Origin: a virus | Lineage: Duplodnaviria; Caudoviricetes | Strand: one strand, 5' to 3' | IMG/VR virus record: IMGVR_UViG_3300020235_000181 | Span: 1-59,854 of that record | DNA length: 59,854 bases | Shown: positions 1 through 59,854 of the stretch, piece after piece | Numbering within the stretch: position 1 is the first letter of the stretch | Layout: each line of letters begins with the position of its first letter | Translations under genes and position numbers: made by a program | Notes under the pieces: generated by a model | Told to the model about the DNA's origin: nothing | The model's database searches: none | What the model saw: only the letters and a program-made list of their open reading frames with translations

Positions 1-1
1 A

Positions 2-478
2 ATTGCTGGTGGAAAAGAACCAACTGTATTTATTGGTGGACAAGACACCTATGCAGAAGTTCAATCAATCTACATGAACGCATACAGGATTCAAAACACA
101 GCAGACTTGAGAACAGAATTTAGCGTTGGCGTAAACGGTGTTGATACATTCACTGGTACAGGTGCGGGTTTACATATATCCACGATATATGGCTTACCAT
201 TCATTCCTTCAAAGGACACACCTCAATCAACTGAAGGTTCAGTAGGTGATTTATTCATCTTAAACACAAGTGCAGACAAAAATGCTCCAAATAAACCATT
301 GATAGGTATTCAGGTACTTAAACCAATAGTTTACTATGAGGCTGGAAAGAGACAACAAGGTTATCCTTTCATAAACGAAGCTTTCAACGACAGAGCTTTG
401 TACAATATGTTAGCAGAAACAACTTGTAGAAACTTTAAAGCACAAGCCAAGATTAGAGACATAGCTTCAGGAATCTAG
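2..478 (+). CDS. Major capsid protein, C-terminal part (truncated by window edge)
   Basis: The frame is open from base 2 (IAGGKEPTVFIGGQDTYAEVQSIYMNAYR...). 'IYGLPFIPS', 'DLFILNT' and the terminal 'QAKIRDI' resemble HK97-fold capsid C-termini. It lies upstream of the neck genes and is followed by a T-rich terminator. Confidence 0.7.
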   Translation: MAGGKEPTVFIGGQDTYAEVQSIYMNAYRIQNTADLRTEFSVGVNGVDTFTGTGAGLHISTIYGLPFIPSKDTPQSTEGSVGDLFILNTSADKNAPNKPLIGIQVLKPIVYYEAGKRQQGYPFINEAFNDRALYNMLAETTCRNFKAQAKIRDIASGI

Positions 479-491
479 GGATAAAACCCAA

Positions 492-514
492 ATTTTATTT
501 TTTTTTAATTTTTT
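492..514 (+). terminator. Oligo-T archaeal-type terminator
   Basis: Long T tracts directly after the capsid stop codon. Confidence 0.55.
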
Positions 515-592
515 AAAAATTATACATATATGAAATAAGATTTATAAATCCATATATAATAATCTTTATATGGCGGGAATATATTTTGAATT

Positions 593-961
593 ATGACTGT
601 AACAATAGTAGAAAATTCAAGGTTTAGACACCTTAACGCTGACAGAAGCCAAGTTATCAAAGTTGGTGGAGTAGGCGTAGAAAAAGAGGTTGTATGTGAT
701 ATAACACTCGTAGACGAAGATTTGTCCAATTCAGTAATTGGTGAATTTATTGCTGACTTTACACAAGTAAGACTACAGCAAGTTTACGCCTGTGAAATAC
801 TAGCACAAGACAACTTTGCAATTACACTCGACTTTGTACCAGATGCAAATTCAGATGCAGCTTTGGCAAGATTCCATGTAACAGACCGTGATGATGGACT
901 TGTTAATGATGATGCTGATTTAGCTGACACAGTGCTAACTGTCGCAGTACGTGGTGTATAG
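593..961 (+). CDS. Putative virion structural/decoration protein
   Basis: Acidic, beta-rich 122 aa ORF between capsid and neck genes. Confidence 0.45.
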   Translation: MTVTIVENSRFRHLNADRSQVIKVGGVGVEKEVVCDITLVDEDLSNSVIGEFIADFTQVRLQQVYACEILAQDNFAITLDFVPDANSDAALARFHVTDRDDGLVNDDADLADTVLTVAVRGV

Positions 962-996
962 GTAAATCTTATATACTATTACTTTTTTTATATACT

Positions 997-1257
997 ATGG
1001 CAAGAAACGCTCATAAAATAACTTCTTCTTCTGAGGAAGTTGTAGGTAGAAGTGGAAAATTAAAACATATTACTATCATAGATTCAACAAGTGCAATTAT
1101 TAATCTTAGGGAAGTTGATGTATCTGGTAATGTTATATACAAACTAGACGTTTCTGAAAATGCTCAAATTCACCAAGATTTAGACTTGGGATTTAGAACA
1201 GCTTTATACGCTGAATTTGTGAGTGGAACAGGCGAAATCAATATTATATACGAATAA
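997..1257 (+). CDS. Small putative structural protein
   Basis: 86 aa beta-rich ORF with CTTATATA 29 nt upstream of the ATG. Confidence 0.45.
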   Translation: MARNAHKITSSSEEVVGRSGKLKHITIIDSTSAIINLREVDVSGNVIYKLDVSENAQIHQDLDLGFRTALYAEFVSGTGEINIIYE

Positions 1258-1286
1258 TTTAAATACGATAGACTTAAACCTTATAT

Positions 1287-1958
1287 ATGCGTACAGAACC
1301 CATTTATTGCACTGTTAAAGATATAGCAGATTGGCTTAGAATTGATATAAATCCTAATACTGATCCTAATGAAAATATGATTAAAAATAACATATTGGAT
1401 AACGAGGATAGAATTGACAGAATGACTCAACATACATGGATGCCTGATAGACAGGCTACTGAGGAATTTAGTGTAACCAAACTTTATGATTGGGGTAGAG
1501 GTATGCCTTTGTTTCCAAGACATAGAAATCTTAAAACATTTGATGATGATCTAGGAGATAAACTTGAAATTTGGGATGGTGGTGAATGGGTTGATAATAC
1601 ACCTGATATATCAGAACTTTCTGGTTCAAACGGAATTATATATTTCCAAGAAGTTAAAGGTATAATATATTTGAGGGGATATTTATTTACAATACTTACT
1701 ACAAACAGATTTAGAATTACATACAGATACGGGGGAGATAATGATAAGCGATTTGCTGAAGATGAAACAATACCAAGGGATATTCAAAAACTTTGTAAAC
1801 TTATGACTTGTGTAGATTTACTTGGAACTGATTTCCAAATGTCACAAATTGCATACGGTGGGGAAGGAAATATTAATAAAGACAAAGTAATGGACAGATG
1901 GGAAAAAGAGATACATGAAATAATGTGGAGTAGAAGTGAAATCACTTCAACGTGGTAG
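1287..1958 (+). CDS. Head-tail adaptor (connector) protein
   Basis: N-terminal 'YCTVKDIADWL', 'IDRMT', 'ITYRYGG' and 'IPRDIQKLC' fit gp6/gp15-like adaptors, and the position after the capsid gene agrees. Confidence 0.65.
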   Translation: MRTEPIYCTVKDIADWLRIDINPNTDPNENMIKNNILDNEDRIDRMTQHTWMPDRQATEEFSVTKLYDWGRGMPLFPRHRNLKTFDDDLGDKLEIWDGGEWVDNTPDISELSGSNGIIYFQEVKGIIYLRGYLFTILTTNRFRITYRYGGDNDKRFAEDETIPRDIQKLCKLMTCVDLLGTDFQMSQIAYGGEGNINKDKVMDRWEKEIHEIMWSRSEITSTW

Positions 1959-1961
1959 ATA

Positions 1962-2603
1962 ATGCCAGCACTAGCTGTTTCTCCACCTATTCAGGTTTCT
2001 GCAAATGAATATGAATTTTTACGACTACAAAAGGATGTAGGCTCAGAGATTATACTTAATATAAGACAGATACTTAGAGATGAAGATATTAATTTCACAG
2101 AAGATTTGGCAAATTCATTTTCATTGGTAATGTGGATGGGTAAGGCTCACATAGAATCTAGTAATAGATATGCTGGTTTGGTGGATAGAGGTATGAAACC
2201 GGGAAAATGGGTAAATTATGATGCTTTACATGATTGGGTTGTTATTAAGTTAGGAATTGATGATCCTGAAGCAGTTAATGTTACTTGGAAGATATTAAAA
2301 AAAATTCAAAGAGATGGAATAAGACCAAAAAGATATGTTAAAAAGGCATTAAAAATGGTTATTGGTAAACACGGTGTTGCCACACTCAGACGTAAGACAG
2401 GAAATAAAAGAAAGAGAAAATCAAGAATTATGAAAACTGTTGGAAAAATAAACAAGGCTATAAGAGCAGTAAAGAGAATATTGAGAAAAATTGATAATAT
2501 ACAAAGATCGATAAAAAGTCCATTATTTGCAGTTCAATGGAATAAACGAGTTAAACAAAAGAAAGCACGAAGGATTTCTAGGGCAGGGGGAAATAACCCA
2601 TGA
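1962..2603 (+). CDS. Neck/tail-completion protein (HK97 gp10-like) with basic C-terminal tail
   Basis: 'YAGLVDRGMKPG...IQRDGIRPKRY' pattern and synteny. Confidence 0.5.
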   Translation: MPALAVSPPIQVSANEYEFLRLQKDVGSEIILNIRQILRDEDINFTEDLANSFSLVMWMGKAHIESSNRYAGLVDRGMKPGKWVNYDALHDWVVIKLGIDDPEAVNVTWKILKKIQRDGIRPKRYVKKALKMVIGKHGVATLRRKTGNKRKRKSRIMKTVGKINKAIRAVKRILRKIDNIQRSIKSPLFAVQWNKRVKQKKARRISRAGGNNP

Positions 2604-3064
2604 CCGATGGAATGGCTGGACTACCATTTGCAAACGATATTGTATCACACCTAAAAAATAATTGGACAATTAATGGTGGTAAACTGCCTACATTTACAAC
2701 TAAATGGAAGATCAAGGCTGTGGGAGTAGGTAAAAGGGCTTATGACGAGGTTATTGTTGAATTAGATACGGAAGATCCAAAGATATTTAGTCTAATTTCA
2801 GGCGTAAGTGCAGACGGTACGTTTGACTATGACTGGTTACATGACATATCAGTAACAATAGATGTATATACGAGCGTAAGTGAAGATAGAGTATTACAAT
2901 TAGTAGATGAAATAGTAAGAATATTGAAGAATAATGTCGTAACTACCATAAATAATCGGGATTATATTCAAATATTACCCGGAAATATAACCTCATTAAA
3001 CGAAGAATTTAGAAATATATTCAGATATACCATAGACGTAGATGCACTCAGGTTTAACCCATGA
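2600..3064 (+). CDS. Tail terminator protein
   Basis: 154 aa, 'VTIDVYT' strand, directly upstream of the tail tube gene. Confidence 0.55.
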   Translation: MTDGMAGLPFANDIVSHLKNNWTINGGKLPTFTTKWKIKAVGVGKRAYDEVIVELDTEDPKIFSLISGVSADGTFDYDWLHDISVTIDVYTSVSEDRVLQLVDEIVRILKNNVVTTINNRDYIQILPGNITSLNEEFRNIFRYTIDVDALRFNP

Positions 3065-3098
3065 AAATATTTAAATACCTTGTATATAAACTAAGACT

Positions 3099-4073
3099 AT
3101 GACAAGATCAGCTTCTAGTGTATATGTAGAGTATGCTTATGAGGATGATTTTGGTGGCGGAGCAACTACCAGTTTTCCAATACAATTTGGTAAAGAAGTA
3201 AAGGCTACTGGTTTAGAATTTAAGAATAATCAGATTCCACTTGGTCAATTATATTCACCAGAATTGGAAACATTTGCATGGGGTAAAAATGAGGGCAAGG
3301 TTAGTATGGAATATGTTGTAAGCAATCCTTGGTTCTTTGAGGCAATTTTAGATTCTGTAGATTCTTCTGGTTCTACATTATTTTCGCATGAATGGGATTC
3401 AGATCCAACAATAAATGGATCAACAATTAAGACTATTAATTCAATGGCACTCCAAATTGGTTTCGATGTAAATTCTGATTATACAAGATTACCAGTCGGT
3501 GTAGTATGTCCTTCACTATCTTTTAAAATGGCATTAAATGAAACTGTTAAAATAACACAAGAATTAATTTGGGGTGAGGAAACAGTTAATCAAACATTTA
3601 CTGAACCGGATGGTGTGCCATTAGCAGGGGAAATACCATATACATTTGTCCATGTATTAATAACAGATCCAACAACAGGTAGTACACTTACTACAATACA
3701 AACATTCGACTTGAATATTAACTCAAACGCAGAATTAGTTTATGGATTTAACTCTGCAAACAGTGAAGATGCTTATAGAAAGATATTAGAACTAACTGGT
3801 AAAGTAGGTGTAACATTAAAGGATTCACATTTTTGGGAAGAAGTTTTAGGAAGAGCAGAATCATCAAATGAAATGGTAATCACATTATCAAATGGTGGTG
3901 CTGGTGATGCTTTAAGAGAAATCGTAATTAAATTAAGCGGGGTTAGTTTTTCAGTACACAGCACAGTTGGTATTGAACCCGGAGAATTGGTAATTGAGAA
4001 TCTTGATTTTCAAGCAAGAGGAATTAATGTAATAGCCAAGAACGAACTCGCAGATTTACCAGATTCAGTTTAG
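3099..4073 (+). CDS. Major tail tube protein
   Basis: 324 aa, starts 'YVEYAYEDDFG', contains 'FDLNINSN' and 'LELTGKV', and precedes chaperone and tape measure genes. Confidence 0.7.
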   Translation: MTRSASSVYVEYAYEDDFGGGATTSFPIQFGKEVKATGLEFKNNQIPLGQLYSPELETFAWGKNEGKVSMEYVVSNPWFFEAILDSVDSSGSTLFSHEWDSDPTINGSTIKTINSMALQIGFDVNSDYTRLPVGVVCPSLSFKMALNETVKITQELIWGEETVNQTFTEPDGVPLAGEIPYTFVHVLITDPTTGSTLTTIQTFDLNINSNAELVYGFNSANSEDAYRKILELTGKVGVTLKDSHFWEEVLGRAESSNEMVITLSNGGAGDALREIVIKLSGVSFSVHSTVGIEPGELVIENLDFQARGINVIAKNELADLPDSV

Positions 4074-4108
4074 AAAGGCTTATATACATCACATATATTA
4101 TATAATAT

Positions 4109-4456
4109 ATGGCTGTTATCACAACACATGATTTTAAATGTAAGGTTAATGGTGAAGAAGTAACAGTTAAAATAAAGACTGATTTAACTTGGGGAGAAAC
4201 ACAGGATCTTTTGTCTAAATCTGTCAGACAGTTGGAAAACGGTCAAAAAGATTTTAATTTTAATAACTTTTGTGATGTTTTACTATCAAAGACCATAATT
4301 TCTGGTTTACCATTTCCAGCTACAAATCTGGTTAAAATGAAGGATTTGCCAATGAGTGAACTAAGTATAATCTTAGGAGAGATTATGAAAATAATCCCTT
4401 TAGAGAGCTATTTCAGCAACCTAGGGATGAGTCAAGTGGAAATTCCAAAACAGTAG
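4109..4456 (+). CDS. Tail assembly chaperone (lambda gpG-like)
   Basis: 115 aa between tail tube and tape measure; contains slippery heptamer C CCT TTA at 4396-4402. Confidence 0.7.
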   Translation: MAVITTHDFKCKVNGEEVTVKIKTDLTWGETQDLLSKSVRQLENGQKDFNFNNFCDVLLSKTIISGLPFPATNLVKMKDLPMSELSIILGEIMKIIPLESYFSNLGMSQVEIPKQ

Positions 4457-4602
4457 AAGGACAGGTTTACGCTTATTGTGCATTAGCATTTGGGTGGGAT
4501 AAATTTACAGTTGATAAACTACCAGCAAAATACGTACTTGATACAATGTTTATAAGTATGCAAATGCTTAAAGACGTTATTGGCGGGATTAAATTAAGAT
4601 GA
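4396..4602 (+). CDS. -1 frameshift extension of tail chaperone (gpGT-like)
   Basis: The -1 frame is open from the slippery site to TGA 4600-4602 and encodes ...VYAYCALAFGWDKFTVDKLPAKY...; the stop overlaps the tape measure ATG. Confidence 0.7.
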   Translation, partial: PFRELFQQPRDESSGNSKTVEGQVYAYCALAFGWDKFTVDKLPAKYVLDTMFISMQMLKDVIGGIKLR

Positions 4603-5798
4603 GCAGTAACGTATATACTCTAAAAATAGATATTGATGATACTAAGATTAGAGCCATAGAGCAACGACTAATGAATATTGTAGGTGGCGGTAAAGCTGGT
4701 GGAATTGGTAGTCAAATGACCACTGTTGCTGGTGGCGGTGGAAAAAATGCTAATATGATGAAGAACATAGCTAAAATTGCGGGAATAGCTGTAGGTGTAA
4801 TAGCAATAGTAGCTATGGTTAGAAAACTAACTGATATGTTAATTCAATCCTCTCCAATGTTACAACAAATGTTAAAACTATTTAATTTTGGAATAATGTT
4901 AATATTAAGACCAATCGGAGACTTTATTGGATTCTTTCTCAGACCTATAATTCTATACTTTTTAAGAAATATTGCAATCCCTTGGTATAGACTTTCAAGA
5001 AATTGGTTTATGACAGCTGGTGCAAAAGCTGGTCAAGCTTTCATTAATAATCCAATAGGTTCAATTATAGCAACTCTTGGTGGGGTTGGTGGTTCGTTTA
5101 TAATTAATATTGAAGCCATACTTGGTTCAGTACAAGGGCATCTTATGAAGCTTCAACTTGGAATTGAAAAATGGATAAATAACTTAAATCTTCCTTCACT
5201 AGCAGATTTTTCACTATTTGTTACAAATTGGGTAGATTCATTAGACCTTCCCTCACTAGCCGGTATTTCACTATTTGTTACAAACTGGATAGATTCATTA
5301 AATCTTCCCTCACTAGCCGGTATTTCACTATTTGTTACAAATTGGATAGATTCATTAGAACTTCCTTCATTTGATGGAATTGGAGCTGGTATAAGAGCGT
5401 GGATATTAGAACAGGTTAGTAAATTACCGGGTTGGGGATTAATAAATGGTTTTATAGACAGATGGATTGGGCATTTAGATTTTTCACTACCTACATGGGA
5501 TGTATTTATACTAGATATAACAACATGGATTGATGGGCTGAGTCTACCAACATGGGATGATGTAAATGCTAGAATAACATCAATTATGTCTAGTGCTCAG
5601 GAATTAATGGATTTAGTATGGGGATTGATAACTGGGTTAATAGACATGATAACTGGTGCAGCTCAAAAACAAATACAACAAACAGTAATAAATCCAGTAA
5701 TAATTGCGTTATCTGATTCTAACAATAACGGAATACCAGATTTTATTGATGATATTAAAAGCTCCCTAAGTGATTCATTAAAGAGTGTGTTTCCATAA
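4599..5798 (+). CDS. Tape measure protein (short, 399 aa)
   Basis: Helical, Gly/Ala/hydrophobic composition with Trp-periodic repeats; follows the chaperone genes. Confidence 0.7.
   Translation: MSSNVYTLKIDIDDTKIRAIEQRLMNIVGGGKAGGIGSQMTTVAGGGGKNANMMKNIAKIAGIAVGVIAIVAMVRKLTDMLIQSSPMLQQMLKLFNFGIMLILRPIGDFIGFFLRPIILYFLRNIAIPWYRLSRNWFMTAGAKAGQAFINNPIGSIIATLGGVGGSFIINIEAILGSVQGHLMKLQLGIEKWINNLNLPSLADFSLFVTNWVDSLDLPSLAGISLFVTNWIDSLNLPSLAGISLFVTNWIDSLELPSFDGIGAGIRAWILEQVSKLPGWGLINGFIDRWIGHLDFSLPTWDVFILDITTWIDGLSLPTWDDVNARITSIMSSAQELMDLVWGLITGLIDMITGAAQKQIQQTVINPVIIALSDSNNNGIPDFIDDIKSSLSDSLKSVFP
5184..5369 (+). repeat. 57-bp (19 aa) tandem repeat, about 3 copies, inside tape measure
   Basis: LNLPSLA(D/G)(F/I)SLFVTNW(V/I)DS repeated with near-identical DNA. 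Confidence 0.9.
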
Positions 5799-6595
5799 TG
5801 GGTAGTATATTTATAGTTAAATTTGTAGCCAATTCAACTACTGAATTATATAGGTATAAATTGGGTAATTTTAAACGATTACAATATAATATTAATACCC
5901 CTGTAAGTCCAATGCCACTACCAGAAGAAGATTCTAATGAAAATGTACTTATAAAAATTGAGGGTAACAGTTCTGATATAACATTAAACTGGATTGTAAA
6001 AGACAATAATGGAGTTAATTTAGAAACAAAATTTGATGCACCAACCGGATTTCCTTCTTCAACAGTAAGAGAACAGATAGAATTTATCAGGAAAGAATTT
6101 AGACCTAAATCAATCGCAGATAGTTATCAACTAATACTTCGACTTGATAATGCAGATACCAGTCAGGACATTACTTTTGACGGTACATTTGCACAGTTTG
6201 GTTTTGGCATGGCAGATCCCGAATTACTTACATTTAAAGCTCAAGCAAAGTTCTTTGAAGGAAACGTTGCATTAGGATTTGCAGTAGATGTTTCAAGTGA
6301 ACCACTTAATTTAGTAGTTACATCACCCGCATCTGGTGAAATAGATGCAGATTGGGATGTGCCTCAAGATCCCGGTACAAGTGCCCTTACTCTTTACAGG
6401 GTACACTACAGAAAATTCGGAACATCAGATCCTTTTCTGTTTACAGATGTAAGTGGTACTCCACCAGTCACATTCCTAGATGATATATCAAGTGGTGGAT
6501 TAGATAATGAAGTATATGAAGTGGCTGTAGTGCCTTTTACAGTGTTAGGATTTGGCAAACCATCTAAACTTAAAAATGTAGTGGTGCAAGCTTAG
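5798..6595 (+). CDS. Distal tail/baseplate protein with C-terminal FN3 domain
   Basis: Follows tape measure; 'PLNLVV...ADWDVP...YRVHYR...YEVAVVPFT..GFG' is an FN3 pattern. Confidence 0.6.
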   Translation: MGSIFIVKFVANSTTELYRYKLGNFKRLQYNINTPVSPMPLPEEDSNENVLIKIEGNSSDITLNWIVKDNNGVNLETKFDAPTGFPSSTVREQIEFIRKEFRPKSIADSYQLILRLDNADTSQDITFDGTFAQFGFGMADPELLTFKAQAKFFEGNVALGFAVDVSSEPLNLVVTSPASGEIDADWDVPQDPGTSALTLYRVHYRKFGTSDPFLFTDVSGTPPVTFLDDISSGGLDNEVYEVAVVPFTVLGFGKPSKLKNVVVQA

Positions 6596-6596
6596 T

Positions 6597-8732
6597 ATGC
6601 CTCTTGTTAGATGTATAGTGAAATCAAATGAGAGTCCTTTTTCAACACACGCATATTTTCCTTTACGTGCGATTGTAAAATTGGAAGGTAATAAAAAACC
6701 AGATACACTTGATGTTTCATTTCCAACGAGTAATAATATAAAAGAGAATTTTGAGATAACTTACATACAGGATATAATAGATACAACTTATTTAAGAGCA
6801 ATATACCCCATGCACTTGTCATGTTTAGATGAATCAGGATTTGATCAAGATCCTATAGATCCACCAACATCTAGGTTTGTTAAAGTAACATCGGGAAGAT
6901 ATAGAGGACACTATGCACTTGATTTCACAGCTGATGCTCAGGGAGTGGAAGTACCAAATGCACGAGTAGAAGATGGTGGAAAAATAGACCTATCAAAACA
7001 GTTTGATATACATATAAAATTTACACCTAATACAACACAGCTTCAGGATGGTACTAAAGAACCTATACTATGGTCACTTAAAGATGGTAACAAAGGTCTT
7101 GATATAGGATTCCAAGGTACTAATGGTGACGATCCATCATGGAAGGTACATATACTATATCATACAACTGGTGGTATTTTTTCGGCTCAAGGAACAACTA
7201 ATGGTTTAATAATGCACACAGACGGATCTCCTGTCCATATAAGAGTGAAAAGAGGTCAAGATGGAAAAATAAAAGCTTATGTTGATGGTATTGAAGAAAT
7301 ATCAGTAAATGAATCTAGGACTATGCAACCTACAACAACTGTACCAATGGTATTTGGTGATACAGAAACTTCAACTAATGATGAGTATATAGGACAAATA
7401 CATGAGATTAGAGTATATTGTGGAACTGATTTGGATGATGAAGAGGCAGAAAGAATTAGATGGTCAAAACCAATTCCACAGGTTATGAAGTTTGCGGGAA
7501 GGGTTGTTAAATTAACCAGTAACCAAGTATCAAATAAATTAATGTGTCAAAGTAATTCATTTAAATTTACAAAGGGAAAACTTGGTGGGGATGCAATAGA
7601 AAGTGGAGATCCACCAGTTGAACGTAATTTTAGAGAAACAACTATAGATTTTGATAACGGATCTGGTAACTTACAGATTGGTAACTTTATAACAGGTAGC
7701 TCAAGTGGTGCTAGGGGGAGAGTTATTGAATATATATCAGGGAGTTTAGGAGATGCAACTGCAACCATAAGAATACAAGATAGAGAAAGCTTTACAAGTT
7801 CATTTAAATTATATACAAATGGTGAAGCTTGTACGGAATCAGGAGTGTCTAGTGATTGGACAGGTAATTTTGTAGCTGATTCGGAAGTTATAACATATCC
7901 ATCATTTACTCCATTATTACAAGAGGTGGTTGATGTAATAGATTCTAGTTTTACAGTGAGAAACGTAGATTTATTTGAGGAAACAACAAAAATAGTTTTT
8001 GATATAAGAAGTAATATACTTGAAATAGGTGCATTTTTCCAGTTTCTATCAGTGTTATTATTATATAGTGATACTACTATGTATATGACACCTAGAAAAA
8101 ATATAATTATAGAACAGAATATAGGTCAGGCAACAGACTATGTATTTGATCAAAACGGAATAGAATCATCTGATACTGCTATTGCTTATCATATTAAAGA
8201 TTCAGAAACAAACGATGTTAAATTAGTCAATGATGTTACACTTACAGGCAGGGCTAATGTTGATGTTATGGATCTTACTACTCCAACTCCAACACAAAGA
8301 AAATCATTTACACCATCATCGGGAATAATAAGAGCATTAAGAAGAAACGTACAACAAATAGATAATGAGTTTGATTTACTTGAATTAACCAACAGAACTG
8401 CTTTAGATTTACAGGGTGATATATCATTGGATGTTTCACCAACAAAATATTTAATACAATCATCTTCACCAATACACCATGTAAGATATAATCATACAGT
8501 ACAAGTTAAACGTAATAACGGATATAATGATAGTATAACATTTGATCCAACAAGGGGTACTGATGATTTAGATGAAATTATGATTGTAAGACAATTAGAA
8601 TACCATTATCCATCAGGTAAAACAATGATTAAGGTAGGAGAAAATGATATTGATTACTATGATGATGTTGTAAATACAAGTAGAATGAGTGACGGGTTAT
8701 TAGATACTACACTAGACGAAACTACGATTTAA
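6597..8732 (+). CDS. Baseplate hub/tail tip protein with LamG-like insertion
   Basis: 'IKAYVDG...MVFG...YIGQIHEIRVY...L' is a LamG/concanavalin pattern; hub-like termini and synteny. Confidence 0.55.
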   Translation: MPLVRCIVKSNESPFSTHAYFPLRAIVKLEGNKKPDTLDVSFPTSNNIKENFEITYIQDIIDTTYLRAIYPMHLSCLDESGFDQDPIDPPTSRFVKVTSGRYRGHYALDFTADAQGVEVPNARVEDGGKIDLSKQFDIHIKFTPNTTQLQDGTKEPILWSLKDGNKGLDIGFQGTNGDDPSWKVHILYHTTGGIFSAQGTTNGLIMHTDGSPVHIRVKRGQDGKIKAYVDGIEEISVNESRTMQPTTTVPMVFGDTETSTNDEYIGQIHEIRVYCGTDLDDEEAERIRWSKPIPQVMKFAGRVVKLTSNQVSNKLMCQSNSFKFTKGKLGGDAIESGDPPVERNFRETTIDFDNGSGNLQIGNFITGSSSGARGRVIEYISGSLGDATATIRIQDRESFTSSFKLYTNGEACTESGVSSDWTGNFVADSEVITYPSFTPLLQEVVDVIDSSFTVRNVDLFEETTKIVFDIRSNILEIGAFFQFLSVLLLYSDTTMYMTPRKNIIIEQNIGQATDYVFDQNGIESSDTAIAYHIKDSETNDVKLVNDVTLTGRANVDVMDLTTPTPTQRKSFTPSSGIIRALRRNVQQIDNEFDLLELTNRTALDLQGDISLDVSPTKYLIQSSSPIHHVRYNHTVQVKRNNGYNDSITFDPTRGTDDLDEIMIVRQLEYHYPSGKTMIKVGENDIDYYDDVVNTSRMSDGLLDTTLDETTI

Positions 8733-8874
8733 TTTCTTGTATTTCTTTTAATACCTTAGCCCAAGTAATAACATCAGGCACTCTAAGATTTTCCTCTATT
8801 TTTGTCAATATCTTATTAGTATTTAAAACACTTTCATTCACTTCTTTTAACAGTCTTTCTACTTCTGCAAACAT
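8722..8874 (-). CDS. Small coiled-coil protein, 50 aa (not in ORF track)
   Basis: MFAEVERLLKEVNESVLNTNKILTKIEENLRVPDVITWAKVLKEIQEIKS fills the gap between the hub and exonuclease genes. Confidence 0.5.
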   Translation of the reverse strand: MFAEVERLLKEVNESVLNTNKILTKIEENLRVPDVITWAKVLKEIQEIKS

Positions 8875-8902
8875 ATAAATACATACATAACCATGTATTT
8901 AT

Positions 8903-9640
8903 GTGTTTAAACATATAAAAACTGATATAATAAGACCATTCGCCAAGACTGACCATGATGAATCGGGGCATTATTATATTACAAATGAAGGTAAGAGATA
9001 CCCAAGCATAACTACCGTACTCAAATTATTAGATACTAAGGAATGGTATGGTTGGTGGGTTACATCTGTTGCTAAAAAAGAGAAGATAAGTGAAACACAG
9101 GCTAAGGCTAGATGTAAGGAAATTGGTGATAACTCTATAAAAATGGGAAATATTATACATAAATATGCAGAAGATTATCTTAATAATGCTAAATATGTAC
9201 CATTGAAAAGTGCAGAGGATATAGAAGATATTAACCCTGCTGATTTGTTTCAGCCTTTAATGGCACACTTAGCTTCTGCCACGACAATAGGAAATATATA
9301 CGGAGTAGAAAAATCAATATATTCAGATGATTTAGAATTAGCGGGAACAGTGGATTGTATAGCAGAATATGAAGGAATGTTAAGTATTATAGACTTTAAA
9401 AACAGTAGGAAACGTAAAACTAAATCAGAGTGTGCTAAAAAAGATTACTTTGTACAAATGTGTGCATACGGTAAGATGTGGGAGTTTTGTACAGGACAGA
9501 AAATTAAACAAGGTGTGAATATTATTATTAATTGGGATGAAACACTAACAGTATTTAAAGTAAATTTAGATGATTATGAAGTAGACCTTATGAGAAAACT
9601 TGTACTTGTAGAGCAACAACAAGCCTTAAATACTACTTAG
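8903..9640 (+). CDS. PD-(D/E)XK exonuclease (phage exonuclease/Cas4-like superfamily)
   Basis: 'RYPSITTVL', 'G..IH...E', 'LAGTVD', 'IIDFKNS' and 'QMCAY' motifs. Confidence 0.8.
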   Translation: MFKHIKTDIIRPFAKTDHDESGHYYITNEGKRYPSITTVLKLLDTKEWYGWWVTSVAKKEKISETQAKARCKEIGDNSIKMGNIIHKYAEDYLNNAKYVPLKSAEDIEDINPADLFQPLMAHLASATTIGNIYGVEKSIYSDDLELAGTVDCIAEYEGMLSIIDFKNSRKRKTKSECAKKDYFVQMCAYGKMWEFCTGQKIKQGVNIIINWDETLTVFKVNLDDYEVDLMRKLVLVEQQQALNTT

Positions 9641-9653
9641 AAAACCTTTATAT

Positions 9654-10175
9654 ATGGTAAGGACATTTCAGAAAAAAGATGAAAGAACTGGCATAGTTAA
9701 TTTAGAAATAGATAAACGCACTTTACCAAAGAAAAAACCACATAATGTAAAGGATTTGAACTTTGCAAGAAATCTACCGCCTGAGTGTAATAACTGTCCG
9801 TTTAGACCTATAGAAAAAGGTGGTAATGACTTATGTACTGAATATAAAGAAGATTCCTTATGTGTAATTAGAAAGGATATTGCTAAACTTGTGGATAAAT
9901 ATGGTGGTAGAACACTTGACTTGATGGAAGTAGAGTTTCATAATAACTTTGAGAAACTAATGTTTTTTGAGAAACTAGAAGATTATAAAGGAGAATTAAA
10001 TCCCGAAGTTACCAAGCGTATAAACTCACTCAATAATTTGGGAAAGATAATTAACGAGATTAAAACAAAAAGAGATACAGTAGAAGTAACAGAAAAAACC
10101 ACACTATCACAGGATGAGATACATGAGATAGCACGTACTGTTAAATTAACAAGGGATATATTCGATGAGTCTTAG
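9654..10175 (+). CDS. Putative terminase small subunit (Cys-cluster N-terminus)
   Basis: Overlaps the start of terL; helical C-terminus; CxxC...C...C cluster. Confidence 0.5.
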   Translation: MVRTFQKKDERTGIVNLEIDKRTLPKKKPHNVKDLNFARNLPPECNNCPFRPIEKGGNDLCTEYKEDSLCVIRKDIAKLVDKYGGRTLDLMEVEFHNNFEKLMFFEKLEDYKGELNPEVTKRINSLNNLGKIINEIKTKRDTVEVTEKTTLSQDEIHEIARTVKLTRDIFDES

Positions 10176-11625
10176 AGTATTACCTGACATGGATAACATA
10201 GTAGATCCTGTCAAATACGCACAAGAGCTTGTAAAATGTGCCAAATCATGCTCATATTTTATAAAAATGTTTACAGGCTTTAAGGTGTTTGATTACAACA
10301 AGGTTTTCCTAGACTGTTATGATCGTTTCATTGTGTATCGTACAGGTAGACAGGTAGGCAAGTCAACCAATGCAGGGATAAAGGCAATTCATTTTGCCTA
10401 CTTTGCTCCGCTATTTGCAAGTAATATAGATACAGGTGTGGCGAACGTTGTTATAGCTTCACTGTCTAAGGATCAAGCACATTTAATTTTATCCAAGATT
10501 AGTGAGTTCTTACACATGAGTCCTACGCTTAGTGGAAAAATTAGGAATGAAATAAAGACACAGATTACATTAGAGTGGTATGACGGTACGGGTGTTACCA
10601 ACTTTATAGTAAGACCTATAGGAGATACAGGTGATTCACTTAGGGGATTTACTGTGCATTTCGCCATACTCGATGAGGCAGCTTATATACCAGAAGTAGT
10701 TTATAACGCTTTCTTGCCTAGTACGGTTACAACCAAGCCACATATTTTACTTACAAGTACGCCTAAAGGAAAAGCGGGACAGTTTTTCAAATCCTGTATG
10801 CAATCACACACTATATACGAACACGGCAAGCCTAAAAAATTACATGACGATAAGGATAAATATCCTTGGACACAGTTTCATGTAACTACATTTGACAACC
10901 CGATGGCAAAAGACGATCCACAGGTGCTTAAACTGATTGGTGGTACTACAAGGGCAAGTGAAAAACAGGAACTATATGGTGAGTTCTTGGATGGTGGTAA
11001 CTCACTAATACCTTATAACCTACTTCAAGTGTCCTTACTACCTGTAAAACTAAGAGAGTTTGAATACTATGAATGTGGTGTAGATACATCAGGCAAAGGT
11101 GCAGATGAAACAGTTGTAACTATTGCGGGAATAAGAAATGGTGTAGTATATCCAGTAGAATGTTACACGGAACTTACAACAGAACAGCCAGCACTTGCTA
11201 GAAAACTAAAACAATTTAACAGAATATACGGACTAAGAAGGATATATATTGATGAAACAGGAATGGGTGACACGTTGATGGACTTGTGCAGGGATGTAGA
11301 TCCATTGATGAATGTATATGGTATTAACTTCAAGTCAGATAAAACAGACATATATGTTAATTTAGAACGTTTATTTGAGGAACGACTGATAAATTTATCT
11401 CTTTTAGAGGACTTTCACAAGGATAAAATGGCTGAACAGCTGTCATATATGTACTGGGAACATGGTAAATTCAAAGATCAAGTACCTAAAGTTCGTAGTG
11501 AACACGCAGATGATTACTCAGATAGCCTCGCATTAGTAACATTTGGACAACAAAAAACTGATTTTATGCACGATGTATCGGATATTTTCACATCAGACTA
11601 TGTAGGTGACTATGTTGGCTGGTAA
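10165..11625 (+). CDS. terL: Terminase large subunit
   Basis: Walker A 'TGRQVGKS', Walker B 'AILDEAA', motif C 'LTSTP', and RNase H nuclease 'GVD...D.T' and 'DDYSDSL'. Confidence 0.93.
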   Translation: MSLRVLPDMDNIVDPVKYAQELVKCAKSCSYFIKMFTGFKVFDYNKVFLDCYDRFIVYRTGRQVGKSTNAGIKAIHFAYFAPLFASNIDTGVANVVIASLSKDQAHLILSKISEFLHMSPTLSGKIRNEIKTQITLEWYDGTGVTNFIVRPIGDTGDSLRGFTVHFAILDEAAYIPEVVYNAFLPSTVTTKPHILLTSTPKGKAGQFFKSCMQSHTIYEHGKPKKLHDDKDKYPWTQFHVTTFDNPMAKDDPQVLKLIGGTTRASEKQELYGEFLDGGNSLIPYNLLQVSLLPVKLREFEYYECGVDTSGKGADETVVTIAGIRNGVVYPVECYTELTTEQPALARKLKQFNRIYGLRRIYIDETGMGDTLMDLCRDVDPLMNVYGINFKSDKTDIYVNLERLFEERLINLSLLEDFHKDKMAEQLSYMYWEHGKFKDQVPKVRSEHADDYSDSLALVTFGQQKTDFMHDVSDIFTSDYVGDYVGW

Positions 11626-11664
11626 TACCAATATATTTAAATACCTACTATATATAATTTAACT

Positions 11665-12381
11665 ATGCCTGATAAACCTATTGAGAATAAGGACACCGAA
11701 GAGTGGATAACTATAGGTGGTAAAAAGATGAGAGTTGATGCCGGTGAGGATAAAGAGGAACTTACAAGACCAAAAATGCCAAGTCTTAGGGGAGAAAAGG
11801 AATCAAACACAAAAGAAGCACAAAAATCAATGTATAAAAAGAGATTTGATCTGATTAAATCACCATTTAAACCAAGAGATGAAGTTGTTTTTGCAGAATA
11901 TAAAAAATCAGGTATTGTAACAGGGCTTGATGGCTTGACAATTAAGATTTTGTCAGAAGGCAGAATGTACCCAGTTTTAAAAAATCACGTTTTTAAGAAA
12001 TCAGAACTTATAGGTGATGTCCATTGGGACACAATTACAAATGTAGATAGGGCACAACTTTTAAAGTCGTCAAATCTACCGACATTTTATTACAAACAAA
12101 ATTGGGGCAATCTTGCACCAGAAGTAAGAGAACAATTATTGAAGAATACAAGTCCAGCAGGGACAACTACAAGTACAACTGGTATTCATAATCCTATTTA
12201 CAATCCGATAAACGAAGAGACAACTGTAGACGAAAGAATTAAACAGGAAATGAAAAGACAGCATGGAGAAACTGGTGGAAAAGAAAAAGATGTTGAAAAG
12301 ACTGAAATGCCACCAGAGACAGAAAAAGAAAAACCAAAAGGTAAAAAGGATTCTGACGAAGTACAGCACAATCAGTATTAG
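11665..12381 (+). CDS. Hypothetical protein, possibly head-associated
   Basis: 'EWITIGG' motif, charged low-complexity ends, late-type TTTAAATA promoter. Confidence 0.35.
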   Translation: MPDKPIENKDTEEWITIGGKKMRVDAGEDKEELTRPKMPSLRGEKESNTKEAQKSMYKKRFDLIKSPFKPRDEVVFAEYKKSGIVTGLDGLTIKILSEGRMYPVLKNHVFKKSELIGDVHWDTITNVDRAQLLKSSNLPTFYYKQNWGNLAPEVREQLLKNTSPAGTTTSTTGIHNPIYNPINEETTVDERIKQEMKRQHGETGGKEKDVEKTEMPPETEKEKPKGKKDSDEVQHNQY

Positions 12382-12392
12382 GTTATTAAATT

Positions 12393-12569
12393 ATGAAAAG
12401 AAGAGAAAAGATCAGACGTTGCAAGTGTCCTTGTAATAGGGAACTGCCTTCAAGATATAAAGGAAGAGAAAAAATATTTTTTGATTCACCAGTTTGTAGA
12501 AAAATTTGGCACGGAATGAATGGTGAGGATCAGAAAAAAAGATTAGACGAAATGGAACTGGCTAATTAG
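12393..12569 (+). CDS. Small Cys-containing protein, 58 aa (not in ORF track)
   Basis: MKRREKIRRCKCPCNRELP...FDSPVCRKIWH. Confidence 0.5.
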   Translation: MKRREKIRRCKCPCNRELPSRYKGREKIFFDSPVCRKIWHGMNGEDQKKRLDEMELAN

Positions 12570-12765
12570 AATATGTTGGTTTAGGTTCACAATTAGCCGG
12601 ATGTTTTTCTTCGTATGATCGAAGTATTCTTTCAAATACAACTGCATCACTTTCGTTACCTTTTCTTTTTACATCAGGCTGTGCATATTTTCTAAGTCTT
12701 TTCTTTTGTGATTTTAATATACTGATAGGAGTTGAAACCCTGTTTACGTTTTCTGGTCTTGCCAT
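12562..12765 (-). CDS. Small DNA-binding protein (ribbon-helix-helix-like)
   Basis: 'STPISI...KKRLRKY...ESDAVVFERIL' strand-helix-helix pattern; divergent promoter. Confidence 0.45.
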   Translation of the reverse strand: MARPENVNRVSTPISILKSQKKRLRKYAQPDVKRKGNESDAVVFERILRSYEEKHPANCEPKPTYSN

Positions 12766-12825
12766 ACCATAACTATTATAAGTGTGATATATAAAGGTTT
12801 ATTGTAAAGGTTTATATTCTAGGAT

Positions 12826-13191
12826 ATGTATATTCTAACAATGACGAACTTTAATGATTTCGGAAACAAATCAGGAGATTCCATAAATCTGTCAAAGATC
12901 GGTGATAAGACATTCACCATACTCGCAGTAGAAGATTCACCATATAAAGCACAAGATGGTACTATCTCTCCGGGAGTAAAGATCACAACTGAAGAAACTT
13001 GGACAACCGACAAAGGCGAAGAAGTAAACAAGATTCATACGACTAGACGAGCAGTAGTTTCAAAGTTGACTGACGCAGAATTTGTGAAAGCTCTTGATGG
13101 GGGAGAACATTTCAAAGTGAAATGCCCTACAGAAAAAGTCAAAAACACCAGTGGTGGTAATGACTATTTCGACCTAGTAGCTGCTGTATAG
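12826..13191 (+). CDS. Hypothetical protein, possible OB-fold ssDNA-binding protein
   Basis: Beta-rich with terminal 'GNDYFDL', followed by an oligo-T terminator at 13202. Confidence 0.3.
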   Translation: MYILTMTNFNDFGNKSGDSINLSKIGDKTFTILAVEDSPYKAQDGTISPGVKITTEETWTTDKGEEVNKIHTTRRAVVSKLTDAEFVKALDGGEHFKVKCPTEKVKNTSGGNDYFDLVAAV

Positions 13192-13246
13192 GCACTACAT
13201 CTTTTTTTTTTAAACGTTTATATTTGGGAATATTTATTGTAATACA

Positions 13247-13669
13247 ATGACTATGAAACAAGAAATGGTAGACATATTGGCTGGTCTAAAAACACAATGG
13301 GGTATTCTCAAAGATGATAAAAAGACAAAAAAAGAAAGAACTGTTGCTTGCGGTAAAGTATGTAAATTATCTGAACAGGCTAAAGAAGTAGATCCAAAAT
13401 GGGAACTATTAGACATGAATAACACTAAATATGCTGAATTTTTACCCACAGAATACGTGGCAAAAAGTGACGTAATTTGGGGAGAAGTACCAATAATGAG
13501 TACAGCAGAAACAGAATCGTTGATTACATTAAAAAGACTTGAAGCAATAGCAGTAGTAGAAATTCAAAAGAAACTACCAAATGAAAGAACAGACTCACAG
13601 AAATTTGGAATGATTGTAAGTGCATATACTGAGAAACTTATAAACATTTACATTTTCCAAAATTCTTAA
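13247..13669 (+). CDS. Hypothetical protein
   Basis: 140 aa ORF with a TATA box about 29 nt upstream. Confidence 0.5.
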   Translation: MTMKQEMVDILAGLKTQWGILKDDKKTKKERTVACGKVCKLSEQAKEVDPKWELLDMNNTKYAEFLPTEYVAKSDVIWGEVPIMSTAETESLITLKRLEAIAVVEIQKKLPNERTDSQKFGMIVSAYTEKLINIYIFQNS

Positions 13670-13711
13670 TTTTTTTAAAACTTTATATTAAGGATAATCT
13701 GATATATTAAC

Positions 13712-14527
13712 ATGGATTCAAACTTCATTAACATTAATTTGGATAAGATTGATGATATTATACATTTAGAAGTTTTTAGTGATGAGCATTATGGAGATCC
13801 TAAAAGGGATATTGAATTATGTGAAAGAAGAGAAAAAGCACTATTAGATGATCCTAACAGATATACTGCATTTGGTGGAGATCAGTTTAACAATATTATG
13901 ACTTGGGATCAAAGATATACGATAGACGAGGGATTACCAATGCCTTCACTTACTACAGAGGTAGAAACATGGGAAGAACACCATGCAGAATTATTTGATT
14001 TAAACAGCAGTTTAATTTCACAAAATAAAGCACCTAAGATTTGGTACGGACTTGCAGGGAATCACGAATACCAAGATAAAAATATAGATCATGCTTGGAT
14101 GAACAAGTTGTTTACACCTAAACATATCAAATATTTGGGAAGTAAGGGTTGGATAGGACTTCAAATAAGCCATAATGACAAGCCATTGAGAAGATGGAAA
14201 CTGTTTGTAGCACACGGATTTGGTGGGGGAGCAGCTTTGGAAAAACCATTGGAAGATATGAAAGTAAACAATTATGCAGATGTGTTCCTTATGGGACATT
14301 TACATAGAAAATTCATTACCCAACAGATTGTATATGATTATTCATTTGTAGAGCACGATTATGTTGAAAAAGAAGTTGTACTTGGTAATACAGGCACATT
14401 TGCTAACAGTATTCTCAAAGGTAGAGATAGCTGGTGGGAACACAGAAACAAGGCTGTACAGTCAAGACCGGGAACTATTACAGTCAGCTTTGATGCCTAT
14501 GGTGGGAAGTTATCATGTCACTTATAG
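13712..14527 (+). CDS. Calcineurin-like metallophosphoesterase
   Basis: Motifs DxH (SDEHYG), GD, GNHE, HG and GHLH in the expected order. Confidence 0.85.
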   Translation: MDSNFININLDKIDDIIHLEVFSDEHYGDPKRDIELCERREKALLDDPNRYTAFGGDQFNNIMTWDQRYTIDEGLPMPSLTTEVETWEEHHAELFDLNSSLISQNKAPKIWYGLAGNHEYQDKNIDHAWMNKLFTPKHIKYLGSKGWIGLQISHNDKPLRRWKLFVAHGFGGGAALEKPLEDMKVNNYADVFLMGHLHRKFITQQIVYDYSFVEHDYVEKEVVLGNTGTFANSILKGRDSWWEHRNKAVQSRPGTITVSFDAYGGKLSCHL

Positions 14528-14814
14528 AAGATGATGATAACCTTAATGGATCTATTATAGGAAAGACAAATTCAGATGTATCAAACGAGCAAATATATAA
14601 ACCAAAAACTATAATGCGGGATAGAATAATTGAGTATATATTAACACATGAAAAAGTACAAAAAGACGAATTATTCATACATATAAGTGGAAGTGGTGTG
14701 TGCAGTACAATCATATTAGGTCTTGTCAGGGCTGGTGTAATATTAGAAACAAAGTTTGATTGCGGAAATTGTGTTTGGTACTCGATAGATCAAGAAAAGA
14801 TTAATATAGCCTAA
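14515..14814 (+). CDS. Winged-helix-like protein
   Basis: 'RIIEYILTHEKVQKDEL...LVRAGVI....WYSI' pattern. Confidence 0.4.
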   Translation: MSLIEDDDNLNGSIIGKTNSDVSNEQIYKPKTIMRDRIIEYILTHEKVQKDELFIHISGSGVCSTIILGLVRAGVILETKFDCGNCVWYSIDQEKINIA

Positions 14815-15003
14815 TGGTTTAAAATAGGCATGAAGTTTCCTCAATCTGGTAATAAAATATGGTATAATAGAGCCTTTTTATACTGGCACAGATATGCTCA
14901 TGATCCAGATTTTTCTAGTGAATTGTTCTTTATTATGAATGAATTAGGATTTATACTACCTCGTGAGGGCAATCCTTAAATAGTTTTATTAATATAATTA
15001 TTC

Positions 15004-15621
15004 ATGTATATATCTGATAGGTTGGATCTTGAAGAAAAACTAGCTTCTTGGAAGGATAATCAGCCTAATTATTTATTTAGAGGAGTTGAATATAACCCTA
15101 GTGATAATGTTATTGCACAAGTATTAAGAGAAGAGGGTGGAAAAACCATTGAGGACTATTTCTTTGGAGCAAATATCATAACAACTGATGGAACATTTTT
15201 CTATTTAGAATTAATGGCTGGTGATTCACCAGCAAATCCTTTTACAGCTGGATCTATGGCAATAAATAATCCGGCATCAGCAGATTCACTAGCAGTTGGA
15301 GATAATTGGGCAGATGTCAGTTCACCTATTGCTAACAGTTTTGTAGCTGGTCAAAATATAACAGCAACTTATCCAAATCTAAATAATGGAGATGCTGGAA
15401 ATCCCGGTGGTGGAGCAAGTATTCTAACTTGGAAACAAAGTTGGACAGGTGCTCAATTTATAAGTGGTGGTACTACCATTAAAGGTGGAGCAATAGTTAA
15501 AGACAATACCCCAACTGGTACAGATCCAATATTAAATCACTGGAACTTTTCAGTAGCTTTTGGTAAGTTAAACACAGAGCCATTAGACGTTTGGGTAAAT
15601 CATTCACTGGTGGGTGTATAG
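15004..15621 (+). CDS. Structural protein heading fibre module 1
   Basis: Gly/Ala/Thr-rich beta protein with CTTAAATA late-type promoter. Confidence 0.5.
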   Translation: MYISDRLDLEEKLASWKDNQPNYLFRGVEYNPSDNVIAQVLREEGGKTIEDYFFGANIITTDGTFFYLELMAGDSPANPFTAGSMAINNPASADSLAVGDNWADVSSPIANSFVAGQNITATYPNLNNGDAGNPGGGASILTWKQSWTGAQFISGGTTIKGGAIVKDNTPTGTDPILNHWNFSVAFGKLNTEPLDVWVNHSLVGV

Positions 15622-15696
15622 CCTTGGATATTATAGACGTAGGTGAAACCGTATATTTTTCTAAGGGAAAGCCAAAGAAAAAAGGTACGGATTCAA

Positions 15697-16125
15697 ATGC
15701 CTGATTTTAATTTATTTAATAATAAATTATCAGATTTGGAATTTCTAAGACAAAAAGAATTAGATGGTGATTTAATTAAAATAACTGGTACTAATAGTGG
15801 AACAGGTGATACAGTCTCATACGTGCCAGTAACAGGAAAAACATTCTTTCTGATTTCAGCTTCACTTACAGTCGAGAGTGTTGATCCCTTTGCTACTCAA
15901 CATAGTGTTAGGGTTGAGTTACAAAATGATGGAACAACTAGAGATGGTTGGTTTCATTACCATGACAATTCTCCAAGTGAATTGTCTAGCCTCAAAAATG
16001 ATTTTAATATGATTGGTGACTCCTTGGTAGGAGATTCTGCAAAGGCTTATAGTATAGATATAATCTCAAATAGTTTCTCTGAAACTATACGTGGAACAAT
16101 AGTAGGATGGATTGAGGACACATGA
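15697..16125 (+). CDS. Fibre-module protein (starts MPDF)
   Basis: 'YVPVTGKTFFL' jelly-roll-like segment. ATG 15697 is preferred over GTG 15643 because it gives the MPDF start shared with neighbours. Confidence 0.5.
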   Translation: MPDFNLFNNKLSDLEFLRQKELDGDLIKITGTNSGTGDTVSYVPVTGKTFFLISASLTVESVDPFATQHSVRVELQNDGTTRDGWFHYHDNSPSELSSLKNDFNMIGDSLVGDSAKAYSIDIISNSFSETIRGTIVGWIEDT

Positions 16126-16283
16126 AAGTTACAGTTATTGATTGCCCTAATTGTAAAGAACAGGGGAGAGGAGATTATCTTGGTGTTATTAGTGACGGCA
16201 CTGGATATTATCATCTCCACAAATGCCTCAAATGCAAGCAACACGTTAGATATGACATTAAGAACGGAGTGAACTATGCCTGA
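16122..16283 (+). CDS. Zn-ribbon microprotein, 53 aa (not in ORF track)
   Basis: CPNC...CLKC; overlaps both neighbouring genes. Confidence 0.6.
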   Translation: MKVTVIDCPNCKEQGRGDYLGVISDGTGYYHLHKCLKCKQHVRYDIKNGVNYA

Positions 16284-17076
16284 TTTTACTAATTTTAATT
16301 TTAGATTAGGACTAACTAAAACTGAGACATTATTTCCAACACAGGACAGGGTAATTGGCACAGTTAACAGGGAGTTTACGATGGATTCAAATTATTCTGT
16401 ATATGTTTTACACGTTGCTACTTCAATACTCGGTGGAAGAAGTGTTGTTTCGGGTTCGGATTTTGGTAGCCCTGATAACGCCATAGATAGTAGTTACACA
16501 CTACACGCAGCTAAAAATATACCCGCAGCTGATGTTTCAGAAAAAGAGCTTATTGTTGATTTTGGTAGTGATGCAACAAGAACAATCAGTATAAACACTG
16601 GTGGTAGGTCATTAGGTAGTAATGCGTCATGTGTTTGGAAATATTATTTAAGTGATGATGATATAAGTTATAGTGGTTCTACTACATTTCTTAATAAAAC
16701 CTATGTTCCAACTGAGGAAAGAACAAACGATGATGATTTAGGCTCACTATCAAGTTTTAGATATTTAAAAATAACAGTCGCCTGTCCAAGTATTGTAGAT
16801 GTTAATATTGATTTATTTGAGATATGGGAGCCATCAGTATCAGGTGGAGTGTCTGCACTCACGTTTGAAATTCTAAACGATGAAACATCAGCATGGCAGA
16901 CTGTAGCAACAGCCACACAAATAACAGATCCAAGTACAGGTGTAATTACAGAAACGCTAAATAAATTCGATTTACCAAACTCTATAGCTGGAAAACTTCG
17001 ATGTAAACTTGTCACAACAAATGGTTCTTCAAACGAAAGCGTGTTTATTATAAAACAAGGAAATACGGGGTTATAA
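16276..17076 (+). CDS. Discoidin/F5-8-like carbohydrate-binding fibre protein (starts MPDF)
   Basis: 'NAID', 'LIVDFG', 'SDD.ISY', 'FRYLKI' and 'LFEI' discoidin pattern. Confidence 0.55.
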   Translation: MPDFTNFNFRLGLTKTETLFPTQDRVIGTVNREFTMDSNYSVYVLHVATSILGGRSVVSGSDFGSPDNAIDSSYTLHAAKNIPAADVSEKELIVDFGSDATRTISINTGGRSLGSNASCVWKYYLSDDDISYSGSTTFLNKTYVPTEERTNDDDLGSLSSFRYLKITVACPSIVDVNIDLFEIWEPSVSGGVSALTFEILNDETSAWQTVATATQITDPSTGVITETLNKFDLPNSIAGKLRCKLVTTNGSSNESVFIIKQGNTGL

Positions 17077-17077
17077 T

Positions 17078-17461
17078 ATGCCTGATTTTTCGACCTTCCA
17101 AGGAAAGCCAAAAGAGATCGACATATTCAAAGGCATATATTCTCATCCAAATGCGACCACAGAATCAAATGCCCTTGAAATTACTGCCAACAAAAACAAT
17201 GTAGAGATTTCCTTTGATATGATTAATATCACACAGGACACAACAATTCGAGTCTATGAGAAGGTTGATGATATAAACTATCGTTCAGTGTCACAAAAAT
17301 TATGGACTACTGATTTTCCCACAAATGCCGAGGATGCTGTTGTTAATCTAAATGGAAAGGACATAGATCAGAAGGTGACATTTCAAAGTGCAGTCTTAGA
17401 GGGTTCTATTAAGAGTGTGCCACACGCAAGAGTTGAGGAAATAAGGAGTGATGACCAATGA
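17078..17461 (+). CDS. Fibre-module protein (starts MPDF)
   Basis: 127 aa beta-rich ORF in the operon. Confidence 0.45.
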   Translation: MPDFSTFQGKPKEIDIFKGIYSHPNATTESNALEITANKNNVEISFDMINITQDTTIRVYEKVDDINYRSVSQKLWTTDFPTNAEDAVVNLNGKDIDQKVTFQSAVLEGSIKSVPHARVEEIRSDDQ

Positions 17462-17808
17462 CTGAAATTCAAAATGCAGAGTCAAACCCTACAACATTAA
17501 CCGAATTTAAGAGAACACAGCATGACATAACCACAACTACTGTTGACTTAGATTTGTTAGATAATGAGTATCAGACAATTTCCATAACTACAAATACAAC
17601 ATTTACGACCTCAAACAGGGCAAGTGGGAGAACCAAAACAATCAGAATAATCAACGATTCCACAGTACATACATTAACGTTTCCCGGTTGGGGGTTTGTA
17701 GGGACAAAGCCTATTGACATAGATATAAGTAAAAGAGCAATCCTAACTATCACAGCATTTGGTACTGACGACAGTGATATTATTTCAGCGTATGCGGTAC
17801 AGGCATAA
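17458..17808 (+). CDS. Tail-fibre-type beta-sandwich protein
   Basis: Thr-rich 'TIRIIND...TLTFPGW' pattern typical of fibre C-terminal domains. Confidence 0.5.
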   Translation: MTEIQNAESNPTTLTEFKRTQHDITTTTVDLDLLDNEYQTISITTNTTFTTSNRASGRTKTIRIINDSTVHTLTFPGWGFVGTKPIDIDISKRAILTITAFGTDDSDIISAYAVQA

Positions 17809-17810
17809 AA

Positions 17811-18638
17811 TTGCTTAGTTTAACTGATCTGGCATTTCTTGGGAGAGTGGGTAAGGACACCACATGGACAGTTGAAAATGTAATATTTGATGATGAGGTG
17901 AGTGTCGCACCCGAAGAAGATGTACCAGCTGGCATATTTTTCAAACCTGATGGCACTAAATTTTACATTTGTGAAACAGGGGCATCAAAGAGAGTGCATC
18001 AATATGGCATGACAACAGCATGGGATGTGTCAACTGCAACGTATGATAGCAAATTCAAAGCAATAACTGATCCCTTGGCTACAGGTGTGTTTCTCAAATC
18101 AGATGGAACTAAAATGTTCATATTGGGTAATAATAATGATCTTATTTACTATTTCACCTTATCAGTAGCTTGGGATGTGTCAACTGCATCACAGAATGGA
18201 ACTTTTTCTGTAGCCACACAAACAACTAGCCCAGCTGGAATATATGTTAGAGATGATGGACTCAAGTGTTACATAGCTTCCACATCCAACAAAACCGTAT
18301 ATCAATACCTATTAACAAGCTCTTGGAATGGAGGCACACTTGCTTATGACAATAAATCATTTAATACTGGTGCTTCACCATCATTTACAAGTTTTCTGTC
18401 TGGAGTTTTTTTCAAAGATGATGGATTAAGGATGTTTGTTATTGATGTTGGTGATAAAATTTATCAATTCACCTTATCAGTAGCTTGGGATGTCTCAACT
18501 GCTGTCTATGATGGAGTGTTTGCTAATATTAAATCTCAAGGAAGTCAACATGGAGATATTTTTATCAAACCAGATGGGACAAGATTATACTCACCAGATG
18601 CAGGTTCGATTGAGGTGGTTCAGGAGTTTCATATTTAG
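17811..18638 (+). CDS. Beta-propeller receptor-binding-like protein
   Basis: Repeated 'G(I/V)F(F/L)K.DGTK' and 'L(S/T).AWDVSTA' blades. Confidence 0.75.
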   Translation: MLSLTDLAFLGRVGKDTTWTVENVIFDDEVSVAPEEDVPAGIFFKPDGTKFYICETGASKRVHQYGMTTAWDVSTATYDSKFKAITDPLATGVFLKSDGTKMFILGNNNDLIYYFTLSVAWDVSTASQNGTFSVATQTTSPAGIYVRDDGLKCYIASTSNKTVYQYLLTSSWNGGTLAYDNKSFNTGASPSFTSFLSGVFFKDDGLRMFVIDVGDKIYQFTLSVAWDVSTAVYDGVFANIKSQGSQHGDIFIKPDGTRLYSPDAGSIEVVQEFHI

Positions 18639-18680
18639 ATATGATTGAAATCTTTATATTAGTGGAGATTATGGTATAAT

Positions 18681-19004
18681 ATGGCATTAACAGAAGGAGC
18701 AAAAGGGGAACAATTAATGACTGGTTCAGCTGCAAACCTATTTTCATCTGTAGCTGTATTAACTCATTTTGCAGCTTATATATATACAGATCAATTACAA
18801 GCTGGTGATACTATTCATATTGTAATATATGTGCATGATCCACAGGATAGCACAGAAAGAATATATGATGAATTTGATGTTACAGGTGTTCAAACAAAAA
18901 CAGCTGTTTTTATTCCATTTCTTCCAACAGATTCATATAGAATAACAGCACAGCAAACTGCTGGAACAAACAGGACAATTAGCTGGGTTAGATACGAGGC
19001 TTAG
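18681..19004 (+). CDS. Putative structural protein
   Basis: 107 aa beta-rich ORF with its own TATA box. Confidence 0.45.
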   Translation: MALTEGAKGEQLMTGSAANLFSSVAVLTHFAAYIYTDQLQAGDTIHIVIYVHDPQDSTERIYDEFDVTGVQTKTAVFIPFLPTDSYRITAQQTAGTNRTISWVRYEA

Positions 19005-19006
19005 AA

Positions 19007-19672
19007 ATGACTCATGTCCATCGACATGATATATCATTTTTAGGTGGTGCTGATACATTTATTGCTGAGGCATTAGAAATATCAGAAACAAATGCAGTTT
19101 TAAAAGCACATGAAGAACCTGTAACAGAGGCACTACAAATGTCAGAAGTAATATCTCATTCTATAATAAGAGGTCACTCGGTAGATGAGGCATTAGAAAT
19201 ATCAGAAGATATAAGAGCTGTGCTATTAATTGCACGATCAGTGGATGAATCATTGGAAATATCAGAAGATTTTGCAAGAGTAAAACTATTGATGAAATCA
19301 GTAGATGAATCATTACAAATATCAGAAAATGCAGAATTTATGAGAGTTTTGAATAAATCAATAGATGAATCATTGGAAATATCAGAAAATACTGAGGGTG
19401 AAATACTTTTAATAAACCAGTCAGTTGATGAAGCATTACAAATATCAGAAGATACTAACAGTAAAATACTTTTAATAGGACATTCTATTGACGAGTCATT
19501 ACAAATATCAGAAAATACATCATTTCAAAGAACACAATTAAATAAATCAGTAGATGAGTCATTAGAGGTTTCTGAGGAAGTTAATGGTAGATTATTGACT
19601 GGATTAGTACAAAGAGCCAATATAACACTTAAAGACAAAAACACAGATATTACTATGAGTGATAACGAATAA
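19007..19672 (+). CDS. Repeat (fibre shaft-like) protein
   Basis: About 9 repeats of 20-21 aa with core S(V/I)DE(S/A)L(E/Q)ISE. Confidence 0.65.
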   Translation: MTHVHRHDISFLGGADTFIAEALEISETNAVLKAHEEPVTEALQMSEVISHSIIRGHSVDEALEISEDIRAVLLIARSVDESLEISEDFARVKLLMKSVDESLQISENAEFMRVLNKSIDESLEISENTEGEILLINQSVDEALQISEDTNSKILLIGHSIDESLQISENTSFQRTQLNKSVDESLEVSEEVNGRLLTGLVQRANITLKDKNTDITMSDNE

Positions 19673-19723
19673 CCATGACCAATATATTTATAACTGATGA
19701 ATAATATAAATGAGTGATCTAAA

Positions 19724-20077
19724 ATGAGTGTAAGAAGGCAAGATTTCGGGACAGAGTTGGAAATATACGTAGATAGTAATAAGACATTTCAATTTACAAT
19801 AATAAATCCAAGTACAGGATTAGCACAGAATTTAACAGATACAGATGTATATAACACAGGCTCAGTAAAAATATATAAACCAGATGGAACTATACTCATA
19901 ACCACATCAGTAACATATACTGATAGAATAAATGGTATTGTAGAATTTACAATAGTAGATACAGAGTCAATTATAGCAAATGCTGGAAACTGGATAGGTG
20001 ACTTGGAACTAATAAACGATACAAGCGATATAATAGATCAACAAAAATTCAATTTTAATATCCTAGTCAGTTACTAG
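19724..20077 (+). CDS. BppU-N-like adaptor domain protein
   Basis: 'FQFTI...NLT...VKIYKPDGT...D..NGIVEFT...AG.W.GDLEL' pattern. Confidence 0.55.
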   Translation: MSVRRQDFGTELEIYVDSNKTFQFTIINPSTGLAQNLTDTDVYNTGSVKIYKPDGTILITTSVTYTDRINGIVEFTIVDTESIIANAGNWIGDLELINDTSDIIDQQKFNFNILVSY

Positions 20078-20114
20078 GGAAACTTTTATATTATACAGTA
20101 GTTATTAATTATCA

Positions 20115-20417
20115 ATGAGTGAAGAGATTTCTAAACGAGTGCATGAGCATATACAAATGACAAAGGCTACTTTCCACAGCGAAAGTTATGCCTCTTTGGT
20201 TAAGGGTGGTAAGCCTAGATTCAGCGTAGAGCCTATGGTCTATGTTACGGGAGTAGGTTGGAACACTGTAGATCCAATGGCAAGAGGTAATGAGTTTATG
20301 ATAGCATTTTATAACTACGTTAGGATAAAAGAATTAATGGGTTATGAACATACTGGTGAATCAAGTGCAACTATCAAGATTATATTAGAAAACTTGTGGG
20401 GTGAGAAGATTGACTGA
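20115..20417 (+). CDS. Hypothetical protein
   Basis: 100 aa ORF with a TATA box about 30 nt upstream. Confidence 0.5.
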   Translation: MSEEISKRVHEHIQMTKATFHSESYASLVKGGKPRFSVEPMVYVTGVGWNTVDPMARGNEFMIAFYNYVRIKELMGYEHTGESSATIKIILENLWGEKID

Positions 20418-20928
20418 AAAATGTATGTTTCCATTTCAAGGATGTACTTGTGGTAAATGTATTACAGGTGCGTATGATGGAAAAGTAGTACAACCTATTC
20501 GTACACCTACATCAGTAGATCCTTATTCAATTAATGATTTAGACCATATTGAATTTGTAACTAAAGACAGTGGTGAACGCAGACACTTTGACACAGGTGC
20601 TCAAAGAGATGTAGCAACAAACAAGGGGAGATACGATCTAATATCACCAATAGTAATGGATAGACTTGCTAAACTGATGGAAAGGGGTGCAGTAAAGTAT
20701 GATGATCGCAACTGGGAAAAAGGTATGCCACTTCACGTATATGTTGATTCAGGCTTGCGACACATATACAAGTTCTTGGAAGGTCATAGGGATGAAGATC
20801 ATTTGATCGCAGCTATTTGGAATTTTTCAGCACTACTACACATAGAGGAAATGATCAAGCGTGGGAAGTTATCGAAAGACTTAAATGACTTACCAAATTA
20901 TATTGAGGAAGATAATGAGTCAAAGTAA
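20401..20928 (+). CDS. dATP/dGTP diphosphohydrolase (DUF5664-like)
   Basis: 'KGRYDLI...GAVKYDDRNWEKG...RH...EDHL.A..WN' signature. Confidence 0.8.
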   Translation: MRRLTEKCMFPFQGCTCGKCITGAYDGKVVQPIRTPTSVDPYSINDLDHIEFVTKDSGERRHFDTGAQRDVATNKGRYDLISPIVMDRLAKLMERGAVKYDDRNWEKGMPLHVYVDSGLRHIYKFLEGHRDEDHLIAAIWNFSALLHIEEMIKRGKLSKDLNDLPNYIEEDNESK

Positions 20929-21187
20929 ACTTGCATCGTTCCTAGAATCAGTAAATGCAGCTGCGTTTGCAGCTCCAACAGCCATGCTGTTACACAAGGC
21001 AACAATTATTGTTGCAGGGGAGAATATGCTTAATGAAAATCAGGACTTGTATGTGTTTCTAACTTGGATTACATTCTTCCTACACAGCATAGCATGGAAG
21101 TTCGTTTTAAGAAGGGTATATGAACATTACGGTTATAAACTAGATCCCAAATATATTTATTATAAGATAAGAAGTGTAATAGCATGA
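20915..21187 (+). CDS. Small membrane protein
   Basis: MSQSKLASFLES followed by two hydrophobic segments and 'FVLRRVY'. Confidence 0.55.
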   Translation: MSQSKLASFLESVNAAAFAAPTAMLLHKATIIVAGENMLNENQDLYVFLTWITFFLHSIAWKFVLRRVYEHYGYKLDPKYIYYKIRSVIA

Positions 21188-21250
21188 AAAAGGGATGGAA
21201 GAAGATAGAAATAGAGGGAATTGATGATAAAATTATTCATGCAGAGGTAG

Positions 21251-21697
21251 ATGGTGTACCAACAAAGGAGTTTAATAAGAATGAAAAAAGCAAAAAATAA
21301 TCAGTCACAGTCGCATTTCTCATATAAGAATGATGATGTTGATTTAGTTGAAGTCGGACAATTTATTAGAGATACTTTTAAGTGTAGGGTAGAAAGAGAA
21401 TGGTATATAGTTTTTGATAAATGGTCAGGTACATATAAAGGATTTACAGCAAGTACAGCAATAGGCTTTGCTAATACTGTTAGAAATCCCGACTTGATGA
21501 TAATAAAAAACAATAAGATTAAACTAATAATCGAGATAGATGGTGGAATACACGACAAGAAGTTATTAGATACTGAAAAACGTAACGAAGATTATTTTCT
21601 TGCGGGATTACCATTTATAGTAATAAGCAAGTTAGAAATAGAAACAACTATATTCGACTTGGTATATAAAAAGGTTAGTGAGAAAATTGGTAATTAA
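21251..21697 (+). CDS. DUF559/Vsr-like PD-(D/E)XK endonuclease
   Basis: 'PDL...IIEIDGGIH...T.KRN' motif. Confidence 0.7.
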   Translation: MVYQQRSLIRMKKAKNNQSQSHFSYKNDDVDLVEVGQFIRDTFKCRVEREWYIVFDKWSGTYKGFTASTAIGFANTVRNPDLMIIKNNKIKLIIEIDGGIHDKKLLDTEKRNEDYFLAGLPFIVISKLEIETTIFDLVYKKVSEKIGN

Positions 21698-21953
21698 TTT
21701 ATATGTAGGTAAGGAATTTGAAGAGTTCTTTGATCAGATAAAAGTAATATCTGAGGCTAATGGAGTCTCCAATGCAAAACTAATTGGAAAGGCTGTTAAA
21801 AACTATATAAAAGAACTTAACGATGATGTAGATATAATAAACAGGGATGCGTTTAACAAATTTTTAAAGACAGCAAAGAAAGAAGAGATATTAAATCTTA
21901 GTACACTTATATGTGAGCTAAACAATAAACTAATTAGAAAATGTCAGAAATAA
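21678..21953 (+). CDS. Ribbon-helix-helix transcription regulator
   Basis: 'INLYV...I..ISEANGVS.AKLI.KAVKNY' pattern. Confidence 0.55.
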   Translation: MRKLVINLYVGKEFEEFFDQIKVISEANGVSNAKLIGKAVKNYIKELNDDVDIINRDAFNKFLKTAKKEEILNLSTLICELNNKLIRKCQK

Positions 21954-23482
21954 ATAGTATGCTATTAAACGGAGATAGTTTAATAGAATTAAAAAAACTG
22001 CCGGATAACAGTATTGATTTAATAGTAACCGATCCGCCATACGGTTATGCTTTTATGGCAAAGGAATGGGACAAGGCACTACCAGACAAGCGTATATGGA
22101 AAGAGTGTCTTAGAGTGTTAAAATCAGGTAGCTTTGCGTATGTAATGTCAGCACCAAGACAGGATGTTCTAGCAAGAATGATGATCGACTTGGAAGATTC
22201 AGGATTTAAGACAGATTTTACAAGTATGTATTGGGCTTATGCAACAGGATTTCCAAAGGCTATGAACATGGGGAAGGCTGTTGATAAGAAACTTGGAAAG
22301 GAACGTGAAATAATTGGAGAAGGAACATTTGGTGGACTGGGAAAATTTGGTAAAGCACAGGGGTTTAGACCAGAAGATTATATAAATAAGTTTAAGTCAG
22401 ATGATCCTATATCAGAAAAGGCTAAAAAATTAAACGGATCATACGCAGGCTTTCAGCCAAAGCCAGCAGTTGAGGTAATCATAGTATGTATGAAGCCATT
22501 AAGTGAAAAAGGTTATCTTGATCAAGCCATGAAGAACGGAAAAGGGGTATCTTGGTTTGACGATTGTAGAATACCATCATCGGATAGTGATGAATATGAC
22601 TTGGAACAAAGAGGTATAAGCAAGGCACATGGAATACAAAAAGATGAATCATTCTTAGATGAGATACATGATCACGACATGAAGCATGGCATAGTTGAAA
22701 AGGGAAGATACCCAGCTAATCTACTTGTGTCTGATAATGCAGTTGATATAGGAATAATAACAAAGGCAAGTGGTGGACAGGTTACAGCAGGGGCAGGCTT
22801 TAACAAGGTAAGGGGGTTTGGTGTAAATACTACAAAGGGTGGAGAAACAACACATCCAGTTACAGATACACCTAAAGATTCGGGTGATTTTAGTAGATAT
22901 TTTGATCTTGATAAATGGTGGGAAACGTGTAAAGCACAATTTATAATCACACCAAAGGCTAGTAAGAGTGAGAAGAATAGAGGACTGGAGGAGTTCAAAG
23001 CAAAGCCAAAAGGAAAGGGCAACATGATAGGAGGCGAGAACTGTAATATGAAAACCGGATCTGGTAATGAAAGGAACTTATATTATTTAAACAATCATCC
23101 AACAGTTAAACCATTAAAGTTAATGTCATACCTAATAACACTTGGAAGCAGGGAAGGAGATATTATATTAGATCCATTCATGGGTAGTGGAACAACACCA
23201 TTAGCAAGTAAACAATTAAACAGAAAATACATAGGAATAGAACGTGAGGAAGAATACTTTAAGATATGTTGTGCAAGAGTTGGAGTCGAGCCAACTGTTA
23301 TTAAATTAGGAATACCTGAAAATGAAAATATTAAAGATGCTGAAAAAGATATGGATATGTTTACAGAATTAAGTTTTAAAGATATGGAAGAAACAACTAT
23401 ATGTGAGGTATGTGGTTCTAATTATGAGGGTATGACTTTTGAAGAACATGAAAAAAGACCATTTCATCAGGGGTGTCTATAA
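21941..23482 (+). CDS. N4-C/N6-A DNA methyltransferase (beta class) with C-terminal C2H2-like Zn finger
   Basis: 'TDPPY', 'HPTVKP', 'LDPFMGSGTT' and terminal CEVC...H...H. Confidence 0.9.
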   Translation: MSEINSMLLNGDSLIELKKLPDNSIDLIVTDPPYGYAFMAKEWDKALPDKRIWKECLRVLKSGSFAYVMSAPRQDVLARMMIDLEDSGFKTDFTSMYWAYATGFPKAMNMGKAVDKKLGKEREIIGEGTFGGLGKFGKAQGFRPEDYINKFKSDDPISEKAKKLNGSYAGFQPKPAVEVIIVCMKPLSEKGYLDQAMKNGKGVSWFDDCRIPSSDSDEYDLEQRGISKAHGIQKDESFLDEIHDHDMKHGIVEKGRYPANLLVSDNAVDIGIITKASGGQVTAGAGFNKVRGFGVNTTKGGETTHPVTDTPKDSGDFSRYFDLDKWWETCKAQFIITPKASKSEKNRGLEEFKAKPKGKGNMIGGENCNMKTGSGNERNLYYLNNHPTVKPLKLMSYLITLGSREGDIILDPFMGSGTTPLASKQLNRKYIGIEREEEYFKICCARVGVEPTVIKLGIPENENIKDAEKDMDMFTELSFKDMEETTICEVCGSNYEGMTFEEHEKRPFHQGCL

Positions 23483-25911
23483 TGACTGAGATAGATACCT
23501 TAAAGGAACTTGGGTTTAATCTTATACCATTAAAGCCTAGAAGCAAAGAGCCTATTGGTGGATTGAACTGGAAACAGTTTCAAGAAGAAAAATACAATGG
23601 TAGTTATCCACCATCATGTAACGTTGCAGTAATATGTGGCAGTACAAGTGGTAATTTATATGTTATTGATCTAGATGATGAATCACTATACTCTGAATTA
23701 CCTAGCAGTATGATGGAAACATATACTGTCAAGACAGGCAAGGGGTTTCACTTATATTTTTACTATACAGGATTTCCAGCACCAAATAAAAAGTTAGATG
23801 ATAAGCGTGGCAGACACATTGATATTAAATCACATGGGGGATATGTACTAGCTTCAGGTAGCATACATCCAAATGGTGATATATACAAGGTAATAAACGA
23901 TTCACCAATCAAGACTTTAGAGGGAAGAGATTTAAAAAATTACCTAGAAGAAATGGGATTTAATGTTGAAACAAAATCCATAGAAGAGATAGAGGGTGGT
24001 ATAAGCGAGGGTGGTAGGAATGATATGACATTCAAATATGCCTGTTCTATGATAAGAGATAGGGGATTATATGGAGAAGCATTAAGATTACAGGTAGATG
24101 AGTTAAACAGTAAACACAGTCCACCATTATCTGATAGTGAAGTTACACTTATTATAGATTCAGCTACAAAGGCTGAGAAGGCAAGCATGATCAAGCATAT
24201 ACGTGATGCTAGATCAGTAGTAGAGCAGTTGTCAAATGCACCAAAGGTAATTACAATGCAAGAGATAACTCCAAGCTTTGAGAACAAGCCTATAACATTC
24301 GACTGTATGATTATTGCAGTTGGTGAAAGAATGACATATACAGTTGAGGCAGACTGTTCATGTCTTATATGTCAAAAGGTAATGAGAGTAATATGTGATG
24401 ATATGCACCAATTACAAATGCCATTCTGCATGAAACATAAAAGACCTTATGACATTGATGAATCTACAAAAGTTACAGCATATATACAGCAGTTAAGAAT
24501 ACAGGAATTTTTGGAAAATGCTAGAAATTCAAGTCCTATTCAGTTCGATGCAGAGATAACTGATGAATCAGTCGGGGAAGCATTTATAAGCGACAGAAAA
24601 ACCATTACAGCAAAATTCAGAAGCGTACCAAAGAAGAACAGCCCATACAATAACATTGTATTTCAGATAACAGATATGACTGACTTGGAACAAAAGGAAG
24701 GTTGCCTGCCAACTCCCGAAGAGGTAGAAAAGTGGAAGAGTATAAATATATTTAGCAGGGTTACGGAGAGCATAGCACCAGACATATACATGAACAAGAT
24801 GATCGTACAGTCGTTAATACTGTGGGCTTGTGGTGGTAATTCATTAAACGGCAAGCGTGATCTCATACACATGGCTATACTTGGAGATGCCCAGTTGGGT
24901 AAGACAGAATTATTACTTAAAATGCACAAGATATTGGTTGGATCAGGCTATACTGTTGGTAGGAACGTATCAGGTGCAGGGCTTACTATTGCTATGGTAA
25001 AAATGTATAACGGTGTTATGATACCCGAAGCTGGTTATTTTCCACAGCATACAGGACACCCATGTATTATTGATGAGATTGATAAGATGGAAAAGAAAGA
25101 TCACAACGTATGTCTTGAAGTAATGGAGAACCAAACAACAACAAACAACAAGGCTGGAAGTCATGGTGGTATGACATTACCCACAGTATGCCAGTTATTA
25201 GTTGCTGGAAATCCAAAGAACGGCAAGTTTAACCCAAAATACCCTAGTGTAATGGATAACTTTGACATGGAAATGCCATTTGTTTCACGTTTTGATCTGT
25301 TATGGATGCTTACAGATGAGAACAGTCCTGAAACAGACATTAAAATCATACAACATATTAGAAGTTATGAAAAAAGAAAGGACAGATACATGAAAATGGA
25401 TGAGTTACAGCGTTACTTTGAATATATTAAGACAATAGATGCAGTAATATCTGACAAGTTTTTGGATAAGATAGACATATTACACAGGAAGATGAGATTG
25501 CTTAATGTAGAATCTGGAGTGCCAATAGGAATAAGACAGTATCATGGACTATATAGACTGGTAACAGCCTGTGCCAAAGCACATTTAAGAACAGAGGTAA
25601 CTGATGAGGACTTTGAGATAGTAGAGAATATAATAATAGAGTCATACAAGAGTATGAAGATGGACTTGGAAACGGGGGTGGTATCGGATAAAATGATAAC
25701 TAAAAAGAATACGTTTGATACACAAATACTTGAAGTATGGAAAAGTTGTATGGATAATGATCTTGACGGTACGGTTGACAAGCAAGAGTTTATAAATGCA
25801 CTTAATGTTAAACGAGAAAAACTTGATGGTGGAAGGATAGCTAATAACTTGTTAGATGGTGTTGGATTTGTATTTGACAACGACATGGAAAGGTGGAAGA
25901 AAGTTGGCTAA
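23482..25911 (+). CDS. mcm: Bifunctional primase-polymerase fused to MCM helicase
   Basis: N-terminal prim-pol ('VIDLD', 'TGKGFHLYF', 'GGYV...SIHPNG'), PriCT-like 'EGGRND', then MCM Walker A 'GDAQLGKT', Walker B 'IIDEIDKM' and arginine finger 'SRFD'. Confidence 0.9.
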   Translation: MTEIDTLKELGFNLIPLKPRSKEPIGGLNWKQFQEEKYNGSYPPSCNVAVICGSTSGNLYVIDLDDESLYSELPSSMMETYTVKTGKGFHLYFYYTGFPAPNKKLDDKRGRHIDIKSHGGYVLASGSIHPNGDIYKVINDSPIKTLEGRDLKNYLEEMGFNVETKSIEEIEGGISEGGRNDMTFKYACSMIRDRGLYGEALRLQVDELNSKHSPPLSDSEVTLIIDSATKAEKASMIKHIRDARSVVEQLSNAPKVITMQEITPSFENKPITFDCMIIAVGERMTYTVEADCSCLICQKVMRVICDDMHQLQMPFCMKHKRPYDIDESTKVTAYIQQLRIQEFLENARNSSPIQFDAEITDESVGEAFISDRKTITAKFRSVPKKNSPYNNIVFQITDMTDLEQKEGCLPTPEEVEKWKSINIFSRVTESIAPDIYMNKMIVQSLILWACGGNSLNGKRDLIHMAILGDAQLGKTELLLKMHKILVGSGYTVGRNVSGAGLTIAMVKMYNGVMIPEAGYFPQHTGHPCIIDEIDKMEKKDHNVCLEVMENQTTTNNKAGSHGGMTLPTVCQLLVAGNPKNGKFNPKYPSVMDNFDMEMPFVSRFDLLWMLTDENSPETDIKIIQHIRSYEKRKDRYMKMDELQRYFEYIKTIDAVISDKFLDKIDILHRKMRLLNVESGVPIGIRQYHGLYRLVTACAKAHLRTEVTDEDFEIVENIIIESYKSMKMDLETGVVSDKMITKKNTFDTQILEVWKSCMDNDLDGTVDKQEFINALNVKREKLDGGRIANNLLDGVGFVFDNDMERWKKVG

Positions 25912-26491
25912 GACAAAATATGAAGATGGTAAGACTTCTGTATGGGGATTAAGAAAACTTGGTGGATATGCAGGGGTTAAACATACAGCTAAACAAATAA
26001 TTGATTTAATACCAGATATAAATAAATATACATTATATGTAGAACCATTTGCAGGGCTTGGTAGAACTGCTGAACATATAAAAATACCAATGGTATTGAA
26101 TGATTTGGGAAAACTATCAAACGAATATTGTAAAGATAAATTTAACGCAATAGTAGAAAACATGGATTTTAAGGAAACTATGATGAAATATGATAGCACT
26201 ACAACTATATTTATTATTGATCCACCGTGGAGATTCGATACATATACTGAAACCTCTTATACAGTTTGTGACAGAACTGTTATAGAATACTATCAACAGA
26301 TATTAGATATTGTATGTAATATACAGGGGGATTGGTTAATACTATCAAGTTATGACGAACATGAGCAGAAAGGAATACTTCGTAAGAGTAAATGGAATTG
26401 CAGAGAAGTACAGAGTGAAAAGCAAGTTATATTTGGTAAATATGCAAGGACTTTGATATGTTCAAATATATTTGGGAAAGATAATGGGTAA
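25904..26491 (+). CDS. Compact DNA adenine methyltransferase (D12/Dam-like)
   Basis: 'YAGVK', 'YVEPFAG', 'LND' and 'IDPPW'; TTG start at 25904 overlaps the mcm stop. Confidence 0.75.
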   Translation: MAKTKYEDGKTSVWGLRKLGGYAGVKHTAKQIIDLIPDINKYTLYVEPFAGLGRTAEHIKIPMVLNDLGKLSNEYCKDKFNAIVENMDFKETMMKYDSTTTIFIIDPPWRFDTYTETSYTVCDRTVIEYYQQILDIVCNIQGDWLILSSYDEHEQKGILRKSKWNCREVQSEKQVIFGKYARTLICSNIFGKDNG

Positions 26492-26834
26492 ACTATCTGA
26501 TCTCAAAGATCAAAGAAATGAAATGGATTGGGATCACCCAGATCGTGTAAAGATTGAGGGTGAAATCAACAGGATTGAACAATGGTGTATAGATAACAAG
26601 AAAGGATATGTCACAAAACTTACAACTTGGCGTAAAGGGCAGAAGAAATGGAAACCATTTGGATTTGGGGAAGAATTTGAACAAATAGGGCAGATAATAG
26701 TAGAGATAAAGCAAGACAAGGTAATAACTGCAAAATACAAGTGCGGTAAGTGTTGGAATATATGTATTCATCATACAACATATAATTACTGTGTTAAGTG
26801 CAATAATAAACCCCAGATAGTATATTGTTCATAA
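26472..26834 (+). CDS. Hypothetical Zn-ribbon protein
   Basis: C-terminal CGKC...CVKC. Confidence 0.5.
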   Translation: MGKIMGKLSDLKDQRNEMDWDHPDRVKIEGEINRIEQWCIDNKKGYVTKLTTWRKGQKKWKPFGFGEEFEQIGQIIVEIKQDKVITAKYKCGKCWNICIHHTTYNYCVKCNNKPQIVYCS

Positions 26835-27309
26835 CTTTTATATATAACAGTTACTCTTATATAGCATGGGAGAATTAAAGCAATTTGACAAGGTTTTTGT
26901 AGCCGAGGATGTTTTGAGTGGCGGTTGTTTAGATGAAATATGCGAACATTTAAATATAAAAGATATTGAAGAAGAAGAATGACATGGAAATACGTTGCAG
27001 GGGATAATTACGATTTAAAACAACTTAAAGGATTTAGAGATTTTTTTAAATCTGATTTTGAAAGTGCAACTAATGAATATATAAAATCACTCAATTATAG
27101 AAAATGGGGGTTGCCTAATTGGAGAATAAACCACCTTAGAATTAGTATGGGTATGGAAGAAGCAAGAACTAACTTATATACTATTATAAAAGTTATAGAA
27201 GTTATTGAGAGGGAAAATAAATAATGGCTAATTCCTGTGTTATCTGTTTTCATTTCAAAAAATTGAAAGGTAAAGAAATATGTTATGTTTGTAATGGGAG
27301 AAATGAACA

Positions 27310-27852
27310 ATGCCTATAATTTGGAAAACAAAGAAGATTAACATACAGAATTATTACAAGATAATTAGACGTACTATAATATTCAATTCAAGCTATTCAT
27401 ATTGGAAGTTATTTAAAAAGGAATGGAAAGTAACTGTTATACCTGTTGATCAAGCAGGGGAATATTCCCAATTTTATCAGCACTTAGCTGGTAATGTTGA
27501 AAGGTTTAGCGAGGGTATTGCATGGGGAATAACAGGTATGAAAGAAATGGTATTGTTTGTAGTGGACAGCAGAAATCCATTCATTATAAGAAGTAACGCC
27601 ATGCCTATATCACACGAATTACTCCATGCTATATATATTGATAACGTGGGTACATTCCATATCAAACGCTTCTATGATGCACCAGATGGTAACGAAGGTG
27701 ATCGAGCACCAGCTAGTACGGTTATAGTTCACGATAATTGGTATGGTAGCAGAAAGACATTCAAATTTTGGATTGGTTGGGGAGTTGGTTGGTTGCCTAT
27801 AACAATATCATACATACCATTACATATAGCAAGAAAAATATACTCCATTTAA
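27310..27852 (+). CDS. Possible zincin metallopeptidase-like protein
   Basis: HELLH motif. Confidence 0.4.
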   Translation: MPIIWKTKKINIQNYYKIIRRTIIFNSSYSYWKLFKKEWKVTVIPVDQAGEYSQFYQHLAGNVERFSEGIAWGITGMKEMVLFVVDSRNPFIIRSNAMPISHELLHAIYIDNVGTFHIKRFYDAPDGNEGDRAPASTVIVHDNWYGSRKTFKFWIGWGVGWLPITISYIPLHIARKIYSI

Positions 27853-27983
27853 TTCTTTTAAATACTATTAAGCGTTGATTTACTGACCTTCACACTCTTG
27901 GAATAACTTACCACAAGTTAGACACCAAGCATGAGTATCTTCTATTCTTATTAAATGACTACTATACTTATCGTCACACAGTC

Positions 27984-28499
27984 TCATTTCTTCTTAAACC
28001 ATACCCACAGGTATGTAAGCCTGCTTACAAATTCTGATTCCTTTCCATACTTATAAAACTTGATCTTTCCTAAATTACCAATTACTATACTACCGTCTAA
28101 TATACAAGGCATTAGTTGTTGTGCGTACTTGTTACCCAAGTCATTCCAACACATTAGCATTACAATATCTATGTTATTTCTTTCCCATTGATCATACGCC
28201 TTGGCAACAAACTTACCGTTCTTTGATCTAGGTGGATTACAAAACACAGAAGCACCGCCAAAAGTTCCAGTTCCTCCATGTAGTTCGGGTTTCTTACACT
28301 TTGTATTTAGATCACTAATCTCATGCACTACCCATTCCTGTTCTAACGCATTTAGATCCTCGTCTATAAATTCATTACACTTTGCATTGAGTTCATCTGC
28401 ACATACATCCAAGCCGAAATATAGTTTTGTTTTTTCTTGTAAATAATTAAATAACCATTGTGGTGTCTCAAAATAATCGTCTTTGTGTGCTAGGCTCAT
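27984..28499 (-). CDS. Phage-type N6-adenine DNA methyltransferase
   Basis: 'D.FETPQWLF', 'LDVCA...NAKC' and 'VFCNPPR'. Confidence 0.8.
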   Translation of the reverse strand: MSLAHKDDYFETPQWLFNYLQEKTKLYFGLDVCADELNAKCNEFIDEDLNALEQEWVVHEISDLNTKCKKPELHGGTGTFGGASVFCNPPRSKNGKFVAKAYDQWERNNIDIVMLMCWNDLGNKYAQQLMPCILDGSIVIGNLGKIKFYKYGKESEFVSRLTYLWVWFKKK

Positions 28500-28524
28500 T
28501 GATATATAATTATTAATGCCACAT

Positions 28525-28878
28525 TTAAGTCTTTGTCATTTTTCTAGCCATACTTAACTTATTCCAAAGTTTATCTCCATATCTGCAAGCCTGTCCTAGT
28601 GCATGATGATGTGTGTTACATAAGAACATGAATCGATCAGGGTTATTAACTATTAATGGATATAGATCAGTTAGGTATTGCTTTCTGTTTGCATCATTGT
28701 GTGGTAAATACTTCTTATCACTATATATAACATCATTGTTTACTAAATATCTTCTATGGTGTACTACCATTCCACGCTTGGAAGTTATACATCCACACAT
28801 AAAACATTTGCCAAGACCGTGCTTGCATTTTTGACCACACTTTGCAATCAGTTCAGGTATATCTCGTTTAAGTGTCAT
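28525..28878 (-). CDS. HNH-like protein
   Basis: 'CFMCG...VVHH...LCNTHH' pattern. Confidence 0.5.
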   Translation of the reverse strand: MTLKRDIPELIAKCGQKCKHGLGKCFMCGCITSKRGMVVHHRRYLVNNDVIYSDKKYLPHNDANRKQYLTDLYPLIVNNPDRFMFLCNTHHHALGQACRYGDKLWNKLSMARKMTKT

Positions 28879-29087
28879 ATACTACTTGTGTTAAACTGAC
28901 CTTTTATATAAGCGTTGAAGTATTTACCCTTACTCTTGGCTTGTTTAAACAAACTCCAAGTTTCTTCATCAACGCCCTCACACTCATATATTTCACCCTC
29001 TTCTCCTATATATATCTGCATACGCTGAGTTTCACTATCCCACTTTGCTCCCATGATCCAACTACTTCCCGCAAAACTATCTTCCAT
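28875..29087 (-). CDS. KTSC domain protein
   Basis: 'SSWI...WD......I......YE..GV.......F..A.SKGKYFN.YIKG'. Confidence 0.85.
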   Translation of the reverse strand: MEDSFAGSSWIMGAKWDSETQRMQIYIGEEGEIYECEGVDEETWSLFKQAKSKGKYFNAYIKGQFNTSSI

Positions 29088-29977
29088 TAGTCTAATCCAA
29101 GCTCCCTTTTTATTTCCTCTAATGTATAAAACTTACCATCTTCAAATTCCTTTAAACTTTTTTTAATATCTTTCATATCTTGTGTATTTAATTCATTATA
29201 CCTCATGTTTTTATGTGTTAGACATGGACAAAACTTATCAAACATCCAGTTTAGTATGTTAAACATATTACTTATTACCCAAGTCCTTATATAAATCTTC
29301 GTGTAGCAGATTCTCATGGATCAGATTCTTTATGAAATCAAACAACATACTACGTTGCTCAGGCGTTTTATATAGTTTTAACATAAACTTGTTTACGAAA
29401 TCATCCTGAAACGTGCCTAGATATTTGTCCAACCCATCCTCCTGAAGAGTGGGGAGCAACTGCTGAAGTTTATTTAATAGTGTCTCACAGTATTGATCGG
29501 GTATTGGTATTTGATTAATACCAAATTTAAGTTCAACATTCCTAATCCATTCCCAAAACTCTAACGCTTTGTTCATTTTCCTTTTTCTAATTCTTCATTA
29601 TCAAATTCATTTTTAAGATAATTAATACCTCTAAAATACAAGTGTATTGTTTCTTGATTCCTTATATACCAATAAAGGCATATTATGATGGTAATAGGTA
29701 GTCCTATAAATGGTATCAAAAGTAAAAACATACTTAGAGCTGGTAATAAGAATAGTCGTCTTGCTTTAATCATTACACTTACACCCTATTTCTACATGAT
29801 CCCAAAACCATATTAAAAATACTGCGAATAAAGAAACACCTATAAAAATATCAAGTGTGATAATTAGTGCAAATACAAATTTATGTATTGGAAATAAAAA
29901 GGCTATATTTGGTAATAGACTAGCACCAAATAATATAACCCAACCTTGTTTACAAGTGAATGGTAGTTTTATATTAA

Positions 29978-30211
29978 TCAATTCATTTCAATCCCATACT
30001 CTACTCTACCACCCCTTGCTCTTAACTGTTCCTTATACTTTGTACTTCGGGGTTTTTTGCGTAAACGTGTACTACAACATGGACAATATAATCCCGCCCA
30101 ATTAATATATAAAGAGCATATTTGACACCTACTTTGACCACTTTCATATCTGCCTTTACCCACAGGTTTTTTAGCCTTATACCTTAGACATTCTACACCA
30201 TTACAACCCAT
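29978..30211 (-). CDS. Cys-rich small protein resembling a Nitrososphaeria family
   Basis: 'C.G..C.RYKA.KP.G.GRY..GQ.RCQIC...I.W.GL.CPCC..RLR.KPR' matches a family I recall from Nitrosopumilus genomes (not verified). Confidence 0.65.
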   Translation of the reverse strand: MGCNGVECLRYKAKKPVGKGRYESGQSRCQICSLYINWAGLYCPCCSTRLRKKPRSTKYKEQLRARGGRVEYGIEMN

Positions 30212-31269
30212 TATTATTCATTCCTCACTATTTCTGCTGTTTTTTCATCTACGTGAAATTCATTCCAATCTATATTATCCTCTTCATTAACAATTTTACG
30301 TGTACGTTTTTTCATTATGGTTTATACCCTTTTAATGTATCTAATATTTGAATATAAGCCTTTACGAATCCCAAATAAAAATACTGTGATGGTTCATCTC
30401 TTGGCTCTAATTCAGTCATGGCAATTATCTTAGCCTGCTTTAATAAATGATCAATTACTTTGTTGTTATGTCTTAGTTTATTCATGTTTAATAGTCTCCC
30501 AATATTTAAACTCATATACTTCATACCATGATTGACCACAATCGTAACATTCAACGGATTGACTCATAGTTTCATCAATGAATGGTTCAAACACATTAGT
30601 ATTAAAACTTTTACACAATGGACAACCATTAGGTTCTTTGCTTCTATTCATTCCAATCCTCTTCTATTACTTCACCATCTGAATCATCATCAAGACTATC
30701 ATATACCATTAACATTTTACACATATATTTATCCACCTTGTTATATTCTGTAATTGCCTTTAAATATGTTTTAGCGAGTATTTCCTGTTGTGGTGATCCC
30801 AACTGTTCCTTGTATTCATATTTTTTCCATATCAATACTTCATATTTTGTATTCATTATAATATCATTACCTCTTGTTTTTTATTTAATAGTTCACAATA
30901 CTCATCAGCCTCTTCTTCTGAATTAAATGAGGCTATCCATTCCTCATCTTCGGGATCAGTTTGGATATAAAACTTATCACCATCTTGACAAACACAGTAT
31001 TCAATAACCTCAACAAGTCTTAACTCTAATGGGGATTCACCATCAGATTCAAATACTTGATATTGTTCATCACCTATCTGTAATATATCACTATCAGGAT
31101 CAAATTCCATAATATTCAAACCATGTTCAGCCAAAACATGACCTCACACATTTTTTACATACATTCATTCCTTTATCAGTATTTTCAACTGTTCGTGTTA
31201 TTGCACACATACCGCAATCAGTTTCAGCGTTAAATATTGAATTACCATACTTATCATATTTTACTGTAT

Positions 31270-31527
31270 TCATTTAACTATACCCCACACTATAACGTTG
31301 CGTTTTGTTTTATGGTCTAATTTCTTACCTCGTCTTACAACTAAGCCTGATTTTACAAGTTCATTAGTTCGGGGAGTTATTTGATTTATAGGTACATCTA
31401 ATGCTACTGATATTTCCCTATTGCTTGCAAATCCAATATCCTTAAACATATCATACACTACCTGTTGCCTTTCACCTAGACCGTATAATATACTTTTGTA
31501 TGCTTCCATAGATGTATCGCTAATCAA
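31270..31527 (-). CDS. Winged helix-turn-helix protein
   Basis: 'SNREIS..L..PINQITPRTNELVKSGLV' pattern. Confidence 0.7.
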   Translation of the reverse strand: MISDTSMEAYKSILYGLGERQQVVYDMFKDIGFASNREISVALDVPINQITPRTNELVKSGLVVRRGKKLDHKTKRNVIVWGIVK

Positions 31528-32616
31528 TCAAAATCAACCTCTATTATTTGCTTTTCAACGTCTATGATTTTAATATCATTGATGATAACCTCATCGCTAT
31601 ACATCAGTTTTACTAATTCATATAAATCATAAATATCAATCAATCTCGATCATTCCTCATATCTGCTATGTTTGCACCATAATCTGCTCTATGCTCATCA
31701 CACATCATATCAAAATCTTGATCTGTGTCGCCCGTGCAATCCTCAATTCCATAAGAACATTCTTCGATCATATTTTTAATCTCTCACATGAATCACACTT
31801 ACACTTAACTGCTTTGTATATTTGGTTTAATCCAGTTTGTACTATATGATCATAGTCTTTGATATTAGGAATATCAAGCAATATTTTCTTTAATGCGTGT
31901 ATTTCATAATATGACAATTTTACTGTTTTGTTTCTGTATATTTTAGGGTACATAATAGTATTATATATCTTGTATAATATAAATGTATGTTTTAAAAAAT
32001 AGGATTAGGTATTTATTAGATACCTTTTTTCATTTCTTTAAGATGTTTTTTTTCTTGATTGATTTTTTTCTCAAGTTGTTTCATGTCTTTTTTATATTCA
32101 CTCTTGTATATTTTTTTGTAGCATTTCATACAGTATTCATTATATTGCATACATTGATAGGAATTATATCCTAGTTGTTCACGCATACATTTTTCACCCT
32201 TATCCATGTGTCGCCTACATTTTATACATGGTGTTCCCCAACGTCTTATCCTAACTGTTGATTCATAAAAGTCACTTATAGTCATTTTCTATACTCACAT
32301 TCGTTTATATGTTCTTGTTGTGAATATTGATCTACTTCCTCGTTACAGCGATCGCAATACACTCTTACTTCGTATGAAAAGTCTTTTTCTAATTCAATTT
32401 TTTCTGTTGTAGTTGTCATTGTTATATTATACGCTATTAAACATATAAACTGTTCCAAGTAAACCAAGATCACCAAGTATTGTTATATATACTATTAACA
32501 AAACGCAAAATTTCTTGATATATTGTTTCTTTATATACTATATATATTAATTAGCGTAGTTTGAACTGGTTGCTGGTAGTGTTGTACACCTATTCAGGAG
32601 TATTTCGTGCCTAGAA

Positions 32617-32687
32617 TATCACTCTGCTGGCGGATGTTCCGGATGCACCCGTGATGCACACAGCTCCATGTGTTGCAATATGTGATA
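32617..32687 (-). ncRNA. Candidate structured small RNA (4-way junction)
   Basis: Closing stem TATCAC/GTGATA around hairpins ACACA/TGTGT, GCATC/GGTGC and CGGA/TCCG; GC-rich island in an intergenic gap. Confidence 0.4.
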
Positions 32688-33497
32688 ATAGTATTTTGTG
32701 GGGTTTTAGTTGTTGATAAAATATAACACATTATACATCAAAGTTATCATCTTTAATGTGAAATACTTTTTTTTGTAATTTATTAACAATAAATTCTAAA
32801 GTACCCTCAAGATCATCTAACATTTTATCAGTTTCTTCTTTGGTTAATCCAAATTCATTTCTTGCTTGTAATAATATAGACTTGGTATAATTCATTGGTA
32901 CTTTCATAGTTGCCACAGCTCCAAATATTACGCAAAACATTTCTTTGTTGGTAATCATGTTGTTATACACATAACACTTCCTAATATATACTTTCCCTAT
33001 ACTTTTCTTTTATATACTATTAAGCGTGTTTTTAATATTCTTCAACTGGGGTGTAGGAGGATGACGCTTCTTTTTAGGCACGAATTATCTGGTTTTACGG
33101 CATATTTTTCCTGATACATACATACTGTACGGCATAACCGTATGGTTATACGAAAAAATTTCGTATAACATTTTTAGGATATTATTATCCAAACTACTTT
33201 GCCATAAATAAAATTACCCATTGGCTTAGATTTAGTTCCATCACGTTCTGAATACACTATATGAATGTTATGCCTACCCATTTCATGCCTTGATTTTCTA
33301 ATATCTATTAATGGATCGTTATTATCGAATGTTTGATCACATAAACTGCATTTAATTAAGCCCAAATAAGTCGTCTCCTTTTTTTCTGAAGGGTGACGCT
33401 CCCCGTTGTGCCGTATTTTCGTGCCTAGAAGTAGCATCTACACCCCGCATGGTTTGGTTATTTGTATATATACTCAGGTTATTATTACTATATAAGA

Positions 33498-33887
33498 TCA
33501 TACGCCTAGCTCATCCTCGTCAGGCGTAAAATCAAATAAATTAGTCATATCATTCAAGTGATCATGTATTAATTGCCCTTGTCTAGTCATGGTTACTTGT
33601 TGTTTTTCAATATACACCAAGCATTGAGTATTATTAACTATGACATTAATACGATCATACAAATTATTTTCGTACTTATCAAGTTTTAATAAATCATATT
33701 CATTGACATTAAATAATATACCGTCTGTTATACTTCCAAATTTGTGTTTAATTGTTAAATATATTGAATAACTACAATTTACCAATTCATAATTAAACAA
33801 TCTAGCGGGGAATGAATTTGTATTATGTCCTAATATATTAGATCGAACATAATCATCTATTAAAGTACCATACGTGAACATTAACAT
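33498..33887 (-). CDS. Gamma-glutamylcyclotransferase (AIG2-like)
   Basis: 'MFTYGTL', 'G.LF.V...DL.KLDKYE..LY.R..V' and 'VY'. Confidence 0.85.
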   Translation of the reverse strand: MLMFTYGTLIDDYVRSNILGHNTNSFPARLFNYELVNCSYSIYLTIKHKFGSITDGILFNVNEYDLLKLDKYENNLYDRINVIVNNTQCLVYIEKQQVTMTRQGQLIHDHLNDMTNLFDFTPDEDELGV

Positions 33888-35532
33888 TTAATTTATTCCT
33901 CGTCTTTTGGCTCAATACTATATATAGTCATAAGTGGCTCTTTACTGCAAAATATTATTTCGCACACTTCACATAAACAATTATTCTTTACTAATCTAAC
34001 CATAGGCATATTATTATGACAATATAAGCAAGTTACAGTTTTTCTATAATATAACATTTGACTATTAAAAAACGTACTCAATTTAATATCACCAATTTAT
34101 TAGAACATTCCTTACACATATTACTTGATTTTTTATTATATTTAAAATCAAGCAAGCATATACAGCACGTTTTATTATATCTTGAATATGTCATTTTAAG
34201 CGTATTCCTCATAATCTAAAAGCATTTCACATTTAGGACACATTGGCTTATTATCCTGAATATACATCGTTTTATTTTCTAATTCTTGTTTTAAACGAAG
34301 TGGAAATATATTAAAGTCGCATTTTTTACAAAACCAATCGCCCATTAAGGCAGATCCGACTTTAAACATTTTCCTCACTATTTAAATCTTTGTGGTAATC
34401 AGTCCATAAATGTTCTCCCATTATTGAAATTTTATCAGCCACTCTAAACATGGTTTGATGTTTTTCACAAATAACAGAATCAAGATCCCATTTTCCACAT
34501 CCGCATTTATAATGTTCTGTGTTCATGTTTATCTTTTGTTCATAGTTCAATATAAATCAACCTCTGATTTTATTTTTTCTGTTATATACTTATTAGCCTC
34601 AAAACATGACATACACAAAGTTAAATCATACACTTTAAAAAAGTTGTAAGACAATATTATACATTTACATCGATCGCACTTTGTCATTTTATTTCATGTC
34701 CTTTTGAAATTGTTTTTTATTAATATTTTCTCTATATTCTAAATAATCCTCGTTAGATTGTCCTATTGTATTTAATGTTAAGTTTTTCAATAAGTTAATT
34801 ACATCACGCTGAGTTATATTGGCATTATTTAACATTTTAATAATTTTATCGTAGCAATCGCCTACTTTATCATGTTCACCAAATTCTGTGATATTATTAA
34901 TATCATGGTAATTTTTTAAAGTTAATTGCGTGATCATATCATCTTTAAAACTCATTTTAAATCAACCTCACAAGAACAAAACACACACATATCTTTAAAG
35001 TTTGGTTTGTTAATATTACAGTTTTTACTATGTTCTTTATATACTCTTAACATACTAAAAACACCTCGATATTTGTTTTAGTGTAAAACCATTCTCGATC
35101 ATTCTCCAAATTTTGTTGGAATTAAAATCAGTCATGCCTAAATGATTGATTATTTTTCTCATTGACATTCTGCCAAATTGACTTGGAAATGTTCTAATAA
35201 AATCCTCACTAATAAAATTAGTTTCCAATGCGATCGCTAAATATGGGCACAAAATACTATTTTCCTGATTTTCATGTGCCTTTAATAATACTCTACTTAT
35301 CAAACTTTGTGGATAAATAGCTTGTTCATTTGTCATCTTATTGACCTCAAAAAGTTTATTTCTATTGTTAATAGGCGTTTTTTGTTATGAATTTTTAAAC
35401 TCACATTATTTATTAAGCCTATGTATCTGGTAAAATCACAAATTTTAATACTTTGATTTTCTTTATATAGTCTTAACAAGAGCTTTGATTCTGTAAATGT
35501 TTCCATCTCTTTTCTTTTATATAGGTTTAAGG

Positions 35533-36558
35533 TCATTGGTAATACTGCTCCCAAGCTGGTGTAAATTGGTTATCCCCTTGAATCCATCGGGATTTATTTC
35601 CATAAATATCATCAAATAGATCGTAAATATCGATCATTAGTAAACCATCGCATAAACGATCTAATATCTCATCGTCTGTTACCTGAAATTCTTTTACGCA
35701 TAAATCATAATACTTTAAATCAGTTTTTGTCTTTAAAAAAGCCTTGATTTGATCGCTTGTCATATCGGGATTAATATTATTAACTTTTTCATTCCAATTC
35801 ATTGATTTTTTTTCTTTATATACTGTTAACGCTTGTTTTGAGATGTTATCTTTGAGATTTTTTTCAGTTTCCTTGGCTTTTTCCTTTTTTTTACCATTTA
35901 CCCACACGCCATAATTATTATAATTTTCATTATATCCACCATACCAAGCGTTATCATAATTAAACATACTGTTTGTTGTTGCTGTTTTTTTAACAAAGTA
36001 ATCATTAGAGCATTGGTTATCGTCAACTTTAACCCATGAACCAAATTTAACAATCCCTTTTTTAGTTAAAATACTAAATTTATTCATAGTCGAATCTTTT
36101 ATTATGTCATTTCCATGTCGATTTAATAAAAATGCGATCACTCTTGAATCGCTTAATTCACCTTTTGGGATTTTAGCTGGATTATCTTGGATTGATTTAA
36201 TGAGCATTTTTTCCCAATTTGAAACCGTTCCGTTATGGAATAAAACGTCAAACTTTGAATTATCCACGTGAAGATCGGTTTTTACTTCTTTTGAAATTGG
36301 AAATGGGTGGCATAATTTAGGGTTTACATTTCCCACGCTTGCAATTCTAAAATGAATAATTGCAGTCTTAACTTTATTTGGAATTAATCTTTTTTCAATT
36401 ATTTTGATGATTTTTTTAGCCTTTAATCCTTTTCTGTAATTGATTTTTCCTTTTTCTAACCATGCGATCGATCCGCCATGACTATTCATGGATTCAGCAT
36501 CTTTTAAAGTCTGAGATTTTGGGAATTTTCCATCCTCAATATTTATTATTACACACAT
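35533..36558 (-). CDS. Class II (Ntn) glutamine amidotransferase
   Basis: N-terminal Cys (MCVII), 'N.HG', 'HFRIAS.G', 'CHPF', 'FHNG' and 'SDSR'. Confidence 0.85.
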   Translation of the reverse strand: MCVIINIEDGKFPKSQTLKDAESMNSHGGSIAWLEKGKINYRKGLKAKKIIKIIEKRLIPNKVKTAIIHFRIASVGNVNPKLCHPFPISKEVKTDLHVDNSKFDVLFHNGTVSNWEKMLIKSIQDNPAKIPKGELSDSRVIAFLLNRHGNDIIKDSTMNKFSILTKKGIVKFGSWVKVDDNQCSNDYFVKKTATTNSMFNYDNAWYGGYNENYNNYGVWVNGKKKEKAKETEKNLKDNISKQALTVYKEKKSMNWNEKVNNINPDMTSDQIKAFLKTKTDLKYYDLCVKEFQVTDDEILDRLCDGLLMIDIYDLFDDIYGNKSRWIQGDNQFTPAWEQYYQ

Positions 36559-36645
36559 GATTAGATTAAACCCCTTTGTATATTAAATGTATCTGAAAAT
36601 TTGCATATTTTCAAATTTTCTTTTATATATGAATTAGCGTACATT

Positions 36646-37386
36646 TTAAGTTGATCCTCTAAAGGTAATTGTTTTAATTTCACCTTTTAATTCTAGGTAA
36701 TCCTCAATAATTTGTATAATTTCTAAAGTGGCAGAAATTTGTAATTTTTTACTCTTAAAAGTTGGTAATAAACGAAATTCTAAAGTTTTTCTTTGTTGAT
36801 TGTTATAACAATAATTTAATTGAGAATATCGTTCAGACATTAAATTTCTAGTCATATCTCTTTGAGCTTCACAATTAAATCTATGCCAATTATATTCCGT
36901 ACCGTTTTGACCTACACGATCCCAAAATGGTGAATTTGCTCTAATGTGGTTTTTTGTTCCCCATTCATTCATTCGTTTTAAGGTATATTCATAAAATTCT
37001 GTACACATTAAAGTCATATAATCGCAAGCTGATTTTAACGAAACGTGGATATGACCTCCACAATGAGAATTTGTGCCTTGAGGGTGGCATTTATCAATAA
37101 ATTCTTCAATTTCTGAAACATCTAATTTATTACTAATCCATTCCCCGATCCCACTTTTTTCCATTTCCTTAGTGCACCTACATTCGTGATATGGGCACGT
37201 GCAATAATTATCAGATAAGTGATTAAAACCGACTACGCTTGAATCGCTTGTAAAATGACCTTTAAAAAATGGGATTAATTGGAAATTACCCTCTAATTCA
37301 ATTCCAACTTTATAAATTCTATTACAAACTTTTGTATAAGTTGTAAGACCATGAGATAAATCTCTAATTGTTATTGTATTACTCAT
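36646..37386 (-). CDS. Putative amidoligase (COOH-NH2 ligase, Amidoligase_2-like)
   Basis: 'GIELEG', 'DSSV', 'GEW.S', 'CGGHIHVS', 'RYSQLN' and 'TLEFR'. Confidence 0.8.
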   Translation of the reverse strand: MSNTITIRDLSHGLTTYTKVCNRIYKVGIELEGNFQLIPFFKGHFTSDSSVVGFNHLSDNYCTCPYHECRCTKEMEKSGIGEWISNKLDVSEIEEFIDKCHPQGTNSHCGGHIHVSLKSACDYMTLMCTEFYEYTLKRMNEWGTKNHIRANSPFWDRVGQNGTEYNWHRFNCEAQRDMTRNLMSERYSQLNYCYNNQQRKTLEFRLLPTFKSKKLQISATLEIIQIIEDYLELKGEIKTITFRGST

Positions 37387-37775
37387 AATAAATCAAATCT
37401 CCTAATGTATTTTTTCATTAATTTTAAGTAAACTTTGAATAATTCGATCCACTCTTTGATCTCACGATCTGTAAAAACGTTATAAATTTCACCCTCATTC
37501 ACAATATCATCTTTATTGATAAATGATAAATTTGGGATTCCATTTAGTGTTAATCTTGGTAAATCTCTATAATAGAAATTTAATGAACGGTTTAATCGTG
37601 TAAATTCTCCAGCTATAAATTCACCTGAATTTTCCATGTCAGCATATTTTGAATTTAATTTTTGTGCCATTAATCCTATTCTCTTAGCCATAACTGTTAT
37701 TCTTATTCCATCGTCAGTTTTACTCATGGCTATTTTCCAATTTACCTTTGATTGTCGCTTATGAACTAAAGACAT
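37383..37775 (-). CDS. Hypothetical protein, first gene of the amidoligase operon
   Basis: Overlaps the amidoligase start (ATGA); TATA box and TAGGCACGAAATAC motif upstream. Confidence 0.55.
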   Translation of the reverse strand: MSLVHKRQSKVNWKIAMSKTDDGIRITVMAKRIGLMAQKLNSKYADMENSGEFIAGEFTRLNRSLNFYYRDLPRLTLNGIPNLSFINKDDIVNEGEIYNVFTDREIKEWIELFKVYLKLMKKYIRRFDLL

Positions 37776-37980
37776 GGCTATTCTAGGAATAAATCATATA
37801 TATTACTTTAAGGGTATTTCGTGCCTAATTTGGTGAACCTCATACTTTAAGCGTGATTTTGGCTATTTTCGATATTTTGTTGACTTAAAGATTATTTCAT
37901 ATTTTTTTAGCGATCATAAAAATCGGGATTTATTGATTTTACCCTATAAGTAAGGATAAGAGATCAATATAAACTGTGGA

Positions 37981-38324
37981 ATTGGATAGTATGTATATTT
38001 TCATATTTTATGTTACCTCTATTTATAAATCATTTTAGCTTAACCTAATGTGATCAAATTGTGTAAAACAACAGTCAAAACCAAAACTGAGAAATTCCGC
38101 ATAACTTACTGCAATACTATTTTATGCGAAAATAGAGGTCATATCATAGAAATAGAATAATTACATTATTCTGTTTTTTTTTCATTTTATGTTTGTATGT
38201 ATATTTTCATATTTTAAAATACTATAATTGCATAATTTGATTTAATGTATGTATGATTTATAATAATTGGATAGTATGTATATCTTTGAATATTATGTTA
38301 CAATGTTTATAATACAATTAAAGC
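37981..38324. repeat. Degenerate direct repeats of about 55 bp
   Basis: ATTGGATAGTATGTATAT...TTATGTTAC at 37981 and 38266, with a partial copy at 38195. Confidence 0.75.
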
Positions 38325-38583
38325 ATAGATCGGGCGATCAATCGCTTATAAGCCTTTTTCTCATAGGATCTTAACAGTTATGCCTAACTGCGATCAAATA
38401 GGCGTGACTGCGATCAATTCGTGCCTGAGTTTAGTATATATACAAATAAGAATCCCTATTTTATACTTTATAATACGGTACTTAAATACTAAAAAAATGC
38501 TAGGCGTGGATTTCAAAAATGATACAAATCTTGTTTGTAGTGTTTTTCATTTTGACCATTCGTTTATATACTCCCCAAAAACC

Positions 38584-38750
38584 TAGGCGTTATATAAGGA
38601 GACTTAGGCGTTTTATAAGCTCCAGATAGGCGTTATATAAAGGAAAATCTAGGCGACATATAAGCAATATGGGCGTTATATATACTCACAATAGGCGTTA
38701 TATAAGGAAAAACCTAGGCGACATATAAGGCTAGTAGGCGTTATATATAC
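38584..38750 (+). repeat. Array of 8 (A/G)GGCG(TT/AC)(A/T)TATA repeats, 20-23 bp period
   Basis: Copies start at 38585, 38606, 38628, 38651, 38671, 38693, 38716 and 38736, with a 65-bp higher-order duplication. Confidence 0.92.
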
Positions 38751-39337
38751 CCCCGATCGTGCCTATACTCTATTAGTATATATACTATGCTCATACTATC
38801 ATACTATGTAGGCACAACACATATGATGTTCATACTATTTAGGCGTGATCGCAAAATTCCACGAGCAAAGGTTTATATGGGATGACCATTCAGATCCTCA
38901 TACCTAGTATAATTTTGCAGTAACATGATTTATATATCTATAGAAAATATTAGAATTTCGGGAAAACAATGATATATAAAGAAAGGACTCATAGACTAAT
39001 GAGTTCAGTCACCCAAGACTAATGGAGTACATTCGCCCATTATTAATTCGGGAAGTGGTATATATAAGTCTATCTGTATTTACAACTATGCTTGTAGTAG
39101 TCAGTCTCATACATGAAAGTTCTCTTGCAGTTGTAACATTGTAAGTCTGGTAAGTTCATTAGTATAACGTGAGAGCACACCAGCCATGTTTAATATTTCT
39201 ATCTGGTTTGGTTACATATCCCGCTATGTATCACAGTAGACGCTTTCACTATATACTCAGGAAAGAAGTATATATAAGTGTTTAAGACATGAGGATTTCA
39301 TCTCCCGATTATATATATAGCTTCGGTGGAACGATAA

Positions 39338-39440
39338 TGTAGCCGTAGCTCAGAGTGTGTCCTCACGACCTGTCTGCTTGTAGCAGATTATTCGTACCTT
39401 AGTATTCAACAGAGTTATAAACCACACAGAGGCTACCCCC
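39338..39440 (-). ncRNA. Candidate structured small RNA
   Basis: Terminal pairing GTAG-CTC-GTGTG with CACAC-GAG-CTAC, internal hairpins TCTGCT/AGCAGA and GTC-GTGAG-GAC, and a TATA box at about 39478-39485. Confidence 0.4.
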
Positions 39441-39525
39441 AAAATTTAATTTGGTTAATATAATAGATAGTAAATAGTATATAAGTGTTAAAAACGAAAA
39501 CGGTAAACTATAGTAAACTATACTA

Positions 39526-39603
39526 TAGTAGGGGTAGCTAGTCAAGCTACTCCTCTTAGCAAATCCCAGCTATACCAAGTATGCGGACTCACACCACCCT
39601 ACC
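39526..39603 (-). ncRNA. tRNA-like small RNA (non-canonical cloverleaf)
   Basis: 7-bp acceptor-like stem GGTAGGG/CCCTACT stacked on a 5-bp stem with 7-nt loop (GTAGC TTGACTA GCTAC), plus two more hairpins; TTTTAATA begins 29 nt upstream of G1. Confidence 0.5.
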
Positions 39604-40041
39604 ACTACTGTTGTGTATGCCTGTTATTAAAAGTTGCCCAAAAAAAATTTAAGTGCTTCGCCTACCGCAAATCCGTTATCGATCTCTTGTTGTGAAACCA
39701 TCGTGTTATGTCCACCCCGTCTCCCCCAAGAATCCAATAGTTTACGTGGTTAGCGTAGTGTGTGTTATTGTACTCATGGACTTTCATGTTAGTCTGTCTA
39801 AATCTCCGTAACTGCTTCGTTTTTCAATCTTACCCGTACTTACATAATAATCGAAACAACTGTCACATATTGTATGCTTCTTATCACATTCTTTACATGA
39901 GCATAGGTGATTACCCTCATATTCTGCATGGCAAAAATCACAAGTCTCAGTCATTTTAACCCTACAGTAAAGTTTAGTTCCTTATGAAAAGATTTATCAT
40001 CATTGTGCCATAAGTATATAATGGATAAGAATTGCCAGTTA

Positions 40042-40578
40042 CTATTCATTAACTTCATACTCTGGTACTCTTGTTCCCCTTTCACCATGAGGTCTTGTTG
40101 CATCATATATACATTCATCATAAAATCTACCAGCATGATCTGATGATGTAGATACAGTAAATGACATATTATATTCGCTATTAAAAACAGATTCATAAGA
40201 ACCATTTTTAACCTTGGTAAATTTTTTCTTTTCAAGAGGTAGCCCCTTCTTCATCAAAATATCCCTATGCTTCTCATTAAAGTGTTTCACAAATTCCTCT
40301 TTAACAGATTCAAAAATCTCTTCGCTTTCACAATGCCCGAACTCGCTTGAATAGTAACCACATCTCTCACATCCCCCATACACATCAGCCAAACTTAAAG
40401 TAAAAGATCCCATATAACTCAAGTCAGTAACATGAATATCCGTGTCTACAGTAGTAGATACATTAGTTCCATTATCTATTGTACCCGTAGCAGTTGGATC
40501 AGTATCAAGAACTAGAGATAACTCAACAGCGTCACCAATCAGTTCCTCAGCAGAAAAAAGTGGAGTTGGATCAGCCAT
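40042..40578 (-). CDS. Hypothetical protein, apparent C-terminal half of a split gene
   Basis: ATG 40578 overlaps the upstream stop; an acidic 62-aa segment precedes 'YGGCERC...FVKHFNEKH'. Confidence 0.5.
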   Translation of the reverse strand: MADPTPLFSAEELIGDAVELSLVLDTDPTATGTIDNGTNVSTTVDTDIHVTDLSYMGSFTLSLADVYGGCERCGYYSSEFGHCESEEIFESVKEEFVKHFNEKHRDILMKKGLPLEKKKFTKVKNGSYESVFNSEYNMSFTVSTSSDHAGRFYDECIYDATRPHGERGTRVPEYEVNE

Positions 40579-40774
40579 GAGCTTCACCGACCAAACAGCT
40601 TGAAGATTCCATTATACTTCGTTCCTTTCCATCATCACTTTTAAATGACATACCTCTGGTTTTCATATAGCCCCCATTGTCAGCGATTATCTGTGACCAG
40701 TCAGGACATATCTCTTCAAAGGAAAAAATCTTTTCTGATGGATTGACCTTCTCTTCTTGTATTGTATCTAACAT
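40571..40774 (-). CDS. Hypothetical protein, apparent N-terminal half of a split gene
   Basis: ATG 40774 lies 29 nt from CTTATATT; the ORF ends 'CLVGEAHG'. Confidence 0.55.
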   Translation of the reverse strand: MLDTIQEEKVNPSEKIFSFEEICPDWSQIIADNGGYMKTRGMSFKSDDGKERSIMESSSCLVGEAHG

Positions 40775-40888
40775 GGTTATAAATAAATGTCCCGAAATAT
40801 AAGTGTTTATTTTAATATAGTATAAATTAAACGATAAGTATATATAAAGGTTTTGATTATGAATTGCGTAGGGTTTCAAACTACTGTA

Positions 40889-41299
40889 CTAACTCGGTAG
40901 GTAGGCGATTAACGGGCTACACCTGAGTTTTTCTTCATTAACTATCATATTATTCTTCAAAGATTCCCGGATTTTGTCGAAACATTGTCGAGTTATTTTT
41001 GCACGGTTGGAATTATTATTAGTTACCCTTACTCTTATTCTCTTACAATCACTACAGTATTTCATAGCCAGTGATCTTGACATTGGTAATATTCTTTTAC
41101 ACCCACAACACGTTCTGTTTTCCTTGTTCTTCCTGTCTCTAATTTTTTTTTGCATTTTGGGTTTCTGTACTTCTAGGTAATGTTTCTTCCTTTGTGCATC
41201 CCTAATTACTACACGGTGAGCATGGCAATATTTCCTTGAATACCCAAACTCGTTTCTACTAAGTGGTGCATTACAATATGGGAAATGACAAGTTGCCAT
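40889..41299 (-). CDS. Double Zn-finger protein
   Basis: C....C...KYC..H and CCGC...KYCSDC; TATA upstream. Confidence 0.6.
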   Translation of the reverse strand: MATCHFPYCNAPLSRNEFGYSRKYCHAHRVVIRDAQRKKHYLEVQKPKMQKKIRDRKNKENRTCCGCKRILPMSRSLAMKYCSDCKRIRVRVTNNNSNRAKITRQCFDKIRESLKNNMIVNEEKLRCSPLIAYLPS

Positions 41300-41331
41300 A
41301 TAAAAAAATAGAAGTTATTTAATATAAGTGT

Positions 41332-41430
41332 TTATCCTGAAGGACAGGCACTCCATCCACAGTCTTGACAAGTATGACAACCACATTGATTGATAACCAT
41401 TCCACCGTCTGAGCAATTTGGACAATTCAT
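41332..41430 (-). CDS. Zn-ribbon microprotein, 32 aa
   Basis: MNCPNCSDGGMVINQCGCHTCQDCGWSACPSG. Confidence 0.55.
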   Translation of the reverse strand: MNCPNCSDGGMVINQCGCHTCQDCGWSACPSG

Positions 41431-41478
41431 AATATAGATATTGTGCTGTGGGATAATATAAAGATTCAGATTTATAAA

Positions 41479-41553
41479 GGGGTGTAGGGAAGTCCGTGCA
41501 ACATTCCCTACTCCATAATTAGGTATGATCCCGCACTAGGCGATGCACACACC
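41479..41553 (-). ncRNA. Candidate structured small RNA
   Basis: 8-bp hairpin GTAGGGAA/TTCCCTAC, hairpins GCA/TGC and CATA/TATG, possible GTGCA/TGCAC pseudoknot; TATA about 30 nt upstream. Confidence 0.45.
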
Positions 41554-41588
41554 AAATAGTTTATATATGATACCACTATATAATAGTT

Positions 41589-41714
41589 ATGTCTCAACAG
41601 ACAGAGTTGTGTCCTATCTGTGATACTATTATGACAGATATACAAGCTTGTCATTTGAAATGTTTGAATTGTGGAGCACAGTTGGATTGTAGTGATAAAG
41701 GATCTTATTGGTAG
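41589..41714 (+). CDS. CPxC Zn-finger microprotein, 41 aa
   Basis: MSQQTELCPICDTIMTDIQACHLKCLNCGAQLDCSDKGSYW with TTTATATA 29 nt upstream. Confidence 0.65.
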   Translation: MSQQTELCPICDTIMTDIQACHLKCLNCGAQLDCSDKGSYW

Positions 41715-41726
41715 GATCTATTTCAT

Positions 41727-43202
41727 TTATGATAATAGCTGTCTTATAGCATCAAGAATATCTACAGATTCTTGTGCTTCTGCTAGCTGTGTTTCAAGAT
41801 TGCTCACCCTAACGTCAGCAACATCTAACTGTGTTTGTAATACATCACGTTCATTAGTCATATTCTGTAAGTCTACTAATCCATCCTCAACCTCTTGTTC
41901 AAAACTTTCAACTTGTAGTAATAGTACATTTATCTCATTAAGCATATCAAGTATGATTTGAATAATATTACTTACTGGTGGATCATCTACTACTATAGTT
42001 ACACACACACCATCTACTAATTCAGTTCCAGTTCCACATATTACTGGATCTGGTATTGGTTCTGTAACTATTGGATCTATTGGTGTATCGTTAATAGGTA
42101 AATCTTCATCTATATCAATAACTATAGGATCTGGTATAACTATAATCTCTTCACAAATCCCACCAACTAATTCAAATCCATCATCACAAATAATTGGATC
42201 TGGTATTGGTTCAGGAATTATTATAATCTCTTCACAAACATCATTAATTAATTCAAAACCTTCATCACAGATAATAGGATCTGGTATTGGTTCTGGTTCA
42301 GGAATAAATACTGATTCTGTATCTGCACATACTTGCACTACTTGATCATCATGTAAATTAAATTTTGCAGTTACCTCAAAACAATGTGTTAATGGCTCTA
42401 CTGGTGTAAATTGATGTGTATGAATATAACCTCCACCCTGTGTATTACTATTTGTATTATCAAAATCAAGTGCTCCACATTGACCTTGTGCAATAGGACA
42501 CTCTTTTTCTAATGGTTGCCAATCTTCTATAATGCTACCATCTGTTGAATTTAATACAATATATCTTACTCCAAATGGAAGTCTAAAGTCTGGATCTCTA
42601 TCTACTTCCCAACTAACTGTAAATTGTAAACCATCAACTTCTACTGATATTCTTGGTGGAGTTGGAATATCTGAACTTATAATTGTAACTGATGATCTAT
42701 CAGATGCACAAAATCTTGTACCGTTAGCTGCGTCTCCACATAAATTTGCCTCATTAAATATATGACCTACTTCTGTTGCAGTTGTAAGATAGTGATAGCC
42801 TCCTACTGCTGGGAATCTTTCACCCGGCAATAAGTCTGGTATTTTACAAATAATATCAATTCCATCTATAGAACAATCTCCAACAGTTCTGATATTACTT
42901 GCTCCTTGTACAACACCTTGTCTAAAATCAGTTTCTTTATCATCAAGAAATGTATGTACTTCTATGTTAGTTATAGGCTCTGTTCCAGTATTCTGAATCC
43001 CATGAACATAATCTATAGTTCCATTTACAAACATACTACCCGAAGCAATACCATCACCTGCTGAATTTACAATGTAAAATCTAAATCCATCACCTAGTGG
43101 TACATTATTTGGTACTTGGATTGCACCATCATGTGAGCCATAAACAGATACTGGTATTATTAATAATAAGAAGAATATTGGTAGTAATTTTATTATTGTC
43201 AT
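41727..43202 (-). CDS. Secreted/surface protein with Ig-like domains, Cys/Pro repeats and C-terminal coiled coil
   Basis: Signal peptide; DUF11-like 'IDY...IQNTG...TNI.V'; FN3-like segment; three 'IC..G(F/T)EL(I/V).(D/G).C' repeats with PEPIPDP linkers. Confidence 0.7.
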   Translation of the reverse strand: MTIIKLLPIFFLLLIIPVSVYGSHDGAIQVPNNVPLGDGFRFYIVNSAGDGIASGSMFVNGTIDYVHGIQNTGTEPITNIEVHTFLDDKETDFRQGVVQGASNIRTVGDCSIDGIDIICKIPDLLPGERFPAVGGYHYLTTATEVGHIFNEANLCGDAANGTRFCASDRSSVTIISSDIPTPPRISVEVDGLQFTVSWEVDRDPDFRLPFGVRYIVLNSTDGSIIEDWQPLEKECPIAQGQCGALDFDNTNSNTQGGGYIHTHQFTPVEPLTHCFEVTAKFNLHDDQVVQVCADTESVFIPEPEPIPDPIICDEGFELINDVCEEIIIIPEPIPDPIICDDGFELVGGICEEIIVIPDPIVIDIDEDLPINDTPIDPIVTEPIPDPVICGTGTELVDGVCVTIVVDDPPVSNIIQIILDMLNEINVLLLQVESFEQEVEDGLVDLQNMTNERDVLQTQLDVADVRVSNLETQLAEAQESVDILDAIRQLLS

Positions 43203-43250
43203 ATTATTATTTAAATAACATTACTTATATATAAAGGTGGTTAATAATGG

Positions 43251-43493
43251 TCAATCTAGCTTCCTTTTCTTTCTATATTCATTCATTACAAGTTTGTCTA
43301 TTGTTTGCTTGCTTGTTTCGTGTATGACCATATCAAAAGCTTGTCCCGCAATACGCTTGCTACTATCCTTTGCCTGTTGGGAATAATCACCCTGATCAAT
43401 TACACCTACCATGTTGTTTATGTTCTGCATAGACCTTACTATAATTTCTATATTGCTTGGCTCAGGTCGAGTATATTTTGGTGCTTCTTCCAT
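43251..43493 (-). CDS. Hypothetical protein
   Basis: ATG 43493 lies 29 nt from a CTTATATT box that sits inside an inverted repeat. Confidence 0.55.
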   Translation of the reverse strand: MEEAPKYTRPEPSNIEIIVRSMQNINNMVGVIDQGDYSQQAKDSSKRIAGQAFDMVIHETSKQTIDKLVMNEYRKKRKLD

Positions 43494-43494
43494 G

Positions 43495-43539
43495 TGTAAA
43501 CTATCACTACACATAATATAAGTGTAGTGATAGTTTACA
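43495..43539. promoter_or_regulatory. Perfect 18-bp inverted repeat with a TATA box in the loop
   Basis: TGTAAACTATCACTACAC ataatataa GTGTAGTGATAGTTTACA. Confidence 0.85.
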
Positions 43540-44547
43540 ATGGTAAAACACGTTAAGAACTGTTAAATTCTCCAACGCACATGAATAGTCTAACTCTGAC
43601 TCCCTCACGACTACTCTTCATAGGTGTCCTTTAAAAAGTTATCACTTTTACAGTTCCAACAGACCTTTCCCAGTCTTATAAATGGTACTGCACCATCACT
43701 CAAACAAGATAAATGGGCACAATTTGGATTCATACATATTTTATCCATAACTAACAATATATTGGTATTAATATTAATCTTTCTGCCAATCTGTCTCTGC
43801 CTTTAACATTACTTCTAATTTTTGCCTGAGTGTTACATCCCCCTCAGTCATAGGCTTGTCGCCAAAGTGTTCAGAGAACACACTAAGCATACGCCTCAAA
43901 TCATCTATATCCATTCCAACATAAGACATGATCATTGTTTTAAATTGTAATATTTAAGGATTAATCTTTAAAATACTCGTCAAAAGATTTATTATCGTCT
44001 TTAATTTTTTCTTCTTCTGTTAGTAAATCTTTAAATGATAATTCTGATTTCTCTTCCTGTGTGTCAATGGCTATACTACCAGTTATTTTTGGTTCTACCC
44101 ATGTACCTCTATGCTTACCAATTACTTCATTCTGTTTACCATCAATAATTAACTGTATTGCATTTGCATTTAGTGTAAGATCAGGACATATACGCAACAG
44201 TCGTGCTAGTCCTTTTTCCAAACTGGTTACTTGTGTCATATATATAAAATATATTACTATTATTTAACCTTTTTTGTTCCTATACAGTTCCATCCATATC
44301 CACAGTGATTACAACTAATTACTAGGCTTATTAAATGTATTGGTTCTTCATCCCATTCTTTCTTATCAATCTGCACCCGATTTTGACCGCATTGTGGACA
44401 GTAATGAGTCATTAAAATACAGCTCCACAAGATTTACAGGTGGAGTGTCCACTTTGATCTTTACCAAATTTACTATATTTATAATCCCAACCATCTTTGG
44501 CTTTACACTTTGGACATGGATCTATTGGTGTAGGAAATGCTGGTGGA

Positions 44548-44901
44548 TCACCTAATTTCATTTAATAGTTCCCCTATCCTTTGTTCAAGTCGTTTGTTTT
44601 CTTTTTCTAATTTCATGGCTTCCTGTGTCCACATTTCAGAATCATTTATAAAATAATTTAATTCTTTTTTATATTTTTGTGCATCCTTAGTCCACAGGTC
44701 ACAGCTTGCAGTAATCTCTTTTAGTTCCTCTTTGAGATTCTTAATTTCAGAATCCCTAACTATGATTGAAGCATTATTTACTCTAATAGTCTCTTTAAGT
44801 TCTTTAATTACTGCCTCATAATTAACAATCATGTGATGATGTGATCTTAACTGTCTAATCTCACACTCTAATTTATAATAATCACTTACTGCGTTTACCA
44901 A
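44548..44901 (-). CDS. Coiled-coil protein
   Basis: Heptad-rich with an internal 'WT..A.K..KE' duplication. Confidence 0.55.
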   Translation of the reverse strand: MVNAVSDYYKLECEIRQLRSHHHMIVNYEAVIKELKETIRVNNASIIVRDSEIKNLKEELKEITASCDLWTKDAQKYKKELNYFINDSEMWTQEAMKLEKENKRLEQRIGELLNEIR

Positions 44902-45373
44902 TCTTCACTTTCCTCGCATGGTTTATGTTTATTCCATTTAGGGGGCATTATAAAATCTGGTTCTCCATCTTCTGTCTTTAGATTAATAGATTTAATTTTC
45001 TGATCAATAGCTCCCCCGTTTCTTGCAAACCATAGCCTTGTAGCTTCTGTAAGCTGATTAAGTTCACATTTTGTTAAGTTCATTGTATATACCCTAAAAC
45101 CCATAAAAGCAAATATCCAAATGTGGCTATGTTAACTATTCCTAAAAGTCTTACAATGTTATCTCTAAGTGGTTTGTCAATTTTGGCAATATATCTTTTT
45201 ACATGATAATTTGGGAAGAATATTCTTACAAATCCACAAACAAGCCCAAGGGATGATCCAAGAAACAATAAAGCATAAATTAATTCATTTTCAATCATGT
45301 AATCTGATACTAACACCTAAATATAAAGGTATATCATGTTAAACTTAAATATAGTAGAGTTTTAGGTAATATT

Positions 45374-45604
45374 ATGGTTTCAGCAGATGAATTTTACAGG
45401 CAGGCTAATAAAAACTTTGAAATTCTGTTTGGAAAGATAGATAATCTTCAAAAAGACTTTAATAAATTGAAATCAGCCTATAATTCACATATTGCTGTCG
45501 AGGAAGCACTTGAAAAGAGTAAAAACTTGTCAATGAGACAAAAACTCGCAATAACTTTTGGTATTGTACCTATTGCTATTGCTGTTTATGCTTTTTTTTC
45601 TTAA
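45374..45604 (+). CDS. Coiled coil plus C-terminal TM protein (possible lysis protein)
   Basis: Late-type CTTAAATA 30 nt upstream, isolated on the + strand, single C-terminal hydrophobic helix. Confidence 0.45.
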   Translation: MVSADEFYRQANKNFEILFGKIDNLQKDFNKLKSAYNSHIAVEEALEKSKNLSMRQKLAITFGIVPIAIAVYAFFS

Positions 45605-45836
45605 TTCTAGCTATTATTGTTGTAATTGCAATTAAAATTGTTGGGATCTCCAATAAATCTATTCCAAAAAGAATAAAGTCAGCTATAGGGTTGATATGGG
45701 ACACATAACCGCTTGCCATATACAAATCTCCGTTCCATATCATGTGTGGAATCTGTGCAACCTGAATAATAGCCATAATAATTATCCAAGTAGTAGTTTT
45801 TCGTTCCCACCATGTTAAAAATCTATTTAACATCAA
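45576..45836 (-). CDS. Small membrane protein
   Basis: Hydrophobic helices with 'QIPHMIW' and 'GIDLLEIP'. Confidence 0.55.
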   Translation of the reverse strand: MMLNRFLTWWERKTTTWIIIMAIIQVAQIPHMIWNGDLYMASGYVSHINPIADFILFGIDLLEIPTILIAITTIIARIKKKKHKQQ

Positions 45837-46239
45837 GATATTCTGCTTCCCATAACATAATACGAATTATGTTGTGTTCTTCTCGTTCATCAATTCTAGT
45901 CATATCACTTTCAAGTAATTCACCAAGATTTAACTCTTCGTATTCCCATTCTAAACATTGGAATATAGATGCGTGTAAACATTCATGTTCAGTTGTACTA
46001 TAAATGTCCTCTATAACTTGATGTCTTTCTAAAAATGTATGACTTTTTTTGGAGTCTGCATAATAAACCCCTCTAAGAATTTCCCCTGATTGATTATTCA
46101 TAGAAAATGTATGATAGCTTGGATAATCAATATCTGCCTCATAAAAATAACCATCGGTTTCCATTATTTTCTTCGGGACAGTGCTTTGTGCCCTACGCCT
46201 AGCATTGGCTAAACCTAAAGCCCTATTCTTAACTGTCAT
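45823..46239 (-). CDS. HExxH-containing protein
   Basis: 'HECLH' followed by a later 'EEH'. Confidence 0.45.
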   Translation of the reverse strand: MTVKNRALGLANARRRAQSTVPKKIMETDGYFYEADIDYPSYHTFSMNNQSGEILRGVYYADSKKSHTFLERHQVIEDIYSTTEHECLHASIFQCLEWEYEELNLGELLESDMTRIDEREEHNIIRIMLWEAEYLDVK

Positions 46240-46276
46240 ACTTATTAATAACCAAGGGATAATTTAAACTTTGTAC

Positions 46277-46444
46277 TATGTATATACATGATCATAGTGA
46301 GTAGTAAAGACTTATATATGACTAAACACATTCAAACGATATAATATAGAGCTTTGTCTATATATTTTTTTTAATATGAGTATGTTTTGTATTTTATATG
46401 ATCATACTCATAGTTTTAGTAAAATATGATCATGTATATACATA
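46277..46444. repeat. Perfect 20-bp inverted repeat pair at the strand switch
   Basis: TATGTATATACATGATCATA (46277-46296) and TATGATCATGTATATACATA (46425-46444). Confidence 0.88.
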
Positions 46445-46475
46445 CTGTTATATTATAGTAAAGTTATCAATAATC

Positions 46476-46883
46476 ATGGTACAAATAAATCCCAAAATAA
46501 GGAATCAACTAAAAATATTACATCAGCAAGTAACAGCGAAGCAAGCTGATGAAGCATCAGCAATTATAGTTGACCTACCATTAAAAAGAATGAAGCACCA
46601 TGACATTAACAGGTGTTTTTGTGTGGTTGGTAGTGCTTATACAACACTTGTTCATAAACAACAGGTTATAGTTAAAATAATTAAAGAAGCTCAAGATGAA
46701 CTTACCTATGTGTTTCAAAATATAGACAAATACAACAAACTTGAACTTGTAAATAAAATAAAGTCCATAGTGGTTGAAGAAAACGAAGAACCAACAGATG
46801 TAAAAGAGGTAGTTAAAAAATTAGATAATATTACAGAAAATGTTCCTGTTTATCCCCCTGATTCAAACCACCCAAAGGCTTGA
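46476..46883 (+). CDS. Hypothetical protein
   Basis: ATG 46476 lies 29 nt from GTTATATT. Confidence 0.5.
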   Translation: MVQINPKIRNQLKILHQQVTAKQADEASAIIVDLPLKRMKHHDINRCFCVVGSAYTTLVHKQQVIVKIIKEAQDELTYVFQNIDKYNKLELVNKIKSIVVEENEEPTDVKEVVKKLDNITENVPVYPPDSNHPKA

Positions 46884-47308
46884 TGTCTTTTAATTTTCTT
46901 TTCCTTTCAGGGAAAGGGATTTTTGTACCTTTTTTAGCAATATAATATCTTCCCTTTGTGTTTCGTTTACCATGATATAGACCTATTGCGAGGTTGTAAT
47001 CACATTCAAACTTGTCAACGATTTCTTCTGTATCAATGTCAATCGTATAAACTTCAGCTGTTGCCATACCTTTTTATAATGGTGGATCTATTTAAGGTTA
47101 TGGAATTTGAACACAAGTTGGTTGTAGCAGGGGGCTTGCTTGTTTTAAGCGGATTGTTTATATTTTATATGTTAGAAGATTCTACATTTGATTTGGTTAC
47201 AGGTTTAATAATATCCCAATCAGTAGGTGGAATGACGGGAGCTGGTATTGCTATATTTATTGTAGGTGTCATATTCTCATACAAATGGAGAAAAAGGTGG
47301 AATGATGA

Positions 47309-48340
47309 ATGGAGATAACTAAGTTAAAAGGTATTGGTAGTGTTATTGCAGAAAAATTCAAAAAGAATGGAATTACTACGGTAGAACAGTTATTTGTAAT
47401 CCCACCACCAAAGGTAGCAGAAATGCTAGGCATTGACAACCCTAGTGCTATGGATCTGTTTAGAAAAGCAAGAGCAGTTTTTAATGACACACCAATGTTT
47501 CAGTCAGGACTTGATAGTAAAAAAGAAGATGAAAATATAGAAAAGATTTCAACTGGTACTAATGCACTAGACAAGTTATTTACTGGTGGCATAGAGTGTG
47601 GTGCTACAACTGAGATTTATGGGGAGTTCGGTTGTGGTAAGACACAGTTCTGTCATACAATGGCTGTAAGAGTACAGTTACCAAAGGAAGAGGGTGGACT
47701 TGATGGTAAATGTGTTTGGATAGATAGTGAGGGAACTTTTGAACCAACAAGAATAGAAGATATTGCCAAACCATTATCAATAACAGGGGAAAAAGCATTA
47801 GAGGGAATTATTCATGCAAAGGCATATAATTCAGCAGATCAGTACATGATACTTCAAGAGGTAGAACATTTAGTTGAAAATGACAAGAAGATAAAACTCA
47901 TAGTTATTGATTCTGCTATAGGATTATTCAGACAGGATTATTCTGGTAGAGCTATGTTGAGTGAACGACAAAAATATTTAGATGAGTTTTTAACTGTGGC
48001 AAGTAACATGGCTAATTTTCACGAAATAGCAATTATTTGGACAAATCAAGTTATGATAGATCCATCAAAGTTTTATGGTGATCCTGTTACAGCAGTAGGT
48101 GGAACTATATTAGCACACAAGTCAACCTATCGTGTGTATTTCAAGAAATCAGGAATTTATAGAATGGGAATAATGAAGGACAGTCCTAAACACGGTGTTA
48201 TTGAAGTAATGTTTGGTCTTAGTATTGACGGTGTGGTAGATAGGGAAGTTGCAGAGGAACTTGAAAAGAAAAGAAAGGCAGACAAAGTAAAGGCAAAGAA
48301 AGCGGAAACGATAGATGTTAGTACAGACGTTGTAGAGTAA
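47309..48340 (+). CDS. radA: Archaeal-type recombinase RadA
   Basis: N-terminal HhH 'LKGIG', 'ISTG...LD.L..GGIE', Walker A 'GEFGCGKTQ', 'IDSEGTF.P.RI', 'LIVIDS', 'TNQV' and 'DSP'. Confidence 0.95.
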   Translation: MEITKLKGIGSVIAEKFKKNGITTVEQLFVIPPPKVAEMLGIDNPSAMDLFRKARAVFNDTPMFQSGLDSKKEDENIEKISTGTNALDKLFTGGIECGATTEIYGEFGCGKTQFCHTMAVRVQLPKEEGGLDGKCVWIDSEGTFEPTRIEDIAKPLSITGEKALEGIIHAKAYNSADQYMILQEVEHLVENDKKIKLIVIDSAIGLFRQDYSGRAMLSERQKYLDEFLTVASNMANFHEIAIIWTNQVMIDPSKFYGDPVTAVGGTILAHKSTYRVYFKKSGIYRMGIMKDSPKHGVIEVMFGLSIDGVVDREVAEELEKKRKADKVKAKKAETIDVSTDVVE

Positions 48341-48386
48341 ACCTTTAAAAGCAACCTATATATAAGGCATAAACGCTTAAATAGCT

Positions 48387-48497
48387 ATGTTAGACCTGAA
48401 ATGCGAAGATTGTAAGTGTTCTTTGACTAAAACACCATACTTATATGATGGAAGTCCGGTGTTTGAGTGCCCAAAGTGTGAAGAGGAATATATTTAA
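48387..48497 (+). CDS. Zn-ribbon microprotein, 36 aa
   Basis: MLDLKCEDC...FECPKCEEEYI. Confidence 0.5.
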   Translation: MLDLKCEDCKCSLTKTPYLYDGSPVFECPKCEEEYI

Positions 48498-48522
48498 ATA
48501 CCATAACACGTTTGAGTAAGTT

Positions 48523-50475
48523 ATGGGATTCTTTGGCAGAATAAGGGAAACTTTAAACCCAAATAACTATAAAGTGGTAGAAAAGGGGGAATACGATAGA
48601 GTAACCCAAGAACACTACGAAGTTTTAAAGGAGTATAACGATAGTTATCTTCATGCCAATTCAAGAGCAAGCACACCATATCCATTTATGGACACGCCTG
48701 ATGGCAGTAAGATTCCAATGTGGAGAGTTGCACCTAACAGGATTTATGAACTTGCTGAGTATGTAGGTGATTTGAGGGCAGTTTTAGAGACAATTCAAAG
48801 GGAGATGTTTAGGAACGGAATAGAGGTAGTTCCAAGATATGAACACAAGTGTCTTGTATGCCTAAAAGAATATGAACAAGAGCCACTTAAAGAATTTGTA
48901 CCACTTAAAGAACTAAGTTCTAGTAAAAAGAAATTAAAATGTACTTCTTGTGGGAATGAGAATGACAGGAAATGGGCAAGACCAGATCCAAAACACAGGC
49001 AGATTTTACAAACACTGTTGGAAAAACGAGTTAATAACAACCAGCAATCACTAAAACTTGTAGCTAGACAGGCTGAAAGAGATTTAGATACTATTGATGG
49101 ATTTTATATATTGGTGTCAAGAAAATGGAAGCTTGAAAAACTTAGAGTACCTGATCCACTTACAGGTGCTACTAAAAGAGCTGTGATGAGTATAGACGAA
49201 AGTGTAATTGATGAGATTATTAGAATACACCCAATTCAATGTAGTATCATAGCAAGTGATGAGGCAGTTTTGGGAGTTGGAGCTGATGGTAAGCCTCGAT
49301 ATATATGTCCACAATATGAACATAGAGATACAGTATTAGAAATACCAGTATGTCCTAAGTGTGGTACTGAGGCATTTAACGCTTTCTTAGAGACTAACAG
49401 CGTACCTTATGGTGTGCCTTTATCTAGTCCTAAAAAGATGTACTACTCTCAAAAAGAAATCCTATGGTGTCCCGGAAAATTCATGCCCGATGTACTTTAT
49501 GGTAACAGTCCTATTCAGTCAGTATGGAAGAAAGTAATGTCCTTAATGTTCCAAGACGAATATATGTGGAAATACTTTGACAAGGACAGACCACCTAAAT
49601 CATTGTTAATTATGGGAAGTAGAAACAGCGAGTCAGTACAGTCATTCATGGAGAAACAAAGACAGGGTGCTAGGCAAGATCCATATATGCCAAGACCAAT
49701 TCTATTAAATACTGAGAACGTAGGTCAGGCTGTACAGTTTATTGATCTTACTCCAAACTTTAAGGAATTAGAACTAAACGAACTAAGAAAGGAACTAAGA
49801 CAAATCATCTCAACTGTCTTTGGTGTTCAGCCACTATTCTATGGTGAACAGGCTAAAGCGGGATTAGGAAATGAGGCTTTACAGGTAACACTTACAAACA
49901 GAACAATCAAATGGTTTCAACGATTCTTAAACGAGAACTTCTTTGACGAACTTACTGATATATTGGAAATATATGATTGGAAGATTGAACTTGTAACAAG
50001 TGAAGAAATAGACGAACTTAGAGATGAACAGGTTAGAGGACAAAAGATAGACAACGCTGTTAAACTATACGGTATGGGTTTTGAAATTGCTATGGATGGT
50101 GAAAATGAGATAGTAATATCACAGCATCCAAATCCTGAAAAACAGGAATTAATGCTAGGCGGTGGGGATAATCCAAACAACAGTAATGATCCTAATAAGA
50201 GTAAATCAAGTAAACCAAATAGTGAAGATAAATCAAACTTTGATGGAGAGCCTAAACTAGCAAAGCCTAGCGATGTAGGTGGTAAAGGGGAAGGAGATCC
50301 AACAGGTACAGGTGGAAAGCAGATGTTAAGTAACAAGTCTATGAGTAAAGGAGATTGGGATATATTCTTGAAATCAATAGAAAAACAAATACCAACTAAA
50401 AAAACATACACCATTAAAAAGAAAGGTAAACCGGATGTAAAGATAGAGGTAGATGAAAATGAAGATACCTCTTAA
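48523..50475 (+). CDS. Portal protein with Zn-finger insertions
   Basis: 'YGNSPI', 'YF.K..PP', 'I...FGV.P...G' and 'TI......LN' HK97-type portal pattern; late promoter. Confidence 0.8.
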   Translation: MGFFGRIRETLNPNNYKVVEKGEYDRVTQEHYEVLKEYNDSYLHANSRASTPYPFMDTPDGSKIPMWRVAPNRIYELAEYVGDLRAVLETIQREMFRNGIEVVPRYEHKCLVCLKEYEQEPLKEFVPLKELSSSKKKLKCTSCGNENDRKWARPDPKHRQILQTLLEKRVNNNQQSLKLVARQAERDLDTIDGFYILVSRKWKLEKLRVPDPLTGATKRAVMSIDESVIDEIIRIHPIQCSIIASDEAVLGVGADGKPRYICPQYEHRDTVLEIPVCPKCGTEAFNAFLETNSVPYGVPLSSPKKMYYSQKEILWCPGKFMPDVLYGNSPIQSVWKKVMSLMFQDEYMWKYFDKDRPPKSLLIMGSRNSESVQSFMEKQRQGARQDPYMPRPILLNTENVGQAVQFIDLTPNFKELELNELRKELRQIISTVFGVQPLFYGEQAKAGLGNEALQVTLTNRTIKWFQRFLNENFFDELTDILEIYDWKIELVTSEEIDELRDEQVRGQKIDNAVKLYGMGFEIAMDGENEIVISQHPNPEKQELMLGGGDNPNNSNDPNKSKSSKPNSEDKSNFDGEPKLAKPSDVGGKGEGDPTGTGGKQMLSNKSMSKGDWDIFLKSIEKQIPTKKTYTIKKKGKPDVKIEVDENEDTS

Positions 50476-50809
50476 AATTGAAAAGATCAGTGATGATATT
50501 GATCTGTATGAAGATGTTGCAAAGGTTATAAAATATAGAGTATCTAATCCAAATCGTCATATAGTCAAAAATATTGATGTTACAGCACGAACTGTAAAGG
50601 AAAATGGGGATAAAACAAAGACTAATTTTTGCAAGAAAATCACGGGAATCCGAACGCAATTACTACCTAATGAGGACTGTGAGATAAGTTGCCACATAAG
50701 ACTTAATAAGGAGTTCACAGAAACAATCGAAATTGATGGTAAAAATGAGTTATCTGCTATTGATTTGGATATTAAGATTTCAGGCACATTATATATCGCT
50801 AGAACCTAA
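50453..50809 (+). CDS. Ig-like hypothetical protein
   Basis: 'YRVSNPN...I.V...LLPNE' pattern. Confidence 0.4.
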   Translation: MKMKIPLKIEKISDDIDLYEDVAKVIKYRVSNPNRHIVKNIDVTARTVKENGDKTKTNFCKKITGIRTQLLPNEDCEISCHIRLNKEFTETIEIDGKNELSAIDLDIKISGTLYIART

Positions 50810-50851
50810 ATACACACAATGTTTAAATACTAAAGAGTAAATTATTATATC

Positions 50852-51367
50852 ATGGCTATTATAGCAACTGACCTATTACTAAGACTTTCAGGCGGGGCTG
50901 GAAATTCAGATCCAGACTTAGCATTGGGTGGAGTTATGTCTACTTCTACAGCAATCTCTCCTACAGTAGCAGAAGAGAATATGTTTAGTAATGTAGACGG
51001 TGCAGAGGCATCAGCTGGCAGTACAAAATATAGAGGAAATTACATTTTAAATAATCACGGTTCATTAACACTATCAAACTCAGTAGTTTGGATTCCAACT
51101 AATACACCTTCATCTGACACTGTTATCGCAATAGCATTGGCAGGGGAAGGCAAAGATGTAACTATGGAAATTATAGCAAACGAAGATACAGCACCATCAG
51201 GTGAAACTTTTACAAGTCCAGCAACTAAAGGAGCTGGTTTATCAACAGGTGACATGGCATTTAGTGAGTTTTTCGGTATTTGGTATAGACGAATTGTAAG
51301 TGCAGCTTCAAGTGCATTTGACAACGATGATTGGGCTTTTGAACTGGAAGGAGATACACCAGCATAA
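50852..51367 (+). CDS. Structural protein heading fibre module 2
   Basis: 'LSGGA.N.DP...LGG', 'F..V.G.EA.AG...YR' and 'IW.RR.V' phage structural pattern; late promoter. Confidence 0.6.
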   Translation: MAIIATDLLLRLSGGAGNSDPDLALGGVMSTSTAISPTVAEENMFSNVDGAEASAGSTKYRGNYILNNHGSLTLSNSVVWIPTNTPSSDTVIAIALAGEGKDVTMEIIANEDTAPSGETFTSPATKGAGLSTGDMAFSEFFGIWYRRIVSAASSAFDNDDWAFELEGDTPA

Positions 51368-51369
51368 TC

Positions 51370-51654
51370 ATGGCTTCTAAACGTTCTTGTTATAAGTGTG
51401 GAGATAAACTTCAAGTCAATGAAGAATTAGGATATATGGAATGTGTTTCTGGTAGACACATTGAGCCAATTAATACAATTAGACCTCAATGGTGGAACGA
51501 GTGTCCAAAATCTGAGGGTGGTTGTGGTAATAAAGGACTTAATGGTGCTAGACAAGAGCCAAGAGTTCAAGATAGAAAAACCCTTGTCTTAGTTGAAAAA
51601 GTAGCAGAGCCTATTATCTGCAAAGCTTGTGGATTTACGTTTACGAAGAGGTAA
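51370..51654 (+). CDS. Zn-finger protein
   Basis: CYKC...C...H and CPK..GGC...CKAC. Confidence 0.55.
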   Translation: MASKRSCYKCGDKLQVNEELGYMECVSGRHIEPINTIRPQWWNECPKSEGGCGNKGLNGARQEPRVQDRKTLVLVEKVAEPIICKACGFTFTKR

Positions 51655-51660
51655 GCCTAA

Positions 51661-52164
51661 ATGGGCGATAGATTCAGTGAGTTACCAGAACTTACAACTA
51701 TACCACTTGATTTAGATTATCTTGCCACGGTAGATACAAGTGGTTCTGATGAAACTAAATTTATTAAATATCCTTTATTTCTAAAGAAATCTGTCAGACC
51801 TGTAATAGTTGCATTAACAGATGAACTAACTGTGTTACCAACTGCTAGTACAACTGTTCCATTATTGACATTTCGTATGCCTTATAAGATGATAGTAACA
51901 GAAGTGAGAGCCTCACTGACAACTGCGGGCACGGGTGCAGCTTTGGTAACTGTCGACATACATGAATCGGGAACAACTATTTTATCCGTAAAAATAACAA
52001 TAGATGCAACTGAAAAGACAAGTACGACAGCTGTTACAGATTCAACCATAAGTGATTCTGACTTGGCTGACGATGCTGAAATGGAAGTATTCTTAGATGT
52101 TCAAGATACCGACAACGTAGCGACAGGTTTAAAAGTAATGTTGATCGGACATGAGAATATATGA
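51661..52164 (+). CDS. Fibre-associated jelly-roll protein
   Basis: 'TFRMPY.M..TEVRASLTTA...TVDI...GLKV.LIG' pattern. Confidence 0.55.
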   Translation: MGDRFSELPELTTIPLDLDYLATVDTSGSDETKFIKYPLFLKKSVRPVIVALTDELTVLPTASTTVPLLTFRMPYKMIVTEVRASLTTAGTGAALVTVDIHESGTTILSVKITIDATEKTSTTAVTDSTISDSDLADDAEMEVFLDVQDTDNVATGLKVMLIGHENI

Positions 52165-55100
52165 GCCTTGTAATTATAAATCCTTCATTATATGGTGGAG
52201 TGCCACCATTATTTACATTTGGTAGTGTGAATAAATTAGTATCTAATAATCTTCAAGCTAGTCTTGGTTGTGGAAAATCCATTGTTAGAACTAAAGGTGC
52301 AGGTAATGATAGTTATCTTTCAATAGATTCTGTTATAGATGTAGATGGTCAAAATCTAAAAGGTGCTAGAGTTATGGTTAGAGCAAGTAATGGGGTATTA
52401 TATTCTGCATATCAAGACACTGGAAATAATGCAATAATGAAAAAATATATTGACAGTCCACCATGGTCGGCAAGTTTAGGTGATATAAGTAAGCCGACTG
52501 ATGCAGATACAGCAGCTATTGCAATAGCAATAGATTCTAACGATTTAATTCATGTTGTTTATTGGAATAATGGTGTTGGATTAAGATATGTAACTTTCGA
52601 CATAACCACTGAGCTCTGGGGTATTGTAGTAACAGCACATTCAGATACAAATACAAATGGCGATCCTTACGTTGGAATCTCTATTGATTCAGCAAATATT
52701 CCCCATGTTGTATTCACAATAGATGGTGGCGATGGTTTTGAAGGATGGCGATATAGAAATAGAATTGGCGGTTCTTGGAATAGTGCAGTTACTATTTCAG
52801 GTGGAACAATGCACAGGCGTTTTGATTTTTTGATTCTGCAAGATGATCGACCATTCATAGTTTGTAATTTACAAGGTAATAATTTTGCTCAAATAACAAT
52901 GACTTATGGAAATGTAAATAATGCAACAAGTTTTAGTGGGATAGCTAGTCCCGCAACACTTGTCGATGATTTTGTTCCGTCTTGTGTTCAAGATGCAAGG
53001 GGTGATCTTTTCGTATCGATTGTTCATAATGGTGATCTAAAAATACGAAAGAATCTTTTGAATGACACCGATCTTGTTTTTTCAACAGTTACTGTTGCAA
53101 GTTCAACAGGTGATAACACTTCAATGACAATAGACCAAGCAAACGATCTGTATATATTTACAGACAATGGTGCAGGGGTTACGCAATATTACAAGTCCAC
53201 AAACGGTGGAAGATCATGGGGATCAGCACAAACACATAATACGGGAACAGTCATAGATGAAAATATTCGTACAAGATGGTCTAATCTCAATTATCATTTT
53301 CCAAATAAACTAGACTATACATTGAATGATGAATCTGCTAATGATATTTACTTTAACATAGTCCTATCTGACACTTACGAAACTTGGCGAAATAATACAT
53401 CATTTACTGGATCTAATAATAGAAATGAACTAGGTGCAAGATCCCTTGTTAGAACATCAACTGGAATTTTGTATCAGATACAAAGAGGAGTAGCTGCCGA
53501 TCATTTGGAAATGAACAGATCAATTAACGAAGGAGTTAATTTTCCTGAACAGGATCAAGCAGGCACACCAACTGGAGTAGATACAAATGCTATTGCTTGT
53601 GCCATTGATTCAGCAGATATTATTCATTGTATATTTTGGAATCAAGGTGTAGGATTAAGATATGTAACTTTTGATACAGGAACAGGTTTGTGGGGAACAG
53701 CAGTAACAGCAATTTCAAAAACAACTACAGTAGATGTGCCATTCCTTGCAATAACAATCGATTCAAATGATATTCTCCATGTAGCATTTAATGATAACCC
53801 TGCAAGTGCCGACAGAATAAGATACACAAATAGAGTAGGTGGAAGTTGGAAAGCAGATATTGATGTTCAAGGAACAAGTGCAGATCATAAATTTGACATT
53901 ACTATTGACGATGATGATATTCCGCAAATTTGCGGGACTAAAATTGACGGTTCGCCAACTGTGTATGCTTTTCTAGGAAATCAAAATGATGTTACAAGTT
54001 GGACAACAGAAGTAATAATATCTACGGGGGTTACTGATGTTGCACCTACTATTGTAGTTGACAAAAAAGGTGACACATACATTGGCTATTCTACAAATGC
54101 AGATGTAATAGTTAAGAAACATCCTAAAGGAGCAAGTTGGACTACTGGATGGGAAACTACTGTTGTCGTTGCAAGTGGAACGTTTGAAGATATGAGTATG
54201 ATATTAGACAGATATGATAATCCAATAATTTTCACAAACAATTCAGGCAATACAGTATTTGCTTACAAGTCGGAAGATGGTGGAGTAACATGGTCAGCGT
54301 TAGATACAAGCCATAATACTCCTACTGCTACAGATGAACATATAAGATGTAGATGGAGTTTCTTGAATTACTATTTTCCAGATCAATTTGATTATACTCT
54401 ATGTGACACAGGTGCTAGTGATATTTATTTTAACAAAATAGTTCAAACTGGATCTGATCACCTATACGTTGTAGGTAGAAATCCATCAGATGATGAAGTT
54501 GAAGCTTGGTTTTCTCCAACAGAAGGACAAACTTGGGAACTTGTTAATAAACCCGATAGTCCAACAGGTGTAGATGAAGATTCTGTATCTTGTGCGATAG
54601 ATGGTTTAGATGATATTCATATTGCTTTTCAAGATGATTCGATTGGAGCAAGATGGGTAAAGTTTGATATGGGTACACAGTCATATGGATCATCCGAAAC
54701 AATATTGGGAGAAACTTTTAATGTAGAATATAATACTTCAATTTGTGTAGATATTAATGATGCACCTCATACAGCGTGTTCAACTTATGTAGGTACTGAA
54801 TCAATAATATACAGAGATAGAGCCTCTGGAATTTGGTCAAATGGATTTCAATTCGGTGGTAGTGGGGACTCTGATACAAGTGGAATGGATATAACAATGG
54901 ATAACTTGGATAGACCAGTATTTTGTGCTAATTTTGCAATTTCTGGTAATGACAGATGTTATATTAGATATGGAAATGCTAATGAGCCTACAATAATGGA
55001 TCAAGAAACTGCTGATAGTAATGTTGGTAATAAGTTTACACCAGCTATGGCTGTTAATAGCATAGGTGACATAATCGTTTGTTGGGTTAGGACTAATGGT

Positions 55101-55448
55101 GATATTAGAAGAATAAAGCATGACAAGGATGCTGGTATAGGTACATGGGAAACTACTGATGTTACTGTAGCAGTAGGAGATTTTGAAAATTGTTCTATGA
55201 TGGTAGATGAACGTGATAACTTTGTAGTATTTGCAGTCGATTCAAGTAACGTAACTCAGGTTTGGATTTCAGAAGATGCTGGAGCAACATGGGAATCAGG
55301 AGGAACACATGATATGCAGGGAATTACTGATGAATATGTGAGAGTTAGATGGTCATATATTTATAATCATAATCCTAGTAAAGTCGATTATACTGTATAT
55401 GATCCAGTAACAAATGATGTCTATTATAATTCGGGAATAATAACTTAA
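52161..55448 (+). CDS. Large adhesin with three BNR/Asp-box beta-propeller units
   Basis: Asp-boxes 'S.(D/N)GG.(S/T)W', repeated 'AIDS.D.IH', and three copies of 'R.RWS..NY..P...DYT..D....D(I/V)Y(F/Y)N'. Confidence 0.8.
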   Translation: MSLVIINPSLYGGVPPLFTFGSVNKLVSNNLQASLGCGKSIVRTKGAGNDSYLSIDSVIDVDGQNLKGARVMVRASNGVLYSAYQDTGNNAIMKKYIDSPPWSASLGDISKPTDADTAAIAIAIDSNDLIHVVYWNNGVGLRYVTFDITTELWGIVVTAHSDTNTNGDPYVGISIDSANIPHVVFTIDGGDGFEGWRYRNRIGGSWNSAVTISGGTMHRRFDFLILQDDRPFIVCNLQGNNFAQITMTYGNVNNATSFSGIASPATLVDDFVPSCVQDARGDLFVSIVHNGDLKIRKNLLNDTDLVFSTVTVASSTGDNTSMTIDQANDLYIFTDNGAGVTQYYKSTNGGRSWGSAQTHNTGTVIDENIRTRWSNLNYHFPNKLDYTLNDESANDIYFNIVLSDTYETWRNNTSFTGSNNRNELGARSLVRTSTGILYQIQRGVAADHLEMNRSINEGVNFPEQDQAGTPTGVDTNAIACAIDSADIIHCIFWNQGVGLRYVTFDTGTGLWGTAVTAISKTTTVDVPFLAITIDSNDILHVAFNDNPASADRIRYTNRVGGSWKADIDVQGTSADHKFDITIDDDDIPQICGTKIDGSPTVYAFLGNQNDVTSWTTEVIISTGVTDVAPTIVVDKKGDTYIGYSTNADVIVKKHPKGASWTTGWETTVVVASGTFEDMSMILDRYDNPIIFTNNSGNTVFAYKSEDGGVTWSALDTSHNTPTATDEHIRCRWSFLNYYFPDQFDYTLCDTGASDIYFNKIVQTGSDHLYVVGRNPSDDEVEAWFSPTEGQTWELVNKPDSPTGVDEDSVSCAIDGLDDIHIAFQDDSIGARWVKFDMGTQSYGSSETILGETFNVEYNTSICVDINDAPHTACSTYVGTESIIYRDRASGIWSNGFQFGGSGDSDTSGMDITMDNLDRPVFCANFAISGNDRCYIRYGNANEPTIMDQETADSNVGNKFTPAMAVNSIGDIIVCWVRTNGDIRRIKHDKDAGIGTWETTDVTVAVGDFENCSMMVDERDNFVVFAVDSSNVTQVWISEDAGATWESGGTHDMQGITDEYVRVRWSYIYNHNPSKVDYTVYDPVTNDVYYNSGIIT

Positions 55449-55491
55449 AAACACCCACAAACTTAAATACCAAAAACATATATATCCTTAT

Positions 55492-55707
55492 ATGTCTAAC
55501 TGTAAGAAATGTGGAGTACAATTAACTAAAATTGAAGATGTGTGGGATGATAAAGTACCTAACCTATTACATAGGCACGTATTCTGTAATACTGATCCTT
55601 TACTTGGTGGATGTGGGAATGATTTTTGGTATACTAAACAATATAATGAGGCAACACATGAAGAGGCTACAAAGGTAGTATTTAATCAAAAGGTGGTTCA
55701 AATATGA
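55492..55707 (+). CDS. Zn-ribbon protein
   Basis: CKKC...C......GGC; late promoter. Confidence 0.55.
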   Translation: MSNCKKCGVQLTKIEDVWDDKVPNLLHRHVFCNTDPLLGGCGNDFWYTKQYNEATHEEATKVVFNQKVVQI

Positions 55708-56009
55708 CTAAATGGGATGATAATGATTTTCCGAAAGCAGATAATCCCCAAGATGTAGGATGGTTTGTTTCTTATTGGAGAATAGAAAAATGTCATACAG
55801 GATGTCAAGATGGATATACCTTACGATCAACACAATTTGATCACTTACCTCTTTCTGCAACTAAGGGTGAGGCAATAGCACTTTTTAATAAATACGTAAT
55901 ACAGAAAAGAGCTGGTGGTGATAGAACTGGTATTAAAGGTCTAGTATTATTCTTATCAAAGATTGAAATGGTATCTGAGATTTTAGATCATTCAGGGAAT
56001 TTGAAATAA
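55704..56009 (+). CDS. Hypothetical protein
   Basis: Translationally coupled ORF in the fibre operon. Confidence 0.5.
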   Translation: MTKWDDNDFPKADNPQDVGWFVSYWRIEKCHTGCQDGYTLRSTQFDHLPLSATKGEAIALFNKYVIQKRAGGDRTGIKGLVLFLSKIEMVSEILDHSGNLK

Positions 56010-56010
56010 T

Positions 56011-56799
56011 ATGGTAAATCTATTTAATGATGGTGGATGTTACAACGGTATGAGAGTAGCACAAGATGGTGCTGGTCAAGGTACACGTAATTACTTACAC
56101 ACAGTTGGAGATGCAAATGTAAATGTTGATAATACTAAACATATTATATTAGCCTTTAATTTTGATGCTGACGACATGAATGAATCTACTACTGTAATGT
56201 TATTACGATGGAGAAATGTTACTGATGCTGGTTCATTTGCAGAAGTAACCTCATCAGGTGAAATAAAATGGGCTACCGACAGTGACTTAATAAATAATAA
56301 TGCTGTTGTATCTGGTGAGGATTGTGGTGCTAATTCTATAAACTGTACTACTAAAGGATGGAGTCATGGTGACGGTGTAGAAAGAGAAGGTGCTAATAGT
56401 CTTTCATTTTTCTTTACACAAGATGTCTTTTATGATTTTCATTGGTCTATAGATTTATCTGGTACTGATCCAGACGATCAGTATGAATTTGAAATTGTAG
56501 ATGATAGTACAGATTTCATGGCTTTAGGTGCTACCAAAATTACTGTAAAAGATCCATTAAGTTTAATTGCAGAGTCAAGAGATGATGATGATAACTTAGT
56601 AGTATCTTGTGGAGCAAATCTATTAGAAAGAACAGGCTCGTTTCCATATACATATACACAAATAGATTCTGCTACAACCGATGGAACACTTGGAACACAT
56701 ACATTCCTATTCTTATCTACAAACAATATGAGAATCTTTTACCTTAAAGAACTCACCCCCGATCAATGGGATATGTCTGATGAAGTAACTGGTGCTTAG
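56011..56799 (+). CDS. Fibre protein with shared C-terminal domain
   Basis: The last 76 aa are paralogous to the C-terminus of 58184..59770. Confidence 0.6.
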   Translation: MVNLFNDGGCYNGMRVAQDGAGQGTRNYLHTVGDANVNVDNTKHIILAFNFDADDMNESTTVMLLRWRNVTDAGSFAEVTSSGEIKWATDSDLINNNAVVSGEDCGANSINCTTKGWSHGDGVEREGANSLSFFFTQDVFYDFHWSIDLSGTDPDDQYEFEIVDDSTDFMALGATKITVKDPLSLIAESRDDDDNLVVSCGANLLERTGSFPYTYTQIDSATTDGTLGTHTFLFLSTNNMRIFYLKELTPDQWDMSDEVTGA

Positions 56800-56801
56800 T
56801 C

Positions 56802-57347
56802 ATGGTAACTGTCCCACGTAAGGGTTATATTCGATTAGAGGCAGATAGAATAACTGCTACACCTGTACCAAGAAAAGGATATATTCGACCAGAGATAGAT
56901 AGAGTCGTACTAAGAGTTAATAGGACTTGGAATATTAGGCATGACTTGGGTGGTGCAACAGGTCGTGTATGGAATCTAAGGCATGATATTGATGAGTTCA
57001 TTAATCAAACTTTCAATATTAGACATAATATAGCCGAATTAGTTGGTAGAACGTGGAATCTTAGACATGACATAGGTGAGTTCATAGGAAGAGTATGGAA
57101 TCTAAGACACCAAGTAATAGCATTTGCTACAAGAGTGTGGAATCTTAGACATGATATGGATGGTACTGTTGGTAGAGTATGGAATCTTAGACATGATATT
57201 AAGACCTCAATAGGTAGAGTATGGAATCTAAGACACCAAGTAACACCATTTAAAGCATTTCCAATAGTTAATCCAGTAGAAATAATAATGAAGAAAAGAA
57301 ATGCAAATTTAACAAGCAACGTAATAACAGGTGAAACTCTGATATGA
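56802..57347 (+). CDS. 14-aa repeat fibre shaft-like protein
   Basis: 8 copies of (G/N)R(V/T)WN(L/I)RH(D/Q) and a duplicated N-terminal VPRKGYIR. Confidence 0.7.
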   Translation: MVTVPRKGYIRLEADRITATPVPRKGYIRPEIDRVVLRVNRTWNIRHDLGGATGRVWNLRHDIDEFINQTFNIRHNIAELVGRTWNLRHDIGEFIGRVWNLRHQVIAFATRVWNLRHDMDGTVGRVWNLRHDIKTSIGRVWNLRHQVTPFKAFPIVNPVEIIMKKRNANLTSNVITGETLI

Positions 57348-57421
57348 GTGATGTCTATAATTCAGGCATAATAACTTAAAAGTACCTACAAACTTAAATA
57401 CCAAAATCATATATATCATTC

Positions 57422-57850
57422 ATGTCAGTAGTTGTTGGGCAAGAAAACCCCGGTCAAGCATTTGTAAGAAGAGCTGCGGGTTTTAGAGCCTATATGTTAA
57501 ATGGGGATATAATTAGTGCAGATTTAAGTGCAGATATTGTATTTAAAATTGCATGGAATAATTTAGATCATGCAAACTTAGTATCTGTTGTTTTATTTCA
57601 AAATCAACGATTTGGTGTATATGAATCAGATGGAGTTCTCAGATGGCGTAACTATAGATTTTTAATTCATACTAATACAGATAGTGATGATGCTACGAAT
57701 TATTGGATGGATGATAATACTATGTTAATTGAAGAAGGCTTCTCATCTGATATTCCACCGGGTGCACATGACTATCCAATGGTCATAAGGGATTATTCAT
57801 TAATTGCAGCTATACAACTTCTAGCGTTTAATGATGTGGTTTGGAACTAA
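57422..57850 (+). CDS. Hypothetical protein
   Basis: CTTAAATA 29 nt upstream. Confidence 0.5.
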   Translation: MSVVVGQENPGQAFVRRAAGFRAYMLNGDIISADLSADIVFKIAWNNLDHANLVSVVLFQNQRFGVYESDGVLRWRNYRFLIHTNTDSDDATNYWMDDNTMLIEEGFSSDIPPGAHDYPMVIRDYSLIAAIQLLAFNDVVWN

Positions 57851-58194
57851 TGCCTTTTCAACTTAAGATTAAAGAGTGGTATATTTTCTATGGTGATGAG
57901 ACAGTTATCAAAGGAGATAATATTGATACATGGCACAATGCACCAAATGAAAATGTCCAAGCAATTCTATTAAGATACGAAGATGGTAAACCAGAAGTTA
58001 TATCAAAAGGAGCAGGGCTTTATTGTATGTGGAAAAATCAACATGGAATTAGATTTGAAGGGTGCAATAAAGGTGATGGTTTTTCATATCCCGATGAATG
58101 TCAACCAGATGGTATTAAATGTGGTATGACTATTGATACTGATCTTTTTCTAAAGATCATTACAAAAGCACAGGAAATGAGAGATGACTCTTAA
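57841..58194 (+). CDS. Hypothetical protein
   Basis: Coupled ORF in the operon. Confidence 0.5.
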   Translation: MELMPFQLKIKEWYIFYGDETVIKGDNIDTWHNAPNENVQAILLRYEDGKPEVISKGAGLYCMWKNQHGIRFEGCNKGDGFSYPDECQPDGIKCGMTIDTDLFLKIITKAQEMRDDS

Positions 58195-59770
58195 AGTATT
58201 TGCGGGAGTATTTGAAAAAAGAAGTGGAACAGGTACACAAGCAATAACTGGATTTGGATTTTTACCTAAAGGTGTAAAAATTACAATGGTAGAGAATACT
58301 GCAAGTGGACAAAAGACAGATATTAATTACTCAATAGGATTTGGAACTTCATCTACTAATAGAGGTTGTTTGATACACACCAAGCATCAGGGAACTGACC
58401 TTGGTGGAGAAAGACATTCAAACACTTCTATAATGGGAATCATAAGTAATACTGGAACTATAGAAGAAGAAGCCGACCTCGATTCTATGGATAGTGATGG
58501 TATTACATTAGACTGGACAACATCAACAACTACATTAATGAAATTTAAAGTCGAAGCATGGGGTGGAACTGATGTAACCAATATTACTGTATTTGAATTT
58601 GGATTATCTGCTACAACAGGTAATCATTCTGAAACAGGAATGGGATTCCAGCCTGACTTTGGTATGATTGTTACTGATGGAAATGTACTTGCTAATGCTT
58701 TTGCTAATAAGATTATTTTTGCATATGGAGTCGGAAAATCAGCTAGTGATAGATGGAATTTATCTGGTTCTAACAAGAATAAGATTACAAAGACACTTCA
58801 AGGTGGTGGAGCATTACATTCTAATGGTATGTTTTCAGTTAGAAAGAAAACTGCTCAATATGATAGTGAGGCTGAGTTAGTCAGTTATGATACTGATGGA
58901 TTAACTTATAATACTTCTGATGCTCCTATGAACGCAGGGGGTATAGTATGTGGATTATACATGAAGCTTACTACACCAGCAGACGTTCAACTTGGTACAT
59001 TTAATAAATCAACAAGTGGTGCACCTACCGATGATGCTATAACAAGTATTGGTTGTGATCCTACAATGGTTTCTTTTGTTACTGCTGGTGGTGAAGCGGT
59101 TAATACAGCAAGATCAAATGAATACCACGCAGCTTACGGTTGTGCATTTGATACACTTGAAACATATTCATCTTCTGATATGCGAGAAAATGCAACTGAT
59201 GATCCTGTCGTAGATAGTTCCTTATGGTCTGAAACTAAAGTAATTGGACTTCATACAAATGCTAGTAATGCAACTATAGATTCTGAGGCAGATTTCAAAT
59301 CCTTTGATACTGGTGGATTTACTATTACATGGACTACAAACGATAGTAACGCATGGGGTGTAGGCTGGGTAGCTTGGGAAGGATTTAGTGCTATTTTAGT
59401 TGGTCGTACTTGGGATATTCGACATGATATATCTGACTTTGTTAATCAAACTTTCAATATAAGGCATGATATAGCAGAATTAATAGGTCGTACATGGAAT
59501 ATACGGCATGACATAGCTGCGTTTGTTTTTGTTCCAGCAGAAAGTAGAGATAAAAATGATATTATAGTTGGCTCAGTCGGGGTAGTTTTGTTCAAAAAGA
59601 CTGGTTCATTTCCATATACATATACACAAACAGATAGTGCAACAACAGACGGAACTTTAGGAACACATAACTTCGTTGTAGAAGTAGATGGTTCTGTATA
59701 TGTAATATTTTATCTGAAAGAACTAAGCCCTGATGAATGGGATATGTCAGGTGAATTTATTGCCTCATAG
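58184..59770 (+). CDS. Tail/head fibre protein with three internal repeats, WNIRHD repeats and shared C-terminal domain
   Basis: Three 'T..GF.P...A.L.S.D.DG.T..WT' units, 3 WxIRHDI-type repeats, and the paralogous C-terminus. Confidence 0.7.
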   Translation: MTLKVFAGVFEKRSGTGTQAITGFGFLPKGVKITMVENTASGQKTDINYSIGFGTSSTNRGCLIHTKHQGTDLGGERHSNTSIMGIISNTGTIEEEADLDSMDSDGITLDWTTSTTTLMKFKVEAWGGTDVTNITVFEFGLSATTGNHSETGMGFQPDFGMIVTDGNVLANAFANKIIFAYGVGKSASDRWNLSGSNKNKITKTLQGGGALHSNGMFSVRKKTAQYDSEAELVSYDTDGLTYNTSDAPMNAGGIVCGLYMKLTTPADVQLGTFNKSTSGAPTDDAITSIGCDPTMVSFVTAGGEAVNTARSNEYHAAYGCAFDTLETYSSSDMRENATDDPVVDSSLWSETKVIGLHTNASNATIDSEADFKSFDTGGFTITWTTNDSNAWGVGWVAWEGFSAILVGRTWDIRHDISDFVNQTFNIRHDIAELIGRTWNIRHDIAAFVFVPAESRDKNDIIVGSVGVVLFKKTGSFPYTYTQTDSATTDGTLGTHNFVVEVDGSVYVIFYLKELSPDEWDMSGEFIAS

Positions 59771-59779
59771 GAGTAAATC

Positions 59780-59854
59780 ATGGTAACTGTACCTATTAAG
59801 GGTTATATTAGAGCAAGTTTAGAAAGAACTACTGGTACTGCTGTATTAATCAAA
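59780..59854 (+). CDS. Paralog of 56802..57347 (truncated by window edge)
   Basis: Starts MVTVPIKGYIR versus MVTVPRKGYIR. Confidence 0.7.
   Translation, partial: MVTVPIKGYIRASLERTTGTAVLIK

Follow-up and report, generated by a model that had tools for sequence, protein, structure and literature searches.

This raises the question as to what lies behind a cluster of leftward promoter-like elements in a 656-nt stretch (positions 38985-39640) of an archaeal-type tailed virus. An earlier reading of this DNA (the original prediction) had proposed that they drive an undescribed set of small structured RNAs and micro-ORFs, possibly anti-defence decoys; gene remnants, micropeptide genes and DNA-level control elements would be other explanations. 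The window, i.e. the whole 59,854-nt stretch of DNA that was analysed (IMG/VR record IMGVR_UViG_3300020235_000181), is a near-whole virus genome (~94% complete) that encodes PrimPol-MCM, RadA, TerL and portal proteins. Its mean GC content is 0.336 (sd 0.058), and stop-codon recoding was dropped as an explanation because all three stops terminate genes (TAA 43, TGA 25, TAG 24; n = 92). RadA found no match in genome contigs as a single protein query, and one match, bacterial and unrelated, as an alignment query, so that neither search led to the virus host.

The features in and around the stretch are collected in Table 1. On its left lies a conserved non-coding block that is 73-81% identical in L004, L007, L009 and 11 metagenome loci and recognisable in G001, and a further plus-strand TATA copy at 38971 is aimed from there into the stretch. 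The iteron-rich segment beyond the block is a putative origin or control region; iteron-type replication origins are known from plasmids and viruses. TAGGCRY words occur 33 times in the window (expected 14.8 ± 3.7), with 12 of the 33 within 37821-38846 and none within the stretch. On the right, the T8 tract is likely the oligo-T terminator of the upstream operon.

Table 1 Features of the stretch and its flanks, from left to right
Feature	Position	Strand	Description
Iteron array	38577..38760		~8 iterons at 21-23 nt spacing (families D1, D3, D4)
Conserved non-coding block	38839..38958	+	three plus-strand TATA elements
Unit 4	38963..39040	-	11-aa ORF, three short hairpins, T-rich TTTCTTT...TTGTTTTCC
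11-aa ORF of unit 4	39005..39040	-	starts 28 nt after C of TATA
Promoter of unit 4	39058..39069	-	ACTTATATATAC; palindromic core readable on plus strand too
Zinc-finger-like micro-ORF	39070..39159	-	29 aa, C-x2-C-x12-H-x-C
GTG micro-ORF	39199..39249	-	16 codons, leaderless spacing (+29)
Promoter of unit 3	39271..39282	-	AACACTTATAT-type TATA
Unit 2	39290..39457	-	ORF-less; GTAGCC (39436-39431) pairs with GGCTAC (39344-39339); inner 6-bp hairpin
Promoter of unit 2	39478..39489	-	AACACTTATAT-type TATA; exact 11-mer
Unit 1	39488..39605	-	ORF-less, GC-rich; two perfect palindromes, then TTTTCGTTTTT tract 39500-39490
Promoter of unit 1	39624..39633	-	weak TATA; homologous to L002 promoter
T8 tract	39640..39647	-	3' of 41-aa gene; read in sequence
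41-aa gene	39662..39787	-	in upstream 56-aa/41-aa operon

Promoter elements and their spacing

The four minus-strand TATA boxes of the original prediction are present, as three copies of CTTATATA (39068-39061, 39278-39271 and 39485-39478) and a weaker CTTTTAATAA at 39633-39624; their spacings of 210, 207 and ~148 nt bear out the 150-210 nt that had been claimed. CTTATATA occurs 19 times in the whole window compared with 6.9 ± 2.4 in shuffles, a count reached in 0 of 100 shuffles. A motif of the TATA type starts 26-35 nt upstream of 27 of the 92 ORFs that begin with ATG and have 50 aa or more, and 22 of the 40 occurrences in 60-nt upstream stretches are at 29-30 nt, so that the spacing rule of this virus is a TATA element 29-30 nt before leaderless start codons. 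A distance of ~27 bp from the TATA box centre to the transcription start site is given in a preprint (10.64898/2026.06.17.732947). The exact 11-mer AACACTTATAT has four copies, all on the minus strand within 39272-41332: those at 40807 and 41332 lie 29 nt upstream of the ATG of a 67-aa and a 136-aa gene, and the other two (39282 and 39489) are inside the stretch. The minus-strand TATA elements here thus appear to be of the same promoter class as those of the neighbouring 67-aa and 136-aa genes.

At the right end of the stretch, the T-run, GGGCAAC and the next TATA (39633) align with locus L002 (local score 41), where a TATA occupies the homologous position and a leaderless 104-aa gene has its ATG 30 nt downstream of it. 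Within the stretch, the promoters and first ~35 transcribed nt of units 3 and 4 reach a local score of 34 against 25.1 ± 4.6 in shuffles (10 of 300 shuffles reach 34), and these 5' ends look paralogous; their start codons align, and the peptides that follow are unrelated. Read on the plus strand, the unit 4 promoter also has an ATG at +30, and its assignment to the minus strand comes solely from the resemblance of its flanks to those of the 39278 promoter.

Folding and palindromes of the four units, and comparison with related loci

The first alternative to be weighed is the cassette of the original prediction, in which units 1, 2 and perhaps 4 would be true RNA genes, each running from promoter to terminator over ~80-170 nt, with non-coding products that act as regulators, decoys or tRNA-like molecules; we regard it as unlikely. 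In line with it, the stretch is ORF-poor and has class-typical promoters, and short ORF-less and antisense transcripts (T3D and T3E, for example) are documented for another archaeal virus, SSV1 (10.64898/2026.06.17.732947). Unit 1, whose perfect palindromes are at ~39550-39534 and 39529-39507, is followed directly by a T-tract, and the GC-rich islands of units 1 and 2 (0.51 in 39531-39610 and 0.50 in 39319-39398) are among the highest 1% of all 80-nt windows of the genome. In addition, five of the 33 GTAGCY words of the window are clustered in the 212 nt of 39339-39550, as inverted pairs closing these two units. All of these features speak for RNAs, but folding does so for a single unit at most. 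When each unit was folded from predicted start to end against 300 dinucleotide shuffles, the minus-strand z-scores for units 1-4 were -2.20 (p 0.027), -1.15, +1.61 and +0.15; the value for unit 1 favours an RNA, and on the promoter strand units 2-4 are no more stable than their shuffles. The original prediction had named such folding, together with an absence of transcripts, as counting against it; the folding part of this holds for units 2-4, and unit 1 is borderline. The whole 656 nt has a minus-strand z of -0.5, and 39455-39330 within unit 2 one of -1.9. Instead of the structured minus-strand RNAs that had been described, only the plus strand stands out (z -4.1 for unit 1, -2.8 to -3.2 for unit 4), a signal that reflects palindromes at the DNA level. 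The three hairpins ascribed to unit 4 do exist in 38985-39035 as the plus-strand MFE structure, but the minus-strand centroid keeps only two of them. A T-tract follows units 1 and 4 only, and units 2 and 3 have no terminator of their own; the T-rich end of unit 4 is probably a terminator, or a 3' end common to the minus-strand transcripts.

Searches for known RNAs likewise count against a cassette. The proposed tRNA-shaped 78-mer folds, in both MFE and centroid, as a long rod-like imperfect hairpin and not as a cloverleaf; ARAGORN finds 0 tRNA genes in the whole window, and the Rfam tRNA model RF00005 stays unmatched at E<=10 whether the query is 37700-40100, 38960-39670 or the full record, whereas a control search recovered a tRNA in 14 of 14 named genomes. 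Across the stretch no Rfam family is matched at E<=10; for an RNA anti-CRISPR or solitary CRISPR repeat, the comparison covered the CRISPR-DR families of Rfam, which have no match at this threshold in 38960-39670. C/D-box RNAs were dropped for want of an Rfam match near threshold. Complementarity of at least 14 nt to the rest of the virus is confined to promoter words, and antisense targets within the virus were dropped for this reason. The plus strand of unit 2 was considered as an intron-bearing tRNA because of a tRNA-like 5' word, but on visual inspection shows neither a D nor a T arm, and neither ARAGORN nor Infernal matches it; units 1 and 2 were also tried as paralogues, and their similarity is non-significant (score 23 vs 24.4). 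No RNA runs containing 37000-41500 are listed. DNA contigs of four runs, for which the statistics are at fragment level, add that unit 1 is variable: one fragment from run X4 has 14 changed letters and 13 gap letters over 152 nt, compared with 1-2 differing letters per 150 in neighbouring genes of the same run; so many indels are a further point against an RNA, with the qualification that the contigs may represent different strains. Two contig skips (38981-39034 and 39554-39624) are unreliable, the flanking sides being only 21-22 nt long. Thus, the undescribed small-RNA or anti-defence decoy cassette finds no positive evidence here, with no Rfam or tRNA match and folding that is marginal at best.

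Comparison with related loci points in the same direction. None of the 9 loci linked through RadA and none of the 12 metagenome loci linked through the block shows DNA or six-frame similarity to 38985-39640, and with no homologous stretch found there or in further scans, there is no covariation in favour of an RNA. A phage DNA database queried with 37700-40100 gave no match, and the flanking 246-aa and 181-aa proteins have no relatives in viral contigs. A 15-nt terminator/promoter word hit 111 stretches, and of the 80 loci examined only the already-known contig was related; a pattern of two promoters ~200 nt apart yielded 28 loci, 0 of them related. G001 alone offers a parallel, with the same order of iterons, block and ORF-poor stretch with minus-strand promoters and, at the equivalent place, a tRNA-like element with a TATA-like element just upstream (29.2 bits vs the Rfam gathering cut-off of 29). 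This layout and match favour RNAs, but the ORF-poor segments of G001 fold like shuffles (z +0.67 to -1.77). The two ORF-poor stretches occupy the same position beside the block and point into it, and share no detectable sequence similarity; short GC-rich units behind promoters are present in both. To our knowledge, no origin-proximal small-RNA cassette of archaeal tailed viruses has been described, and it is improbable that the window and G001 represent one that turns over rapidly; if the RNAs are real, its members might be tRNA-derived, act as decoys, or be transcripts that turn the origin on.

The strength of the plus-strand structure is what would be expected of DNA dyads rather than of minus-strand RNA. 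It is conceivable, albeit distinctly unlikely, that these palindromes act, together with the TATA elements and the GC islands, as cis elements of a replication-origin or control region, any RNAs being functionless; the dyads would then bind proteins, or short transcription into the origin would activate or insulate it. GTAGCT-N5-AGCTAC has the typical layout of a dimer operator, and the stretch directly adjoins the conserved block and the iteron array. Moreover, all minus-strand promoters aim towards the iterons, both in the window and in G001, and the conserved plus-strand TATAs of the block aim into the stretch. Against this, the origin-type TAGGCRY words are absent from the stretch, the origin assignment itself comes from the iterons, and the virus has its own PrimPol-MCM, so that priming by RNA polymerase is not required. 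Nor is the stretch conserved in the 13 related sequences that carry the block; in most of these, plus-strand genes lie no further than ~150 nt from it. In favour of the gene-remnant reading that we prefer (see below), L002 has 13 contiguous small minus-strand ORFs (42-133 aa) in the space that follows the shared promoter, and the 41-aa gene of the window is a shortened version of a 65-aa gene of L002, which shows local gene decay.

Micro-ORFs and a zinc-finger-like peptide

As had been predicted, no convincing long ORF stands behind the TATA boxes: the longest in the stretch has 48 aa, and the longest stop-free run in six frames is 56 codons, compared with 69 ± 16 in shuffles. Three of the four units do have an ATG or GTG 28-29 nt past the TATA, with only 11-16 codons following, among them the 11-aa ORF that the original prediction had correctly placed at the leaderless position; unit 2 has no start codon at this spacing. 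For a rough chance background of ~15% (from base composition and non-gene rows), three of four has a binomial probability of ~0.01, and the 11-aa ORF of unit 4 has a coding-like codon score of 0.30, over only 11 codons. That the units encode functional leaderless micropeptides of 11, 16 and 11 aa alongside the zinc finger is nevertheless very doubtful, as the same start coincidence occurs on the plus strand for two TATA elements at +28 to +30 (ATG 38999, which is 28 nt after the 38971 TATA, and ATG 39088), the peptides are very short and have no detectable relatives, and the aligned starts of units 3 and 4 precede unrelated peptides.

In units 1 and 3, the frame of the start at leaderless spacing is that of the longest downstream ORF. 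The GTG of unit 1 (39605, 28 nt downstream of the weak TATA) opens 11 codons in frame with a 48-aa TTG ORF (39545-39399), with one stop between them (39572-39570), giving 1 stop in 68 codons of read-through; in unit 3, two stops (39201-39199 and 39192-39190) separate the 16-codon ORF from the zinc-finger ORF in the same frame, giving 2 stops in the 59 codons of 39249-39070. These are few stops, given that ~7% of codons in the stretch are stops. A search among proteins of 26-84 aa gave no homologue of the 48-aa ORF. Unit 1 was also tried as a decayed copy of the L002 104-aa gene, but beyond the promoter the score is 21 against a shuffle mean of 24.6; since the similarity is in the promoter only, a remnant reading of unit 1 is without homology support.

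The 29-aa CxxC...HxC ORF, whose existence the analysis confirms, is the best-supported candidate product of the stretch. An alternative GTG start at 39180 would extend it to 36 aa. Among 1.84 billion representative proteins, phmmer finds one significant match, P0001 (E 7.4e-7), which has three repeats of the same CxxC...HxC module and only just passes the cut-off of PF24071, 'Phage FDXHR zinc binding domain' (27.1 bits vs 27); the 29-aa peptide itself does not match PF24071. Its language-model neighbours in the ESM Atlas are C2H2 finger clusters at 0.95, archaeal ones included, and its best PDB matches, all non-significant, are classical C2H2 fingers. The core of a classical finger is present (C-x2-4-C, an aromatic at +4, a hydrophobic residue and His 12 residues after the second Cys), and a scan of the window and 24 related loci found no other; a second His 3-5 residues after the first is absent, and the peptide ends H-x-C-x3-stop. 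Pfam has no zinc-finger model above cut-off for the peptide (only zf-C2HC_2, E 0.017, 15.2 bits vs 27), and there is no tblastn match in phages, nothing significant in PHROGs and 0 matches to a codon-degenerate pattern of the ORF in viral contigs. In the codon model, the ORF scores a non-coding-like -0.14 (positives 0.45 ± 0.19, negatives -0.26 ± 0.27), and the conserved 41-aa neighbour is also low (-0.04).

Proposed nature of the stretch and parallels in known systems

The reading that we prefer, with about even confidence, is that the stretch is not a small-RNA system but fast-evolving promoter and terminator DNA with one zinc-finger micro-gene and probable gene remnants. It would be the promoter-dense end of a leftward block of tiny accessory genes, at the border of this block with the iteron-rich origin/control region. 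Leftward transcription would start from three canonical TATA promoters of the archaeal type and from a degenerate one, and one transcript would carry the micro-gene for the single zinc-finger peptide; this may be all that survives, as the C-terminal module, of a leaderless gene that once had 59 codons and is now broken by two stops. The remaining units would be what is left of other leaderless genes, and copies of promoters with their 5' ends, and the palindromes and T-tracts would serve to end transcription between the leftward units and the rightward promoters that are conserved in the adjacent block. Transcription, transcript ends, peptide translation and the pseudogene history are what we infer here. 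The GC-rich islands in units 1 and 2 count against decay, because decaying DNA in an AT-rich virus is not expected to keep them, and the GTAGCY inverted-pair clustering, the fold of unit 1 (marginal on the minus strand, clear on the plus strand) and the tRNA-like element of G001 are likewise points against our reading. The same applies to the missing similarity between unit 1 and the L002 104-aa gene past the promoter, to the low codon score of the zinc-finger ORF and to the start codons at +28 to +30 of TATA elements read on the plus strand.

If our preferred reading is true, its value is mainly one of annotation: it provides a promoter rule for an uncultured archaeal virus lineage, adds a zinc-finger micro-gene that gene callers would miss, and shows variable small-gene regions decaying beside an origin-like region. 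Should units 1 and 2 be real RNAs, they would constitute an origin-proximal small-RNA class for archaeal tailed viruses, almost unexplored outside SSV1.

How does the stretch compare with known systems? The promoters resemble the archaeal BRE/TATA leaderless promoters of SSV1 and archaeal primary transcriptomes in their AT-rich 7-8-bp TATA, the fixed start distance and an A-rich stretch (AAACA) just upstream; unlike the mapped promoters of the SSV1 type, those here are predicted from sequence, and three of the four lack a credible gene. The ORF-less SSV1 transcripts are promoter-driven, ~60-450 nt long and in some cases near the presumed origin (10.64898/2026.06.17.732947); they were found by RNA sequencing, whereas the units here are predicted from the DNA. 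With virus-encoded tRNA and tRNA-like genes the stretch shares a non-coding sequence behind a promoter, and the tRNA-like sequence of G001 lies at the corresponding point, but the 78-mer, a rod in its MFE structure, fails both ARAGORN and the Rfam tRNA model. A resemblance to iteron-type origins lies in the ~8 direct repeats, spaced 21-23 nt apart next to AT-rich DNA and the conserved block, although these fall outside the stretch and their origin role here is putative. Finally, AFV1p06 is described as a small C2H2-type zinc-finger protein of an archaeal virus (PMC3541406). The peptide here differs from such C2H2 proteins in having only 29 aa and, as its last ligand, a Cys two residues after the His instead of a His at +3 to +5, but, like these archaeal-virus fingers, would be a very small viral protein with one C-x2-C...F...hydrophobic...H module.

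Promoters and reading frames of 38985-39640

The stretch at 38985-39640 is most likely an ordinary, fast-decaying promoter/terminator stretch that edges a variable small-gene block beside an origin-like region. Judged from sequence, its predicted promoters are real features. Of the four minus-strand TATA elements in the original prediction, which head successive units 1-4 (at ~39633, 39485, 39278 and 39068), the last three are confirmed as CTTATATA, a word found 19 times in the whole window versus 6.9 ± 2.4 in shuffles. The 11-mer AACACTTATAT has exactly four copies in the window, and the two outside this stretch lie 29 nt upstream of the ATGs of a 67-aa and a 136-aa gene. The element of unit 1, CTTTTAATAA, is present but weak; an alignment that also takes in the preceding T8 run and GGGCAAC matches it to L002, part of the related virus contig G001 (local score 41), where the matching T-run/TATA arrangement stands ahead of a leaderless 104-aa gene. 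As proposed, no long ORF lies behind any of the four promoters: none exceeds 48 aa, and at 56 codons the longest run free of stops is shorter than in the average shuffle (69 ± 16).

There are also signs that the units are gene remnants. Three of the four have a start codon 28-29 nt past the TATA element (GTG 39605, GTG 39249, ATG 39040). The GTG of unit 1 lies in the reading frame of the 48-aa ORF, 68 codons broken by one stop, and that of unit 3 in the frame of a zinc-finger ORF, a would-be 59 codons broken by two; stops make up ~7% of codons across the stretch. Units 3 and 4 are paralogous over the promoter and first ~35 nt, start codons aligned (score 34 vs. 25.1 ± 4.6, reached by 10 of 300 shuffles), and the adjacent 41-aa gene is shortened relative to its 65-aa counterpart in L002. 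Against remnants, the homology between unit 1 and the 104-aa gene of L002 ends with the promoter, reading two of the TATA elements on the plus strand also gives start codons (+28 and +30), and every frame coincidence is a one-in-three event. The 41-aa gene lacks the C-terminal 24 codons of its L002 counterpart, and the window still shows recognisable sequence from around the latter's stop codon and terminator.

A 29-aa zinc-finger micro-gene in unit 3 (C-x2-C-x3-F-x5-Y-x2-H-x-C) is plausible, and we take the predicted peptide as probably real. Small zinc-binding proteins dominate the surrounding gene block (56-aa, 32-aa and 41-aa CxxC proteins, conserved in relatives). Phmmer against 1.84 billion representative proteins returned a single match (E 7.4e-7), P0001, a 141-aa singleton from a 650-nt metagenome contig with three tandem copies of the module. 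BLASTP alignments to these begin at the peptide's own ATG (48%, 44% and 38% identity across 25-27 residues). P0001 barely meets the cut-off of the Pfam 'Phage FDXHR zinc binding domain' (27.1 vs. 27 bits). For the peptide itself, Pfam gave only zf-C2HC_2 (E 0.017), PDB matches were classical fingers throughout, all non-significant, and the nearest ESM Atlas clusters were all C2H2-type fingers at 0.95, some archaeal, with recognition slightly below the tool's benchmark. The codon model of the virus itself gives the ORF no support (-0.14); this model is weak for such small genes, since the conserved 41-aa neighbour also scores just -0.04.

Coordinates of features in the window and, where a locus is named, in related sequences
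Feature	Position	Strand	Remarks
TATA element CTTATATA	39068, 39278, 39485	minus	
TATA element CTTTTAATAA	39633-39624	minus	
11-mer AACACTTATAT	39282, 39489	minus	within 38985-39640
11-mer AACACTTATAT	40807, 41332	minus	outside 38985-39640
T-tract	39500-39490		after unit 1
T-tract	38990-38963		after unit 4
29-aa ORF	39159-39070	minus	
41-aa gene	39662-39787	minus	
65-aa gene	L002 2375-2572	minus	
Strain fragment	39078-39255		2 changes
Strain fragment	39095-39308		5 changes, 1 gap
Strain fragment	39392-39644		14 changes, 4 gaps
Strain fragment	39527-39678		14 changes, 13 gaps
Strain fragment	38939-39158		32 changes, 12 gaps
AT-rich repeats, ~8 iterons	38577-38760		spacing 21-23 nt; left of 38985-39640
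Conserved non-coding block	38839-38958; L004 427-536; L007 3299-3363; L125-L136; L168 540-590		
tRNA-like sequence of G001	L168 1586-1663	minus	Rfam
dATP/dGTP diphosphohydrolase N-terminal domain	20401-20928		
GGACT-type cyclotransferase	33498-33887		
Glutamine amidotransferase-like protein	35533-36558		

Folding of the units

The proposed 'tRNA-shaped' and 'long-stem' RNAs of units 1 and 2 are not supported. The 78-mer of unit 1 was negative in ARAGORN, and a search with the tRNA model of Rfam (2.4 kb, 711 nt and whole record) gave no match at E<=10; its preferred fold is a rod. When each unit was folded on the promoter strand from predicted start to end, with 300 shuffles apiece, the claim of structured RNAs was not confirmed: unit 1 was borderline (z -2.20, p 0.027), and units 2 (z -1.15), 3 (z +1.61) and 4 (z +0.15) folded no better than the shuffles. 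The plus strand is clearly stabler than shuffles in units 1 (z -4.1) and 4 (z -2.8 to -3.2), both of which contain perfect palindromes; the plus-strand composition gives poorly folding shuffles. This stability and the palindromes favour DNA dyads or terminator hairpins over a minus-strand RNA. T-tracts follow units 1 and 4 only, and transcripts from 39485 and 39278 would probably continue as far as the hairpins of unit 4.

A small-RNA locus is unlikely, and a bolder version, an origin-proximal RNA cassette, is less likely still; both are retained because of GC islands, inverted word pairs and a suggestive parallel in G001. Two of the genome's ten GC-richest 80-nt windows fall in units 1 and 2 (GC 0.51 and 0.50 vs. 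0.336 ± 0.058 genome-wide), and a 212-nt span there holds 5 of the 33 GTAGCY words in the genome, arranged as inverted pairs. The ORF-poor stretch of G001 holds a tRNA-like sequence (Rfam 29.2 vs. a gathering score of 29 bits; ARAGORN negative) with an anticodon-loop GGU, a mismatched acceptor stem and TATA-like elements directly upstream; its remaining segments fold like shuffles.

Origin-like surroundings

The stretch makes up the rightmost third of an ORF-poor region 1.9 kb long (37780-39660). The iteron array to its left, in which a TAGGCG word is followed by a TATA-like octamer, is probably a replication origin or repressor-binding array. TAGGCRY words number 33 in the window (14.8 expected); 12 lie in a 1-kb zone (37821-38846) and none in 38985-39640. 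The words of this zone are found again in the corresponding regions of G001 and of the metagenome locus L130.

The sole non-coding DNA near the stretch that is common to relatives of the virus group is a block consisting of a 17-nt word and three TATA elements, all rightward. It is 73-81% identical in three related viral loci (L004, L007, L009) and 11 metagenome loci, and recognisable in G001; a twelfth metagenome locus, a chance pattern match, is included in the 14-row alignment. An extra TATA copy at 38971 is directed into 38985-39640. In most relatives rightward genes begin within ~150 nt of the block; in the window and G001 this place is taken instead by an ORF-poor stretch whose promoters point leftward, and these two stretches have no common sequence. 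Nothing similar to 38985-39640 turned up in nine RadA-linked viral loci (DNA and six-frame), the 12 block-linked metagenome loci or three further viral scans. The sequencing runs listed for 37000-41500 include no RNA run. Three other DNA runs yielded contig fragments that overlap 38985-39640 in part, with changes and gaps, so strain variants exist.

Several neighbouring features were also observed. The first ~150 nt of G001 repeat, in inverted orientation, a 49-aa gene that lies ~2.7 kb further in. The two copies (L168 1-150 and L002 17-166) bracket the origin-like region, as the result of either an invertible segment or a fold-back artefact of assembly. A 38-nt AT-rich piece (37998-38035) is the sole match of contigs there, at raised depth in all four DNA runs; these contigs extend both ways into the same unrelated sequence, and the piece is therefore a short word common to another abundant element. 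More ORF-poor pockets with TAGGCAC words and TATA repeats lie within the leftward block at 32286-32730 and 32970-33174, and include the genome's GC-richest 80-nt window (32597-32676, GC 0.54).

The virus and its promoter rule

The window, an entire linear-class IMG/VR virus record of 59,854 bases (completeness estimate 94%, GC ~33%), is read as an archaeal tailed virus. Rightward blocks (1-27.9 and 46.4-59.8 kb) flank a leftward one (28.0-46.2 kb), and Pfam domains include large terminase, portal, tail tube, a PrimPol-MCM fusion, Rad51/RadA recombinase (239 bits), three DNA methylases and a dATP/dGTP diphosphohydrolase domain (E 8e-19). The diphosphohydrolase, cyclotransferase, amidotransferase-like protein and methylases hint at nucleotide-pool or DNA-modification functions. 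The closest named relative of the terminase is Halogranum tailed virus 1 (26% identity). For the marine thaumarchaeal 'Marthavirus' group, named here for comparison, PMC7678222 gives radA as a typical gene.

Of 92 ORFs with an ATG start and a length of 50 aa or more, taken from each block's dominant strand only, 27 show a motif of TATA type ([CT]TTATAT, [CT]TTAAAT or TTTTATAT) that starts 26-35 nt upstream of the ATG; operon-internal genes have GGAGG/GGTG-like words ahead of the ATG instead. Leaderless ATGs have two TATA flavours, both 29-30 nt upstream, TTTAAATAC mostly ahead of rightward structural genes and CTTATAT/TTTATAT ahead of others, which may mark temporal promoter classes. Within 60 nt upstream of the ORFs the motifs occur 40 times, 22 of them at exactly 29 or 30 nt, so many genes are leaderless and the TATA-to-start distance is fixed. 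This distance agrees with the archaeal TATA box, whose centre is placed ~27 bp before the start site in a preprint (10.64898/2026.06.17.732947).
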